From a virus (taxonomy: Duplodnaviria > Caudoviricetes), in IMG/VR virus record IMGVR_UViG_3300036772_000333, positions 1-56,983 of that record: 56,983 bases of DNA. One strand, 5' to 3'. Positions 1-56,983 of the stretch are shown piece by piece. The translations under genes were made by a program, and so were the position numbers. The first letter of the stretch is position 1. Every line of letters starts with the position of its first letter. The notes beneath the pieces are model-generated. The model had not been told where the DNA came from, did no database searches, and saw only the letters and a list, made by a program, of their open reading frames with translations.

Positions 1-127
1 TTCCGCCGGAAAATGTCATGCTGCCTTGGGTTCCGCCAAGTGTCAGGGCAGCCGTGATGATTGTTACACTCAAACCCGCCGGTGTCGATACGGAAAATAA
101 GCCTGTTGTCGCATCATAACCAACCAG
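1..127. repeat. 127-bp terminal direct repeat, copy 1 (assembly overlap of a circular/permuted genome)
   Basis: 1-127 is identical to 56857-56983. Confidence 0.97.
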
Positions 128-787
128 GTACTCCCCGGCGACTGGCGTTACCGTGGCTGGCAGGACCGGTGTTCCCGATATATCCGCGTAGGCCGGCTGG
201 GTCGCAGTGAAGGCTCCCGTGGAGGCGTTGTAGCTGTTGATCCATTCGTGCGCTACCGCATTGAAGGTGATGGGAACGATCGGGCACGTCGTTGCGAAGA
301 AGTCAGATCCGGTGAAGGTGACGATGGCGAAGTACCCCCCGGCAAGAGGCATGGACGCTGCCGCCGGGTTGAACGCGTAGCTGATGGTGCCGCTCATCGG
401 TGTGAGCGTTGCCAGACCGGTTCCTTGGTTTTCCAGGAACACGAGGTACGGGGAGGAGACTCCATTGCTCAAGGTGATCGCGATGGGAGATGCATCGTTT
501 AGGATGACGGTCGCTCCATTGTCTCCCGGTTGCGTGGTGTAGGCTGTCTGGCCGGATTGATCGTTTACCGTGCCAATCGAGGTGACCGGAGACCCGCCTC
601 CGCCCGAAGGAGAAGACGCGACAACCACCGTCCTGCTGGAGGCTGCCGCTGTTGCCGTTCCATGCACTGCCGCGATGGCCTGCGCGTGGTTATTCAGCTT
701 CTGGTAGATCAGTTGGAGATGGTAACGGACCCTGTCTTCGACCTCGAGTCCAACTGCAGGAAAATAGGTTGTGATGGGGGTTGTCAT
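1..787 (-). CDS. Virion/tail structural protein, 271 aa, spanning the origin (5' part; continues 56856->56828)
   Basis: ATG at 787 overlaps the TGA of the upstream gene (ATGA). Open frame MTTPITTYFPAVGLEVEDRVRYHLQLIYQKLNNHAQ...; T/G/S-rich; absent from the ORF track because it crosses the join. Confidence 0.85.
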   Translation of the reverse strand, partial: MTTPITTYFPAVGLEVEDRVRYHLQLIYQKLNNHAQAIAAVHGTATAAASSRTVVVASSPSGGGGSPVTSIGTVNDQSGQTAYTTQPGDNGATVILNDASPIAITLSNGVSSPYLVFLENQGTGLATLTPMSGTISYAFNPAAASMPLAGGYFAIVTFTGSDFFATTCPIVPITFNAVAHEWINSYNASTGAFTATQPAYADISGTPVLPATVTPVAGEYLVGYDATTGLFSVSTPAGLSVTIITAALTLGGTQGSMTFSGG

Positions 788-3700
788 ATCGCGGCTGTAT
801 CTCCTTGGCTCTCCGCTCCAAACGGTTTTTTGATGGTATACGCCTTCGCGCGCCCCCAGGCACCGATCCACACCTCTACATCTTCTTTCCAGAGAAAGAA
901 TGGGACCGAGCACGTTACAGAGAACGAACATATCTTGAACTTATTGGGCGGACACTTCATCACGACCTTAGCGGGGTTTACCTGCGATCCGGTCGCGGGC
1001 CATGCCACCGAGAAGTTTCCCTGGTCCGTGGTCACCGTTACCGTAACCTCTTGGGTCGCGATGTAGGCCAGATTGATCTGGTAGATGTGTTGCCACCCCC
1101 GGAGTCCGTTATCGGACCCCTCTGTTGTCCAGGTCTCCGCCGCATCGGGGTAAGGTACTGCGATCCACTTCGCCGATCCTGTACCAGAGGGCCAGATACG
1201 CCACGGCACTCCGTCCGTCGAGACGATGCGAACCAGATGCGTCACAAAGGGTGTCGCAAACGAGAATGCCTGAACCGATTGCCCATTGAAGGTTGTGGGG
1301 CTGGGAGTTGGCGTGTGCAGATTTCCCAGTTCGTCTTCCACGTGGAAGGTCTTTGCTGCCCCAAGCGAATCGGCCTGAAGCAAAAGGCCCTGAATAAACT
1401 TGTTGCTGTCGGTTCCCAGGTCGTCCCAATCCGTGGGGCGGTCCTGCACGTTTTCCGGTAGCTCAATCCAATCCGGCTGCCACAAATCCAGGATATTGGC
1501 GAGGTTGATCGACCAGGAAGCCTTGAGCGAAATGTCGTCCAGATCGTCGGCAAATCCCGAAGTAAAGTCGAGGATGTACGGTATCAGTGTTCCGCTGCCG
1601 GTGATCGAGTTTGGAGAAAACCCAGAGAGGGCGACGGTGCCACGTGTGCTATAGAGTCCGATTGTGGTTGTGCCGGCCAATTGCGCCTTGAGAAAGACAT
1701 CGCCGATCCGCTTGATGGCCCTGGAGTCTCCACCATTTTCGCTTTTGGTGACGATGATCGCGTTCTGCGCCTCGGTGTTGCCGCTTCCCATGGTGCGTAC
1801 CGTTCCGTCCGTACACCCCACCAGAACGGCGTTGATGTTCTGTCCTACCTGCCAGGAGTGCACATTGACCGGAGGCGTATAGGCATCGACCGTCCAACCC
1901 TTGCCTTCGGTATCGAAGACCAGCGTTCTAGGGTTTCCATTGGTGTCCTGATAGTCGTAATAGAGGTAGCCCGCCGCCAACGAGAGTTGCTGTGCATTTG
2001 GCTTGGTATCGTCCGGCGGAAAAACCGTCTGCCCGCCAATGACGACCGGTTGCGGCACGTGGCCTTCATGAGGGAAAAGGTTGTAAATATCGTCTGAAAC
2101 CGACTTTTCCGCCCCCCCGCCCGCAGAGGCGAAGATTCCATCCTTCGCGCGATAGAAGATCAGCGAACCAAGCGCGGCAATCGCATACCGCATATACAGG
2201 CCACGCGTCGCGGCAGACTGGATGATCGCCCATTGCGTTCCTGTCGTGCCTGTTACGGTCGCCAGCGCATCCGCGAAGTTGGGAATAATCAGCCAAAACC
2301 GCTCCGAGGAGAAGACGGTGCTCAACTCAGACGTAATCGTTCCATTCTGCAGTGGTTCGGCGGGCGAGGTGACGGCAAGCCGGTTTGTGTCCGGGGCAGA
2401 GTCGAAGTTGTTTCCCTTGGACCATACCAGGTCGCCGGTATTCAGAGGGTCGAGTCCAAAGTAGTATGCACCCGCGTTGTCGGGGGTTGGACCCCAAATC
2501 ACCGGCGATGGCTGCGCCGCAAGGTCCGGCTCTGCAATGTTGTACGTCAGGTTCGTCAACGTGGTCGGCAGGGCAGCGGGAAGGATCACGGTAACCTGGG
2601 TCGCGGAGGTCGGACGATTATAGAACTGGTACGCAACCCCTCCGATAACGATCAGTGTTCCGGGAAGCCATCGCACATTGAATTGATCCCCTGAGACCCA
2701 CGTCACTTGCATGGTGCCGGCCACTGCGCCGGCAGCCACGTTGACGACCCCGGCTTTGGGGAGGTCAATCGATGGAAATGGCTCTAAATTGTCGAACTGC
2801 AGTTGCTGGTTGGTTGCAGCACCCAGGTCGGAGAGGGTGTCGACAAACGCGGTCGCAGAATTTGGTCCGGTGCCGACGTAGGTAAAGTTCGCTAAGCCGC
2901 CGCCTTGCCGGTAGAAGTCGATCTTGTCCACCTGTGGGTCGGAGGATGGGGTAGGAACAATACTGGCGTCCTGAACCGAATAAAACACCGTGACGCCCAT
3001 CGAGTTGATGAACGACCGGTCCGATCCGCCAACCGTTTGCGTGGTGATCTGGACACCAAACCCAAAGGAAGGGTCGTTGATGATATCCGGCGTGAGAGTG
3101 GCCCCCCACGTGTCCGCATTGCCGCCCTGGATGGCATCCGTGCTGGAGGCGGAGTTGGGGATGCCGGGAAACTTCTGGTTGCCGATCTGCTGGCCGAGGT
3201 AATAGAGCGAGACCGCCGTGAGAACGCCGGTACCCGCAAACTGGCCGACCCAATTCAAATCGACCGAGATGCCATCGATGTTGACTCCCTCCGGCACGGT
3301 GAATGGGGTGGAACCCATCTTGACCACAACGAAGTCGGTTGTAACACCCGATCCAACGCTTCCGGTTGTCCTGAGCTGTGGGCTATTGAACTCGTATTGC
3401 AGTGAATTGAAGGTGTAGTTGGTCGCAAACGCTGTTGCCGGAATCGTCTCCGAGGGACCGAACTGGCTGTTGGTTCCAGGAATCGAGTCAGGAGCAGGGT
3501 TTGACAGCGCTCCGGTCACCGACGACCGGTAGACGTAGGTATAGAAAATCTGGGTCGTCCCCGTACCGCCACCGACAAACGTCACGCCGGCAGCCGTCTG
3601 AGGCTCCGCAATGCCAACCTTCCAGATTGTCCCGTCGGAGCGTACCTTGACCATCCCGTTGGCATCGCCGATGTAGGCCCAGGGTTGGGGGCTGGCGTTG

Positions 3701-4062
3701 GGGCGGAAGGTCATAAAACTGAGCGGCAACCCGGAGAGTCCGGTTTTGATCTGCGTCGAATTCAAGTAGAGAATCCCTGCGGTTGTGCCTTCGATCAGGG
3801 CGAACCCTGATCCTGGACCGGCGGGCGTGGCGTCATTCAACCGCAGCACGGAGATCACCGAAGCCGGCAGCGCGGAGGGCAGGACGTTGGCCCCCAACGG
3901 GGCGCGTGCCACCATGCGATCCTGCAGATAGCGACGCACGTTCTGCAGGAAGGCGTATTTTTTGGGTGGCAGGATATCGGCCGGAAGCACAAGGTTCATG
4001 CCGCCGAAGTCGAGGCGCACACCGTTTTTGTCTCGGGAGTACTGTTTAGGAGGCATTGACAT
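784..4062 (-). CDS. Podovirus tail nozzle / tail tubular protein B-like (P22 gp10-like), 1092 aa
   Basis: N-terminal DFGGMNL...NVR motif and beta-propeller-like W/G/D pattern; lies between an adaptor-like gene and ejection-like genes. Confidence 0.65.
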   Translation of the reverse strand: MSMPPKQYSRDKNGVRLDFGGMNLVLPADILPPKKYAFLQNVRRYLQDRMVARAPLGANVLPSALPASVISVLRLNDATPAGPGSGFALIEGTTAGILYLNSTQIKTGLSGLPLSFMTFRPNASPQPWAYIGDANGMVKVRSDGTIWKVGIAEPQTAAGVTFVGGGTGTTQIFYTYVYRSSVTGALSNPAPDSIPGTNSQFGPSETIPATAFATNYTFNSLQYEFNSPQLRTTGSVGSGVTTDFVVVKMGSTPFTVPEGVNIDGISVDLNWVGQFAGTGVLTAVSLYYLGQQIGNQKFPGIPNSASSTDAIQGGNADTWGATLTPDIINDPSFGFGVQITTQTVGGSDRSFINSMGVTVFYSVQDASIVPTPSSDPQVDKIDFYRQGGGLANFTYVGTGPNSATAFVDTLSDLGAATNQQLQFDNLEPFPSIDLPKAGVVNVAAGAVAGTMQVTWVSGDQFNVRWLPGTLIVIGGVAYQFYNRPTSATQVTVILPAALPTTLTNLTYNIAEPDLAAQPSPVIWGPTPDNAGAYYFGLDPLNTGDLVWSKGNNFDSAPDTNRLAVTSPAEPLQNGTITSELSTVFSSERFWLIIPNFADALATVTGTTGTQWAIIQSAATRGLYMRYAIAALGSLIFYRAKDGIFASAGGGAEKSVSDDIYNLFPHEGHVPQPVVIGGQTVFPPDDTKPNAQQLSLAAGYLYYDYQDTNGNPRTLVFDTEGKGWTVDAYTPPVNVHSWQVGQNINAVLVGCTDGTVRTMGSGNTEAQNAIIVTKSENGGDSRAIKRIGDVFLKAQLAGTTTIGLYSTRGTVALSGFSPNSITGSGTLIPYILDFTSGFADDLDDISLKASWSINLANILDLWQPDWIELPENVQDRPTDWDDLGTDSNKFIQGLLLQADSLGAAKTFHVEDELGNLHTPTPSPTTFNGQSVQAFSFATPFVTHLVRIVSTDGVPWRIWPSGTGSAKWIAVPYPDAAETWTTEGSDNGLRGWQHIYQINLAYIATQEVTVTVTTDQGNFSVAWPATGSQVNPAKVVMKCPPNKFKICSFSVTCSVPFFLWKEDVEVWIGAWGRAKAYTIKKPFGAESQGDTAAI

Positions 4063-5443
4063 CCTCCAGTGCGTACCGTGGGTCCAGTTCCTCGCCGCGA
4101 TGCCCTTCGAGCAACATCTCGCGCGTAAAGATGCCGAGGGCCACCTTGCGCTTCCTCTCCATCAGACAGTATTCCTCGAATTGCTGGTAGAGCGGCAGGG
4201 TCGCCAGGAACTCTGCGCCACCCATCTTGAACATCGCAAGATGCTGCGCGTAACAGAGAATGGCTTCGACGCCATCGGGAGAGAGCTGCACGTCGATGGA
4301 GGGGTCGACGGGGGCATTGCCGACCAGGGTTAGGATGGTCGAGACCGTCGCCGGGGGAGAGCCGCCAAAGCCTCCGGTGCCAAACCCACCGGGTTCTGCG
4401 CCGAATCCTATGCCAAACCCGACAAACGGGGCGGTCGCAACCAAATCCATGCCGCCGGTAACGAGTTGAGGGTCTGCGATACGCCAGGTGTTTTCCCAGT
4501 TCTGCGCGTAGGCGTCCATCTCGTCGACCGAGACTGTATCGACGGGAAGACCGAGAATCTCCGACCAAAGAATCCACGGCAGGAGGACCATGCCTTTGAG
4601 TGCCTTCTGGTAGCGCATGAGGCAGTATTTGGCGCGTGGGTCGTCAGTGGCTTCGGGAGCGTTTGCAAGGCAATCCGCCAAGGCACCGTACATCGCGGCC
4701 CAACACCAATCATCGGGAAGGCCAACCAGATTGGCCGTGGGGGGATCAAACGGTACGCCGCTCTGCAGGGTGATCAGATCCCATGTTCCCGGAGAGTTTG
4801 GGGTCGAACTGCAGTCGAAAAAGATCGGGGTGTTCGCGGTGATCATCCAGCTTTCAGGCGGTCCCACGGTCGCGAGCAGAGAGTTTCCGTAGGCGTTGGC
4901 GCTTAGCCGGTCTTCCTTGGCCAAGGCGTAGGGGGTTTCGACGCTTGGAGGGTTTTGAGGAATCCACCGCACCCGTCTCAGGTCGATCGTGGTCTCTGGT
5001 AATTGGGTCGTGACCCCCACGATCGGGCTGGCCAATGCGGTACCCTGCTGCACGTTGGCGCCGGAGTACTGCAGCAACTCGTCGCGCCGGTACTGCAGGG
5101 CCTCCGATAGGTTGGTGATGTTGAACTGGCTGGTTCCGGTCCACGTGGACCCTGTGGTTTTCTCCAGCAGCATGTACTCCATCTGGGTATAAATCTCGGT
5201 ATCGGTAACGGTTCTGACGCGGGGTGACGGTGCGGTGGTCAGGGTTTTCCAGGTATCGCCGGAGTTGAAGTCCAACTGGTAGGGTGCTACCCAGGTAGCG
5301 GTCTGGGCGTTGAGAACGCGCAGAGCTTCGATGAGGTAGAGTTGGGCCTCGTCGGTGGAGGTGAAGACCCCATTGATATCCTGAAGGCGTTGCAGGAGTG
5401 AGGCCTGCAGTTGCGCGAAGCTTACGTAACTGTAACCAGCCAT
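4046..5443 (-). CDS. Head-tail adaptor / tail tubular protein A-like, 465 aa (internally duplicated adaptor fold)
   Basis: GGAGG RBS; N-terminus SFAQLQASLLQRLQD...YLIEALR is typical of adaptors; directly upstream of the nozzle. Confidence 0.6.
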   Translation of the reverse strand: MAGYSYVSFAQLQASLLQRLQDINGVFTSTDEAQLYLIEALRVLNAQTATWVAPYQLDFNSGDTWKTLTTAPSPRVRTVTDTEIYTQMEYMLLEKTTGSTWTGTSQFNITNLSEALQYRRDELLQYSGANVQQGTALASPIVGVTTQLPETTIDLRRVRWIPQNPPSVETPYALAKEDRLSANAYGNSLLATVGPPESWMITANTPIFFDCSSTPNSPGTWDLITLQSGVPFDPPTANLVGLPDDWCWAAMYGALADCLANAPEATDDPRAKYCLMRYQKALKGMVLLPWILWSEILGLPVDTVSVDEMDAYAQNWENTWRIADPQLVTGGMDLVATAPFVGFGIGFGAEPGGFGTGGFGGSPPATVSTILTLVGNAPVDPSIDVQLSPDGVEAILCYAQHLAMFKMGGAEFLATLPLYQQFEEYCLMERKRKVALGIFTREMLLEGHRGEELDPRYALEDVNAS

Positions 5444-5474
5444 AGACCTCCCCTTTTACCAACACGATACCACT

Positions 5475-5970
5475 AGCCGCCTCTTCCTTGGGAGCATTTG
5501 TTTCGGGGCGCAACTCTCCTGTGCGGTAGTGGAAAACTACTAACCCTGAACCCGCGTGGCGCGACACGTTGGAACGTGCCGTAGAGCCCGTTCGGGCGAA
5601 CTGTTATGCCTGATATCCCATACTCGCTTGATCCCTTAAACGAGATAGAGGCCATCTAAGGCAGGGGCGATTACGACTGGAATCCGACTCTGATTGAACG
5701 CCTACCGTTGGGACAGCCCCCTCCGGTCTGTTAGTGCGCCATCGCGAGTATCGGACTCCCAACTTTCCGCCCGAGCACACCCCGCAGGGTATCCGGCAAC
5801 CAAACTCTCGTCCTACCGGCGTGCTGCCGATTTAGGGACTGGTCGAACATAACGACGCTATGGGAATGCAGGTTCATCTAACCGCGCCGCCTCGCTTTCG
5901 CGAAGATGCCGAGACATAGGAGTACGCTTTCAACGTGGAGTCCGAATTTTTCGGGTTCGATGAGCGCATA
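5475..5970 (-). ncRNA. Candidate large structured non-coding RNA (~500 nt), family not recognised
   Basis: Long-range helices 5958-5968/5735-5744 and 5937-5945/5751-5759; GAAA and GAGA tetraloop hairpins; G-U wobbles consistently favour the minus strand; no convincing ORF. Confidence 0.55.
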
Positions 5971-5997
5971 TTCTTTATAAACTTGGCAACTAAACCA

Positions 5998-6026
5998 TTG
6001 CACAAGTCGTCCGAATATGTCAATAT
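5998..6026 (+). promoter_or_regulatory. sigma70-type promoter for the small RNA
   Basis: TTGCAC-17 nt-CAATAT with an upstream TG; predicted +1 at about 6033, the first base of the closing stem. Confidence 0.5.
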
Positions 6027-6032
6027 TGCAGT

Positions 6033-6109
6033 TGCGGGGTGACCGTCGAATCATCCCGATTCGAGTGCATGTGAGCTTGGCGGCAACATCTAACTCGGAG
6101 CGCCCCGCA
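6033..6109 (+). ncRNA. Candidate C4/CI-like antisense small RNA (77 nt, three-way junction)
   Basis: Closing stem TGCGGGGTG/CGCCCCGCA; hairpin TCGAATC/GATTCGA; hairpin with TTGGCG loop. Confidence 0.5.
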
Positions 6110-6117
6110 CAATATCA

Positions 6118-6143
6118 AAGCCCCTCAAAACATCGAGGGGCTT
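6118..6143. terminator. Hairpin terminator, possibly bidirectional
   Basis: AAGCCCCTC...GAGGGGCTT inverted repeat between the sRNA and the convergent 6177-6653 gene; U-tracts are weak. Confidence 0.55.
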
Positions 6144-6176
6144 ACCTTATGAGAAATTTTCCCTGCATGAAAACAG

Positions 6177-6653
6177 TTACTTTTTCGGTACGGCCCACGT
6201 CTGCGTGGCAGCGTCGTAGGTCGCGGCCTCCGGCAGACTGTTTTCTTTTCTGACGATCCCTTTGACGCTCTCCATCTGTCCCGCCGCCCCGTTGACGCGC
6301 TCCATCAACTCCCGGTTCGCCTCGACAAACTTCCTCTGCGCGTCCGCATTCAATTGATCGCTTTGCTTCTTCAACTGATCGACCTGGTCCAGTAACGGCT
6401 TATACCGCTTATCGGCTCGGATCTGATCCAATAACTGCTTTTGAAGCGCCGCTGCCTTCTCATTCAACTCTTTATTGCTTGCGTCCAGACTTGAGCGCGC
6501 CTGTTGGGTCTTGGTGTCCAGTTGCGCCTTGTCGACGGCATATTGCTGCGCCATCTTGTTGAGCGTCTGGGAGGCTACGGAGTCCTTGACCGGTTCCTGG
6601 GCCATGACGCCTGCCGTAATCAGCACTATTGCAAGAAAAACCCCTATCTTCAC
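6177..6653 (-). CDS. Secreted/periplasmic coiled-coil protein (158 aa)
   Basis: AAGGAG RBS then GTG; MKIGVFLAIVLITAGVMA|QE signal peptide; heptad-rich body. Confidence 0.75.
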   Translation of the reverse strand: MKIGVFLAIVLITAGVMAQEPVKDSVASQTLNKMAQQYAVDKAQLDTKTQQARSSLDASNKELNEKAAALQKQLLDQIRADKRYKPLLDQVDQLKKQSDQLNADAQRKFVEANRELMERVNGAAGQMESVKGIVRKENSLPEAATYDAATQTWAVPKK

Positions 6654-6701
6654 CGTATCTCCTTGTATTTTCCAGTACACCAATAACACTCGCCGTTGCG
6701 G

Positions 6702-6926
6702 TCAAACACGTGCCCGCCGTGAATCCACCGACACACCATTCTCTCGATCCATGCGTTCATCCCGTAGCTCCTTGAACCTCTTTTGCGTCGAATACCCCGG
6801 ATCATGCTCCCCGTTCTCAATCCCAACCACTGTCCGGCGCGTCACCCCAAGCGCTTCGGCAAACTCCGCCTGCGTAAGCCCTTGCCCTTTTCTCCACTCC
6901 CGGAAGACCCTTCCATGCTCGTACAT
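6702..6926 (-). CDS. XRE-family HTH transcriptional regulator
   Basis: RKGQGLTQAEFAEALGVTRRTVVGIENG HTH_3 motif. Confidence 0.9.
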   Translation of the reverse strand: MYEHGRVFREWRKGQGLTQAEFAEALGVTRRTVVGIENGEHDPGYSTQKRFKELRDERMDRENGVSVDSRRARV

Positions 6927-7117
6927 ACCCGTACCTTACCCAACTTCGGATACACATGCACCACATTTCTCTCATTCCACTTCCGATGATGATTCGTCGG
7001 ACACCGCACCGGAAACGCCTCACCCCCATAATGAGGATTCGAAAACTGCCGCAACCACGGCCACCCACACACATCACACGTAAACACCTGCACCCCAGAC
7101 CGAGTATATTCAACCAT
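6842..7117 (-). CDS. Zn-ribbon protein paralog 1 (leaderless, 91 aa)
   Basis: CDVCGWPW...PVRCPTNHHRKWN; ATG 7 nt after the -10 box. Confidence 0.65.
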   Translation of the reverse strand: MVEYTRSGVQVFTCDVCGWPWLRQFSNPHYGGEAFPVRCPTNHHRKWNERNVVHVYPKLGKVRVCTSMEGSSGSGEKGKGLRRRSLPKRLG

Positions 7118-7124
7118 ACGTATC

Positions 7125-7153
7125 ATCATATCCGGTCTATCGTGTCCCGTCAA
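7125..7153 (-). promoter_or_regulatory. sigma70 promoter (leaderless transcript)
   Basis: TTGACG-17 nt-TATGAT-7 nt-ATG. Confidence 0.75.
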
Positions 7154-7274
7154 GGCTGAATTTCTCTAACGCGATTTAGGGAAGAGAGGCACCACTCCCA
7201 CGCCGCGCGCGCTCACCGGACAAGTCCGTCGCCCGAAGCACGGTCGGGGCATGTCTACGGGACCGGCGTCGATT

Positions 7275-7484
7275 CTACGACCCCGATTGCTGAGCCTTGG
7301 CGGGGGGTACAAGGCGTCGCCGCTTGGTCGGCATACTTGGGCATAGGGAAATCGTTGGTGGGGCCTTGAGCGTGGATAAGTGGTTCCATGTGCGCGCCTT
7401 GCACTGCGGGCAACGCAACGGTTGATGGCTAAGCCACACATGTCGGCAAACATCACAACTGTTGGCTTGTACCATCACCAGCAT
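7275..7484 (-). CDS. Zn-ribbon protein paralog 2 (leaderless, 69 aa)
   Basis: CDVCRHVW...PLRCPQCKARTWN; TACAAT at 7492-7497, 7 nt before ATG. Confidence 0.65.
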   Translation of the reverse strand: MLVMVQANSCDVCRHVWLSHQPLRCPQCKARTWNHLSTLKAPPTISLCPSMPTKRRRLVPPAKAQQSGS

Positions 7485-7543
7485 GGTGAATATTGTACCG
7501 GAAAGCCGGTAGTGGGGCTTAGTGGGGCTCGAAGGCTTCTAGC

Positions 7544-7729
7544 CTACGCTGGTCGCGAACATTTAGGAAAATGCAGCATATATCCGTCGTCATCGACCAA
7601 TATCGTGGGAATGCCATCAATGATATTGACCACTACGGTCTCAGGAAGATATCTTGTTGCCTCTATAAAGTCTGGACAATACTGCGAGTAGTATGTCCGA
7701 TAGGCACCTAATTGAACTTGGGCTATCAC
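7544..7729 (-). CDS. Hypothetical protein
   Basis: GAGGA RBS upstream of GTG; short ORF in a leftward run. Confidence 0.4.
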   Translation of the reverse strand: MIAQVQLGAYRTYYSQYCPDFIEATRYLPETVVVNIIDGIPTILVDDDGYMLHFPKCSRPA

Positions 7730-8030
7730 GAAGTAATTTCCTCCTCATCGTCGTAGTCGTCATAGTAGTACTCATCCTCATCACTTGAGCGTGGATGGTC
7801 AATAAATGGGAACTATATACATTACTGACTCCCTTTTGCCATAAATCACGCGAACTGCAGCACTTCCTGGTCAAGTCTCCGGGCTGCGATGCGACCTCTC
7901 TAAGATCGCAGTTATACAACGTTACGGTGCCGTGCTGGTAGTAGGGGCTTAGGCACTCTTCGACGCCTTCGCTTTCCGTGTCCGTAGTCCACACTCAGCG
8001 CAGATTACTGATTCAAGCACTGCTGGATAC

Positions 8031-8276
8031 TTATTGGCCATTTCGTAGCTCCTTTTCCACTCTCTGGATAAACTCCTCAACGTATTGACGAATATCGGGT
8101 GATGGATTGCGCTCGAGCCATCTGCGATACCATCCGGCGAGCTGGGGATCGGAGACGCGTCCAGAGTGCAGGTCGTCTCCATGGACCTGGCAGAGAGTGG
8201 CTCCGGCGTCTGCGGCCATGTTGGGGCAGTCTTCAACTAGGCACTTGAGCTTCGAGGGGCCAAAGGCTATTTTCAT
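8031..8276 (-). CDS. Small hypothetical protein with C/H Zn-binding motif (leaderless)
   Basis: CLVEDC...CQVH; extended -10 TGgTAGGGT 6 nt before ATG. Confidence 0.6.
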   Translation of the reverse strand: MKIAFGPSKLKCLVEDCPNMAADAGATLCQVHGDDLHSGRVSDPQLAGWYRRWLERNPSPDIRQYVEEFIQRVEKELRNGQ

Positions 8277-8295
8277 CGTACCACCCTACCACACC

Positions 8296-8325
8296 TTGAC
8301 TGAATAATAGTACTATGTGTACGAT
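8296..8325 (+). promoter_or_regulatory. sigma70 promoter containing the palindrome ATAGTACTAT
   Basis: TTGACT-18 nt-TACGAT (TG-extended), ATG 7 nt downstream; overlaps a divergent promoter. Confidence 0.65.
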
Positions 8326-8332
8326 TAGTAAT

Positions 8333-8629
8333 ATGAATACGAATAAGCAGTGTAAACGATGTGGTTATGAGTGGGAGCCGCGTGGAGCCATGCCGCCGCG
8401 ACAGTGTCCCTACTGCAAGTCGCCGAAGTGGAACATAGAGCGTGCCGTGCTAGGAAATGGCAGGTTTGAGGGTATGAAGCAGCCTGCAGTCTCGGCCACA
8501 CAGCCAATGACGAGCGAGGAGATCGTTGAGGCGATCAAGCCGGGGTTCCCCAGGCAGCAGGGAAGGTTCTCCCACGATCCCAAAACCTGCAAGGTCTATG
8601 GCTGTTTGCAATGCAAGGAGGCTAAGTGA
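8333..8629 (+). CDS. Zn-ribbon protein paralog 3 (leaderless, 98 aa)
   Basis: CKRCGYEW...PRQCPYCKSPKWN plus C-terminal HDPKTCKVYGCLQC. Confidence 0.75.
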   Translation: MNTNKQCKRCGYEWEPRGAMPPRQCPYCKSPKWNIERAVLGNGRFEGMKQPAVSATQPMTSEEIVEAIKPGFPRQQGRFSHDPKTCKVYGCLQCKEAK

Positions 8630-8742
8630 CGATTCGACGCGACACCTGCACTCGATGTGGAAACGAATTTACGCATTGGGGTTCGGCAAAGTACCCGCTA
8701 TGCCGCCCCTGCCGGAAAAAGAAAATACTCCCAAAATAATCC

Positions 8743-8771
8743 TTGACTTGGATACGATAGTACGATACGCT
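8743..8771 (+). promoter_or_regulatory. Early rightward sigma70 promoter with operator-like motif
   Basis: TTGACT-17 nt-TACGCT, AT-rich upstream; spacer contains TGGATACGATAGTACG. Confidence 0.7.
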
Positions 8772-8800
8772 CACTCCAGAAAGACGAAAGAGAGCGCACA

Positions 8801-9067
8801 ATGTTCACTCAATTCAGCAATAAATCGAGGTTCGAGATACCGGTCAAGGCCGTCAAACACAAAGCAGATTGCAAGATGGCTTTCGGACGCAAAGATAACA
8901 CTTGCCCACGTTGCATTGAACTCATCAACGGCGCTGCACCGATCCAGTGGGCACCTTCTTTCAAGCAGCGTGACGCACAGGCCTGCCGTGAGATTTCAGC
9001 ACACTTTGCCTCTCACAAGCACCTATCAGGCGGATGTGGACCCGTCTGCACCTTCGGAGAGTGGTAA
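8801..9067 (+). CDS. Small Cys/His-rich early phage protein
   Basis: First ORF after the promoter; HxxxC...CPRC and H...CGPVCTFGEW. Confidence 0.75.
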   Translation: MFTQFSNKSRFEIPVKAVKHKADCKMAFGRKDNTCPRCIELINGAAPIQWAPSFKQRDAQACREISAHFASHKHLSGGCGPVCTFGEW

Positions 9068-9205
9068 ATGCACGATCCGAAGTGTTACGAATTAGCAGAA
9101 TACTTTTACCCCAATGAGAGCGGCGAGTTTCTTAACGAACTTGCTGAAGAAATACAGAGTCTTGTCGAATACCTCAACCCCAATAATCCGGAGAGTGAAG
9201 TATGA
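9068..9205 (+). CDS. Small acidic hypothetical protein (45 aa)
   Basis: ATG directly after the upstream TAA; MHDPKCYELAEYFYPNES... Confidence 0.55.
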   Translation: MHDPKCYELAEYFYPNESGEFLNELAEEIQSLVEYLNPNNPESEV

Positions 9206-9252
9206 CCCAAGAACTCCAGTCTGTACTGCGGACAAAAAAAGGAGAAAGTTCA

Positions 9253-10170
9253 ATGATTTCATCAGATAAGGCCGTCCTACTTGCCTTTCACGGTAAGCAG
9301 TCGGTAAAGGACTTCTATATCAACCGCATCAAAGAGCATCGCGCAGCCGATGAAATCGTTCGCGGCCAATACTGGGATAAAGACCATGACGGTGTTTTCA
9401 GGGGATGCGCTGTTGGCTGTACGCTTCATTCTTCAAGCCATGCAGCCTATGAAATCGAGCTGGGGATACCTCGCATCTTGGCCCGATTGGAAGATGGGAT
9501 TTTTGAGAATATGCCCCAAGAAAACGCTCCCGATTGGCCACTTCGCTTCCTTGAATCCGTTCCTGTTGGAGCCGATTTGTCATTGGTGTGGCCAAAGTTT
9601 GCAGTATGGATGCTTGGCGATCTCAATGAAGGCGTGATCCGCTTTGCTAAATCAGACAAAACACGCGAGGCAATCCAAGATATCGCGGATATGTACTTGC
9701 GGATTGTTGCAGGAGAAAAGATAGAACCTAATGCATGGCTAAAGGAAAGGCGTGCTGCTGCTGCTTATGCTGATGCTTATGCTTATGCTGATGCTTATGC
9801 TGCTGATGCTTATGCTTATGCTGATGCTTATGCTGCTGCTGCTGCTTATGCTGATGCTGCTGATGCTTATGCTGCTGCTGCTGCTTATGCTGCTTATGCT
9901 GCTGATGCTTATGTTTATGCTGCTGATGCTGCTGATGCTTATGCTGCTGCTGCTACTTATGCTGCTTATGCTGCTGATGATGCTGATGCTGCTCGTGCTG
10001 CTGCTGCTGATGCTGCTGATGATGCTGATGATGTTTATGATGTTTATGATGTTTATGCTGCTGATGCTGCTCGTGCTGCTGCTGCTGATGCTTGGCGCAA
10101 AACGCGCCTCGCACAAGCCGATAAGCTTGTCGAGATTATGGCCTCATCCCCTGTTTTGGAGACGGTATGA
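9253..10170 (+). CDS. Hypothetical protein with an Ala/Asp/Tyr low-complexity insert
   Basis: GGAG RBS before ATG 9253; globular N-domain GCAVGCTLHS...EIELGIP followed by AAAYADA repeats. Confidence 0.8.
   Translation: MISSDKAVLLAFHGKQSVKDFYINRIKEHRAADEIVRGQYWDKDHDGVFRGCAVGCTLHSSSHAAYEIELGIPRILARLEDGIFENMPQENAPDWPLRFLESVPVGADLSLVWPKFAVWMLGDLNEGVIRFAKSDKTREAIQDIADMYLRIVAGEKIEPNAWLKERRAAAAYADAYAYADAYAADAYAYADAYAAAAAYADAADAYAAAAAYAAYAADAYVYAADAADAYAAAATYAAYAADDADAARAAAADAADDADDVYDVYDVYAADAARAAAADAWRKTRLAQADKLVEIMASSPVLETV
9751..10092 (+). repeat. Coding trinucleotide-type low-complexity tract (GCT/GAT/TAT)
   Basis: 114 consecutive codons all ending in T. Confidence 0.95.
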
Positions 10171-10336
10171 AACCCACAGAGACTCAGGAATTGGTGATGT
10201 ACTGCGGCAAACAAGTCCATATTACTGAATTAGTAGAAGACATGCTGTGTTCAGGTGTTGCTCCCGAACAGGTAATTCAGCAGCTAGGACGGAGATTGAA
10301 TTTGAAAGAGTATTGGGATGCAAGGAAGGCGGCGCG

Positions 10337-10507
10337 ATGAAAATAATACCAGCAATTATAGGAACTTTTGCATTGCTGACGATGGTATTGGCCGCTTATG
10401 TGGCTTTTATATCTCCATACCTTTCGCTGAAGGTGATAAACGCCATTTTTGTGCTGGTAAATGGTTACGTCTGCTTTTCGTGTTTTCGGAATATCAAGGA
10501 GTTATAA
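10337..10507 (+). CDS. Small 2-TM membrane protein
   Basis: MKIIPAIIGTFALL...; two hydrophobic segments. Confidence 0.5.
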   Translation: MKIIPAIIGTFALLTMVLAAYVAFISPYLSLKVINAIFVLVNGYVCFSCFRNIKEL

Positions 10508-10696
10508 ATGAAATGGTTTCGGCAATGGAGAGAATGGGTTCAGTTAAGGCGCGATCTAGAGGAGCATAAGATCGTTTGCCGGGTCCTTGAGGAGACCAAC
10601 ATCGGAAGCGTAGGCCCGGAGAAAACCGAATATTGGGCACGGGCGATAATTTCAATGATACGAACACATGACGAAAGAACACGGAGATGGCTATGA
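10508..10696 (+). CDS. Hypothetical protein
   Basis: AAGGAG RBS; coupled to neighbouring ORFs. Confidence 0.55.
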   Translation: MKWFRQWREWVQLRRDLEEHKIVCRVLEETNIGSVGPEKTEYWARAIISMIRTHDERTRRWL

Positions 10697-10875
10697 GAGC
10701 GATTACCACATACCAGGTTGAACAGAAATTTAGAAACAGAGGGTGGATAAAATGCTGGTTCGCGGAATTTAAATTACTTAAAACCGCCCGGCAATTAATG
10801 GTTGATGTCAAGAATAAACGCGAAGAAGGCATGGCCTATCGAATCGTAAAGCTCACACGTGAGGTGATCGAATGA
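10693..10875 (+). CDS. Hypothetical protein
   Basis: ATGA coupling; GGAG RBS. Confidence 0.5.
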   Translation: MRAITTYQVEQKFRNRGWIKCWFAEFKLLKTARQLMVDVKNKREEGMAYRIVKLTREVIE

Positions 10876-10896
10876 GCGCAATCAAGGAGGCTAAAC

Positions 10897-11079
10897 GTGA
10901 CAACTGATCTAGCACTCAAAATAGGCGCACTCTCTGGGGCGTATTGGTTCATCTCAGGAGTGTTACTTTACCTGGCGATCTGTTTTATCATCCACTGCTT
11001 TTTGAGAGTGATTAGTTGCTGCATGATGGCAATTGGATTTTGGCTAGATGGAGTAGCAGAGAAGGCGGGGAAGCGATGA
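10897..11079 (+). CDS. Small membrane protein
   Basis: AAGGAGG RBS then GTG; hydrophobic. Confidence 0.55.
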   Translation: MTTDLALKIGALSGAYWFISGVLLYLAICFIIHCFLRVISCCMMAIGFWLDGVAEKAGKR

Positions 11080-11209
11080 CCTTCGGCATATTCTTTGGAT
11101 CGATGGATGAGTGGATCATCTTGTATCGACCTTGGTTACATGCTGTTCGAGGACTCAGAAAGAGCCGGTTATTGAAACCTGGGAAGTATCGCAGATTTTG
11201 CAGGATCAA

Positions 11210-11410
11210 ATGATCGATATTGTTCTGGAAGTACTGGAAGACCAGCTATATACCCTTTCAGGGACATGGAAGTAGGAGATAGTTTTCTGGTTGAGGGCAA
11301 GCATATCAATCGAATTTCTTGGGATGCTTGCAAATACTCCAAAAATATTAGGTGCGCGATTCGCGTGCAGAACTGTAGAAGGTGGGGTTAGGGTTTGGAG
11401 GATCAAATGA
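11210..11410 (+). pseudogene. Frameshifted small phage DNA-binding-like gene (YPFxxMEVGDSF...GVRVWR type)
   Basis: GRPAIYPFRDMEVGDSF is in one frame, FACRTVEGGVRVWRIK* in another (shift at the A5 run 11341-11345); the coupled ATG at 11210 is out of frame with the first motif. Confidence 0.6.
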
Positions 11411-11616
11411 TCGAAAACCACATGGTCCTTCCTGATTACAGCGAGTTCCGCAGAGCCAAGCCAGAGCCTCACAGATGCCCGTGGTGCCATCAGATCGTAT
11501 CGCTTGATGAAGAGGGAGTCAGTTTGAGCGAAAGTGAGATCTGGTGCAATGACTGCCTGGGAGAGAGTTGGTGCGAGGGGTTGAATTTGTTGCCGAGAGA
11601 TGAGGGGGATAACTAA
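11407..11616 (+). CDS. Small CxxC...CxxC protein
   Basis: GGAGG RBS; CPWC...CNDC. Confidence 0.6.
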   Translation: MIENHMVLPDYSEFRRAKPEPHRCPWCHQIVSLDEEGVSLSESEIWCNDCLGESWCEGLNLLPRDEGDN

Positions 11617-11777
11617 ATGAAGCGACCCAATAGAACTGACGATAGTTTGATCTTGGCAATTTCTCGCAACAGGGTAAGGTTTCTAGCTTACGCTAAATAT
11701 TTCTTCGAACCCAAGCTTATTGAATTTCTCGGACCAAATGATTTTCCGAAAATTCTCAAATAGAGAGGACGCCGAAC

Positions 11778-12281
11778 ATGAAAGCATTCGAACGTGAGAC
11801 GATTTGCGAACACTGCGGACAATATATTTGTTATCAACAAACACTACGTGTTTGGGTGCATACCTTATCAAGATTATCAAGATGCATGTTGTGTAGACCA
11901 CATACATTAGCCACCCCAAAGGAGCGGGCTCCTTCAACCCCTTCAGCGGAACAGAAGGTTGATAGTCAATCAGGTGAGGCTAGGTGTGAGAGTATGAACG
12001 CAATCGAATGGCTGCAAAAAGCAAGAAAGCGGATTGAGAATCCTGAGAACTGGGCACAGGGACGCTATAGGTGTGGAAATAGTTTTTGTGCAGTAGGGGC
12101 TCTATATATAGAAGAAGATAATATGGGAAATCAATGCGCGTTCAATAAAGTATACGAATTACTTCAGGATGTATGTCTATCCATGGGAGGAACCAGAAGT
12201 ATTAGTTACTTCAACGACCACCACTCCCATGCCGAAGTCATAGCAGCATTCGATGAAGCGATACGAAGATTGGAGAAATGA
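11778..12281 (+). CDS. Hypothetical phage protein (C-terminal W.QG...FCAVGA...ND domain)
   Basis: GAGG RBS; the motif is common in small phage proteins. Confidence 0.65.
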   Translation: MKAFERETICEHCGQYICYQQTLRVWVHTLSRLSRCMLCRPHTLATPKERAPSTPSAEQKVDSQSGEARCESMNAIEWLQKARKRIENPENWAQGRYRCGNSFCAVGALYIEEDNMGNQCAFNKVYELLQDVCLSMGGTRSISYFNDHHSHAEVIAAFDEAIRRLEK

Positions 12282-12366
12282 TGAAGACTAAACCGATGAG
12301 TGATTCAGCAAAGGCGCGCTATGAAAGTATCTGGATACTCCAAGTCTACTCGGTTGAATGTAAGGC

Positions 12367-12552
12367 TTGGGTGCGGAACAGGTTCAGAAAGCAGGCCACA
12401 ACATGCAGGATGCGGCTGCTTCTATGAAGCAGGCTGTAGACAACATGGAAGGCGTTTTATTTAGGCACGAACGGTTTTTGGATGACTGGCTTCAGGGGTA
12501 CCAGGCGATTGTAGAGTCGCAAGCGAAATCAGAGGCCAGCCATGTCGAATAA
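12367..12552 (+). CDS. Hypothetical protein (start uncertain)
   Basis: Helical, protein-like sequence in a rightward run. Confidence 0.4.
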   Translation: MGAEQVQKAGHNMQDAAASMKQAVDNMEGVLFRHERFLDDWLQGYQAIVESQAKSEASHVE

Positions 12553-12576
12553 CTCGAAGCCGCAACGAGGTCAACA

Positions 12577-12876
12577 ATGAGTTACTGCACAAACTATCCC
12601 GGTCGCGTGAGAGAGAAACTTGCGGAGATGCTAACCAAGGCACTGGGAACGCCCGTACACGCTGTCGATATATGGCGTCAGTCGCCACGGCATATTCGCT
12701 TTTACGGAGCCGCAGTGTGGGGCGCGGACACTTACCAAGGCAAGCGGTCCATCTGTTCTTGGGACACGATGAGCGATTGCGTTAGGCGTGGGTTCACTGT
12801 CGAGGACTGCTCAAAAGACCGCCACTCGTTTGCTGATTATGAAATTCACGTCATACCAATCGGAGGCACCAAGTGA
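12577..12876 (+). CDS. Hypothetical protein
   Basis: GAGG RBS; coupled to the next gene. Confidence 0.65.
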   Translation: MSYCTNYPGRVREKLAEMLTKALGTPVHAVDIWRQSPRHIRFYGAAVWGADTYQGKRSICSWDTMSDCVRRGFTVEDCSKDRHSFADYEIHVIPIGGTK

Positions 12877-13655
12877 ATAAGCCAGAGCCATTCAAAAAGA
12901 TCAAATGCTCAGATGGCAGCTATTTCCATCCATACAAGAACGGCATCTGCGTACAGTGTGGTCATGTATTCGGTCAGCCGGTAGAGCCAGTAGAAGAGGG
13001 AGAGATAGCCCCTAATAGGACCATCGAAGTTTTAGCGCGTGAGATCGTCAGTCGAATCGTCAGGAACACAATAGGTGCCACCTGGACTCGAAATATAGAG
13101 GAGTTGCAGGATTCCGATGCGGAGTTCCCGACCGAAGAAGAGCTAATCATCGATGCCCTAAGCCTCGCGCTGGGCGATGACATAGGTTGCCTGGACCCTA
13201 ATGATGACGATTTTCGTGAGCGCGTAGACGTGCTGTGGCTGGAAGATTTGCTGAAGCGGGAACTCGCGCTAAAGGCTCCTGCTGTAGTAGAGGGAGAGCC
13301 AATGACGTGCTGTGAGGGTTCGGCTCCCCTATCCGATTGCTACGTCAGTTGCGGTGGGACTAAACCGGATCCGCAGCCACTCTCCGAAGTGAGCCCTCGT
13401 CCCATTGAGGGAGAACCAACCGGATTCGCTAAAGCTTTGGATCATGCAAATAAAGTGTGGGCGAACGATCCTGACCCAGAAGATCTGGATGTGAAGGAAC
13501 ACTGCGGAATCCCTTCTGGTCCTTGGATCAGGAAATTCGCGACTGAGATGGTTTGTGAACACTGCGGGAAAATAGAGCAAGATCATATCTCGTTTATGGG
13601 AAAGACCTATTGTAGCGAACGAGGAAGAGGCAAAGGAAGTGCAGATCGGCGATGA
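12873..13655 (+). CDS. Mosaic hypothetical protein with Cys motifs
   Basis: GGAGG RBS, GTGA overlap, 260 aa. Confidence 0.65.
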   Translation: MNKPEPFKKIKCSDGSYFHPYKNGICVQCGHVFGQPVEPVEEGEIAPNRTIEVLAREIVSRIVRNTIGATWTRNIEELQDSDAEFPTEEELIIDALSLALGDDIGCLDPNDDDFRERVDVLWLEDLLKRELALKAPAVVEGEPMTCCEGSAPLSDCYVSCGGTKPDPQPLSEVSPRPIEGEPTGFAKALDHANKVWANDPDPEDLDVKEHCGIPSGPWIRKFATEMVCEHCGKIEQDHISFMGKTYCSERGRGKGSADRR

Positions 13656-13700
13656 GTGGGTGGTTGAAATATATCCTCACAGAGATTCGAGGCCAGCAAA

Positions 13701-14318
13701 ATGAAAACTCTATTGTTAGTGCTGCTTCTCTGTGGGAGTCTGCAAGCGCAGTGCTCTAATCAGTATCCACTGCAACACGAGGGCACATGTAGGGCACCGT
13801 CCGCTCAGGTAGATGTGAGCAAGGACCATAAAATTGGCCTAACTGCAATTAAAAGAGATGGCATAGTGGCACTGACCTGTTATGACGTTCAACGTTCAAC
13901 TGTAATTTTACTGGGCTTTGATGGTAGGCCACTGACATTGAAATGTTTTATCGATGAAATCGGCGAGCAGTACTGGAGGTTCTATGCCGCACCTGAATGC
14001 ATTATTTGCATTCGCCCTCCAGATGGCTGCTACCTAGATGGAGTTTTCTATCCGGGGTGCGATGGAGGGTGGCCCATGCCTGGATTCTGGGACTGTCCTC
14101 GCTTGCTAGGTAGGGCTGGATGCCAGTTGAATGCCTTACCAATGTGCGCTGGTGGTTCGACGGCTTCGAACGAGCCTTGCACTCCTGCGGGCTATGGTTT
14201 TGAACCAAAAACGGCGGCTATTCCTGATTTGACTAAGCCTTCCTCTAAGCCGAATAAACAAACTCATTGTACCAGCCATCCCTATAGCCACCAGGCTACG
14301 TGCGAAAGGGAGAAATGA
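13701..14318 (+). CDS. Secreted Cys-rich protein
   Basis: MKTLLLVLLLCGSLQA|Q signal peptide; many Cys in the mature part. Confidence 0.65.
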   Translation: MKTLLLVLLLCGSLQAQCSNQYPLQHEGTCRAPSAQVDVSKDHKIGLTAIKRDGIVALTCYDVQRSTVILLGFDGRPLTLKCFIDEIGEQYWRFYAAPECIICIRPPDGCYLDGVFYPGCDGGWPMPGFWDCPRLLGRAGCQLNALPMCAGGSTASNEPCTPAGYGFEPKTAAIPDLTKPSSKPNKQTHCTSHPYSHQATCEREK

Positions 14319-14625
14319 AGTCGTAGACTTCTCGTTCAGCATGACCCGACATCACCATGTCGGTGGTATAACGCAAAATGCGGTACCCGAGTATCGTGGC
14401 CCTGTTGTATTTCTCGGCGTCCTTGGCCATGCCATATCCCCGAGAGTGTCTTCCCTGCGACCAGGTTCCTCCCTCGATCTCCACTAAGATCATCGGCTCA
14501 ATCATGAAGTCAGACCTCCACCGGCGCGACGGATCGAATTGGAACTCCCGTACAAACTCTATCCCCCTGGCACGCATGTGCAGAGCAAACAACTCTTCGC
14601 CCGGACTACCAGCTCTAGGCATCAC
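14296..14625 (-). CDS. Vsr/DUF559-like PD-(D/E)xK endonuclease (resolvase candidate)
   Basis: REFQFDPSRRWRSDF...VEIEGG.W...H...D.EKYN.A..LGYRILR. Confidence 0.85.
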   Translation of the reverse strand: MMPRAGSPGEELFALHMRARGIEFVREFQFDPSRRWRSDFMIEPMILVEIEGGTWSQGRHSRGYGMAKDAEKYNRATILGYRILRYTTDMVMSGHAEREVYDFISPFRT

Positions 14626-14969
14626 AGCCTGCGACTCCCTTTCTCGTTATTGCACGCATAGCACGCTGCGAGATTATAGGGTTTACCATCTTTCTCGATG
14701 CGGTCGTCTCGATGCGATCCTCCCATGCCCCTACCGTCAACATGCTCAAAGGTCGGCGTCCATCCTGCCATATTGCCGCCGCGTCGTATGCAGTCAGGCG
14801 TAATCATCAATCCGCAGCGATTACCTTGACGCTCGAGCATGACATAGATGCGTCTCCGGTACTCTCGCTTGCCGGCGATGTGCGATTGCTGACAGACTTC
14901 GCGACCATCAGGATAAACACGCACAGCCTCATACTTTCTCTTGGGCCTGTCCTTCGGCTTCAATATCAC
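14622..14969 (-). CDS. HNH-fold nuclease
   Basis: RQGNRC...TFEHVDGRG...NLAACYACNNEKG. Confidence 0.7.
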   Translation of the reverse strand: MILKPKDRPKRKYEAVRVYPDGREVCQQSHIAGKREYRRRIYVMLERQGNRCGLMITPDCIRRGGNMAGWTPTFEHVDGRGMGGSHRDDRIEKDGKPYNLAACYACNNEKGSRRL

Positions 14970-15202
14970 CGGCTAATTCCCAGCAGCAACCGCCTCGCTG
15001 ACTCAGTCTTGCAGTCGCGGACCTGCTCAAGCTCCCGCTGCGTGAACTCCTTCGCTTGCTTGTACGTCAGCTTATACTTCGTCCCGATTGACTGGCGCAG
15101 CGGATTCGAATGGAAGTTCAATTTCGTCTTCCCAGTAGTCGTGCCCGCAGGATTGGCACTCATATTTTGCAACTCCGTTGATCGCATCGACTTCCTCCAC
15201 AT
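14966..15202 (-). CDS. Hypothetical protein
   Basis: Coupled ORF in the operon; start uncertain. Confidence 0.45.
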   Translation of the reverse strand: MWRKSMRSTELQNMSANPAGTTTGKTKLNFHSNPLRQSIGTKYKLTYKQAKEFTQRELEQVRDCKTESARRLLLGISR

Positions 15203-15226
15203 CTTTCGAACTGCATTCTGGGCAGG

Positions 15227-15811
15227 TCATGCCGGTATCCCCCTCATCTTTTCATAGTCAGCCACATGCTCCGCGATATACCAATCGAACACCGCATCGA
15301 GGGCCGTCTTACGGCTGGAGGTTCCCTCGATCGCCATCGCTATCTCGATAGCCTCGTCCTGCTTCGTCGCGCGATGCTCGAGGTGCTGCTCTGGCGCTGT
15401 CCGTTGGATGGTCGATATAAACTCCCGTTCCGACTGTGCCGCCGCCGCCTGGAGCGTTTCAGGGCGATTGCGGACCTCTGTCGAGAGAGACTGCATCACC
15501 ACGATATTGCAGCGAGGGATCCCAGCCAGCTTCTCCGAGTCAATATCTCGCAATTCCTCGGCCGCCGCCATCGCCGCATAGCAATCCCGATAACTGTACG
15601 GTGCTGCAGAGAGTACCCACCGATCAAACGAAGTGTAGGGCGCATCCGTGGTTGGATCGGTGAGGTCGTCCCATGGAAAACGCCGCTTCATCTCCCGCAG
15701 TATCAGTCCGCGCTCAATGTAGGAGGTCTTCGCCGTTACATCAAGAGAGCGTACTCTTTGGTCGAGGTAATAGGTTGCCTGTTTTTCCAACAGGGAAAAT
15801 TTCTCATTCAT
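15227..15811 (-). CDS. Hypothetical protein
   Basis: ATGA coupling; 194 aa. Confidence 0.75.
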   Translation of the reverse strand: MNEKFSLLEKQATYYLDQRVRSLDVTAKTSYIERGLILREMKRRFPWDDLTDPTTDAPYTSFDRWVLSAAPYSYRDCYAAMAAAEELRDIDSEKLAGIPRCNIVVMQSLSTEVRNRPETLQAAAAQSEREFISTIQRTAPEQHLEHRATKQDEAIEIAMAIEGTSSRKTALDAVFDWYIAEHVADYEKMRGIPA

Positions 15812-16353
15812 AGACCTAATACCCTCGCGATCTCATCACCAACGTCTTTAGTCGTTACCCATTCTCGCATCGGACGACGTGCCCAGATAGAGTTTTTTTC
15901 AATCGGCATAGCTATTGGTTTATCCCCTGTTTTGCCAATGTTTTCCCAGAATAGTTCCTCTATCCTTGGGTTTTCCGGGTGTTTCTCCGCCATCCAATGC
16001 AGCGCCCCGCAGACGCAAGCCCATAGGTGCTCCTGCCTGTTTTGGTGCCGTCTCTGCCTATTATCCCGATATGACTTTTGCTCATCCTTTAGCCTCTTCT
16101 GCCTGATTGCCTTGATTGTTGCAGCATCCTGCTTCCCCTCCCTGGCATACCACAGGTCGCGCATCTGTAGGCCTACAGCGTCCAGCACAGACTCAATCGT
16201 GCAACCAGCCCAGCAGCGTATTAACATCGCGTCTTTTCCCTCCCGCAGGCTTAGGGATGGTGATCGGTCCTTGTGTGACGGACACTTGGCCGACCACTTC
16301 CCTTTACCTGCTCGGGTGGCGTTGAATACGGAGACGATCTGTCCGGCTGTCAT
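15808..16353 (-). CDS. Primase-type Zn-binding-domain protein (no catalytic domain)
   Basis: WSAKCPSHKDRSPSLS...RCWAGC. Confidence 0.8.
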   Translation of the reverse strand: MTAGQIVSVFNATRAGKGKWSAKCPSHKDRSPSLSLREGKDAMLIRCWAGCTIESVLDAVGLQMRDLWYAREGKQDAATIKAIRQKRLKDEQKSYRDNRQRRHQNRQEHLWACVCGALHWMAEKHPENPRIEELFWENIGKTGDKPIAMPIEKNSIWARRPMREWVTTKDVGDEIARVLGL

Positions 16354-17960
16354 GCCGTCTTTCTGTTTGCTTCCATCAACTTCGATACCTGCAACTTCGT
16401 GCTGCCCGCTGGAATCACGATACCTTCACGTTTGCACTGGTCAATCTGGCCCTGCGTCGGGTGCTCGGTCTTCGCGCGACGGATTCGTCGGCCAGTCTCG
16501 AAGTTCTGCACCTCGCGCGAGGGCGGGGCTGATACCTTGTCCAACTGGTTGGGCCAAACTCCGAATTTCTCCCGATAGGCGTGGGCTGCCCACCCGTCCT
16601 GGTGTCCGCGAGACCGGGCGATATGCAGCAGCCCGGAGTAGAACTCCTGTTTGGTCGCCATCGTCGCTTTGGGCTTGGTCGACTTCGATCCCCACTCCAC
16701 CAACTCCCCATCCTCAACGGTGACGCCGCTGAGCATCAGTTGCTCCGCCTTGCACCCTGGGCATATCCGCTCCCCCTTCGCCATGACCATGCCACATTTC
16801 GCGCACTTCTTCGGCTTAGGTGCCGGTTTGTCCTTCGATTCTGCCGACTTATCCGTCTTCTTCTGGCAATTCATCGTATCGTGGTGGATGTCAGTCACCA
16901 TGCCAAGGCGCAGGGTGTTGCCGGCATGGTCGAGGATCAGGAGTTCTCGTTTTTCAGGAGCTGTGCGGAGGCCTCGGCCAATCTTTTGTACGTGCTTGAT
17001 TTCACTTTTCGTGGGTGCTGCGTCAACAATGCATCGCACATCTTCATCCACTCCTGTAACGAGACACCCGACGCTTGCAATAATTTTATCGCTGCCTTCT
17101 CGAAACCTGCGGAACGTATTTCTTCTATCATCATCATCTGAATAGGCGTCAATGTATCCACAACTAATTCCGGCATCGTGAAACTCCTTCTGCAGAGATT
17201 GAGCATGTTTGCATTCAACGGCAAAGAGGAACGTAGGCAGGCCCGCAGCCCTCTCCTGCCACGTCTTGACGATGTCAGCCACCAGTACCGGCTTATCCAT
17301 CGCCTCCGAAAGTTGGTGCTCGTTGTAATCGCCTGCTGTTATTTTCACCTTCGACAGGTCAGCCTCTTGCTGTGGGGCGTAGATGCGAAACGGCACCAAA
17401 TGACCTTCATCGATGAGCTGCTGCGTCCGTGCGGCTACGATCAGCTTCGTCCATCGCAACCCCATACCCTTAGCCCAAGGCGTGGCTGACAGGCCGATGA
17501 CGATCTTATCTTTCCACTCCTCGGAGTCGAGGATTTCGTTGAGTTTGTCCCACTGGTTGTGACACTCATCGATGATGACGAAGTCAACCTCCGGCACTGC
17601 CCGACGGATCAGCGTCTGGACGCTGGCAATCTGCACCGGTTGCAGCCAATCCGTGCGCTCGTGCTTCGCCTGGATCACCCCGATGCGATGGATGCCTTCC
17701 GCCTCAAACGCCTTCAGAGTCTGGTTGACCAGATTGATGGCAGGGCAGGTGAACATCGCACGGTTGCCCTTGGCGACCGCCCCAGAGAGGATGTGCGCGC
17801 TCAACAGGGTTTTCCCGAACCCTGTAGGGGCTTGCACGACGATGCGCTTATGACCGGCTTTGACGGCGTCGCGGATCATCGGGATGCAGGCAGCCTGCCG
17901 GGGGCGCAGAGGGCGGAGCTTGCCCTCTGGTTCCACCCCGAAAAGGGAGTTTTGCTTCAT
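16350..17960 (-). CDS. SF2 DEAD/DEAH-box helicase with C-terminal Zn ribbon
   Basis: APTGFGKT, DECH, SAT, QKIGRGLR, CxxC...CxxC. Confidence 0.95.
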   Translation of the reverse strand: MKQNSLFGVEPEGKLRPLRPRQAACIPMIRDAVKAGHKRIVVQAPTGFGKTLLSAHILSGAVAKGNRAMFTCPAINLVNQTLKAFEAEGIHRIGVIQAKHERTDWLQPVQIASVQTLIRRAVPEVDFVIIDECHNQWDKLNEILDSEEWKDKIVIGLSATPWAKGMGLRWTKLIVAARTQQLIDEGHLVPFRIYAPQQEADLSKVKITAGDYNEHQLSEAMDKPVLVADIVKTWQERAAGLPTFLFAVECKHAQSLQKEFHDAGISCGYIDAYSDDDDRRNTFRRFREGSDKIIASVGCLVTGVDEDVRCIVDAAPTKSEIKHVQKIGRGLRTAPEKRELLILDHAGNTLRLGMVTDIHHDTMNCQKKTDKSAESKDKPAPKPKKCAKCGMVMAKGERICPGCKAEQLMLSGVTVEDGELVEWGSKSTKPKATMATKQEFYSGLLHIARSRGHQDGWAAHAYREKFGVWPNQLDKVSAPPSREVQNFETGRRIRRAKTEHPTQGQIDQCKREGIVIPAGSTKLQVSKLMEANRKTA

Positions 17961-18589
17961 GAGAGACTCGCCCTCAGTTGTTCGTTCAGTTGGCTAGTAT
18001 GAGTGGTAGGTTTCGGGTTTTCGAGGTACCGTAAGGCGAAGTCCTTGAATTCTAGCGCCAGATTCATGCAGTCTTCGGTCATGTCGGGATACCGGAACTG
18101 CTCCAGCCGGTGCATGGCGTGAACACAGTAGTTTCTGGGTTCGTCCATCTCCTTCATCTCCCAAACGTTCCAGATAAATCGGTCTGCGCCGAAGATGTCC
18201 ATGTAGAAGCGATGCTGGAAGCCGTCAAGATAGTTCTCCGCGTCGAATCGTTCGGTCGTCTTGTCGTCCCACATCGTACTCCCTGCAAACGCATCCGTCT
18301 GCCCCGAAATCGTGATGCCGCCGTAGTCCTTGAAACGCCGAACCTCACGCATTGGAGGCCGGTATAAATGGAACTCTCCGGTGAAGTGGAAGGTATAGCC
18401 GTCCTGCGATGCGGAGGTAAACTCCTGGCCGACCTTGACGTGCTCCAGTATCTTGTGGAAGGCGGTTCCTTTGCGCATCGCTTCGGTCTCTTGGCTATGG
18501 AGGATGTCGTTGATCAGGAAATCGACCCCGACATCCTCCATCTGCTGCCAGCGATGGAAGGTGCACACATTGGATACACGGTAAATCAT
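17957..18589 (-). CDS. PD-(D/E)xK exonuclease (recombination partner)
   Basis: GTAFH, SGQTD...DDKTT, Q..FY; adjacent to the Sak4-like gene. Confidence 0.75.
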   Translation of the reverse strand: MIYRVSNVCTFHRWQQMEDVGVDFLINDILHSQETEAMRKGTAFHKILEHVKVGQEFTSASQDGYTFHFTGEFHLYRPPMREVRRFKDYGGITISGQTDAFAGSTMWDDKTTERFDAENYLDGFQHRFYMDIFGADRFIWNVWEMKEMDEPRNYCVHAMHRLEQFRYPDMTEDCMNLALEFKDFALRYLENPKPTTHTSQLNEQLRASLS

Positions 18590-19485
18590 GCTGCCTCCGT
18601 ATAGAGGCCCGACTTCTTGTCTGCCTTATAGCCACGGCGCTTGGCTTCCTCCGCCGCAAATGTAGTGAACTCCTTACCGTGATTTCCTTCCTTCATCAAC
18701 GGAACGATGTTGCTGTTGAAGAGGTCAAGCGTGTCGTTCTCTCCCATGACGGCGGTCCACTGTTCGGCCTTCTGCGTAGCCTCAGCCTGTTCGGAGGTCA
18801 TCTTGTTGATGCTTCCCTTGATCTGAGCGATAACGTCCGCGAGATAGTGAGGGTTTTTATCGGGGTGAGGAAAGGCCATCTTCGGCAACTGCGCGGGGTT
18901 TTTTCCGAATCCTCCCTCACGCGGATCGAAGTTGAGCGCACGAGTTCCGTCTGGCTGGACGAAGAGCCGTGCCATCGCATCGGAGGACTTGTAAATCTCG
19001 TTCTTGCTGGCACCCTGTGCGTCGATGCGCTCGATGAGGTCGTCACCGTTTTTGTCCTCCTGCATGTGGCAGATAAGCACTAAGTCCTTACCGAGGGACC
19101 GAATAAAGTTCTGCCATGCTGCAAAGCGGGACTTCAACTCGCCGTAACCCTGGAGCGATAACGAACCACCGCGCCCCATCTTGGGATTACCGGCAATGAT
19201 GTCCATGCTGATGGCGTCGAGCGCGCGTCCGGCGGTATCCACAATGAGCGTGTTGTAGGGCGCTAGGTCTTCTGCAGTCATCTGAGCAACATCGGCCCAC
19301 TTCTGGACAACAACCGAGTCTTTGCGGTTCTGTGCACGGTAGGAGCCTTTGTCGAAGTCGAGCATGAGCGGCTTATCTGCAGTAAATGCGAGAGAGGACT
19401 TGCCGAGTCCCGGCGCTCCGTACAGGGTAAGCGTGATGTGGTCAATCGTCATAGCTTCTGACGCCGCAATGATCTTGAGTGCCAT
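18586..19485 (-). CDS. Sak4-like AAA ATPase single-strand annealing recombinase
   Basis: YGAPGLGKS, DFDKG, IVDT, LICH; GGAGG RBS before ATG 19485. Confidence 0.85.
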   Translation of the reverse strand: MALKIIAASEAMTIDHITLTLYGAPGLGKSSLAFTADKPLMLDFDKGSYRAQNRKDSVVVQKWADVAQMTAEDLAPYNTLIVDTAGRALDAISMDIIAGNPKMGRGGSLSLQGYGELKSRFAAWQNFIRSLGKDLVLICHMQEDKNGDDLIERIDAQGASKNEIYKSSDAMARLFVQPDGTRALNFDPREGGFGKNPAQLPKMAFPHPDKNPHYLADVIAQIKGSINKMTSEQAEATQKAEQWTAVMGENDTLDLFNSNIVPLMKEGNHGKEFTTFAAEEAKRRGYKADKKSGLYTEAA

Positions 19486-19516
19486 GTTTCCTCCAGTGTT
19501 CCGTCTTCTGGATACG

Positions 19517-19545
19517 ACTGTACGCGAATGGTTCTTGCTTGTCAA
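19517..19545 (-). promoter_or_regulatory. sigma70 promoter of the recombination/replication operon
   Basis: TTGACA-17 nt-TACAGT. Confidence 0.8.
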
Positions 19546-19553
19546 GCAGGGAA

Positions 19554-19596
19554 AATTGCTCATTTTCTCACTAATTCATTTGCAAAATGAGCAATT
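19554..19596. repeat. Perfect 13-bp inverted repeat with 17-nt spacer
   Basis: AATTGCTCATTTT (19554-19566) / AAAATGAGCAATT (19584-19596). Confidence 0.85.
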
Positions 19597-19626
19597 CGGT
19601 CCGATACTCTGTGGAAGGAGAACCCC

Positions 19627-19995
19627 ATGAAATTAGCCTCTATCCTACTCGCTGGCGCTCTGCTTGCCCCGTTGGGATGCAAGACTGCCAGCGCACCCGC
19701 CGCCCCTCCGGCACCCGGCTACCTCAACGCGCAGGATCAAATCATCGGACAGGCGCTTGCCTCGCTCGATACCTTCGTGCGACAGGCCACCGCCGACTAT
19801 GCCACCCTTACGCCGGCACAACAGGCTTCCGAGAAGTCGGCACTCAATAACATGGTGACTGCTGTCAACATCGCCAACTCGCTCTATCTTGCCTATCACA
19901 ACGGCACATCGACTGAAGCTCAGGCTCAAACAGCCTTGGTTACGGCGCAATCGGCTCAGACCAATTACACGAGTGTCGCGGGGGTAAAACAGTGA
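19627..19995 (+). CDS. Lipoprotein
   Basis: AAGGAG RBS; MKLASILLAGALLAPLG|C lipobox. Confidence 0.85.
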   Translation: MKLASILLAGALLAPLGCKTASAPAAPPAPGYLNAQDQIIGQALASLDTFVRQATADYATLTPAQQASEKSALNNMVTAVNIANSLYLAYHNGTSTEAQAQTALVTAQSAQTNYTSVAGVKQ

Positions 19996-20345
19996 ACTTC
20001 CTTCCTATCATCGGTATCTTCGCCAATATCGTTCTGCAGGCAGTCGGTGCGGCCGGCGTACTTGCTCCGGCTACGACGAATCTCATCGAATCGCTCATCG
20101 GCAATATCTCCCCACTCATCGCCACGCTCTTCAGCGGCCAGCCAAAGGTGCAGGATGTGCTCGCAGTCTTGGCGGGTCTCTCCGCGATCATCACGACGCT
20201 TGAGCAGGATACCAACCTACCCGCCGACCGTTTGGCGCGTCTAAAGTTGCTGGACGGCGAAGTCTCTGCGGCAATCTCTGCCTACGTCAAAGCTGGAGCC
20301 GGATTCGATGCGACAACATACACTCAGATTTCTCCAGTGGATTAG
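19992..20345 (+). CDS. Amphipathic/membrane-associated protein
   Basis: GTGA coupling; hydrophobic helices. Confidence 0.75.
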   Translation: MNFLPIIGIFANIVLQAVGAAGVLAPATTNLIESLIGNISPLIATLFSGQPKVQDVLAVLAGLSAIITTLEQDTNLPADRLARLKLLDGEVSAAISAYVKAGAGFDATTYTQISPVD

Positions 20346-20364
20346 AAGTCTATGGAGCGTGCCT

Positions 20365-20541
20365 ATGCCCCATCATCACAAGCCGGATCGGTCCGAAGAA
20401 ATTCAGGAGAAAATCCTAGAAACCGATAGGGAAATTCTCAAAGAATTGCGTAAGATCGAGCATGACGTACACCCTCACCGCTACACTATTTTGATCCAAC
20501 AGGAGCATCACACATGGCTATCCAGAACGGAATTATCGTAG
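20365..20541 (+). CDS. Small coiled-coil hypothetical protein
   Basis: GGAG RBS; fills the operon gap. Confidence 0.5.
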   Translation: MPHHHKPDRSEEIQEKILETDREILKELRKIEHDVHPHRYTILIQQEHHTWLSRTELS

Positions 20542-20843
20542 GTTCCACCGGAACCTTCTCCGCCACCCTCCAGGACAACGGAGCCACTATCGCCCTACCC
20601 GCAGGATCAACCTATGCATGGACCTCGCTCGATCCAGAAGTAAGCTTTGATACATCGGCAGACCCGACTGGAGCGTCTGTTGTTGTCACTGTTGCGGCAG
20701 CGGATACGTCGCAGGACGTGACCATCACCGCGACCGCGACTGCTCCCGACGGCAACCCCGCTACGGGCAGCCTCACGTTCCCCGTACTGCCTGTAGCACA
20801 GAAGTTCACGATCCTGGTTCAACAGACCGGACCGACAGTCTAA
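20514..20843 (+). CDS. Ig-like beta-sandwich protein
   Basis: AGGAG RBS; alternating beta-strand pattern (W.S.DP, VTITATAT). Confidence 0.7.
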   Translation: MAIQNGIIVGSTGTFSATLQDNGATIALPAGSTYAWTSLDPEVSFDTSADPTGASVVVTVAAADTSQDVTITATATAPDGNPATGSLTFPVLPVAQKFTILVQQTGPTV

Positions 20844-20880
20844 AACGCAGGAGGTGCGATCAAAATGCAGTAAAACAGAT

Positions 20881-20900
20881 GGCCTCCCTTCGGGGAGGCT
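20881..20900. terminator. Hairpin between convergent operons
   Basis: GGCCTCCC-TTCG-GGGAGGCT. Confidence 0.75.
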
Positions 20901-20907
20901 TCTGGGG

Positions 20908-21093
20908 TTAACGGAGACAGGGATTGGTGTGGGCGCCCCAGCCCATTCCGGGTAAGAATCCGATAACGTAGATGATCACGATCAGGCACAAGACAATACG
21001 GATAATCATGGCGAGCGTAGCGTCCATCGGGATCAGGCTGACCATGTACATCAGGACCGCGAGGACGATAAGTGCGACGAGGATTCCGATCAT
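20908..21093 (-). CDS. Small 2-TM membrane protein (61 aa), lysis module
   Basis: AAGGAG RBS; MIGILVALIVLAVLMYMVSLIPM... Confidence 0.75.
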   Translation of the reverse strand: MIGILVALIVLAVLMYMVSLIPMDATLAMIIRIVLCLIVIIYVIGFLPGMGWGAHTNPCLR

Positions 21094-21097
21094 GGAT

Positions 21098-21412
21098 TTA
21101 CTCCTTGGGTGCTGAGGAGTTGGATGCACTCTGGGAGACAACCGGCTTGGCCGCTGGATCGTCCGGTACGGGGTGCGCGGGAACAACCTGTGGGGTAGGG
21201 TTACCTGGAACCACAGCGAGCGTCTTATCGGCGTCCTGCGTGATGAGGCCGATCCAGATTTTCCCGATAATCTGTACCGCTCCGAGACCCAGGACATACT
21301 TTGCCGGGATCAGGGCGTTCAGGGGCGGGGCGAGAAAGGCAGCCGAGGTCGCCATTGTCGCGGTGAGGATGCTTGATACGGTTGATTTCCAGCTTTCTCC
21401 GAGAACGCTCAT
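21098..21412 (-). CDS. Putative holin
   Basis: SWKST...2 TM...QDADK; coupled to the endolysin. Confidence 0.65.
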   Translation of the reverse strand: MSVLGESWKSTVSSILTATMATSAAFLAPPLNALIPAKYVLGLGAVQIIGKIWIGLITQDADKTLAVVPGNPTPQVVPAHPVPDDPAAKPVVSQSASNSSAPKE

Positions 21413-21849
21413 AGTTCCTCCATAGGGGTGTCAAATAGTGATTTTTCAGCCAACCGTCGACGGACCAGGCCGTCGCTGACCTTGCCATCGATTTTATTCC
21501 ACATCAGCATCGCATTCGAGGCTCCGAGGTAGTCCTTTGAGAGCAGGAGGCGGCGAGCGGTGGAGTTCTCGAAATTTCCCGGTCCGATGTTGTAGATGAA
21601 GGAGATCAGCGCGTCCCATTGGTGCTGGTTGAGCGGGACGCCAACTGCGATCTGGAGGGCGAGGTCGAAGTGGCCGAGATCGGCGTCTAGTTCATCATCG
21701 GCCTGTTGCTGCGTCCATACATCGCCCATCTTCACGCCCTGAGTATGCCCCCAGCCGATCGTGGGGATCCCATTCCCATCTCTATACGCGGTGAGCCGGC
21801 AGCCTTCGAATTGTTGAACTAATTTCGTCGCAACCTGTGAGTGTTCCAT
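21409..21849 (-). CDS. Endolysin, GH24 lysozyme
   Basis: FEGCRLTAYRD..G.PTIGWGHT; DALISF.YN.G; GLVRRR.AE. Confidence 0.95.
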   Translation of the reverse strand: MEHSQVATKLVQQFEGCRLTAYRDGNGIPTIGWGHTQGVKMGDVWTQQQADDELDADLGHFDLALQIAVGVPLNQHQWDALISFIYNIGPGNFENSTARRLLLSKDYLGASNAMLMWNKIDGKVSDGLVRRRLAEKSLFDTPMEEL

Positions 21850-21861
21850 TACGATGTCCTC

Positions 21862-22311
21862 ATGCTGCTACGGTTGGCATTGCTCGTCTGGATTCTATCG
21901 CTCATCGGGAACGTGGTGTTAGCGTTATTTCTGGTTTGCTGGCGATATTACATCCAGTGGGGATGGTTGACGATATCGACCATTGCAGCTGTTTTCTGCG
22001 ATTTCCTGCTGTTCAAATGCCACTTCCTCTATAACCCGGCCTATGAGCACTTACGGTTTTTTATCTTCTATGTCTTGTTCTGGGTTCTCGATGCTCTGGT
22101 GATCTGGGAGGCGTATCGGCTTAGGAATAAATTGGTCCAAACGCTGGTAGAGATTCAATTAGGGCTGGCTCTCGCGGGGATGTTGCTGAAGCATCTGCCT
22201 TTCCCGTGGACTGCGTACTACCTTGAACTCTTCGCACGATTCTTTAATCTGATCGTGATAGTTTTGTTGCTAAATATGTTCCACCGAAGGAGCGACTATG
22301 CACCACGATAA
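21862..22311 (+). CDS. Polytopic membrane protein (~5 TM), antisense to the lysis operon
   Basis: Hydrophobic helices; TACGAT 6 nt before ATG 21862 (start uncertain). Confidence 0.7.
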   Translation: MLLRLALLVWILSLIGNVVLALFLVCWRYYIQWGWLTISTIAAVFCDFLLFKCHFLYNPAYEHLRFFIFYVLFWVLDALVIWEAYRLRNKLVQTLVEIQLGLALAGMLLKHLPFPWTAYYLELFARFFNLIVIVLLLNMFHRRSDYAPR

Positions 22312-22402
22312 GCCGAAGCATCCCGATCCCGATCCTAAGCCGATCCAGCCCGAAGATGACACCGAACCAGGGGCACCACCTGATCCACCGCCGCACGGTT
22401 AA
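22298..22402 (+). CDS. Proline-rich 34-aa peptide
   Basis: AAGGAG RBS; MHHDKPKHPDPDPKPIQPEDDTEPGAPPDPPPHG. Confidence 0.6.
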   Translation: MHHDKPKHPDPDPKPIQPEDDTEPGAPPDPPPHG

Positions 22403-22656
22403 ATGATTTTGAAGTGATTCAGAATAATCCCGGTTACCAGGCTAAGGACCGCTACGAGAAGGATGTTTAGCTTTGTCTCGCGGCGGTTCTGGCTTTCCTT
22501 TATATCCATCATAATTTCGTTCACGCTCTTCTCCAATCTATCGAGTCTCGTTACAACCGGAGGGTCGTTAAGACCTTTACCGATATACATATCGATATAA
22601 GTGGAACTACACCTCTCGCGCCATTCCCGCTCTGCTCTCTGCGCCGCTGTTTCCAC
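22399..22656 (-). CDS. Coiled-coil protein with C-terminal TM (XhlA/holin-like)
   Basis: TRLDRLE coiled coil plus terminal TM; GGAGG RBS. Confidence 0.7.
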   Translation of the reverse strand: METAAQRAEREWRERCSSTYIDMYIGKGLNDPPVVTRLDRLEKSVNEIMMDIKESQNRRETKLNILLVAVLSLVTGIILNHFKII

Positions 22657-22751
22657 TCACACATTCCTCCGTTTAGATGCGTACTGGGCCACCTTGCGGC
22701 TGCTACCTATTCCGTAGCTCCTATGTACTGGACAGGCCCTTCCCAAAGCAT

Positions 22752-25700
22752 TTACTGCAATTTGATGTTCCCACTAAACACAGTTTTGCCGCCTACAATG
22801 ATGGTTACATTGGTAGTTATAGTGTATGCCGCTGTCAAAACGGAGGAATTTGTTGAACCCGATTTCGTGGCTAAAGCCATAATGGTCAGGGAGGTGGTTA
22901 CAGGAACGGCCCCCGAATACGCTGTGCCATGCGTGCAGGTTCCGGCAGTGGTCGCCGTGGGAGTCGAGCCGTCTGTGGTATAGCAGATTGTCGCGCCACT
23001 TGTGGTTGAGGCCAGAACAACCGACTGAGCGCCGATATAGATGCCCGCAGGAGGCGTTGCTGTGGGTGTAGCGACTGTAGCACTGCCGGCAAACTGGAGC
23101 GCCCCCTGGGAGGGCGTGGAGGCCCAAGCAACACCAAGATAGTCCGTAGTCTGACCGGAGAGCGCTATTCCAGCAGAGACTGCCGGGGAGCTGCTGGAGA
23201 GGGCCATGTTGTAGTTGTCGAGAGCGGATTCTACGGAGATAGGAGTGGCGGGTTGGCTGGTGACTAGCGGGGAGATCGTAAGGTCATGCGCTCCAACGCA
23301 ATTTGAGGTTGCCGCCGTGTAGTTATAGCAGGTGTTGTAGTCCTCGAGAGAAGGACCAAGCTCGGGCCACATGTGAGGCGTAAGACCAGAGTTGTAGTTA
23401 GAATCCCCGTATCCGATGAAGACGTTATCTCTGTAGTCGGCAACATAGCCTGCCCCTAGATTGGGATTTACCTGATTCTGCGGAAACGCTGTCTGGACTT
23501 GGTTATCGAAGCTCTCAGAGTAGTTCACCAGAGTATTGTGGTAAATCTTCGCCACCGTGGTCGAGGCTGGCGTGGTTGGGACGATGACGAAGTAGGTGTT
23601 AGACGGGTTTGTAGGATAGGCCGAGCTGATCGTCCAGTGGGAGTTGTCGGTCTTTGTGGCTACGGTTCGGGCGTAGGTGTGGTAGTCGGAGGTGTCGGGG
23701 ATGAGGGTTTGGCCTACAGTGATTCCAGTAGTTCCCGAAGTTGAGGTGCAAGCGGTAGCCGTGCAACTAATATCTCTTGCGTAATCGCTGCTTGTCGAGT
23801 TGAAGACAAGGGTGGCGTTGGTATTGGAATTGACTCCATTAGCTGTTCCAGCGCGGCAATAGTCTGAAAGATTAGAGTTGAATCCAGACCCCATTCCCGT
23901 AATTGCCGCAGACATGCGATTGCATCCCGATACGATAATGTTATTGAAGACATTGACGGCCGTGTTAGGTCCGACTTTGATGTTTCCGCCGTTGTTGCCG
24001 TAGAAGAATCCATTGGTGAAGGTCTCCGTGCCGCCATGGGTGTGGCCCAAGTCTACACCATCCTGCGTGTTGTAGATGGCAAACATGTGGTCCGCAATCC
24101 AGTTGATCGGACCGGTTACGGGGGTGCCTACACCATCACCATACCCTCCGGTTGACTGTGATGTGCAAGCTCCTGAGCCGAACGGGATAGCATCCACCAC
24201 CGGGTATTCTTCGGCGCATCCGTTGAAGACAATTCCAAGGTAAGACGATGTGACGGTACCATTTGAAGCCTGACTTCCGCCCGGATCGAAGTCCCACCCA
24301 GCCTGACTATTTCCTTGGATAACGACTCTCGTAACGTTCCACTGGCCTCCGATATTGCCGAGAATCCCTCGCGACTGGAAGCCGTGAATCTTCATATCGG
24401 TGAGGTTGATGTCTGAATTGGTTGGAGTCGTAGAGTTGCCGGAGTAGATACCATAAGAGGCCCAATCGGTTCCGCTACAGGAAGGGCCGCCCGAAGCTCC
24501 GCAGGGAGAGTGATCGGAGAGGTCGATGCAGGCCATGCCGATATGCTGGGTGTCTTGGACGGAGAAGGCAAAGAAAGCTCCCGCGCCAGCCCATAGATAG
24601 GACGTATTCGCCGGGTCCGCGCCTTGATACTGATAGAGCGATGAAGTGGTGTTGAATGCCTGTTGAGTCGTATGGCATGACCCGAAGTGCTCTCCTTCAA
24701 GCATCGTGAGGTTGCTTGTACTGGTACCGGCCGGGAGTGCAGGAGGGGTGCAGGTGGTCCCGATTCCAGCGCAAGGGTTGCCGGCAGAGGAGTTCGATGA
24801 ACCGGCAATCTGGCATGGGCTGCTGGAGGTGCAGTTCTTGAAGATCACTGTATCGCCGCCGTTCATAACCCAAACGCCGGGGTTCTGGAAGTTCAGCCAG
24901 TCATCCCAGAGAGAGCGGGCATCGGCAAAGGGGCAGGATTGGTTATGCGCCCCACCTGAGTTATAGGCGGTGGTCGCGAGGCCGTTGCAGGAGGCCGCAG
25001 AAGGGGCTGCGGTACTGGTTCTTGGGCCGCCGTTCACGGGATCGACGTACCAGGTCAAGTGAATCACATACGCAGCCGTGAGCACCGAGGAATTTATATC
25101 GCCCGACAGCGTTCCGATGGCCTTGACTGTGGTCGAAGTGGAAAGAGTAAAGGGTGCGCTGTAGGTAATCGCTGGAGAGTCACAGGTTCCCGCAGTTGTG
25201 GCAGTCGGGGCTACTCCGTCGAGGCGATAGCAGATCGTGGCGCCGGAAGTCGTTGTTGCCAGCGTGATGGTCTGAATTGAGGTATACGTTCCGGCCACAG
25301 GAGAGGCAGTAGGAGTTGCTACCGTTGCCGTCGAAGGAAACTGATACGCGCCGTCATCCCAGGCCCCAGAGGAGGGAGCTACATTCCCGTCTGGATCGAC
25401 GTTATACGGTGAACCAAGATTGACCCCGATTGCATGAAGTACGGTTGAGTTCGACAGAAGATGCGCATCGCCTCCGGTTGCGTTGACGAAAGGGTTCTGC
25501 GTCGAGTTGTTGTAAGTGATGTTCCCGGTGCCGGTGGGGGCTGAGAATCCGCCGTAGGTGGTGTAGTTATAGGCATCGTGGTCGTTGGTGATGACCCCGC
25601 CCGTTCCGGCGTTCGGCAGCGAGTTCGAGACGTAGTAGAAGACGTTGTTTTGATTGATGATGTTGGTGAAGGTCGAGCCGTTGTCGGAGATAAAGGCGCA

Positions 25701-26627
25701 GTTCGAGGAGCATGGGCCGGTGTTCGATACGAAGGTGTTATTGACAATCACCACAGGGCCGTAGTTCGAGCCTGAGTTCTTGGTGGTCATCAGCGAGAAG
25801 GCCGAAGCGTAGATGTAGTTGCGATAGAAATAGTATCCCTTCATCCCGCCAAACTCAAAGAAAACACCGTCGTTCGGAGAGTTGAAGAAGGTCGTCCAGC
25901 GGACTGTGTTGTTGCCCGAAGGACCATCCGTGAAGTTGTAGATATAGTCTTCGTGGTCGATGCCATCGTTTGAGATGTCATGGAACGAAGAGTTTTGGAT
26001 GATCGTGTTCTGCCAGTTCGAGGTGCGCACCGTCTCTGACATGCTGCCGGCTTCTACGTGGTCCAAGAGTAGGCCGTCTACGATATTCGTGCTTGGGGCG
26101 ATATTGAATCCGTAAGCGCCGACAGAGCAATTACCCGCAGGAGCGCAGGCAGGGCCAGCCCCATAGACGTAGTGGAGCTCATCGCCGAGGATAGAGCGCG
26201 TGGTGGCTCCGGTGACCGTGTTCCCGCCGCCTGCTGGCGTGGTGATCGTGATGCCCCTGCTGACACGCCCGGAGACAACGTTATAGTCTCCATTGATAAC
26301 GAAGGTGGGCATATTGACCGTTGCGTCGAATGAGGAGTTCCAGCCCGGAGAGGCAACGGGTACGGAGTCCGTCGCAAGGACGCGGTTGAAGGTAAGCTTA
26401 GCGCCCGAAGTGCAGACCTTGGTCATAGGTAGGGCCGTTGTATAGGTACCCCCGGCGATCCAAATGGTGTCGCCGCAGGCTACCGTCGATACATTGATGG
26501 AGGAGAGCGTTGGCCATGCTGCACTCCATGAAGTCCCGGCCCCAGTTCCCGAAGATTGGACATACCAATTCGATCCCATCGCTGGTAGCGTGAGCAACAT
26601 CAAGAGGGGGAGGATGAGTTTCTTCAT
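22752..26627 (-). CDS. Secreted double beta-helix (pectate-lyase-like) depolymerase/adhesin with two CHB_HEX_C/FN3-like repeats, 1291 aa
   Basis: Signal peptide MKKLILPLLMLLTLPAMG|S; WYV...GDT motifs twice; ATPTASP.AGTY...GATICY..DG twice. Confidence 0.75.
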   Translation of the reverse strand: MKKLILPLLMLLTLPAMGSNWYVQSSGTGAGTSWSAAWPTLSSINVSTVACGDTIWIAGGTYTTALPMTKVCTSGAKLTFNRVLATDSVPVASPGWNSSFDATVNMPTFVINGDYNVVSGRVSRGITITTPAGGGNTVTGATTRSILGDELHYVYGAGPACAPAGNCSVGAYGFNIAPSTNIVDGLLLDHVEAGSMSETVRTSNWQNTIIQNSSFHDISNDGIDHEDYIYNFTDGPSGNNTVRWTTFFNSPNDGVFFEFGGMKGYYFYRNYIYASAFSLMTTKNSGSNYGPVVIVNNTFVSNTGPCSSNCAFISDNGSTFTNIINQNNVFYYVSNSLPNAGTGGVITNDHDAYNYTTYGGFSAPTGTGNITYNNSTQNPFVNATGGDAHLLSNSTVLHAIGVNLGSPYNVDPDGNVAPSSGAWDDGAYQFPSTATVATPTASPVAGTYTSIQTITLATTTSGATICYRLDGVAPTATTAGTCDSPAITYSAPFTLSTSTTVKAIGTLSGDINSSVLTAAYVIHLTWYVDPVNGGPRTSTAAPSAASCNGLATTAYNSGGAHNQSCPFADARSLWDDWLNFQNPGVWVMNGGDTVIFKNCTSSSPCQIAGSSNSSAGNPCAGIGTTCTPPALPAGTSTSNLTMLEGEHFGSCHTTQQAFNTTSSLYQYQGADPANTSYLWAGAGAFFAFSVQDTQHIGMACIDLSDHSPCGASGGPSCSGTDWASYGIYSGNSTTPTNSDINLTDMKIHGFQSRGILGNIGGQWNVTRVVIQGNSQAGWDFDPGGSQASNGTVTSSYLGIVFNGCAEEYPVVDAIPFGSGACTSQSTGGYGDGVGTPVTGPINWIADHMFAIYNTQDGVDLGHTHGGTETFTNGFFYGNNGGNIKVGPNTAVNVFNNIIVSGCNRMSAAITGMGSGFNSNLSDYCRAGTANGVNSNTNATLVFNSTSSDYARDISCTATACTSTSGTTGITVGQTLIPDTSDYHTYARTVATKTDNSHWTISSAYPTNPSNTYFVIVPTTPASTTVAKIYHNTLVNYSESFDNQVQTAFPQNQVNPNLGAGYVADYRDNVFIGYGDSNYNSGLTPHMWPELGPSLEDYNTCYNYTAATSNCVGAHDLTISPLVTSQPATPISVESALDNYNMALSSSSPAVSAGIALSGQTTDYLGVAWASTPSQGALQFAGSATVATPTATPPAGIYIGAQSVVLASTTSGATICYTTDGSTPTATTAGTCTHGTAYSGAVPVTTSLTIMALATKSGSTNSSVLTAAYTITTNVTIIVGGKTVFSGNIKLQ

Positions 26628-26634
26628 ATATCTC

Positions 26635-27381
26635 CTAGTTGCTCTTTAGCGCGACGATGAAGCCTAGGCCGAAGTCAGTTGTGGAGAGAGGGATAGTCGC
26701 TGTCTGTGTTCCTGTCGAGGTGACGGGCTTCCAGTAAAATCCGGTGGTATTGCGTGAGGCGCTGGACTGTTGGGTGAAGCCTGCAAGAGCACCCCACGTC
26801 TGTCCGGCATTGAAGACCTGACAGACAGCAATAACCAAGTCGTTTGCATTGGCTGTCGCGGAGGTCGTTCCTGTTGAGCAACTGGTTGAGGTCGTTGCTT
26901 GGATATTCGTTGCCGTCTGATCGGTGAAGGATGAGTTCCACGTATTCGTCGTATGGAACGCAATCGCCTCGATATCGGTAAATGTTCCATCCGCTCCGGT
27001 CCACGTCGCTACCGGAATGTTCGCCCCCGTCGTTGTGATGATGCATCCAGAGATAGCTGTGATGAAGTGCCCAGAACCGTTGAGCTGGAAGGTCGCTGCG
27101 CCGGGAGCAATGATTGCCGTGGGGGTGCAGGAGGCTGTGCCTGAGAACGTGAAAGCAACGGTTGAAGTATTGACCGTGGAGGAGCTTTTCGAGATAAGGA
27201 TCAGCAGATCACCAACCACCCCAGAACCCCCAAGAGTGCAGTTCGTAGTGGCTGCGGAGGCGTTATTGACGCAGACTGCGGAAGACGCCGTGATTGTCGG
27301 CGCGCTCGAACCAAAGCTCCTCCTTCCCGGTCCGGGGAAGGGAACCTGAAGCAACAGCCCGATCATGAGCAGAACTCTCAC
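26635..27381 (-). CDS. Thr-rich fibre-associated protein (248 aa)
   Basis: GTGA overlap with GGAG RBS; two GDLLI/NDLVIAV repeat units; hydrophobic N-terminus. Confidence 0.7.
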   Translation of the reverse strand: MRVLLMIGLLLQVPFPGPGRRSFGSSAPTITASSAVCVNNASAATTNCTLGGSGVVGDLLILISKSSSTVNTSTVAFTFSGTASCTPTAIIAPGAATFQLNGSGHFITAISGCIITTTGANIPVATWTGADGTFTDIEAIAFHTTNTWNSSFTDQTATNIQATTSTSCSTGTTSATANANDLVIAVCQVFNAGQTWGALAGFTQQSSASRNTTGFYWKPVTSTGTQTATIPLSTTDFGLGFIVALKSN

Positions 27382-29258
27382 CGGGTGATACTCCAGTTGA
27401 TCGAAACCGCTCCGGGCGTGATGGAGGAGGCGGTGGGGTTGCACACCTTCAGATTGAACGTATTCGCCGTGGGCCACGTGTAGATCGCCAGGCCCCCGGC
27501 GGTAACAGGGGCATATCCCGTCACGGCGGTGATATCGGCGTTCGGCGTAAAGGTGATGGTATCGGTCGAGGCTGCTCCTGTTGCTGTAGCGGTCTGAGCG
27601 GTTCCGCAGACGCCGGAGCTGATCGCACCTGTGGCGAGTGCGAGAGTTCCGCTGGCGATCGTCGCTGTGCCTCCGGCGCCCCAGGAACATATACTCGGGG
27701 CAGTCGCGGTGCAGGTGAAGAAGGTTTGGCCGGCTGTCGGGGCAGTGCCGGGAAGTTCGATCCGATAGGAAGTCACCGACGAAGGAGCTTCCACCTGTAC
27801 TGAGTTTGCGGGAACGCCACTCGGTGAACTGCCTGCGGTAAGGTCAAAGAAGCCGCTCACTGAGCTTACCGCGCTAAAAGAAGCTGCGGTCACGTTTCCT
27901 GCGCCATCCGTGGAACAGTTTGGATCAACCTTACTATCGACTCCTCCATTGCCGATGACGCAGTGGAGAGAGGTCATCGAGCCGGTTGAAGCGGTGCCGA
28001 TCAGGACGCCGTTGATGTTCGAATTGATCCCTAGATCAACAGGAGCCTGAATGGTCATCGAAGCGAGGCCGGTTCCACCTCCGATGGTCGTCGGACTCCA
28101 GACGAAGTTAGAGGTTGGGCTGGTTCCGGTACCAATAGAGATATTGGCATTCCAGGTTATCTGGCCGACTCCAGTTCCATTCCAATACTCTGCTCCCCAG
28201 GCAATGCCGCCCGAATCGAAGTTGCCCGACGAAGAGGTCGGGTCGGTGGAGGGTCCGGTGATGATGTTAATCCCTACTAACCCAGAAATCACAGGGCCGA
28301 GGAATAAATTGCCGCCAGAGGTATAGACTCCATTGCCGGCATGAATCACTCCCGAAGCGTCTCCACTCGTTCCGTTACCGATAGCGAGTATTCCGGGGCT
28401 GGCCTGACTTAGCCCAAGCGTCGGCGTCGTGCTGATGGCCGAGGCTGATGCCCACCCAAGGATAGAGTTGCTGCTCAAGATCGTATTCGGTCCATTCAAA
28501 CACCAGGGAGCATCGCCGGTATTCCCATTGAGCGAACAGAACTGCCCTGCAATTCCGCCTCCCGCCGACCCAATTGCGAGGAGAAAGTAGTCCGAGGAAG
28601 ACGATGGATTCTGAAGCTCGAACGCCGTATTAGCGAGTGAGTTTGAGGAAAGCCTCATCGAAAGGTTCGAGGCGTTCCCGTTGAATACGTTGGTCCCGAT
28701 AAAGGTCTGATTCGCAGCAAGGAGGGCGACATTCGACGGAACGATTCCAGAGTCTGCGGCATTTCCTGACCCGTTCCCGGCGAGCAGATTCGTTGTGCTT
28801 GGAATACTCCCGCCGCCACCGCTGGCAGCGATGGTGATCATATTCCCGCTTGGCGTAAGAGTTATATTCGACCCCGCAGCCAGTGTCACGGCTCCCGTCA
28901 GGGAGTTGAGCGAAGCCACCCCCGCCGCTGACCCAATCGCTGCCCATTGCGTGGGGCTGCTGGATGGGGAGTGGTTGAGATTCCCCGGCACCAGCGAGAT
29001 ATATGTCGATCCCCCCGAGGTCACGAACTGGCCTGGGAGGTAGGTAACGGTCGAACTCCATGCCCCTTTGTAGGTCTGCGAGAGAGTATCAATCGCATTG
29101 GTGTTGGCGTTGATGGGGATGTCGTAACGGAGATAGTTGAAGGGAATCACGTTGAGGTTGAGGTTCGGGGTGCAGGTAATACCGCCCGTGGGGGTGCAGG
29201 TTTGCGCGGCGGCGGAGCCGACGGAGAGTGCGAGGAGGAGGGTAATTTTACGTATCAA
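27378..29258 (-). CDS. Tail fibre-like protein with signal peptide (626 aa)
   Basis: GGAG then TTG; MIRKITLLLALSVGSAAA|Q; fibre motifs GAWSSTVTY and GVASLNSLTGAVTLAAGSNITLT. Confidence 0.75.
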   Translation of the reverse strand: MIRKITLLLALSVGSAAAQTCTPTGGITCTPNLNLNVIPFNYLRYDIPINANTNAIDTLSQTYKGAWSSTVTYLPGQFVTSGGSTYISLVPGNLNHSPSSSPTQWAAIGSAAGVASLNSLTGAVTLAAGSNITLTPSGNMITIAASGGGGSIPSTTNLLAGNGSGNAADSGIVPSNVALLAANQTFIGTNVFNGNASNLSMRLSSNSLANTAFELQNPSSSSDYFLLAIGSAGGGIAGQFCSLNGNTGDAPWCLNGPNTILSSNSILGWASASAISTTPTLGLSQASPGILAIGNGTSGDASGVIHAGNGVYTSGGNLFLGPVISGLVGINIITGPSTDPTSSSGNFDSGGIAWGAEYWNGTGVGQITWNANISIGTGTSPTSNFVWSPTTIGGGTGLASMTIQAPVDLGINSNINGVLIGTASTGSMTSLHCVIGNGGVDSKVDPNCSTDGAGNVTAASFSAVSSVSGFFDLTAGSSPSGVPANSVQVEAPSSVTSYRIELPGTAPTAGQTFFTCTATAPSICSWGAGGTATIASGTLALATGAISSGVCGTAQTATATGAASTDTITFTPNADITAVTGYAPVTAGGLAIYTWPTANTFNLKVCNPTASSITPGAVSINWSITR

Positions 29259-29291
29259 TGGCAACTCCAATTGATCCGGTAATAGCAACTC

Positions 29292-32200
29292 TCACTTATC
29301 ATTGACCCATGCCCCCGCAACACAAACATAAAAAGTGCTTCCTGTGGTCCCGGCTGTATTGCTGAAGAGCGACCCATTAGCACAGGAGCCGGTTGGCGCT
29401 GAAGCTCCTGTAGTCCAGAAGACTGTAGCCGTGGGGCCGATCTTCGAAGCATAGAGCTGAGCTAGGCCATCTCCAGAGGTAGACCCGTCCGCGCTGATAA
29501 TTCCATCGGTATGCTGGCTGAACCCGGAGGTGAGCAAAGGAATAGAATTTACCGCGAAGGTATCGTTTTGCGTAAACCTGAACCCTCTGCCTGCACCATT
29601 GACGATATCCGCTCCCGCTATCCATGGCCCTGCAACCGAGAACGGACTTACGCCGGTAAGCGGAGAAGTTCTGGTCCCGATATCGTCTACATGGGATGCA
29701 TTGCTCGCGCATGGCCCTAAGTCATAGCTTTGATTTCCTACGAACGTCCAGATTTCGCCCGTTATGCCGGTAGGCAAAAGCGAGCATGAGACTCGGTTGA
29801 GGTTTGTGCCGCTCAGGGTCGCGTTGCCATTACGGATATCTGTAGTCTTTGTCCATGTAGAGCCATCGGGGAAATTAGCCTGTAGCTGGTAGATATACTC
29901 CGAAGTGCCCGGAGTTCCGATAACCGTAACCTGCGGTGTTCCAACACCTAGATAGTTGTCATATCCCAGAGTTCCCGTAGGCTGTCCGGGGCTGATATCA
30001 CGTATTGCATAGGTCTGGACGTTAGTAAACCCTCCCAGGAAAGAGCTAGCGGTAAATATCTCTTCCGGCACAGAGATTGGAATGTGAAAGTCGTTCTCAA
30101 CTGTATTCAGCGATATAAGAGAGTTATTTCCGTTGACCCAATCGTATTGAACAGAGACGTTGTTCCACTTCAACCCGAAGTTTCCTGACGCCAGAGAGAA
30201 TATGAAAAAGTTCTGTAGTCCCGGCTGAGGAGAACTTCCTGATATATTTCCGATGCAAAGCGCACATCCATTGTGAACCGGAGCGGAGTCCATAACAAAG
30301 CCGCCCGAATAAGGTTCATTGCCGGCTAGCTCCACGCCAACAGGGGGATTCATCACGCCTCCAGCCCCGATGACATGGAACTGATCGAACATGTTATTGA
30401 AGACCTTCAGCGCTACCGAGCTTGAGGCAGAGTAATTGCTAAGGTTGATCTCAAGAGCCTCCTGAGCTTCGGCTCCCGGTGTAATCAATTCCATCGACAT
30501 ACGGTTCTCAATAGCTTTGAGAGAGGAGTTAGGACCCGCGTAGAAGTTATCTCCTGCCTGAAATAGCGGAGATAGGTACGAAGTCGCCATGTGCCCTGAG
30601 TTAAGAATTCCTACCGGCTGAACTCCGGGAGTTTGGTCTGCTGTGTTGTAGATTTCTACGGCAGGGAACAGGGATGCCGCCAGGTAGTTGAAAGGAAGAC
30701 GTACAGATGTGGTTCCATCGGCGCAACTTGTGTCAGCCCCGGATTGGACGAGGGAATAAACGCCATCGGTTGAAGAGGTAAAAGGATGTGGCTGCTCTCC
30801 GTTGACGGTAGCGTCAGGACATCCAATGATTCGGATATGGTTTTGCAGGATAATTCTGTCCGCCTGTGGGCCAGCATTGGTATTAATTTGCAGTGTAAGA
30901 ACGCCACCAACTCGCTGTACATTATTGGCAAGATAGGTTCCACCCGCATTGCCTTCTCCAGGAACGCCGGTAAAGGATGCTTCTGTGAAAGCCTGGCTAC
31001 CGTTCTGCGGTCCGCCACGCCATTGCTGGCCAGCCGCATAAACTGCCACGCCAACTGAGTTGTCGCTACCGGATACCAGCACCGGCTCCAGGCTTCCCAG
31101 CGCTAACCCTTGAACCGTAGTCGAGTCTGCGTTCAAACTGATCGCGGTACCGCAAGCCCCGCCCTGAGCCGCAATTGTGGCCGTTCCTGATGCGGGAACG
31201 GTGCGATTGAGGAGTGCGGTAACTACCTGATTACCGCTTCCGTCAGGCGCGGTGATTGCAGTTACTTGAACGCCGAAGGCCATCTGATTGCCGCTAGTGG
31301 CCCCAAGACATAAACGCCCTACTCCATCGGGGGCCGATCCTCCCGATACCGTGAATGGGGAGGTGTTGGAATGCACTGTAAAGCTAACCGAGGTTACAGT
31401 CCCATCCTGCGTAGGAACGTCTGCGGTAGTCACAAGATAACCAATGGCATAGCTAACAGGAATCGCCTCTGTGGCGGTCCCTCCTGAAGATGTGGCCGAT
31501 CCAGCCAGAGCATAGGTCAAAGTCGTTCCGGTTGAGGCCAGAATCGTAAACGTTCCGTTGAATACGGAGTTTGAAACCCCGGCGATATTCACCTGACCGC
31601 CAGGAGTTGGATTCTGAAAGGTCAATCCAGGAGGCGGTGTGAATGTTGCTACAGCCGTTCCGCCTGAACTGGTGATGCTGGTGATGGGGAGAGTAGGAAA
31701 GTCAAAGACGATTGTCGGAATGTAGGGAGATGGGCTATGCGAATCGCCGCCATCGAAACTATGCGCCATCAACTGCAAATCTACAATAGGCTTGCTGACA
31801 TCGATGCCGATCTGTCCAATACCGGCGATTCCTCCACTTTGCGTGGACGGAGCTATTAGATGATAGGAGTCCGTAACCGAAGTGATCGGGCCGAGAAGAG
31901 CAATGGGGCTTCTGAAATGATGCCCTTCGTCATAGCAGCCTTCATCTGAAAAGACCAGCCATCCGCCATTGCAGTAGGTGTAATAGTAGTGTCGGATCTG
32001 ATCCCCGATACCCAACATAAAGGTTTGGGTTGTCGATCCTTTAATTCCTTCACTGACGAAGTAGTTCGTGATGTCTTGAAACTGCGCCAAGGACCATCCA
32101 AAGGAACTGGTATGGGTTGTGGCTGTACCGCCCGATGAAGACGTATTCGCGCCAGAGTTACTATAGGAGATAGAGTTTCCAGAGATCGCCGTGACTGGAG

Positions 32201-33596
32201 AATTAGCAGTATTGAAGCTGGAGTCGGTTACGCCCGCGACTACAATCGGCAATCCTACTTGAGCGAGCAATGGTGTCGCGGTTGTGACGGTAGCCACATT
32301 GCCGGTTCGAGAAACAGCAGTGAGGGCAACCTGTCCTCCCGTCGTCTCTGTCGTCCCGAAATTATGACTACCTGCGGCCCAGATATTGAACTGATAATCG
32401 GGCACCTGTTCGCCTCCCTGGAGAGGACCAGGATTGGGAAAAAGGAAGGCGCTTCCATGCGGATGTGTTGTCTGGAATTGATAGCCAGTGAACGACGACG
32501 GCATGACATTGGTTGCGAACTGCCCATCAGAATTAGCGCGCTTATCGGCGAGAAAAGATGAGACGTTATTCGCTGTCATGGGAAGCATGTTGCCCTGTTC
32601 GGTGTCTCCCGATGTTGGCGGAGTCTCTAGGGTGCACATCGTCAGACTGCAGTTTGCCTGCGCGTTGGCAATACCATTATTGCCACCACCAGAGATGAAT
32701 AGGTCGGTGTTTGATATGCCCTGAAGGATGCCCGTCTGGCAGTTTGTGGTGAGCGCACACGGAAATCCCCCGCCGGAGGTGCTGCTGTTGTAGGTCGCGA
32801 CGACTCCCCAATTTCCGTTCAATGGGCCGTTCAGCGTGACGGATTCGTAATCGTTATTGAGGACATAGCTGCTCTGTCCGGAAATCGTTATTCCCATCGC
32901 GCTTGGGAGGATCGTTACGGTGTGCCCGTCGGCCAGTCCTCTTTGTATCGAGTAGTACCCCTGCACCGTGGGAGGCAGCGTGATGGTGATGTTTTGATTG
33001 TTCGCTTGCGTACTCACGCTGATAAAACTGTTTGCGTTTGTTCTGCCGTCGTTGATGACGAGATCGCTGGTCACAGGCGGGCCGGGAGACAAGAATAGGG
33101 TTCCCGTCAAAACGAGGACCGGTGCTATAAATCCAACCTGTGTCCCTCCAACGACTCCGAATGTGGTCCCGGTAGGCTGGTTGATGATCTGATCCGAGGT
33201 CGGGTTCAGAAGGACATCCCCACCACCACCGCCACCTCCACCGCCGATACAGATGTTCGGGATCGTCGTCGGCGTCATACCCTGCCCCGACATGACAACG
33301 TCGTAGCACACGTTCCCCGACGCGAAGAAGCCGAATAGCGCCGTCTTGGTATCCCCTGTGAATGGGTTTGTGAGCGCCCCTCCTCCGGCCGTCGAGAAGA
33401 TCGTCGATAGCGTTACCGTACCGGTGTTGTATACGGTCACCGTACAGCCGGGAACTGCGCTCTCCTGGTAGTTGGTTGAGGCGAGGCCAGAGACCAGAGC
33501 TTTCGTCGCGCCCTGGGTGCATAGGCCGTTATACCGGAAGTTCTGAGCAAACGCCGGAGCTGTGAGCGCCAGCAAAAGAAAGATGAGGCGCTTCAT
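29292..33596 (-). CDS. Large tail fibre/spike with signal peptide (1434 aa)
   Basis: ATGA-coupled to the adaptor; MKRLIFLLLALTAPAFA|Q; virion-anchor-like TVTVY..GT.TL.TIFS...L.NPFT; C-terminal GASAPTGSCANGSLFS...YVC....W. Confidence 0.8.
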   Translation of the reverse strand: MKRLIFLLLALTAPAFAQNFRYNGLCTQGATKALVSGLASTNYQESAVPGCTVTVYNTGTVTLSTIFSTAGGGALTNPFTGDTKTALFGFFASGNVCYDVVMSGQGMTPTTIPNICIGGGGGGGGGDVLLNPTSDQIINQPTGTTFGVVGGTQVGFIAPVLVLTGTLFLSPGPPVTSDLVINDGRTNANSFISVSTQANNQNITITLPPTVQGYYSIQRGLADGHTVTILPSAMGITISGQSSYVLNNDYESVTLNGPLNGNWGVVATYNSSTSGGGFPCALTTNCQTGILQGISNTDLFISGGGNNGIANAQANCSLTMCTLETPPTSGDTEQGNMLPMTANNVSSFLADKRANSDGQFATNVMPSSFTGYQFQTTHPHGSAFLFPNPGPLQGGEQVPDYQFNIWAAGSHNFGTTETTGGQVALTAVSRTGNVATVTTATPLLAQVGLPIVVAGVTDSSFNTANSPVTAISGNSISYSNSGANTSSSGGTATTHTSSFGWSLAQFQDITNYFVSEGIKGSTTQTFMLGIGDQIRHYYYTYCNGGWLVFSDEGCYDEGHHFRSPIALLGPITSVTDSYHLIAPSTQSGGIAGIGQIGIDVSKPIVDLQLMAHSFDGGDSHSPSPYIPTIVFDFPTLPITSITSSGGTAVATFTPPPGLTFQNPTPGGQVNIAGVSNSVFNGTFTILASTGTTLTYALAGSATSSGGTATEAIPVSYAIGYLVTTADVPTQDGTVTSVSFTVHSNTSPFTVSGGSAPDGVGRLCLGATSGNQMAFGVQVTAITAPDGSGNQVVTALLNRTVPASGTATIAAQGGACGTAISLNADSTTVQGLALGSLEPVLVSGSDNSVGVAVYAAGQQWRGGPQNGSQAFTEASFTGVPGEGNAGGTYLANNVQRVGGVLTLQINTNAGPQADRIILQNHIRIIGCPDATVNGEQPHPFTSSTDGVYSLVQSGADTSCADGTTSVRLPFNYLAASLFPAVEIYNTADQTPGVQPVGILNSGHMATSYLSPLFQAGDNFYAGPNSSLKAIENRMSMELITPGAEAQEALEINLSNYSASSSVALKVFNNMFDQFHVIGAGGVMNPPVGVELAGNEPYSGGFVMDSAPVHNGCALCIGNISGSSPQPGLQNFFIFSLASGNFGLKWNNVSVQYDWVNGNNSLISLNTVENDFHIPISVPEEIFTASSFLGGFTNVQTYAIRDISPGQPTGTLGYDNYLGVGTPQVTVIGTPGTSEYIYQLQANFPDGSTWTKTTDIRNGNATLSGTNLNRVSCSLLPTGITGEIWTFVGNQSYDLGPCASNASHVDDIGTRTSPLTGVSPFSVAGPWIAGADIVNGAGRGFRFTQNDTFAVNSIPLLTSGFSQHTDGIISADGSTSGDGLAQLYASKIGPTATVFWTTGASAPTGSCANGSLFSNTAGTTGSTFYVCVAGAWVNDK

Positions 33597-34597
33597 CGCC
33601 ATGCTCCGATCCCACCCATATTCGCGCGCCCAATCTGGCTATTAAAATACGGCATTCTGCATCCACCCATGTAACTGTTCATGCTGAGGTTATACGAGTC
33701 AACCTGATCCTTATCGATCAACCGCAATGTCTTGAGTCGGGATAGGAACTCCGCTTCTCCCTCTTTCTTCAGTGCGCTGTAGTTGGCACCGGAACCCTTG
33801 GCAGCCATCACGTCCTTGCGCGATTCAGCCCACTCGTAGGCGTAGACGCGCGCCTTGGTGAGAACTACGTCCTGCGTGATCGGATACGGCAGCGTGTCGG
33901 AGTTATTGACCAGGACCGGAGCATCCGCTACATAGTACGTCTGGTAGCTGATCTGCGTTGACGGGTTCGGGTACAACTCATAGAGCATCTGGCCAAAGGT
34001 CGATGATCCGGCACGCATGTCGGTCCCGAGCGGCAGGAGGCTATCGGGATTCGACGTATAAAGCCGAGCCGGGTCCCACTGATTCACATCGCGCCTCGAA
34101 GTCCATATATCCATCGCCCAGCAGTTGAACATGTCAGCCACGTTGAGCCACCTCTTGAACCTGGGAGGAGCCGCGATGTACGCCTGAAACATCTGGTACT
34201 CATTGCCCGCAAGAAACGGCAGCGGATCGACGAAGTTACGGTCTAATGTCAGGATGACAGCCGTAGGGTCCGTCGCGTCCATCGCCACAATGGAGTAAAT
34301 CGAGTAGCCGGTGATACGGATTTGTTGGAGCGTCGTCTGCCAGTACAGGGGCAGTGCCAGCCATGCTGCAGAAGCCACCGCGTCTCCCACGAGAGTGTTC
34401 TGTCCCAGCCCGGTGACCGTAACGCTGCCGGCCGTGGTAATATTCGGTGTCGAGAATCCGCCTTGTCCAAGCTGAAAGGACCAGAGGTTGGAATCCTGCA
34501 CGACGCGCCAAGCCCGGTTGATCAGTGTACCAGCGTAGATTCTACTTAAACCGGGTATAGCCTCAGAAAGTTCTGCTTTCATGTCTAGGTAGGACAT
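33593..34597 (-). CDS. Head-tail adaptor protein (334 aa)
   Basis: LINRAW...WSF; YELYPNP; position after the capsid genes. Confidence 0.7.
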   Translation of the reverse strand: MSYLDMKAELSEAIPGLSRIYAGTLINRAWRVVQDSNLWSFQLGQGGFSTPNITTAGSVTVTGLGQNTLVGDAVASAAWLALPLYWQTTLQQIRITGYSIYSIVAMDATDPTAVILTLDRNFVDPLPFLAGNEYQMFQAYIAAPPRFKRWLNVADMFNCWAMDIWTSRRDVNQWDPARLYTSNPDSLLPLGTDMRAGSSTFGQMLYELYPNPSTQISYQTYYVADAPVLVNNSDTLPYPITQDVVLTKARVYAYEWAESRKDVMAAKGSGANYSALKKEGEAEFLSRLKTLRLIDKDQVDSYNLSMNSYMGGCRMPYFNSQIGRANMGGIGAWR

Positions 34598-34659
34598 ATG
34601 CCCCCCTGTATAATGAAAGAGCGGCTGGAAGGCCGCAATTCCATTCGAGGTGGAATCAC

Positions 34660-35196
34660 ATGCCCGCACCCGTGAAACGTCACGAGGTTTCTCAGCCGCT
34701 TGATCAATCTTACCGCCTTATTCCCCTTACCCGAGGACAAACCGCAATCGTTGATGTAGAGGACTACGACCGCCTGAGTGGGCACTACTGGAACGCTCAT
34801 TGGAATCCTCTCTCCAAGAGCTTCTACGCTGTTCGAAATGTTCGCCTGCCTACAGCCGAGAGACGCTATACCGCTAGCTACATGCACAACGAGGTTATGC
34901 AGGTACCACGCGGTATCGACCATAAGCGATGCGAAGACACTCTCGATAACCGCAAGAGCAATCTTCGTCACGCCAACGCCTCCCAGCAAGGAGCTAATCA
35001 GGCCATTCGCGCAGACAACAAAAGTGGATACAAGGGGGTTTTTCTCAAGGATAACGGTAGATACCGCGCCAAAGTCTTCAAGGACCGGAAGCAGTATGAC
35101 GCGGGAACCCACTCGACCGCAGAAGAGGCTGCCCGTGCCTACGATGCCTTGGCTCGGGAACTTCATGGCGAATTCGCTTGGCTCAACTTCCGTTAA
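34660..35196 (+). CDS. HNH-AP2 homing endonuclease (inverted)
   Basis: IPLTRGQTAIVD.ED, DH...LDNRKSNLR, AP2 motif AEEAARAYD..A..LHGEFA. Confidence 0.92.
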   Translation: MPAPVKRHEVSQPLDQSYRLIPLTRGQTAIVDVEDYDRLSGHYWNAHWNPLSKSFYAVRNVRLPTAERRYTASYMHNEVMQVPRGIDHKRCEDTLDNRKSNLRHANASQQGANQAIRADNKSGYKGVFLKDNGRYRAKVFKDRKQYDAGTHSTAEEAARAYDALARELHGEFAWLNFR

Positions 35197-35207
35197 CATA
35201 AATTCCT

Positions 35208-35246
35208 AAAAAAAGGGGCAGAGCGTTTGTTTACGCCCCGCCCTTT
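35208..35246 (-). terminator. Intrinsic terminator after the head genes
   Basis: GGGCGGGGCG...CGCTCTGCCC followed by T7. Confidence 0.8.
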
Positions 35247-35264
35247 GGCAACTACGAAAGAAGC

Positions 35265-35600
35265 TCAGTATCCGATAGCGCTCAATCTGACGGTGACCCC
35301 ATTGAGTGCGGTTCCGTTGGTGACTTCCGTCATGCCGACCACCGTAAACCAGCGAATCTTCCACGCGGTCACTCCGTTGTTGACGGTTTGCGGTACGGCG
35401 ATGTAGGTACCCGACTGATCGATTGCTCCCTCCAGGCTCTGGATCGTGTTGTAGAAAGCAAACCAATGAGGGTCTACCAGGTCGCCTCCGGTTGCGCCTC
35501 CTGCATACGAAGCGGGGCCGGAGTAGTCGACGGTTCCGTAGAACCGCCCTCCGAAGGTATCCCGTCCGTTCTTGACCTGCTTTGCTGATCCTTGCGCCAT
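35265..35600 (-). CDS. Small virion protein
   Basis: AAGGAG RBS; YSGPASY..GG...EV.NGT.L....VRL..IG. Confidence 0.75.
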   Translation of the reverse strand: MAQGSAKQVKNGRDTFGGRFYGTVDYSGPASYAGGATGGDLVDPHWFAFYNTIQSLEGAIDQSGTYIAVPQTVNNGVTAWKIRWFTVVGMTEVTNGTALNGVTVRLSAIGY

Positions 35601-35613
35601 GACTACTCCTTAG

Positions 35614-36258
35614 CTAGTTAGGGAAGCGGTAGAAGATATCGGGGAAGTAGCAGACGCAGTTGCTATTCGCCACTGAAGTCTGCGCCGTCAATCCGACACT
35701 CACCGAGGTTGTGGTCGGGCTGGCTACCGTATTGAACTTACCGGCATTGGTACCGGTGCCGACGTTCACGATAGACCCGATAGCTGCACTTATGGTTCCG
35801 CTGAGAGCAACCGTGGCTCGACCGCCTCCATTGAAGATGAATCCCCAATTGCCCGGAGTGATCGAGTTCAGAAAGACACCGGCAAACAGGTTGGTAGACC
35901 CTCCGCCGATGACGACCTGATCCTCAGAGGTAACCTGCGGCACCTCATACGAGGTCTCGGGAATCGCTCCCTGGGTCGGACCGGAGTCCAGCTTGATAAA
36001 GGCAGCGAGACCAGCGGCCACGTTCGCCGCCGTTGCACCGGAGTCCACCTGAACCCACTGATAGAAGCCGTCGAACAACTGCGTACCGGGAGCGGCAAGG
36101 TTTTGCGCCTCCTGTGGACCCATCGCAATTGCCTTACCCGCCGTGGTACCAGACGGATACTGAGTGCCATACGCATCCTGCTGTCCGAACTGAGACGGCG
36201 AATTGCACGTGTTGAGGAATCCTGGGATGAAGACTCCAACCGTCGGGTTATTTGCCAT
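35614..36258 (-). CDS. Capsid decoration/cement protein
   Basis: Directly after the MCP; GVFLNSITPGNWGFI. Confidence 0.65.
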   Translation of the reverse strand: MANNPTVGVFIPGFLNTCNSPSQFGQQDAYGTQYPSGTTAGKAIAMGPQEAQNLAAPGTQLFDGFYQWVQVDSGATAANVAAGLAAFIKLDSGPTQGAIPETSYEVPQVTSEDQVVIGGGSTNLFAGVFLNSITPGNWGFIFNGGGRATVALSGTISAAIGSIVNVGTGTNAGKFNTVASPTTTSVSVGLTAQTSVANSNCVCYFPDIFYRFPN

Positions 36259-36288
36259 GTCCTATCTCCTTGAAACTAAAAGATTTAC

Positions 36289-37509
36289 CTACCCCTTTAT
36301 TCCGTAGCACTGCTGATGACGGCGCGGTGTCGGGGTATAGAAGTTGAGTGCGTGACGCAGGAACTGTGTGTAGAGCGTCGGGTTCTGTGGATACCGGATG
36401 GGGTCCATCATGTGGTAGTTGAATGATCCAGTATCCGCCGGACGATACTTCCACGACTCCACATCGATCCAGAACAGCGGCTCACCGACCACGATCGTAT
36501 TCAAGCCTCCGGTCAGGAGAGGAGTCGCGTTCGAGGTGAATCCCAGGTTGGGGAGGTTGCTGGTTCCCTGGTTCGCCAGCATCGCCTGCGTGATCTGGAA
36601 CTGACCCGTCTGGATAGCCCCCGGAGTGGGCGCGGTACCGTCCACCGTGGTAAAGAGGTTGGCAATCGACTGCTTTGGGTTCGAGGAAGGAACGATATCG
36701 TCATTGAAGATCGTCGCATCCTCAAACTTGATGCCCGACCAATTGATATTTTGGTCGTCGCGCGTCTCATACCGCTGCTGGCGCTGGAATGCGCTGGCAA
36801 TCGCTGAGTAGCCAATGTAGGAGGTGACGCCAAGCGTCGGACGACCAATCGGCGTCATATAGGTCTTCAGCAACTCCTGATAGTTCGGAGGAGCCGGATT
36901 CCCCGAGGCATCCCCGAGCCAGATCGGAATCGAATTCAACGCCGCGCCAATCGCTCCGTTGCGGGTCTGGCCGGAGTAGGTCGGAAACACGTTGCTATCC
37001 CATGAGGGGGTAACCCCATCGTTCATGGCCTCCGAGAATCCGCTGATCGAAGCAAGCCGATTGTCCGAGACCCCGTTCCCGGCTGCCTGCCCATGGCGGA
37101 ACATATCGCCCTCAAGCTGGAAGTCGATACCTTCCATCATCTGTTCCATGTAGGCTTCGAGGATGTTGACCCGAGCCTCAGAACCGGTATTCAGCACCTC
37201 CAGCGAGAACTCTTCCACCAGAATGAACTTGGTGTAGAGCTTTGGGCTGAAGAGGCCGGCAGTAATCATCTGGACGCGGTTGACCGTTACGTCCTGACCC
37301 GGATAGATCGCTCCACCCTGCGCGCCCTGATACAACTGCGGAAGCTGCATCGCAGCGCCGCCGCCAAACGGGTCGTAGGCACCCGAAGCGCGGAAATACC
37401 GCTGCATCGGCGTCGAAATGTAGCTGTTCTGGTAAATGTACCCGTCGATGATCTCGTTTACCGTAGTCGCCGGTACTTCGGGGAATAGCGGTCCAAATGG
37501 AGCTGCCAT
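36289..37509 (-). CDS. Major capsid protein
   Basis: 406 aa after the scaffold; strong RBS; HK97-like pattern ending PRRHQQCYGI. Confidence 0.85.
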   Translation of the reverse strand: MAAPFGPLFPEVPATTVNEIIDGYIYQNSYISTPMQRYFRASGAYDPFGGGAAMQLPQLYQGAQGGAIYPGQDVTVNRVQMITAGLFSPKLYTKFILVEEFSLEVLNTGSEARVNILEAYMEQMMEGIDFQLEGDMFRHGQAAGNGVSDNRLASISGFSEAMNDGVTPSWDSNVFPTYSGQTRNGAIGAALNSIPIWLGDASGNPAPPNYQELLKTYMTPIGRPTLGVTSYIGYSAIASAFQRQQRYETRDDQNINWSGIKFEDATIFNDDIVPSSNPKQSIANLFTTVDGTAPTPGAIQTGQFQITQAMLANQGTSNLPNLGFTSNATPLLTGGLNTIVVGEPLFWIDVESWKYRPADTGSFNYHMMDPIRYPQNPTLYTQFLRHALNFYTPTPRRHQQCYGIKG

Positions 37510-37527
37510 TGGTGTTTCTCCTTATCT

Positions 37528-38358
37528 CTATGCCACTTCCGAAAGCTTACTGATAGCCGACTTGCGCCACGGCTCATTGGCCGCCTTACGCATTCCGGGT
37601 GCTGTCTGCCACGGCTTGGTGGAGCCTGCTGCGTCCGATGGCTTGTACGTGGAAAATCGCGATGGGACGCCGGTGCGGGTGTGAGGATTGTCGCCATGCT
37701 TCTGACGCTCTTCCTTCAACTTCGCCGCGACTGCGGTATCGATATCCTTCTGACGCTCTGCCGCTGCCGTCTCAGCCCGCTTGGCTTCAACGTTATACTT
37801 GGTCTCCCACGCCTTCTTGAGCGTGTAGTCTTTATGCCCAAGTGTATGCTGGCGTGTGACTTCATCGACCAGCCCCTGAGAATCAGGGAGGGGAGAGCCG
37901 TAGAGCTTGAAGTGCTCTGCGTTGAGGTCGTTCAACGAAATAATTGCCCGCGACGACTGCGCGCTGTACCGCTCAAGATCGGCCTTGCTGAGCGCGTTGG
38001 GGTCCGGCGATCCTGGGGCGCGCACCGGTTCGGCGGGTGTTACGTTCGTGGACTCGGGAACGATGCCGTATTCCTTGGCAGCCTTTAGTTCGGCCTGGGC
38101 ACGAGCCAACTCGCCTTGAGCGCGGAGGGAGTCTTGTGTCACCTTACGCATCTCAGGGATAAATTCGTCTTGGTAGCGTTTTTCGAGGTCCAACCGAGAC
38201 TGCTCTGCTGCCTTCTTATCGGCGGCGGCGGCTTCGTTGGAGCCAATCATCTTCTGTAGCATACCGACGAACTTGGTGTGTCCGGCAACCGCTTCCATTG
38301 CCTTCAATTCGTCGTCCGTGAGTCCCGATTCCTGTTTGAGCCATTCGAGTTCAGTCAT
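37528..38358 (-). CDS. Capsid scaffolding protein
   Basis: Charged coiled coil immediately upstream of the MCP. Confidence 0.7.
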   Translation of the reverse strand: MTELEWLKQESGLTDDELKAMEAVAGHTKFVGMLQKMIGSNEAAAADKKAAEQSRLDLEKRYQDEFIPEMRKVTQDSLRAQGELARAQAELKAAKEYGIVPESTNVTPAEPVRAPGSPDPNALSKADLERYSAQSSRAIISLNDLNAEHFKLYGSPLPDSQGLVDEVTRQHTLGHKDYTLKKAWETKYNVEAKRAETAAAERQKDIDTAVAAKLKEERQKHGDNPHTRTGVPSRFSTYKPSDAAGSTKPWQTAPGMRKAANEPWRKSAISKLSEVA

Positions 38359-38385
38359 TGTTTTCTCCTATGAAGGTCTCTCAGG

Positions 38386-38634
38386 CTACCGGGGTGGGGC
38401 TGCTTGCGGTGGGGGAGCGGCTTGGGCAGCGGCAGACGACTGAACCATACGGAGACCATCGAGCATCATCTTGATGCCCTGCTGTCCGCCGGGGAACTGA
38501 GTCGCCAGACCCTGAATCAGTTGACCCAGCATCGCCAGCTTGATTGCTGGAGACTGCCCGCCACCTTGAGGGGAGGGAGAAGGCGCTCCGTCTGGAGCGC
38601 CGCCCGGTGCAACTGTTGGTGGAAAAGTTGCCAT
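38386..38634 (-). CDS. Small Pro/Gly/Gln-rich head-module protein
   Basis: GGAGG upstream; between portal and scaffold. Confidence 0.7.
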   Translation of the reverse strand: MATFPPTVAPGGAPDGAPSPSPQGGGQSPAIKLAMLGQLIQGLATQFPGGQQGIKMMLDGLRMVQSSAAAQAAPPPQAAPPR

Positions 38635-38635
38635 A

Positions 38636-38749
38636 CTAGCGCTTTTTGCCTCCGCGCTTACGGCCCTTCTTGCCCTTGTGTGCCTTGTGTCCGAGGTGTG
38701 CGCCCATTACCTTGAGCTTGCCGCCCTTGTGCTTTTTGTGACGTGCCAT
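38636..38749 (-). CDS. Highly basic 37-aa peptide
   Basis: AAGGAG RBS; MARHKKHKGGKLKVMGAHLGHKAHKGKKGRKRGGKKR. Confidence 0.75.
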   Translation of the reverse strand: MARHKKHKGGKLKVMGAHLGHKAHKGKKGRKRGGKKR

Positions 38750-38908
38750 GTGAGGCTCCTTGTCGTTCAAAATGAACTTTAGGGTGGCCTAAACGCATCA
38801 CAACGAGGTGGGCCGTGTCCTGAGTTGCTTCCAACACTACGGCCCTATGTGCCTCTACAGCAAGCACTTATTTTGCTGTATTTGGGGGGGTCTTTGGGTT
38901 TTTAGTGA

Positions 38909-39145
38909 TTATTCTTGGTCGTCGGGAAATTCCATGCTGCTTTGAGGGACGACGGACTTCTCATCGAACGTCACCGAGGACACGCACCCACCCAATCCGA
39001 ACTGCACGGTGAGTTGCCCGACCTGCTTATGCTCATGGATGAGATTGAATGCCTCAAGAATGAGGCTCTTTCCGCCATCCTTGCGCGGCGTCTCTGCGGT
39101 GATCGTGGTCCGGTGATTCAAGGTGCTGACCGTTCTCGTGTTCAT
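38909..39145 (-). CDS. Hypothetical protein
   Basis: AGGAG RBS. Confidence 0.7.
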   Translation of the reverse strand: MNTRTVSTLNHRTTITAETPRKDGGKSLILEAFNLIHEHKQVGQLTVQFGLGGCVSSVTFDEKSVVPQSSMEFPDDQE

Positions 39146-39152
39146 GGGTCTC

Positions 39153-41258
39153 CTATCCCGATGTACTGACTACCGGCCTTCCGCCGCCGGCCATGCCCTT
39201 TTGTTTGACCTTCGGAGCCTTTTTATTTGTGGCAGGTCGTCCCGTCTTGCCTGGACCCTCTTCCGGCGGCGGTGCCAGCCCCAAAGCCTTCTCCAGTTTG
39301 GCGATATCCGCCTTCTCGGTAAGCTGCTCCTTGGCCCAATTGAAGACCTTTTCCTTTACCGTGGAACCTTCGATACTGCCCCAATTGGGGATGTCGAAGG
39401 CGGTTGCCATCGTCTCCGGGTCGATCACGACACCCTTGCTCGTAGCCGCCAGAAGATTAAGCTTGTACGCCTTCTGTGCAATATAGTGCAGAGAGTGCGG
39501 CGTGATAAAGAAGCGGATGTTTTTAGCGAACGCCTTCGCCCGCGACATCGGATCGGCAGTAGACTCCTGCGACTGGCCCATCGCGTCGATCGTCGTCTCC
39601 CCCGGCAAGTGTGAGGGGATCAGCATGTCGGGGGCGTAGTCGAAGACTTCGGGAGCCATGCCCGTAGCACCGACATACTGCATCGTCCGGCGCGTCGTCA
39701 GGTACTGGATGATGAGGTACTTCATCATCTCGCCCAAATCGCGTAGGCCCATCTCCATCGAACGCGAGGTGCCGACAACCACCGGACCTTCGGCGTCCAG
39801 CAGCTTCTCGGGGTCTTCGACATTGGCCTTCAGTTTTTGAAGTGCTTGGATCTGATCGAGTCCGAGTTGACGCATGATCGAGGCTTGCAGGAACTCGACC
39901 ACCTTCATCACCCATTCCGGCACGTTGTAGCACCACTCCGGCATGGGAGGGCGCATCACTGGTTCTTTCGTGTCTCCGTCGACGCCGAAGGTTGCATTTG
40001 GATCGAAGGGGTCCATCTGCTCGGCCTGACGCGAGGAAATCTTCCCATTTTTGTCGCCTGTTGTGATATCGGTGTTGTAGCTCTTGCCGGGATTGGCGCG
40101 AGACATCGCAATCCGGTACACCGAGCGCACCAGGTCGTCAATCGCATCCTGCAACGCCACGGTACCCCGAAACAGCGAGTATCCTGTTCCTTCCCATGCC
40201 CAATCATCCAGATAGAACGGGATGAGCGGCACCATGCCGTGGAGGTCGAAGGCGGGACCGTCATACATGAGCGCTGCATCACAGGAGATCATCAACCGGC
40301 GCTGTGGATACACCCGGCAGTCGTCTTCGGTAGCCGCGCGCGTCACCTGACGACCATCCTCGAACCGCGTGATCATCTGCCCTACGAACGGCACCGTATA
40401 CGACCAGCTCGTGCCTTCCTGCCCCATCTTCAACTCTCGCCCGATGGGGTTTCCGGCTTCATCGAGGATTGGCTTCCCCTTCTCGTCTACATCACCATAG
40501 TTGATGCGGAGGTCGAGGATGTACGAATAAAAGATGTCGGTAAACTGTTCAAGCTGCGTTTCGATGGAATGCATCCGCCATCGGTTCTGGTCATATCCTT
40601 TCCGCTGCTCGCCGCCTCGCGTCTTGCCGTATCGCTTGGTCGCAAACGGATGCAGATACTGCTGAAACATCGGGAACCGCGCATGAGCCTCGGCAATGCC
40701 CATCGGAATCGCCAGTGTGACGATATACGCCTTCTGATAGTTGCGGCTCCGCGGGAGTTGGACCGGCAACACGTCCGGCTGGCCGAGCGCCATGAAATTG
40801 AACTCGCCCTCACCCATACCGAACATCCCGCGCGAGTAGAACGGATACAGGAACCCGCCACCCGTGACAGAGGCAAACTGCAACGCGTCTCTGAGGGAGC
40901 GGTCCACGAAGGATTCCAGGTAGATGCTCTTGGTAACCTTGTTGAGCATGTTCGCTTCGTCACGGAAGGCATCGTTATCGGTCTGGTACCCCCAGAACGG
41001 GCGAATGTCCGCCAGAGTCTCAATAATCTCCCGGACAGCGCGCTTGAGGTCGCCGGTGGTGAAACTGGCCCATTTCCCGGTGAGTTGGCTGCCCGACTTT
41101 CCGGCAAGCGTGTCGATGCCCCGGCGGATATCCTCGGAGGAGGTTTGCTCCTCGTTCCACTTGATGCCGCTCTCGATAGCCTGTCGGCAGAAGGCAAGCT
41201 TCTTATCGTCGGGAGCTTCGAAGACCGGGGCTTGCCAGGAGACTTCGTTCTGTTTCAC
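39153..41258 (-). CDS. Portal protein
   Basis: 701 aa between TerL and scaffold; HGMVPLIPF...G.S.......LQDAID. Confidence 0.85.
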   Translation of the reverse strand: MKQNEVSWQAPVFEAPDDKKLAFCRQAIESGIKWNEEQTSSEDIRRGIDTLAGKSGSQLTGKWASFTTGDLKRAVREIIETLADIRPFWGYQTDNDAFRDEANMLNKVTKSIYLESFVDRSLRDALQFASVTGGGFLYPFYSRGMFGMGEGEFNFMALGQPDVLPVQLPRSRNYQKAYIVTLAIPMGIAEAHARFPMFQQYLHPFATKRYGKTRGGEQRKGYDQNRWRMHSIETQLEQFTDIFYSYILDLRINYGDVDEKGKPILDEAGNPIGRELKMGQEGTSWSYTVPFVGQMITRFEDGRQVTRAATEDDCRVYPQRRLMISCDAALMYDGPAFDLHGMVPLIPFYLDDWAWEGTGYSLFRGTVALQDAIDDLVRSVYRIAMSRANPGKSYNTDITTGDKNGKISSRQAEQMDPFDPNATFGVDGDTKEPVMRPPMPEWCYNVPEWVMKVVEFLQASIMRQLGLDQIQALQKLKANVEDPEKLLDAEGPVVVGTSRSMEMGLRDLGEMMKYLIIQYLTTRRTMQYVGATGMAPEVFDYAPDMLIPSHLPGETTIDAMGQSQESTADPMSRAKAFAKNIRFFITPHSLHYIAQKAYKLNLLAATSKGVVIDPETMATAFDIPNWGSIEGSTVKEKVFNWAKEQLTEKADIAKLEKALGLAPPPEEGPGKTGRPATNKKAPKVKQKGMAGGGRPVVSTSG

Positions 41259-41713
41259 TGGATGACCTCGGTCTCAGTCGGGGCCTTGACCAGCAGGTCT
41301 TCCGCATTGAAGGTCTTGGTGGTGGACGGGGGCAGCGGTGCTGCGGATTCCTGCATCGCGCTCACCCCGTAAACACTGTTTCTGTTTAGCTTAGCTTCTC
41401 GATTATCACATGCCTTGAGCGCCACTTGCAGCAACTCCCGCTCCGCATTCGAACAATCGGAAGACGCCATGCGCGCCTGAATGTCCCTGCGCCACTGCTC
41501 GATCCTGTCTCTCCGTCGGAGGTAGTCGCTGTAGAGCATCTGGCCGTGTTCGGCACGTGTCTGTGCATTGAGCTTCTTGAAGATGCCGTCCATCACCGAC
41601 GGCGAGGTGGTCTCGAACCGCTGATATCCGGCAGGGACAGGAGATTGCGGAGAGGTCAGAAACACTCGCCCGTCTTCGTTTTCACAGTACCAAAGTCTTT
41701 CGAATCCGTTCAT
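41255..41713 (-). CDS. Hypothetical protein
   Basis: Translationally coupled on both sides. Confidence 0.75.
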   Translation of the reverse strand: MNGFERLWYCENEDGRVFLTSPQSPVPAGYQRFETTSPSVMDGIFKKLNAQTRAEHGQMLYSDYLRRRDRIEQWRRDIQARMASSDCSNAERELLQVALKACDNREAKLNRNSVYGVSAMQESAAPLPPSTTKTFNAEDLLVKAPTETEVIQ

Positions 41714-43854
41714 ACGTCAAACCCCTCACTGATCAATGAGTATGGCACCGATACACCCACCGGGAAAGAATAATCTATGTCCGCGATCTGCTCATCCCGC
41801 ACAAACGCATGTTCGACCCGGCGGCTCATCGACTCCGTATCGTTGAAGATGATATAGGCGATAGCCGACGCAAAGATACGGTCGTCATGCTTGCCGGAGG
41901 CGTGATCGTAGCGCGTCTTGCCTCCAGCCGCCTGGTCGATCTGGAACGATGGTATCTCGTTTCGAAGCAGGAACGGCGAGTTGAGCTTGTACCAATGATT
42001 TTCTACGGCGTTCTTATACATCCCCAGCATGAACGTACGCGACCAGTCGAAGGTATACCAGCCCTCGCGCTTCGACTTCTTTTGATCATGCTTCGGGTTT
42101 TTTCCGTCCAGGCGCGAGAATTTGTAAAATCTGCGGTAGCCGTGCATCTTCATCTGAATCTGTGCAGCGTCACCTGTGCCGTATACCTGTTCCACGGCCA
42201 CAAGTGGTTCTCTCTCCATCTCCTGCCCATAGAGCGCGGCAACAGCCATGATCCACGCATGAGCCATCGCATGAGGAACTCTGTTTGATGCAAACTCGGC
42301 GACTTGGACATCTGGCTCTGTACCGTCAATCGATCGCCGATTAACACAGATGACAGTGTTATCTCCTCCAGAACCTCCAGCGGTGTCCACACCAATCGAG
42401 TAGTCGTATCCCTCTTCCGGCCATTCAAAAACCACCAGCTTACAGTCCGCATCGAAGATGTCTCCTCCCTTTTCCGGCGGGGTCACGAGTGGAACGAACT
42501 CCCAGATCATCTCCCGATTCTGCTTGCCATGAATGTCGTGTACCACGCCGTTATACGAAACTCTGAACCGGTCTGCCTCATAGTCGATGTCGTTCGGAAG
42601 CGGATGATACTTTTCCTGAATCTGCTCTCCGGTGATCGCCCAAAGCGTGTATGGCTGCCGGTCTTTGTACTGCGTGTCAATCTCCGATAAGTCGAATACG
42701 AGGTCTTTCTTCGGCTGGAGAGCTTCGATATCGTCAATCGGATGCTCCTGCAGAAAGCCTTTTGCGTTGCCTTTCCGTCGTGCCTCAAGAAACTTGTACT
42801 CCCAGTAGTACGACTGAAAGTCAGGCATTCGCCACGAGTCGCCGTAGAACTTCCGCATCAATGGTGTTTGGTGGACATACGCTGCCGCTTTCATGACCAT
42901 GCGTTCGGTCTCTACAAGGGAGGGACGCCAGCCGACAGGAACGGGGTGCTCTCGTCTCCAATCAATCGTGGGAAAGAGGTCTTCCGCGCAGAACCATGGA
43001 AAGAATACCGGCTGAAGCCGCGCTCCGCCCGTATGCCAGAAATCTCGTGAGGAGTACCACGTCTTGGCCCACCAGTCCGTGTTTCCCTTTCCCGTTGACT
43101 CCAGAACCATGAATACGCGCGGAGACGTGTGGACGGCAGCAAACAGAGAGTTTTCAATGACATTTTGTGCGTCGGGGAACTCACAAACCTCCGAAATATG
43201 GAGCACCGACGGAGTGTCGCCACGAGCGATACCTGAAGCCTTCCGGCCGGAATAGAGCGTCAATCGAGTGGAGTTGGCTCCGAACGCCATCAGATTTCCG
43301 GCTCGATCCGAGGTCGGATTTGCTTTCATCCATGCCGGCATTTCGTTATAGCCGAGCTGCATCATGCCCGCCATGCGTTCGCAGGCATCCGCGTCATACG
43401 AGGCTACTGCAGCCTTGACCCCCATGCCGAAGTTGACCTGATGGGTGATCGCCCCCTCCACCTCAGTGCTGATTCCCTGCTGCCTGGCCTTCAATATCTG
43501 CTGTTCAATCCCGAATCCCAGGTCTTGTCTCTCTGCCCACAGGTCTAACAGCATCTGCTGACTGGCGCGCCGCTCAAATCGTTTGATCTCGCCCGAAGCG
43601 TTGATGTAAAAGTAGTTATTGGACCAGTACCGATAGTCGCAGGCACAAATTTGGTACTCATTGGCAATCCAAGCAAGTTCTTCAGGTCCGAGGGATACCT
43701 CTATATCGGTACCGTTACGCTCACACTTTCTTCCTATCTCGACAAAGTGGGAGTTGAACGAGTCAATCTCCGAAAGCGAGTGATACTCCGGTATCCACCC
43801 CGTCTTCTTCGACAGAGTTTCAAGTTTTTCCAAGGATTTTCTAGTGGAAAAAAT
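41710..43854 (-). CDS. terL: Terminase large subunit (probable ATT start)
   Basis: LKARQQGIST, HISE, ESTG, IGVD, HDDRIFA motifs. Confidence 0.93.
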   Translation of the reverse strand: MFSTRKSLEKLETLSKKTGWIPEYHSLSEIDSFNSHFVEIGRKCERNGTDIEVSLGPEELAWIANEYQICACDYRYWSNNYFYINASGEIKRFERRASQQMLLDLWAERQDLGFGIEQQILKARQQGISTEVEGAITHQVNFGMGVKAAVASYDADACERMAGMMQLGYNEMPAWMKANPTSDRAGNLMAFGANSTRLTLYSGRKASGIARGDTPSVLHISEVCEFPDAQNVIENSLFAAVHTSPRVFMVLESTGKGNTDWWAKTWYSSRDFWHTGGARLQPVFFPWFCAEDLFPTIDWRREHPVPVGWRPSLVETERMVMKAAAYVHQTPLMRKFYGDSWRMPDFQSYYWEYKFLEARRKGNAKGFLQEHPIDDIEALQPKKDLVFDLSEIDTQYKDRQPYTLWAITGEQIQEKYHPLPNDIDYEADRFRVSYNGVVHDIHGKQNREMIWEFVPLVTPPEKGGDIFDADCKLVVFEWPEEGYDYSIGVDTAGGSGGDNTVICVNRRSIDGTEPDVQVAEFASNRVPHAMAHAWIMAVAALYGQEMEREPLVAVEQVYGTGDAAQIQMKMHGYRRFYKFSRLDGKNPKHDQKKSKREGWYTFDWSRTFMLGMYKNAVENHWYKLNSPFLLRNEIPSFQIDQAAGGKTRYDHASGKHDDRIFASAIAYIIFNDTESMSRRVEHAFVRDEQIADIDYSFPVGVSVPYSLISEGFDV

Positions 43855-43884
43855 GACTAATCCTCCCTACAAAATTCGCGGCGG

Positions 43885-44598
43885 CTAAACATCGCGTTCC
43901 ACCAACACGTCCGACTGCAAGTGGTCAAGCTTACCGCCGATCACGATGGGCGATGACGCCGGAGCTGGAAGCCTACGGGCTTCGGTCATGTCATGAATCG
44001 CCCTCAACCGCTCATCGGCCGTCTGCCACAGCGCTGGAGCGTCCTTCGGAGTCTCCTTCTCCTCTTGCACTGCTCCGTTGTTGTTCTGGATCGCGATGAC
44101 ATTACCCTTGGGCATCGGACGGACGTTGCCTGCCTGGAGAATCCAGCCACGGTCCGTAAGGCCCTCGTCCTTCAGTGCCATCTTGATCGATTTCTCAACC
44201 ACCTTCGGCATCTTGGAGGCAAGGATGAGTTTGGTGCGTATCTGTCCGCTCAAGAGGACCGCCGTCTGCGCCACCTCCGCAAGACGCAGCGAACCCACCC
44301 CCGCAGCGTAGGATATCTCTTCCAAAGACACATGATTGCGGTCTGTAGCGGTGAGCATGTCATAGGTCTCCAGAAAGTCTCGCGTATCGTCCTCGTCGTA
44401 GGCCCTGAGCGCATGGATCAGCGCCGGGATGCCCCCGTCCACTGCCTTCAATAGTGGCGTAATGATGATCTCTTCCGATGGATCGAACTCCTCACCCTCG
44501 ACACCGTTCCAATGGGCGCGCAGCTTGTCCATCGCCACCGCTCGTGCGCGATCCTTGGACTTGCCCTGCTTCACCTTGATGGCTACCTTGGGGGGCAT
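43885..44598 (-). CDS. Putative terminase small subunit
   Basis: Directly upstream of terL; HTH-like SLEEISYAAGV; IAIQNN tail. Confidence 0.5.
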   Translation of the reverse strand: MPPKVAIKVKQGKSKDRARAVAMDKLRAHWNGVEGEEFDPSEEIIITPLLKAVDGGIPALIHALRAYDEDDTRDFLETYDMLTATDRNHVSLEEISYAAGVGSLRLAEVAQTAVLLSGQIRTKLILASKMPKVVEKSIKMALKDEGLTDRGWILQAGNVRPMPKGNVIAIQNNNGAVQEEKETPKDAPALWQTADERLRAIHDMTEARRLPAPASSPIVIGGKLDHLQSDVLVERDV

Positions 44599-45012
44599 TT
44601 ACGCTCCGCGTACCTGATTCTTCGGGCGAGCCTTGTTCTCCGGGCGCGGGCCGCGCTTGACCCACTTCTCCGATGACGTTCCCTTGCCGTCGGTCACCAG
44701 TACCGGCACCGGCAAGTCCGCATCCTCGCGTACCTGGTTCGGTGGACGCAGCGGAATGTCCAGTACATCATCGATGGTTGGTTCCGCTTCGATGCCTTCT
44801 TGGTCTCCCGCTTCCACGGTCAAGTCCCGCTCCACCGGCGGGGTAAAGGTCAGGTGCGGATAGAATTTGAATCCAATCTCCGCCTTGAACCCGTTGTAGC
44901 TCATGTGGGACGAAAAGCGGTCATCCTTTCCGAGTGCCGTCCTTAGCGACTGGAGGCATGATTCGAGCGCTTCGGGACCGGAGAGTGGCTTTGCTATGGA
45001 TACTTCTGTCAT
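44599..45012 (-). CDS. Hypothetical protein
   Basis: AAGGAG RBS. Confidence 0.75.
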   Translation of the reverse strand: MTEVSIAKPLSGPEALESCLQSLRTALGKDDRFSSHMSYNGFKAEIGFKFYPHLTFTPPVERDLTVEAGDQEGIEAEPTIDDVLDIPLRPPNQVREDADLPVPVLVTDGKGTSSEKWVKRGPRPENKARPKNQVRGA

Positions 45013-45265
45013 TCGCTGCTCCTTTGTTATCGAATATCGTGTCGCACTTCTCTAGCCAATTGATGCGGATAGCGTAGAGATTGAGTAGTTTTTCCAAGGT
45101 CCGGGTCTGTGGCTTACGATCCCCGCGCTCCAGATAGCACAGCGTCGCCTCGCTCACCCCCGTCAGCTCGACAACCTGCATCTGGGAGAGATGGGCGCGC
45201 TTGCGGAGAGATTTAAGCTTCGGCCCCGGGTACCGGTTTAGCATAATCCCCAACACTACCATCAC
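44921..45265 (-). CDS. XRE-family HTH regulator (start uncertain)
   Basis: LKSLRKRAHLSQMQVVELTGVSEATLCYLERGDRKP. Confidence 0.85.
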   Translation of the reverse strand: MMVVLGIMLNRYPGPKLKSLRKRAHLSQMQVVELTGVSEATLCYLERGDRKPQTRTLEKLLNLYAIRINWLEKCDTIFDNKGAANDRSIHSKATLRSRSARIMPPVAKDGTRKG

Positions 45266-45416
45266 TCACAACCGACGACAAGATCAATTCAATATTGCGC
45301 TCTGCCGTGTCGAACTGCTGTTTGCGGAATTCATCGACCTTTGATGCCCTGCCGAGCTTCAAGGCGATGAGCGCGTTGCCTAACTTTTGGGTCACATCGT
45401 CGCGAACAAGTATCAT
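45213..45416 (-). CDS. Hypothetical protein, first gene of the leftward late operon
   Basis: GAGGA RBS; TGcTATGGT -10 upstream. Confidence 0.6.
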   Translation of the reverse strand: MILVRDDVTQKLGNALIALKLGRASKVDEFRKQQFDTAERNIELILSSVVSDGSVGDYAKPVPGAEA

Positions 45417-45430
45417 GGCGAAATCCTCTG

Positions 45431-45459
45431 TTGACACCATAGCACCGATCGAGTAATGT
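45431..45459 (+). promoter_or_regulatory. sigma70 promoter of the glycosylation operon (overlaps a divergent promoter)
   Basis: TTGACA-17 nt-TAATGT. Confidence 0.75.
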
Positions 45460-45480
45460 TAGGGGGAATTTAGGGATGAC

Positions 45481-46635
45481 ATGACACAAAAACTGCTGCT
45501 GGTTTCCGATTCCGCCTCGTGCCACTCCGGTCTTGGTCGCATCACGAGAGACCTCGCTACGCGCATCCACGCCGATCTGCCGGAGTTTGAGGTGGCAACC
45601 GCCGGATTCGGTGGTCCCGGCAATAAAGACTTTGGGTGGCCGGAGTACCACTTCCACGAACTCAATAACTTTATGCCTCCCGAACTGCCGATGATCTGTC
45701 AGGACTTCGCGGGAGATGAAGAGTTGATTGTTCTGTGCATCTGGGACCCATCCAGGCTAAGGTGGTTTGCCAATCCAGACCAATGCCCAATGCCGATGAT
45801 GCGGCAGTGGCTCAAAGTCGCCAACATCCGCAAGTGGATTTATGCGCCGATTGATGCCGAGGGGCCAAACGGAAAACTCAGCGTCCGGTTGCAGGAGTCG
45901 CTTGCCGGATTCGAGCGCGTTCTCAACTACTCCAAGTGGTCGGCCGGCGTAACCGGATACCCCGACTTCATTCCTCATGGACTGGATACCGAAGCCTGGA
46001 GACCCCGCGATAAGTCGGAGGCAAAGAAGGTTCTTGGGGAGTTGGGGTTCCACGGACTCAAGGAAACAGATTTCCTTGTCGGCATGGTCGCGACCAACCA
46101 GGCACGTAAAAACTATGCTCTGGGTATTCAGACGTGCCGCATCCTTCTCGAAAGAGGTCTCGATGTCAAGGTGTGGGTTCACATCGACTCTCTTGAACGC
46201 CACTGGAATATCATCTCTCTGGTCGAAGACTACGGATTGCAGGGTCGGGTCATGATCACCACAAGCAACTTCACCGACATGCAGATGCGGTACATGTACT
46301 CTGCCTGCAACGTAACCCTGGGTATCGGTCTCGGCGAAGGGTTCGGCTATCCGATCTTCGAGTCCATGCTTTGCGGCACGCCCTGCGTCCATGGAAACTA
46401 CGGCGGGGCTGCAGAGCATTTGCCTTCGTGGATGAAGGTCGATCCGATACCCTATGCATGGTTCTATGAGTCTCCCTACTGCAATAAGCGCCCGGTTTAT
46501 CTGCCTGAACAGTGGGCGGCAAAGGCGGAGGAAGCTGCTGAAAACCCAGACATCGCCGATATCAATGCGCTGGAGTTGGACTGGAGCAAGGTATGGCCGA
46601 AGTTCAAATCTTGGCTGAAAGCAGGGTTGCGATGA
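45481..46635 (+). CDS. GT4-family glycosyltransferase (GT-B)
   Basis: SG.GR, N..RKN, GEGFGYPIFESM.CG.P. Confidence 0.92.
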   Translation: MTQKLLLVSDSASCHSGLGRITRDLATRIHADLPEFEVATAGFGGPGNKDFGWPEYHFHELNNFMPPELPMICQDFAGDEELIVLCIWDPSRLRWFANPDQCPMPMMRQWLKVANIRKWIYAPIDAEGPNGKLSVRLQESLAGFERVLNYSKWSAGVTGYPDFIPHGLDTEAWRPRDKSEAKKVLGELGFHGLKETDFLVGMVATNQARKNYALGIQTCRILLERGLDVKVWVHIDSLERHWNIISLVEDYGLQGRVMITTSNFTDMQMRYMYSACNVTLGIGLGEGFGYPIFESMLCGTPCVHGNYGGAAEHLPSWMKVDPIPYAWFYESPYCNKRPVYLPEQWAAKAEEAAENPDIADINALELDWSKVWPKFKSWLKAGLR

Positions 46636-47309
46636 TCGAGATGGTATGCACTACTCTGTGGCAACCGCGATGGTCCGAGTGTGTTCAGTCGTGGCGCGAC
46701 ACCGCCAATGCTTACCTTCCCGTCAACGTAATCGCAGGTCAAACTCTGATGCACGCCTACGAGCAAGGCAGGATCGAGTCGACAGAAACTATCCTGGGAT
46801 ATGTCCACGATGACGTGATCATTTATGAAAAGGGGTGGGATGAGCGCGTGCGTCGAGAGTTTGAAGACTTGAATGTAGTGATGGTTGGATTCGGAGGGGC
46901 TTTGGGACATGGGCACCCGGCACTCTATTCTCCCCCTTACCAGATCGGGAAGCTGGCTCGTCAGCAGTTCATGTCGAACATGAGGAATGCAGAGCAGCAT
47001 GGGCAGAGGTTCAGCGAAGCGCGGGATGTTTCGGTGCTGGACGGGTTCGCGGTGTTCATCCGTCGGTCATTTCTCCAAGAGTGTGGCGGGTGGCCGCAAG
47101 ATGGAAGTTACGGTTATTTTCTTTATATGGAATATATGTGTTGCATGTCGAGGCGCCTCGGCTATAACATCAGGCTAGTGGGAGTCGATTGCGAACACTT
47201 GGGGGGAAAGTCCTCCGGACTAAAACAGGATCAGGTTTTTGATTATGAAGGCGAACATCTCCGGCTATATGAGCAATTCAAAGACGTTTTACCCCACCGA
47301 GTCCCCTGA
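46632..47309 (+). CDS. GT2-like glycosyltransferase (GT-A)
   Basis: YVHDDV, VLDG...IRR, CEHLGG. Confidence 0.85.
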   Translation: MIEMVCTTLWQPRWSECVQSWRDTANAYLPVNVIAGQTLMHAYEQGRIESTETILGYVHDDVIIYEKGWDERVRREFEDLNVVMVGFGGALGHGHPALYSPPYQIGKLARQQFMSNMRNAEQHGQRFSEARDVSVLDGFAVFIRRSFLQECGGWPQDGSYGYFLYMEYMCCMSRRLGYNIRLVGVDCEHLGGKSSGLKQDQVFDYEGEHLRLYEQFKDVLPHRVP

Positions 47310-47964
47310 TTGGAGATATCTCGCGGGACTGTGGGATGGAGAGGGGTGCGTCGGTATTTGCTGTGTTAGGCAGAAGAGGAAGGACGGTACCTACAGCGTG
47401 TACTGGGATCTTCGCCTAATGCTGTCAAATACAAGCGAAAAATTGATCAGATCACTACTGGAGGAATTCGGAGGAAACGCCCATTTTGGGTCGAAGGTGT
47501 ATCCCTATGCGAAGAAGATAGCCAATCAATGGAAGGTTCAAAATTCCAGACATAGCTTGCACATCCTTAGAAATATTCTCCCTTTCCTCAGATACAAGGA
47601 TGAAGAAGCTAAGTTGGCCATAGAGTTTCTATCCGGGGTTGAGCGCAACAAAGGCGTAAGCCTATCCGCATCGGAAGTGGATCGACGCAACGACTTGATT
47701 GAAAGGATACGGCAAGTAGCGGGCCGAAGGGTCAAGCCAGTTAGGGCCGAAAAAATGGAGCACCGAACTCCGAACGCATCACTAAATCAGATTCCTGGGC
47801 CAAGAAATAAGTCTGGAATTATCGGAGTTTCGTGGATACCCAGCAAGGGGAAATGGATGGCGCACAAAGGCAAGGATGGGAAAAATAAAACGCTCGGGTA
47901 TTCAGACACCAAAGAAGGTGCCGCTGCCATACGTGCAGCACGAGATTTGGAGGACGCCGAATGA
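47269..47964 (+). CDS. LAGLIDADG homing endonuclease with C-terminal AP2-like domain
   Basis: YLAGLWDGEG; ILPFLRYK; NKSGIIGVSW...KW.A...LG. Confidence 0.88.
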   Translation: MSNSKTFYPTESPDWRYLAGLWDGEGCVGICCVRQKRKDGTYSVYWDLRLMLSNTSEKLIRSLLEEFGGNAHFGSKVYPYAKKIANQWKVQNSRHSLHILRNILPFLRYKDEEAKLAIEFLSGVERNKGVSLSASEVDRRNDLIERIRQVAGRRVKPVRAEKMEHRTPNASLNQIPGPRNKSGIIGVSWIPSKGKWMAHKGKDGKNKTLGYSDTKEGAAAIRAARDLEDAE

Positions 47965-48677
47965 TCAATCTCACGATGCTGGTCCACAATCGCCTCGACC
48001 TGACGAAACAGGCTCTCTCTTCGCTCGTGGCTCATACGCCCCTACACGCCGTCACGTTGACCGTGTTGGATGACGTGAGCGATGAACCTACCGCGCAATG
48101 GCTGCGCGACTTCCAGACGATTGCATGGCCGGAAGGTAAGATGCGCCTGATTCGGAACGAAGTAAGTCCAGGAACCGGTTTGGCTCGTAATCAGGTCGTC
48201 GCAGAGAGCGAACAATTTTTTGGTCGCGGACGGATGCTGTACCTCAGCGACAACGATGTGTACTTCAAAAAGGATTGGTTGCAGACGTTAGCCTCGGCTT
48301 ATGTAGAGTCGGTCGAGGATGACTACAAGGTCGTAGGGGGCTATAACCACCCGTTCAACGGCCCTATCGCCGGTATGCCGTGGTATCGCACCTTTGGCGT
48401 GGATATCTATCCAGTCTTCGCTCTGGCCAGTCAGTCGATGTTGCTGTCGTGGCATGTCTGGGATACCTTCGGCCCGTTCTGTCAGACGCCCGCGGGAAAG
48501 GTCTGCCAGAGCGAGGATGTAGACTTCTCGAACCGCGTTCGTGGAGCCGGTTTCAAGCTGGGTGTCGTCACTCCTCCTGTGATCGTCAACACCGGCATCA
48601 CCAACAGCTTCGGGGAGCCTATACCGGGCTGGCAGAACGTTCTTGCGGAAGCCCCCGGAGGTGTTCTCGTTGAGTAA
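47961..48677 (+). CDS. GT2-family glycosyltransferase
   Basis: HNR, LDD.S, ARN, LSDNDV, EDVDF. Confidence 0.9.
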   Translation: MINLTMLVHNRLDLTKQALSSLVAHTPLHAVTLTVLDDVSDEPTAQWLRDFQTIAWPEGKMRLIRNEVSPGTGLARNQVVAESEQFFGRGRMLYLSDNDVYFKKDWLQTLASAYVESVEDDYKVVGGYNHPFNGPIAGMPWYRTFGVDIYPVFALASQSMLLSWHVWDTFGPFCQTPAGKVCQSEDVDFSNRVRGAGFKLGVVTPPVIVNTGITNSFGEPIPGWQNVLAEAPGGVLVE

Positions 48678-49242
48678 CGGCGTCGTCCATGTCGGAGCGC
48701 ACTGCGGAGAAGAGATTGAGGAGTACGCCGGCCGCTCCCCCATCATCTGCTTCGAGCCGCAAGCGACGATCTTTCCAGAAGGAGTCATTTGGGCGAACTT
48801 CGCTCTCGGCGATCATCATGGAGTGATCAACCTGTTTGTTCCGTGGCGTATCCATGGAGACGGACTCGATACCCAGATGGCAAGCGCCTACCCTCTGATC
48901 GAAGAGGTAGCGAACGAGATTGGATGGTCTGTCACTCGCTGCGAAGTCATTCCCGTTCCGGTGACGCGTTTTGACCTGTGGGCGATGAAGTACTTCTACA
49001 AAGAGGGTTCGTGTTCCCTTCTGGTGATCGACGCTCATGGTATGGAGCTGGAAGTTCTCGAAGGGTTTGGTCGGTACCTTATAAGCTTCACCGACCTCAA
49101 GATCGAATGCTGCGAAGTTTCGCCTTGGGACGGAGGCTGCTCTGCCTATGAAGTAGAGGAGTTTTTGAAGGGTCATGGGTTCAAGCGAACCAGCCCGATT
49201 CTATCGTGTGGTGATGTTTTCTTTACAAAGGAGCTACAGTGA
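48670..49242 (+). CDS. FkbM-family methyltransferase
   Basis: VHVGAHCGEE, FEP, ALG, ID.HG.ELEVLEG. Confidence 0.88.
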   Translation: MSNGVVHVGAHCGEEIEEYAGRSPIICFEPQATIFPEGVIWANFALGDHHGVINLFVPWRIHGDGLDTQMASAYPLIEEVANEIGWSVTRCEVIPVPVTRFDLWAMKYFYKEGSCSLLVIDAHGMELEVLEGFGRYLISFTDLKIECCEVSPWDGGCSAYEVEEFLKGHGFKRTSPILSCGDVFFTKELQ

Positions 49243-49811
49243 TTCCAAGTTTTGAAGAGGTGATGCGTTTCACCACAACCGTAAGCGGCAGTACTGCACT
49301 TGAAGATGCCGATGCGTTCGGACTCTACAGTGCCTGCCTCGAAGTTCCACGAGGAGGAATTGTCGTTGAGACCGGATGCCAGCTCGGAAGGTCTTCGAGT
49401 TTGATTCTGCAGATGGCGCGGGCAATCGGCTTTCACTCCATCCACATCGATCCGTATACGGAACAGCCTGAGTTTCTATCCAATTGGGTCTCGATGATGC
49501 ATCGCCTGGGCGGCGAGCGCACGCGGGAGTTTACCTTCCTCTGCATGGAATCGCTCAAGTCGTCTTGGCTCATCCAAAAACTCGGTCCTATCGATATGTG
49601 TTTTATCGATGGAGATCACGAGTATCCCGGTGTCATGATCGATCTCGCACTGATTGCGGAGCAGGTTCGCCCCGGCGGCGTTCTCACGGCTCACGACTAC
49701 ACGAATGAGGGTCTTCCGGGAGTTACCCGAGCGATATCCGACTACATGGTCAAAGGAACGTGGGATCCCGTGGGCGTGTTCGGAACACTCGGAGTCTGGA
49801 GGCGGCAATGA
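49239..49811 (+). CDS. Class I SAM methyltransferase (Methyltransf_24-like)
   Basis: VETG...G.S, FIDGDHEY..V..D, GG....HDY. Confidence 0.9.
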   Translation: MIPSFEEVMRFTTTVSGSTALEDADAFGLYSACLEVPRGGIVVETGCQLGRSSSLILQMARAIGFHSIHIDPYTEQPEFLSNWVSMMHRLGGERTREFTFLCMESLKSSWLIQKLGPIDMCFIDGDHEYPGVMIDLALIAEQVRPGGVLTAHDYTNEGLPGVTRAISDYMVKGTWDPVGVFGTLGVWRRQ

Positions 49812-50332
49812 AGATCGGATATAACGTCGGTAGTGGGCAGAGGCCCTTCAAGAGCACATCGGAAATCCAATGGATCAACACAGACAAAATTGCTCACGAA
49901 GGGATGCCAGCCCCCGACCTATTGGCCGATGGTGCACATCTCCCCTGCGGAGACCAAACCGCCGACTACTTTGTGCTCTCCCAAGTTTATGAACATTTTG
50001 GTTGCGGAGAAGCGATTGATCTGCTACAAGAGTCCTATAGAGTCTTAAAGCCGGGAGGATCGCTAATCATATCTGTTCCCAATATGAAGGCGATTGCCCA
50101 GAGATGGGTAGACGGCCTGATAGATGAGTACATTTTCATGGTCTGCACCTACGGTGCTTTCATGGGCCATGAAGAGGATAGGCATCGTTGGGGAACGACG
50201 CCTGAAAGTTTGGTTCGGGATATAGAAAAGAGTGCGAATTGGAAATCCATCCAAACCTTCAACTCTCGACCAATACCCGGACTCGACGTAGCAAGGGATT
50301 GGTGGATAACGTGTCTAGAAGCGATACGGTAG
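49808..50332 (+). CDS. Class I SAM methyltransferase (type 11-like)
   Basis: NVGSG, EH, RVLKPGG...ISVP. Confidence 0.88.
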   Translation: MKIGYNVGSGQRPFKSTSEIQWINTDKIAHEGMPAPDLLADGAHLPCGDQTADYFVLSQVYEHFGCGEAIDLLQESYRVLKPGGSLIISVPNMKAIAQRWVDGLIDEYIFMVCTYGAFMGHEEDRHRWGTTPESLVRDIEKSANWKSIQTFNSRPIPGLDVARDWWITCLEAIR

Positions 50333-50979
50333 AAATACCGCTCACATTTAATAAGGTTGCCGTGATCGACTCGGATGATTTCGAGTCGATATCTCCATAC
50401 AAATGGAGAGCAGAGCGAACCAAACGTGGAACCTACTATGCGGTAGCCACCATTGGCAGAAAAAATGTTCGTATGCATCAATTGGTAATGCCTGATGCCG
50501 TGGAGCGAGATCACAAGGATGGCGATGGACTGAATAATCGAAGAAGCAATCTTCGATCTGTTACACATGCACAGAACATGCACAACTCACTAAAAGCAAG
50601 AACGCCGAATGCCAGCTCTAGATTTAAAGGGGTAGCTTTTCAGAAGAGGCTCAAGTCTCGACCTTGGCAAGCTCGAATTGGAGATAAGCACCTCGGATAC
50701 TTCGAGACCGAAGAAGAGGCTGGTACTGCTTACGACTTGGCCGCCAACGCTGAGCGTGGCGAATATGCGAAAACAAACAATCTGGATGTACCGATAACTC
50801 CGAATCATCGGTATCGAATAGTCCGAAAGGAATTTAGGGCACAGCCGATTCTGGGGCACCCAGAAGCTAGAATCCTTGAGTACGAATTGGAGTGCGGTCA
50901 CGTACATTCCATATCGGCGTGTAAGGCAGAAAAGATCGGCACAGAGTCGCGCTGCAAAACCTGCATTGGAGCAATATGA
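50302..50979 (+). CDS. HNH-AP2 homing endonuclease
   Basis: DHKDGDGLNNRRSNLR; SRFKGV; LGYF.TEEEA..AYD. Confidence 0.9.
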   Translation: MDNVSRSDTVEIPLTFNKVAVIDSDDFESISPYKWRAERTKRGTYYAVATIGRKNVRMHQLVMPDAVERDHKDGDGLNNRRSNLRSVTHAQNMHNSLKARTPNASSRFKGVAFQKRLKSRPWQARIGDKHLGYFETEEEAGTAYDLAANAERGEYAKTNNLDVPITPNHRYRIVRKEFRAQPILGHPEARILEYELECGHVHSISACKAEKIGTESRCKTCIGAI

Positions 50980-51668
50980 TGAACCCGGTTCTAATCCTGA
51001 CTCATAATAATCTCGCCCTCACGAAGCGCTGTGTCGAAAGCCTCCGCAAGCAGACTGTGGATGTCGATATCAACATCTTCGACAATGGATCGACGGATGG
51101 AACCCCGGATTGGTGTATGCAGCAACACGATGTCGCGCCGTTCCTGTCCATGACGAACGTCGGCGTCAGCAAGGGTTGGAATAACGTCCTCAACATCCTG
51201 TTTCGAGAGGATGGGTTCGATCATGTTCTCGTAGTTGGCAATGATACAGTGCTTCCGCCGTGGTTCTACGCAGAACTCCTGAGTTATGATCTTCCGTTTG
51301 TGACCGGAGTGGCCGTCGACACGATCACCAGCATCGCAGCGCCGCCTACAGAACGCAAGACTGAGCCACACCCCGATTTCAGCGCCTTCCTCATCCGCCG
51401 GGACTGTTGGGAGAATGTTGGCCCCTTCGATGAGACGATGGAACTTTATGTACAGGACTGCGACTTTCACGTGCGCGCCCATCGTGCCGGGATCGAGTTG
51501 ATGAAGGCCAGCGTACCCTACTACCACGAGAGGAGTTCTACCCTACGCAATGCCCCGCCCCAAGAGCAGCGACAAATCCACGAGCAAGCCAATCGAGACC
51601 GCGCAACCTTCCGAGCCAAGTACGGATGTATCCCCGGTGAGGCGGCTTATGAAGACCTCTTCCGCTAA
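50976..51668 (+). CDS. GT2-family glycosyltransferase
   Basis: DNGSTDGT, GVSKGWN, GNDT, VG.FDE, D.DF..R. Confidence 0.92.
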   Translation: MMNPVLILTHNNLALTKRCVESLRKQTVDVDINIFDNGSTDGTPDWCMQQHDVAPFLSMTNVGVSKGWNNVLNILFREDGFDHVLVVGNDTVLPPWFYAELLSYDLPFVTGVAVDTITSIAAPPTERKTEPHPDFSAFLIRRDCWENVGPFDETMELYVQDCDFHVRAHRAGIELMKASVPYYHERSSTLRNAPPQEQRQIHEQANRDRATFRAKYGCIPGEAAYEDLFR

Positions 51669-51849
51669 GAAGCGCATTTACCTTCAGTTCGAGAGGCCGG
51701 AGGACTTGGAGCTTTACGATCGTCTTGCTAAAGATGCCGTAGAGAAGCGGTACGATCTTCCTGTCTACACCCTTCTGGTACTCTTGGCGGCGTATCCTAA
51801 GACCTTATCCGGTACAGGTGAGGAAGTTGATCGGGTGTCACCGGAGTAG
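51649..51849 (+). CDS. Small ribbon-helix-helix-like protein
   Basis: GAGG RBS; KRIYLQF strand followed by two helices. Confidence 0.45.
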   Translation: MKTSSAKKRIYLQFERPEDLELYDRLAKDAVEKRYDLPVYTLLVLLAAYPKTLSGTGEEVDRVSPE

Positions 51850-52690
51850 GAGAGTAGCAACATGCCTGATAGGGACAAGCACCCCTTCCGACTTCATCGC
51901 ATGCAGACCGTCTCATCGGGGACGTTTCTTGTGTATGCGGCATACTCCGGGCCATGTCCTTCATATCTGAACGAGCTTGAACCATCCTGCTGTCCGCCGG
52001 GTCGTATCTTATTTCCCGATTCAAGATCAATTCGTCTAATACCCCGTCTGATTGCATCACCTTCAGCCAGTCTACCGTCGCTATCTGAGACTGATCCCGC
52101 CATACTTCTTGCCAATCCAACGAGCCTCCACTCCGCTTCCTGAACCTTAGTTCTCGGTTGCTCGGATGAAGATGGCCCTTAGTCCATGCGCTATGGCGTC
52201 GACCGTGGCTGTGCGATCCAAGAATCACGGCGGTCAAGGTCAGCGATCGTTCGAGTGCAGCAAGCTCTCCTATCGTTCCCCACGAGTGAGCGTAGCTGCG
52301 GAGTGCGTCATCGTTCCAATGCCCCATCAGGACGATGCGGTGACCGCTGAATAGGTTCGAATGCCACTCGTGCTCGCCAAACGGTACAGGTTCCTGCTTT
52401 TCAAGATTCCCCAGACGACACTGGAGCGCCACCGCGAGGATGCCGGCTAGGTATCCGGTGTGCCGCACTACCATAAAGCGGTTCTCTGCGGTGTCCAGGT
52501 CGCGCTCCTGTGCGATCCGCAGTGTCGTGTCCTTAGCCTCCTGCTCAGGGTCCTCTGAGACCAGGGCGGCCTCCAGTGCGGCGTACAGCAGTCCCAGAGG
52601 CGTGATGGAACGAGGTTCGTATTTTCGACTCAAGGCATAGCGCCTCTCGCAACGATCGTGCTCGTCCAGCATCGCAGGCGTCAGGATCAT
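51797..52690 (-). CDS. Cas4/AddB-like fold protein, possibly inactive
   Basis: N-terminal C.RRY and C-terminal C...CPY..CC Fe-S staple pattern; no clear D.K motif. Confidence 0.5.
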   Translation of the reverse strand: MILTPAMLDEHDRCERRYALSRKYEPRSITPLGLLYAALEAALVSEDPEQEAKDTTLRIAQERDLDTAENRFMVVRHTGYLAGILAVALQCRLGNLEKQEPVPFGEHEWHSNLFSGHRIVLMGHWNDDALRSYAHSWGTIGELAALERSLTLTAVILGSHSHGRRHSAWTKGHLHPSNRELRFRKRSGGSLDWQEVWRDQSQIATVDWLKVMQSDGVLDELILNREIRYDPADSRMVQARSDMKDMARSMPHTQETSPMRRSACDEVGRGACPYQACCYSPTPVTPDQLPHLYRIRS

Positions 52691-53682
52691 TGCACAAATT
52701 TTCTTATTTCATTTGCTCCAGCCGCCCCTGCAGCCGCTGCACCTACAATTGGTGCTGATTTTTTTAATCGATTCAACGTGTTAGTCCCAAGCCTTTTTAC
52801 TTGGCTCCCACGGTGATACTCCCGCATTGCGGAGTAGTACCGATCACGTATCGCCGGTATTGGAATCGCTTCTCCGATATCGTGTTTGAACGCTTCCGCC
52901 ACTTGCCCAATTTTTCTCCTCATCTCAGGTTTCATTGACATCTTCTCTTCAGAAGATAGCGTCGTGATGTTCTTGTAAAATCTCCGCGCCTCGTCGTAGG
53001 TGATAGGCCCTTTATTGTCTCCCCACCGCTTCACGAGTTTCTTGATGACTGGAGGGACGGATGAACCCGCGTCGAAATCCTGCATGATATTCATAAGCGG
53101 TCCTTCGCTCTTGGTGAGATTGACAGGAACACCCTTCATCACCGTCTCGAGTTGGTTCAGTATTTCTCCAGCATGAGCAGTCGAAGGGATAGCCTCAATC
53201 GCCTTTGACGCCACACTTTCGCCGGTCATGTATCCGGGAATCTCCATCGCCTTGAGGATGCCCTTGCCAGTGTCGATCGCACCCTTTATCGGAGTGTCTT
53301 TCATCTCAGCAATTCCCTGAGCGGTATTTGTAGCGCCCAGCAGCGGACTGCCCATCATATCGCCAGCTTCCTTCGATACGCCCGCCTCGATACCATTGAA
53401 GCCCTTATCGCCGCGCCCCTGCATCATGCCGAGCACCCGACCGACTCCGGTACGTGTGCCGCCTTGGGTGATATCGTTTTCAGCGTTCTTCAGCCAATCG
53501 AAGACGGGAGTCTTGTTGTCTGGGGTAGCCGTGATGCTGGGCTTATCTCCCTGCTTCTGGTAGCCAAGCCGCGTGGCAAGGGTGGTCTTCTGCTCCGGCG
53601 ACATGGCCGCCATCGCCTTTGTCCGCTGCTCCGGGGTGAGAGCCTTCCACTGCGCGCCGATATCGGGTGCCTGGTCTGCCAT
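52687..53682 (-). CDS. Internal virion / DNA ejection protein-like
   Basis: Gly/Ala-rich and helical; downstream of the nozzle. Confidence 0.5.
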   Translation of the reverse strand: MADQAPDIGAQWKALTPEQRTKAMAAMSPEQKTTLATRLGYQKQGDKPSITATPDNKTPVFDWLKNAENDITQGGTRTGVGRVLGMMQGRGDKGFNGIEAGVSKEAGDMMGSPLLGATNTAQGIAEMKDTPIKGAIDTGKGILKAMEIPGYMTGESVASKAIEAIPSTAHAGEILNQLETVMKGVPVNLTKSEGPLMNIMQDFDAGSSVPPVIKKLVKRWGDNKGPITYDEARRFYKNITTLSSEEKMSMKPEMRRKIGQVAEAFKHDIGEAIPIPAIRDRYYSAMREYHRGSQVKRLGTNTLNRLKKSAPIVGAAAAGAAGANEIRKFVQ

Positions 53683-55169
53683 TAGAAACTCTGGAGAAAC
53701 TTGTCTACTGCTGCATCGCCGGTCTTCTTGGCGGGTTGGTCAGGCTGTGGATTCTTGATTGCATCCTGGGCCGCCGGAACGACGTTGTTCTGTAACCACT
53801 TAATCTTGTCATACATCAACTTCGGCGTGTCGGTCGGGTGCGGGAGATGTTGCTGGACGACCTCAAAGGTATAGCGGCTGCGACCAATCTTCGTCCACAA
53901 GGAAGCACCGAGAACGCTCATCAGCGCGGTGTTCTCGAAGATTTTCGTGAGGTTAGGATCGGACGGCGGGATGCCTCTCTTATACTTGGCAAACTCGAGC
54001 CGCATCTTCACCGCATCCTCGAGGCTCCCATTGTTTTTCAGTGGTTCGAGAAGAGGCAAAACGTCGTTGACGGACGAGATGATCTGCTTCGAGGATTCGA
54101 GCGTCTGTTTATCCGCGTTGCTCTGAAGCTTATGATTCGCCAGCGAAGAGAGGCCGGGAACCACGGTTTTATCCTTGGGCGCACCGCCAGGGGGCTGAGT
54201 GACCGGCTTTGGCTTGACGATGCCTCCCACAGAGGACTTGCCGACCGGTTGAGCAGAGGTGGGGGGCTTTGCCGCTTCGCCCCCGTCCGTTTGGGCCTCT
54301 GACTCGGGAGTAACATCGATCTTTTCGCCCTGCGGCGTACTAACGGTCGTCAGGGTAACCATGTGCATCTGCCCGTCATCTCCGGGTTGCAACTGCTGCC
54401 GTGTCGTGACCTTTCCGGTATCAATAGGGCCAACATCACGCAGCTTCGCCCCCGTTGAGGGGTCTACGAGAACGAGGTGCCCTGCAACCTTCTTGAGCAC
54501 CGGCTTCGCCTTAGCCACCGGCCAGAATGAGCCATTCCACTCCACAAACGAGTTGCCGGCATTGCGCGCATCCTGCGGAATCGGCTGTCCATCGGGACCA
54601 ATAGCCTCCGGAGGAAGAGCGTTTCCCGGCAGTGGAGGTGACTTGCCGGCCGGCTTGTGATACTTCGCCTGAGCTGCGGCGCGCGCATCGATTGCCGCCA
54701 GCATCGCCTGTTGCTTCAACTCCGCCTGTTTTTCCTTCTGCGCCTCATCCGCTGCGCCCGTGCCTCCGGGAGGTACCGCGTTAGGCAATGGCTTCATCGG
54801 TGGTGCGTTGCCGGCCGTAGCGCCGTTCGGATGGATCACCTGACGAAGCTTCTCCATCAACTGCGGCGCGTGGCGCGGGTGGGAGTAGAGTCCCGTGATT
54901 TGGTCAACGTACTGCTGCTGTTGCTCGGGGGTCAGAGTGCCGTACTTCCGGCCTATCTCCAGCTGCGATTCCAGTTCCTGGGCCTTGGATGCGATGCCAG
55001 CATCTTCCAGTTTGTACGCCTGGGCACGCTTCTCCGCGTCGATCTGCGGAGCCTCACCGGAGACCACCTCTGCTGTACGCTGCAGTACCGGCACAGCGAT
55101 GGTCCCAGCGGCTTTGACCCCCTTCTCGAGGCCCGACCCGATCGTCGATAGGATGTCGCCGATTGCCAT
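53682..55169 (-). CDS. Internal virion / DNA ejection protein-like
   Basis: Gln/Ala/Pro-rich; position. Confidence 0.5.
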   Translation of the reverse strand: MAIGDILSTIGSGLEKGVKAAGTIAVPVLQRTAEVVSGEAPQIDAEKRAQAYKLEDAGIASKAQELESQLEIGRKYGTLTPEQQQQYVDQITGLYSHPRHAPQLMEKLRQVIHPNGATAGNAPPMKPLPNAVPPGGTGAADEAQKEKQAELKQQAMLAAIDARAAAQAKYHKPAGKSPPLPGNALPPEAIGPDGQPIPQDARNAGNSFVEWNGSFWPVAKAKPVLKKVAGHLVLVDPSTGAKLRDVGPIDTGKVTTRQQLQPGDDGQMHMVTLTTVSTPQGEKIDVTPESEAQTDGGEAAKPPTSAQPVGKSSVGGIVKPKPVTQPPGGAPKDKTVVPGLSSLANHKLQSNADKQTLESSKQIISSVNDVLPLLEPLKNNGSLEDAVKMRLEFAKYKRGIPPSDPNLTKIFENTALMSVLGASLWTKIGRSRYTFEVVQQHLPHPTDTPKLMYDKIKWLQNNVVPAAQDAIKNPQPDQPAKKTGDAAVDKFLQSF

Positions 55170-55546
55170 TAGTTGCTCGAATCACTCGCGCAGATAGTGA
55201 CCTTGTCGCCCGAGGAGCTGCCATCGATGTAGTATCGACTGATGTCCAAGACGCTCTCCGTCAAGGGGTCGTTGGGAAACCCCACATACGGTTGATTGGG
55301 TCCGATCACCGCAACCGTCCGGTTGACATCGCGCCCCGCGAAAGGGCCGTCGTTGATATAGACCAGACCCGTATTACCGGGAGTCGATAAAGTCAACTGA
55401 CGGCAGGATGCGGAGAACGGTTGGGTCGCCTTCTGCGCCCCGACGATGGAGGTCAGAGCGATAGGTGTGCCGGAGGTAATGGTGAAGGTACCGAGGGGCC
55501 AGACTCCGCCGATAGCATTGGTTTCAGGTCGGGACTGTGGTGGCAT
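55169..55546 (-). CDS. Small virion beta-protein (125 aa)
   Basis: AGGAG RBS; GTP..L...NTGLVYI...YYID....GD.V. Confidence 0.7.
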   Translation of the reverse strand: MPPQSRPETNAIGGVWPLGTFTITSGTPIALTSIVGAQKATQPFSASCRQLTLSTPGNTGLVYINDGPFAGRDVNRTVAVIGPNQPYVGFPNDPLTESVLDISRYYIDGSSSGDKVTICASDSSN

Positions 55547-55554
55547 GTATTCTC

Positions 55555-56196
55555 CTAGTAAACTGCTCCATTGTAAGCCTGAGCCGAGGGTGTCAGCCCG
55601 AGAGTCAGTGCCGTGCAAAATTGTGGGGTTACCGTATTCGCAGCACTCACGAAACACTGTGGTTGCACATTGGAAGGCTGCGTCCCGCCCGCACCGCTCA
55701 TCGTGCAGGACATGCCTGTGGTCGCGCCAGGTACCGTGATGGGTGTCTGGTTCGCACAGCCCAGCGTAATGAGAGCGCCGCCAATGTTTCCCGTAACAAA
55801 CTTGATCGGAGAGCTGCCCGCTGCGCCGGTGGCTCCTTGGGGTCCGGTGGCCCCGGTAGCCCCGGTATTTCCTGTTGGACCCTGAGCGCCTGTAGGGCCA
55901 GCCGGTCCGGTGGCTCCCATCATGCAATTGGAGTCCGCCGGCACCCACTGCAGTGCGGAGTTCTGGCAGAACAATGCAACCGCCGGGGGTGGAAAGTTGG
56001 CGGCCTGCCCTGTACTGGTCGTCGTCAGGGGAGTCCAGCCGTCTCCGGCGAAGGTAAAGGCTCCGACGGGGCTGGGGTTGGAGATGTTCTGCGCGACTCC
56101 ACGAAACAGGATGGCCGACGCCGATAGAAGCACGAATAGAAGCGAATAATTCATCATTCGTTTCATGAGCACTTGCTGCTGAGCGATACTCAACAT
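55555..56196 (-). CDS. Collagen-repeat fibre protein with signal peptide
   Basis: (G-X-Y)n GATGPAGPTGAQGPTG...; N-terminal KRMMNYSLLFVLLSASAILFRGVA|Q. Confidence 0.8.
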   Translation of the reverse strand: MLSIAQQQVLMKRMMNYSLLFVLLSASAILFRGVAQNISNPSPVGAFTFAGDGWTPLTTTSTGQAANFPPPAVALFCQNSALQWVPADSNCMMGATGPAGPTGAQGPTGNTGATGATGPQGATGAAGSSPIKFVTGNIGGALITLGCANQTPITVPGATTGMSCTMSGAGGTQPSNVQPQCFVSAANTVTPQFCTALTLGLTPSAQAYNGAVY

Positions 56197-56207
56197 ACTC
56201 TTTTCTC

Positions 56208-56819
56208 CTAAGAAAGCAGTCCTGCGAAGTCGGATGGTACCTCCGAAACCCCGGAGGTTGGGTTAGCCGCAATCTGTTGCGCGTTGTAAAGCCCCTGATA
56301 GGGGTCGGAGGCCCCGCCGATGGGAAGTCCGGTGGCAATCGAGGCAACACCGCTCGCAATGCCGCCTACCGCGTTATCCATCCGGCTCCGATTCGCCTGA
56401 GCCAATCCCGCCTCCGAGTTGATGTTCCCGGAGGCTTGACTCAGTAGATTCGTTCCCAGCCCAGCCTCTCCCGCCGCAGCCGAGGACTTCAGTTGCCCCT
56501 CTAAATCGATGATATTTCCACGAGACTGGCTTACGCCCGCCTGAGTCGCAGCGTTCAATCCCCCGGAGCGGTTTCCGAACTGAGCGTTGGCATTACGGGA
56601 CTGCTGTAACTGATCCTGATTCGCTTTGATCTCAGGGGCAAGCGCTTCGGCCTCTGCCGGTCCACCAGCCAGAATATCGCCATAGAAGTCATTCGCTGCG
56701 TTGACCGCGCCGGTGCCTGTACTGCTCTCCTGCGTCCCTAGCGTGCTGAGCTGGTTCTGCTCCGACTGCGTGGGGTTTCCCGAAAGTATGTCGAAAATAC
56801 TGCTTACGAGACTTCCCAT
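56208..56819 (-). CDS. DNA pilot / ejection protein-like
   Basis: AGGAG RBS; Gly/Ala/Gln/Asn-rich with G.RSG motif. Confidence 0.6.
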   Translation of the reverse strand: MGSLVSSIFDILSGNPTQSEQNQLSTLGTQESSTGTGAVNAANDFYGDILAGGPAEAEALAPEIKANQDQLQQSRNANAQFGNRSGGLNAATQAGVSQSRGNIIDLEGQLKSSAAAGEAGLGTNLLSQASGNINSEAGLAQANRSRMDNAVGGIASGVASIATGLPIGGASDPYQGLYNAQQIAANPTSGVSEVPSDFAGLLS

Positions 56820-56827
56820 GATCACTC

Positions 56828-56983
56828 CTAGGTTGCAGGCGTTTGAGCGGTTAGCCTTCCGCCGGAAAATGTCATGCTGCCTTGGGTTCCGCCAAGTGTC
56901 AGGGCAGCCGTGATGATTGTTACACTCAAACCCGCCGGTGTCGATACGGAAAATAAGCCTGTTGTCGCATCATAACCAACCAG
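56828..56983 (-). CDS. 3' end of the origin-spanning virion protein (...GSMTFSGGRLTAQTPAT*)
   Basis: Same frame as 787->1 after removing the 127-bp overlap; TAG at 56828-56830, followed by the GGAG RBS of the next gene. Confidence 0.8.
   Translation of the reverse strand: MVGYDATTGLFSVSTPAGLSVTIITAALTLGGTQGSMTFSGGRLTAQTPAT
56857..56983. repeat. 127-bp terminal direct repeat, copy 2
   Basis: Identical to 1-127. Confidence 0.97.

Follow-up and report, generated by a model that had tools for sequence, protein, structure and literature searches.

A probable conserved structured RNA gene in an intergenic gap of a soil phage genome

The intergenic gap at positions 5444-6176 of the phage record IMGVR_UViG_3300036772_000333 carries, with a probability that we put at about three in four, a conserved structured non-coding RNA gene running on the minus strand from about 5987 to about 5513. 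The window analysed here is the whole record of 56,983 bp, which has identical 127-bp ends, contains the genes for the terminase, the portal and the major capsid protein, and holds no tRNA or tmRNA. The RNA (5513..5987, minus strand, about 470 nt, referred to as type A) was delimited from covariance-model matches, an RNAalifold consensus and pair counts. A sequence-only reading of this DNA had proposed a selected RNA structure of about 500 nt, on the same strand and of an undescribed family; the homologs, the covariation, the non-coding character of the gap and the promoter-like hexamers support that proposal.

With ORF cut-offs of 61, 70 or 80 aa, no other ORF-free stretch of the record is as long as the one in this gap (449-609 nt). 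The earlier statement that it is the largest non-coding gap holds at these cut-offs and fails at 100 aa, where the stretch 10833-11777 exceeds it. None of the six frames of the gap has the codon usage of a coding sequence, the best ORF scoring +0.05 per codon against a reference of 0.25±0.14 for in-frame windows of the phage's real genes. Upstream lies the gene for a secreted coiled-coil protein of 170 aa (6177..6689, minus strand), which comes last in the upstream unit of minus-strand genes and has a codon score of +0.20 and a weak Pfam match to OmpH (E = 1e-4, under the curated cut-off); the signal peptide and the C-terminus of this protein are kept across eight homologs. Downstream is the gene for a virion structural protein of 465 aa (4046..5443, minus strand), the first gene of the second structural operon, which has homologs of 51-58% identity in 17 loci. 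It shares 28% identity with the 'structural protein' gp30 of Tunturiibacter podophages, the only cultured relatives found, which are described as infecting Acidobacteriota (PMC11924767). The ATG of the 465-aa gene (5443-5441) is preceded by the Shine-Dalgarno-like GGGGAGG at 5453-5447 (together 5441..5453, minus strand). Sequestration of this ribosome-binding site was considered and dropped, because the pairing partner of the Shine-Dalgarno sequence shifts with the folded context.

The folding energy of the two domains claimed in the sequence-only reading is at background, without excess over shuffled sequence, a background z-score being one of the outcomes that this reading had named as refuting its RNA. 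The z-score of 5730-5972 is -1.46 on the minus strand (19/200 shuffles as good) and +0.07 on the plus strand, and that of 5475-5656 is -0.83 and -1.14, respectively. The whole gap has z = -1.35, and 120-nt windows within 5475-5970 range from +2.2 to -2.3. In a genome-wide baseline of 142 windows of 154 nt the mean z is -0.12 (sd 1.1), with 16 of the 142 at or below -1.46. The sole energetically unusual part is 5965-6118, a palindromic segment upstream of the 5475-5970 span, with z = -2.93 on the minus strand (2/200 shuffles) and -3.02 on the plus strand (0/200); a value of -2.9 on both strands is reached by one of the 142 baseline windows.

The helices listed in that reading are all base-complementary at the coordinates given, and for five local hairpins G-U pairs make the minus-strand fold the better one, in agreement with the observation that at least five stems need G-U pairs of that strand. 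The proposed architecture did not survive. The helices said to close the first domain, 5958-5968/5735-5744 and 5937-5945/5751-5759, have a pairing probability of 0.95-0.99 only in a 243-nt cut and of 0.00 in the 496-nt span and in every longer context, and the helix GCCUCU/AGAGGC (5647-5652/5479-5484), said to close the second one, has a probability of 0-0.39. In the family consensus the closing strands pair elsewhere: UCCGA...CUCG at 5755-5745 pairs with 5692-5683, and GCCUCU falls within the helix 5802-5793/5655-5646. Among the listed hairpins, the GAAA hairpin at 5890-5905 is conserved in the family; no other listed helix is kept.

Homologs of the 465-aa gene were gathered from 3, 14 and 77 loci. 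The ORF-free DNA upstream of them is at most 200 nt in 87 of the 91 evaluable loci, with a maximum of 490 nt. In two relatives (G001 and G002) the gene follows directly after the main late operon, whereas in the record about 28 kb intervenes; a near-identical strain from a second soil sample matches exactly at 5851-5915 and then diverges from the record. Given these small upstream gaps, the rearrangement of about 28 kb and the departure of the strain, the gap was first read as an ordinary junction spacer, an interpretation that was abandoned once a covariance model matched G002 and G003.

Sequence searches with the gap had returned nothing. A blastn search of the phage collection with 5300-6300 gave no match, exact gap words of 21-28 nt were absent from IMG/VR and from prokaryote genomes, and six-frame translations of the gap gave nothing under E = 0.19 against all loci. 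Neither blastn nor nhmmer found the gap in the 97 loci flanking 465-aa homologs or the 3 flanking 170-aa homologs, a negative that is misleading because the element is located elsewhere in those genomes. BLAST against the whole records G001-G003 gave only a 17-nt chance match, the homolog in G002 and G003 being too diverged for it. A profile search with the 465-aa protein found no prophages in 185,579 species genomes.

The family was reached with a covariance model (R1) made from 243 nt of the record only. R1 had no match in the 97 flanking loci nor in 38 whole records; applied to the complete records of five relatives, it gave a full-length match in G002 and G003 with 42.6 bits (E ~2e-11). 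These two copies are identical DNA and lie 16 kb from the 465-aa homolog. The pairwise similarity between the record and G002 covers about 400 nt, from ~5957 to ~5583, with none in the flanks. The energy statistics and the synteny-restricted search were false negatives, and it was the single-sequence covariance model applied to the whole genomes of relatives that found the family.

A second covariance model (R2) matched G066 (83.8 bits), G063 (53.8), G023 (24.3) and G007 (16.2). A third one (R3), built on the 5' part of the element, recovered all earlier copies and matched G004 with 130.9 bits and, weakly, G042, G032 and G005 (17-21 bits). By inspection, these three weak copies share the ACAAUUCG block, the P1 strand and promoter-like hexamers, the -35-like one being TTGACA, and a GUGCG-type block is also found in G042 and G032; their 3' domain differs from that of the other copies. 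A strict three-block pattern run over all 2.9 million IMG/VR contigs added G004 and retrieved 8 contigs in all, the elements of which are identical or 98% identical to those of G002/G003, G063, G066 or G004. In total, the element is represented by 10 distinct sequences with three types of 3' domain (A, B and C). Among 75 related phage records reached through protein homologs it occurs in 10, 4 of these matches being weak (E 1e-4 to 2e-3), and this fraction is a lower bound, since many records are fragments. The homologs extend beyond near-identical strains, the flanking 465-aa proteins being only 32-53% identical to that of the record.

The consensus structure was computed with RNAalifold on a MAFFT alignment of the four full-length type A copies (record, G002, G066 and G023). 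It contains 93 pairs, including long-range helices that span about 200 nt, and many conserved G-U pairs. In counts set against shuffles and slid controls only, standard pairs fill 89.4% of the cells versus 75.2±1.5% in shuffles (reached by 0/500) and 37-44% in slid controls, a count that leans towards the consensus because the structure was derived from the same four-sequence alignment. With the same leaning, 42 of the 93 pairs are changed on both sides, versus 20.2±3.0 in shuffles (0/500) and 6-15 in slid controls, and the covariation score is 0.554 versus 0.257 and 0.10-0.15, respectively. The covariation that the proposed RNA called for is thus present, above both kinds of control. A MAFFT alignment of seven sequences degrades, with only 38 pairs predicted and a covariation term of +0.29.

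The predicted 5' end of the RNA is set by the promoter-like site and by P1, and the last conserved features on the 3' side are the hairpin 5526-5540 and the helix strand 5513-5516. P1 and the conserved 5' module (5908..5987, minus strand) appear in the seven-sequence fold, where GCCAAG at 5987-5982 pairs with CUCGGC at 5913-5908; the second pair of P1 is CG in three sequences, UA in two and UG in one. The module also holds the ACAAUUCG-type block, present in the record as AAAAUUCG at 5950-5943, whose columns are invariant or nearly so in the 10 sequences. P1 and consensus helix 2 (5916-5909/5621-5614) are mutually exclusive. Next to the module is the GNRA hairpin CUUCGC-GAAA-GCGAGG (5890..5905, minus strand; consensus helices 3 and 4), the stems of which vary while the loop stays GAAA or GCAA in the record, G002, G066, G063, G023 and G004. 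The following hairpin (5853..5889, minus strand) is formed by CGGCGC/GCGUCG (5889-5884/5858-5853) with an inner stem at 5878-5875/5868-5865; these helices 5 and 6 have 100% of the cells paired, with changes on both sides in 3/6 and 2/4 pairs.

The larger 3' part is organized by a long-range helix (5631..5839, minus strand) in which GUCCCU (5839-5834) pairs with AGGGAU (5636-5631), with conserved UAAAUC and GUUA at its flanks. Within it lie the helices 5812-5806/5645-5639, 5802-5793/5655-5646, 5776-5767/5670-5661 and 5755-5745/5692-5683, as well as the hairpin 5727-5718/5713-5704. Helix 8 of the consensus has 100% of the cells paired and changes on both sides in 4/6 pairs, and helix 15 has such changes in 7/9. 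The best-supported helices are 5889-5884/5858-5853, 5839-5834/5636-5631, 5812-5806/5645-5639, 5755-5745/5692-5683 and the GNRA hairpin 5905-5890. In the type B copies (G063 and G004) the CCU/AGG long-range helix is kept, by eye, as CGCCU/AGGCG, and its insert is much shorter.

A putative sigma-70-like promoter (5994..6023, minus strand) precedes the RNA, with the -35 hexamer TTGACA at 6023-6018, an 18-nt spacer and the -10 hexamer AATGGT at 5999-5994. It has 9/12 matches and is not listed by the promoter scan, because its -10 hexamer matches at only 3/6 positions; the promoter of G063 is listed. Hexamers of the -35/-10 type, 17-19 nt apart and with differing spacer sequences, stand at a similar distance before all 10 copies. 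The -35-like hexamer is TTGACA in six copies and TTGACT, TTGCAT or TTGTAG in the others. From the hexamers of the record the predicted transcription start is at about 5987, where P1 begins. All sequencing runs listed as containing this stretch are DNA runs. In G066 a second promoter-like site (10/12 matches) lies between the RNA and the next genes.

Upstream of the -35 hexamer, and slightly overlapping it, is an inverted-repeat hairpin of about 100 bp (6020..6117) with the arms TGCGGGG...CCCCGCA. Such arms adjoin the -35 hexamer in the record, G004 and G032 and are shorter in G007 and G023 (5 of the 10 copies in total), and the repeat is a candidate operator or insulator. Further upstream, a terminator-like hairpin (6118..6143, minus strand) has a perfect G+C-rich stem of 9 bp, a loop of 8 nt and a U-rich tail; it is unlisted by the terminator scan, since its tail fails the U-tract rule of the scan. 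This hairpin would close the upstream unit. In G002, G063 and G004, too, a similar hairpin with a U run lies ahead of the promoter. At the edge of the gap is a near-palindromic 25-nt motif (ATGAGMAATTTTCCCTG..., 6149..6173) that recurs at 15783-15807 and 19539-19563. With up to 3 mismatches it has 4 matches in comparison with 0.27 expected, a number reached in 0/100 shuffles, and it is probably a protein-binding site, outside the RNA.

The neighbourhood differs among the seven copies examined of the ten. In the record the RNA lies ahead of the 465-aa structural operon, in G002 it faces the end of the converging replication operon, and in G063 it is placed between the terminase and the portal on the opposite strand. 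It is found two ORFs ahead of the late operon in G007, ahead of a DUF551 gene, a zinc-ribbon gene and a tRNA in G023, and ahead of an XRE-type HTH gene in G004 and G066. In G004 this HTH gene is the immediate downstream neighbour of the RNA; in G066 it is also on the downstream side, and in the record (6702-6926) it lies two genes upstream. An HTH gene is thus near in 3 of the 7 copies with scanned flanks, and none occurs within about 1.5 kb in G002, G063, G023 and G007. No terminator-like site was found 3' of the element in the record, G002, G063 or G066, and none lies before the 465-aa gene of the record.

The combination of a conserved promoter-proximal module, swappable large domains and changing genomic sites suggests an autonomous RNA gene. 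For its function we tentatively favour a stand-alone, trans-acting role, at somewhat less than even odds. The host RNA polymerase would transcribe the RNA from its own promoter (-35 at 6023-6018, -10 at 5999-5994), and the inverted repeat at the -35 hexamer would serve as an operator to which the XRE-type HTH protein possibly binds. The RNA would be made early in infection, fold and act alone, probably by binding protein, and the whole unit would behave as a movable 'RNA moron' cassette. In the record only, the same promoter may also feed the 465-aa structural operon, as no terminator stands behind the RNA; a genome rearrangement would have severed this operon from the main late operon. A bolder proposal, which we consider unlikely, is that with this element a class of large phage RNAs not described before may begin. 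It would be a self-contained and movable operator-promoter-RNA cassette with a host-type promoter, delivering an early payload under HTH control, in which a 5' module is combined with exchangeable domains of 200-350 nt, and the RNA would be an anti-defence or host-takeover factor or a ribozyme, not a regulator of neighbouring genes.

A cis-acting leader would suit the record but not the copies of G002 and G063, which run towards the 3' end of a converging operon and have no gene to lead; for this reason the stand-alone role is ranked higher. As a leader, the module formed by P1, ACAAUUCG and GUGCGCCUNGRC would modify the transcription or translation of downstream genes in an antitermination- or attenuator-like manner, and the 3' domains would be variable add-ons. 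The conservation is indeed highest in the first ~100 nt after the promoter across all three types, the record shows no terminator-like site between the RNA and the 465-aa gene, and the RNA is followed by ORFs or genes of its own strand in G004 and G066 (HTH in both), G007 and G023 and, by eye, in G042 and G005. On the other hand, these downstream genes are mutually unrelated, in G066 the next genes have the separate promoter-like site, the Shine-Dalgarno pairing depends on context, and the helices covary over the whole 470 nt, beyond the 5' part. A leader function therefore seems improbable. Ranked lower still, as a rather remote prospect, is a replication origin module, in which a promoter-driven structured transcript would prime or activate DNA synthesis (as ColE1 RNA II or the transcription-activated phage origins do) and the inverted repeats would be DNA-level signals. 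The strong-looking promoter with an intergenic structured transcript of about 500 nt, the AT-rich stretch of 53 bp at 5968-6020 (~36% G+C), the palindromes that score on both strands and the adjoining replication operon of G002 are in its favour, and the sequence-only reading had named a replication primer RNA among its options. Against it, the gap shows no iterons or tandem repeats, no GC-skew turning point is tied to the site, and the element keeps no constant position with respect to the replication genes; G-U pairs and single-strand blocks, both conserved, indicate RNA, and nothing indicates a DNA-RNA hybrid site.

Two further explanations deny the existence of an RNA gene. The ordinary junction spacer would consist of a terminator, a promoter and a long untranslated leader, with chance helices and a similarity due to shared regulatory DNA. 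It agrees with the background z-scores and with the position of the gap at a synteny break, where genes that are neighbours in G001 and G002 stand about 28 kb apart and where most loci have little ORF-free DNA. It is very unlikely given the ~400 nt of similarity, which go far past any promoter and survive relocation among differing genomic contexts, and the excess of both-sided pair changes over the slid controls. The other explanation, a small protein gene of about 75 aa interrupted in the record by a TAG stop at 5878-5880, draws on the overlap of the element with same-strand ORFs of 74-76 codons in G002 and G066, and on the record frame 6054-5731, open except for that TAG, which is aligned with TGG in G002. 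However, the ORFs of G002 and G066 are in different alignment frames and have no protein similarity, and the alignment contains many indels of 1 and 2 nt. In a 72-nt ungapped block (hand count), codon positions 1, 2 and 3 hold 8, 10 and 7 differences between the record and G002, the codon usage of the gap is non-coding, and the gap ORFs have no Pfam or PHROG match at E <= 0.01. Reading frames are not conserved, the element is not protein-coding, and this explanation was rejected as having next to no chance. The RNA gene remains the preferred reading of the gap.

By its covariance-model scores the element is a family matched by no Rfam model. At gathering scores, the whole record has 0 matches among the 4227 models of Rfam 15. 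The region 5300-6300 has only three chance-level matches at E <= 10 (12-16 bits versus gathering scores of 40-95), and six homolog loci searched at E <= 1 give only a tRNA, outside the element. Rfam 15 includes GOLLD, ROOL, HEARO, OLE, raiA, group I/II introns, RNase P, tmRNA and 6S. A published catalogue (Fremin et al. 2023, PMC10690425) of 10,006 structured RNA candidates from viruses and phages resembles the present work in drawing on IMG/VR and on covariation evidence. Six contig numbers of the element family are absent from the six of its supplementary files that the comparison covered. The template of a diversity-generating retroelement or a retron RNA was also considered and rejected: the 104 ORFs scanned with Pfam contain no reverse transcriptase domain, and apart from the 25-nt edge motif no repeat of at least 25 nt links the gap to another site, so that there is no second, mutated repeat copy.

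To our knowledge, few new RNA families of bacteria or phages exceed about 300 nt and have many covarying helices. The earlier large RNAs GOLLD, ROOL, OLE and raiA proved to be unusual machines or assemblies. The present family occurs in soil phages, for which the cultured relatives, with 28% identity on one structural protein, point to Acidobacteriota as a possible host group, and we know of almost nothing on gene regulation in this group of phages.

GOLLD and ROOL are large ornate non-coding RNAs that are often borne by phages. Like these RNAs, which are the subject of a cryo-EM paper (PMC12286853), the element is large, many-helixed, phage-borne and non-coding and was found by comparative analysis, and its G023 copy has a tRNA gene about 600 nt downstream. 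Unlike them, it is smaller (~470 nt), has no Rfam match, is so far confined to one soil-phage group, and carries exchangeable 3' domains behind a conserved promoter and 5' module. The primer RNA of the ColE1 RNA II type is a structured non-coding intergenic transcript of about 500 nt made from a sigma-70 promoter. The element shares the sigma-70-like promoter and a predicted intergenic transcript of similar length, but no origin features were found. The put RNA of phage HK022 is a promoter-proximal antitermination RNA of about 70 nt. The element is likewise a conserved structured phage RNA placed right after a promoter; in contrast, it has ~470 nt, and two of the genomes offer nothing downstream to read into. 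Early operons of the acr-aca type have an inverted-repeat operator in the promoter and an HTH autoregulator (PMC13551039). The element resembles them in the inverted repeat at the -35 hexamer and in the HTH gene near it in the record, G004 and G066, although its payload would be an RNA and not a small protein.

Relative to the related phage records G001 and G002, the interval 5444-33602 of the window represents a large rearrangement. In these relatives, the homologs of the 358-aa and 465-aa genes are separated by one small gene, whereas in the window they are about 28 kb apart. The block of about 28 kb encodes four large proteins that lack homologs in G001, and it also carries lysis, replication and early genes. 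The record carries a terminal direct repeat of exactly 127 bp (1-127 and 56857-56983). Because 127 is a word length common among assemblers, the repeat may be a sign of circular assembly rather than of physical ends.

Variation between strains is observed inside the structured RNA (5513-5987, minus strand). A second soil sample holds a low-depth, near-identical strain that matches positions 5851-5915 exactly, and its next 86 nt beyond 5915 are unlike the window. The change from matching to unlike sequence occurs within the RNA, immediately 5' to helix 2, one of its consensus helices, and the 5' module of the RNA may be exchanged between strains.

Among the relatives, the RNA of G023 is followed about 600 nt downstream by a tRNA gene on its own strand (72 bits; locus L109, 2577-2648). 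An ORF is found immediately 3' of the RNA in G042 (locus L127), about 490 nt past the element start, and reads like an endonuclease VII/HNH-type protein from a motif recognised by eye. In G066, a second sequence resembling a promoter (TTGACA, 17 nt, TAGGAT; 10/12 matches) lies between the 3' end of the RNA and the HTH gene that follows it (locus L111, 1187-1159).

The 25-nt near-palindromic motif ATGAGMAATTTTCCCTG... occurs in three copies, at 6149-6173 (plus strand), 15783-15807 (minus) and 19539-19563 (minus). Two of them are located at gene starts of the replication module and one, in the opposite orientation, at the edge of the ORF-free gap that contains the RNA. A search allowing up to 3 mismatches returned 4 matches, against 0.27 expected. 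Since the reading frames across the copies are not the same, the motif is read as a DNA or RNA signal, perhaps a candidate operator.

Elsewhere in the window, copies repeated at a spacing of 9-12 nt occupy 9702-10145, within a 322-aa ORF (9202-10170), and the repeat finder describes this run as 27 overlapping 168-nt copies. The pattern points to a short-period protein repeat, possibly collagen-like. The interval 17800-17953, at the junction between the helicase and the next gene, has folding z-scores of -3.05 and -3.38 on the two strands and is the sole baseline window with z <= -2.9 on both.

Three free-standing homing-endonuclease-like genes are present, all on the plus strand: HNH/AP2 (34660-35196), LAGLIDADG+AP2 (47239-47964) and HNH_3 (50239-50979). 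The HNH/AP2 gene interrupts the late operon, which is encoded on the opposite strand, and its flanking genes are adjacent in relatives. In the Tunturiibacter phage Tunturi_1, an HNH endonuclease is found immediately upstream of the homolog of the 465-aa gene.
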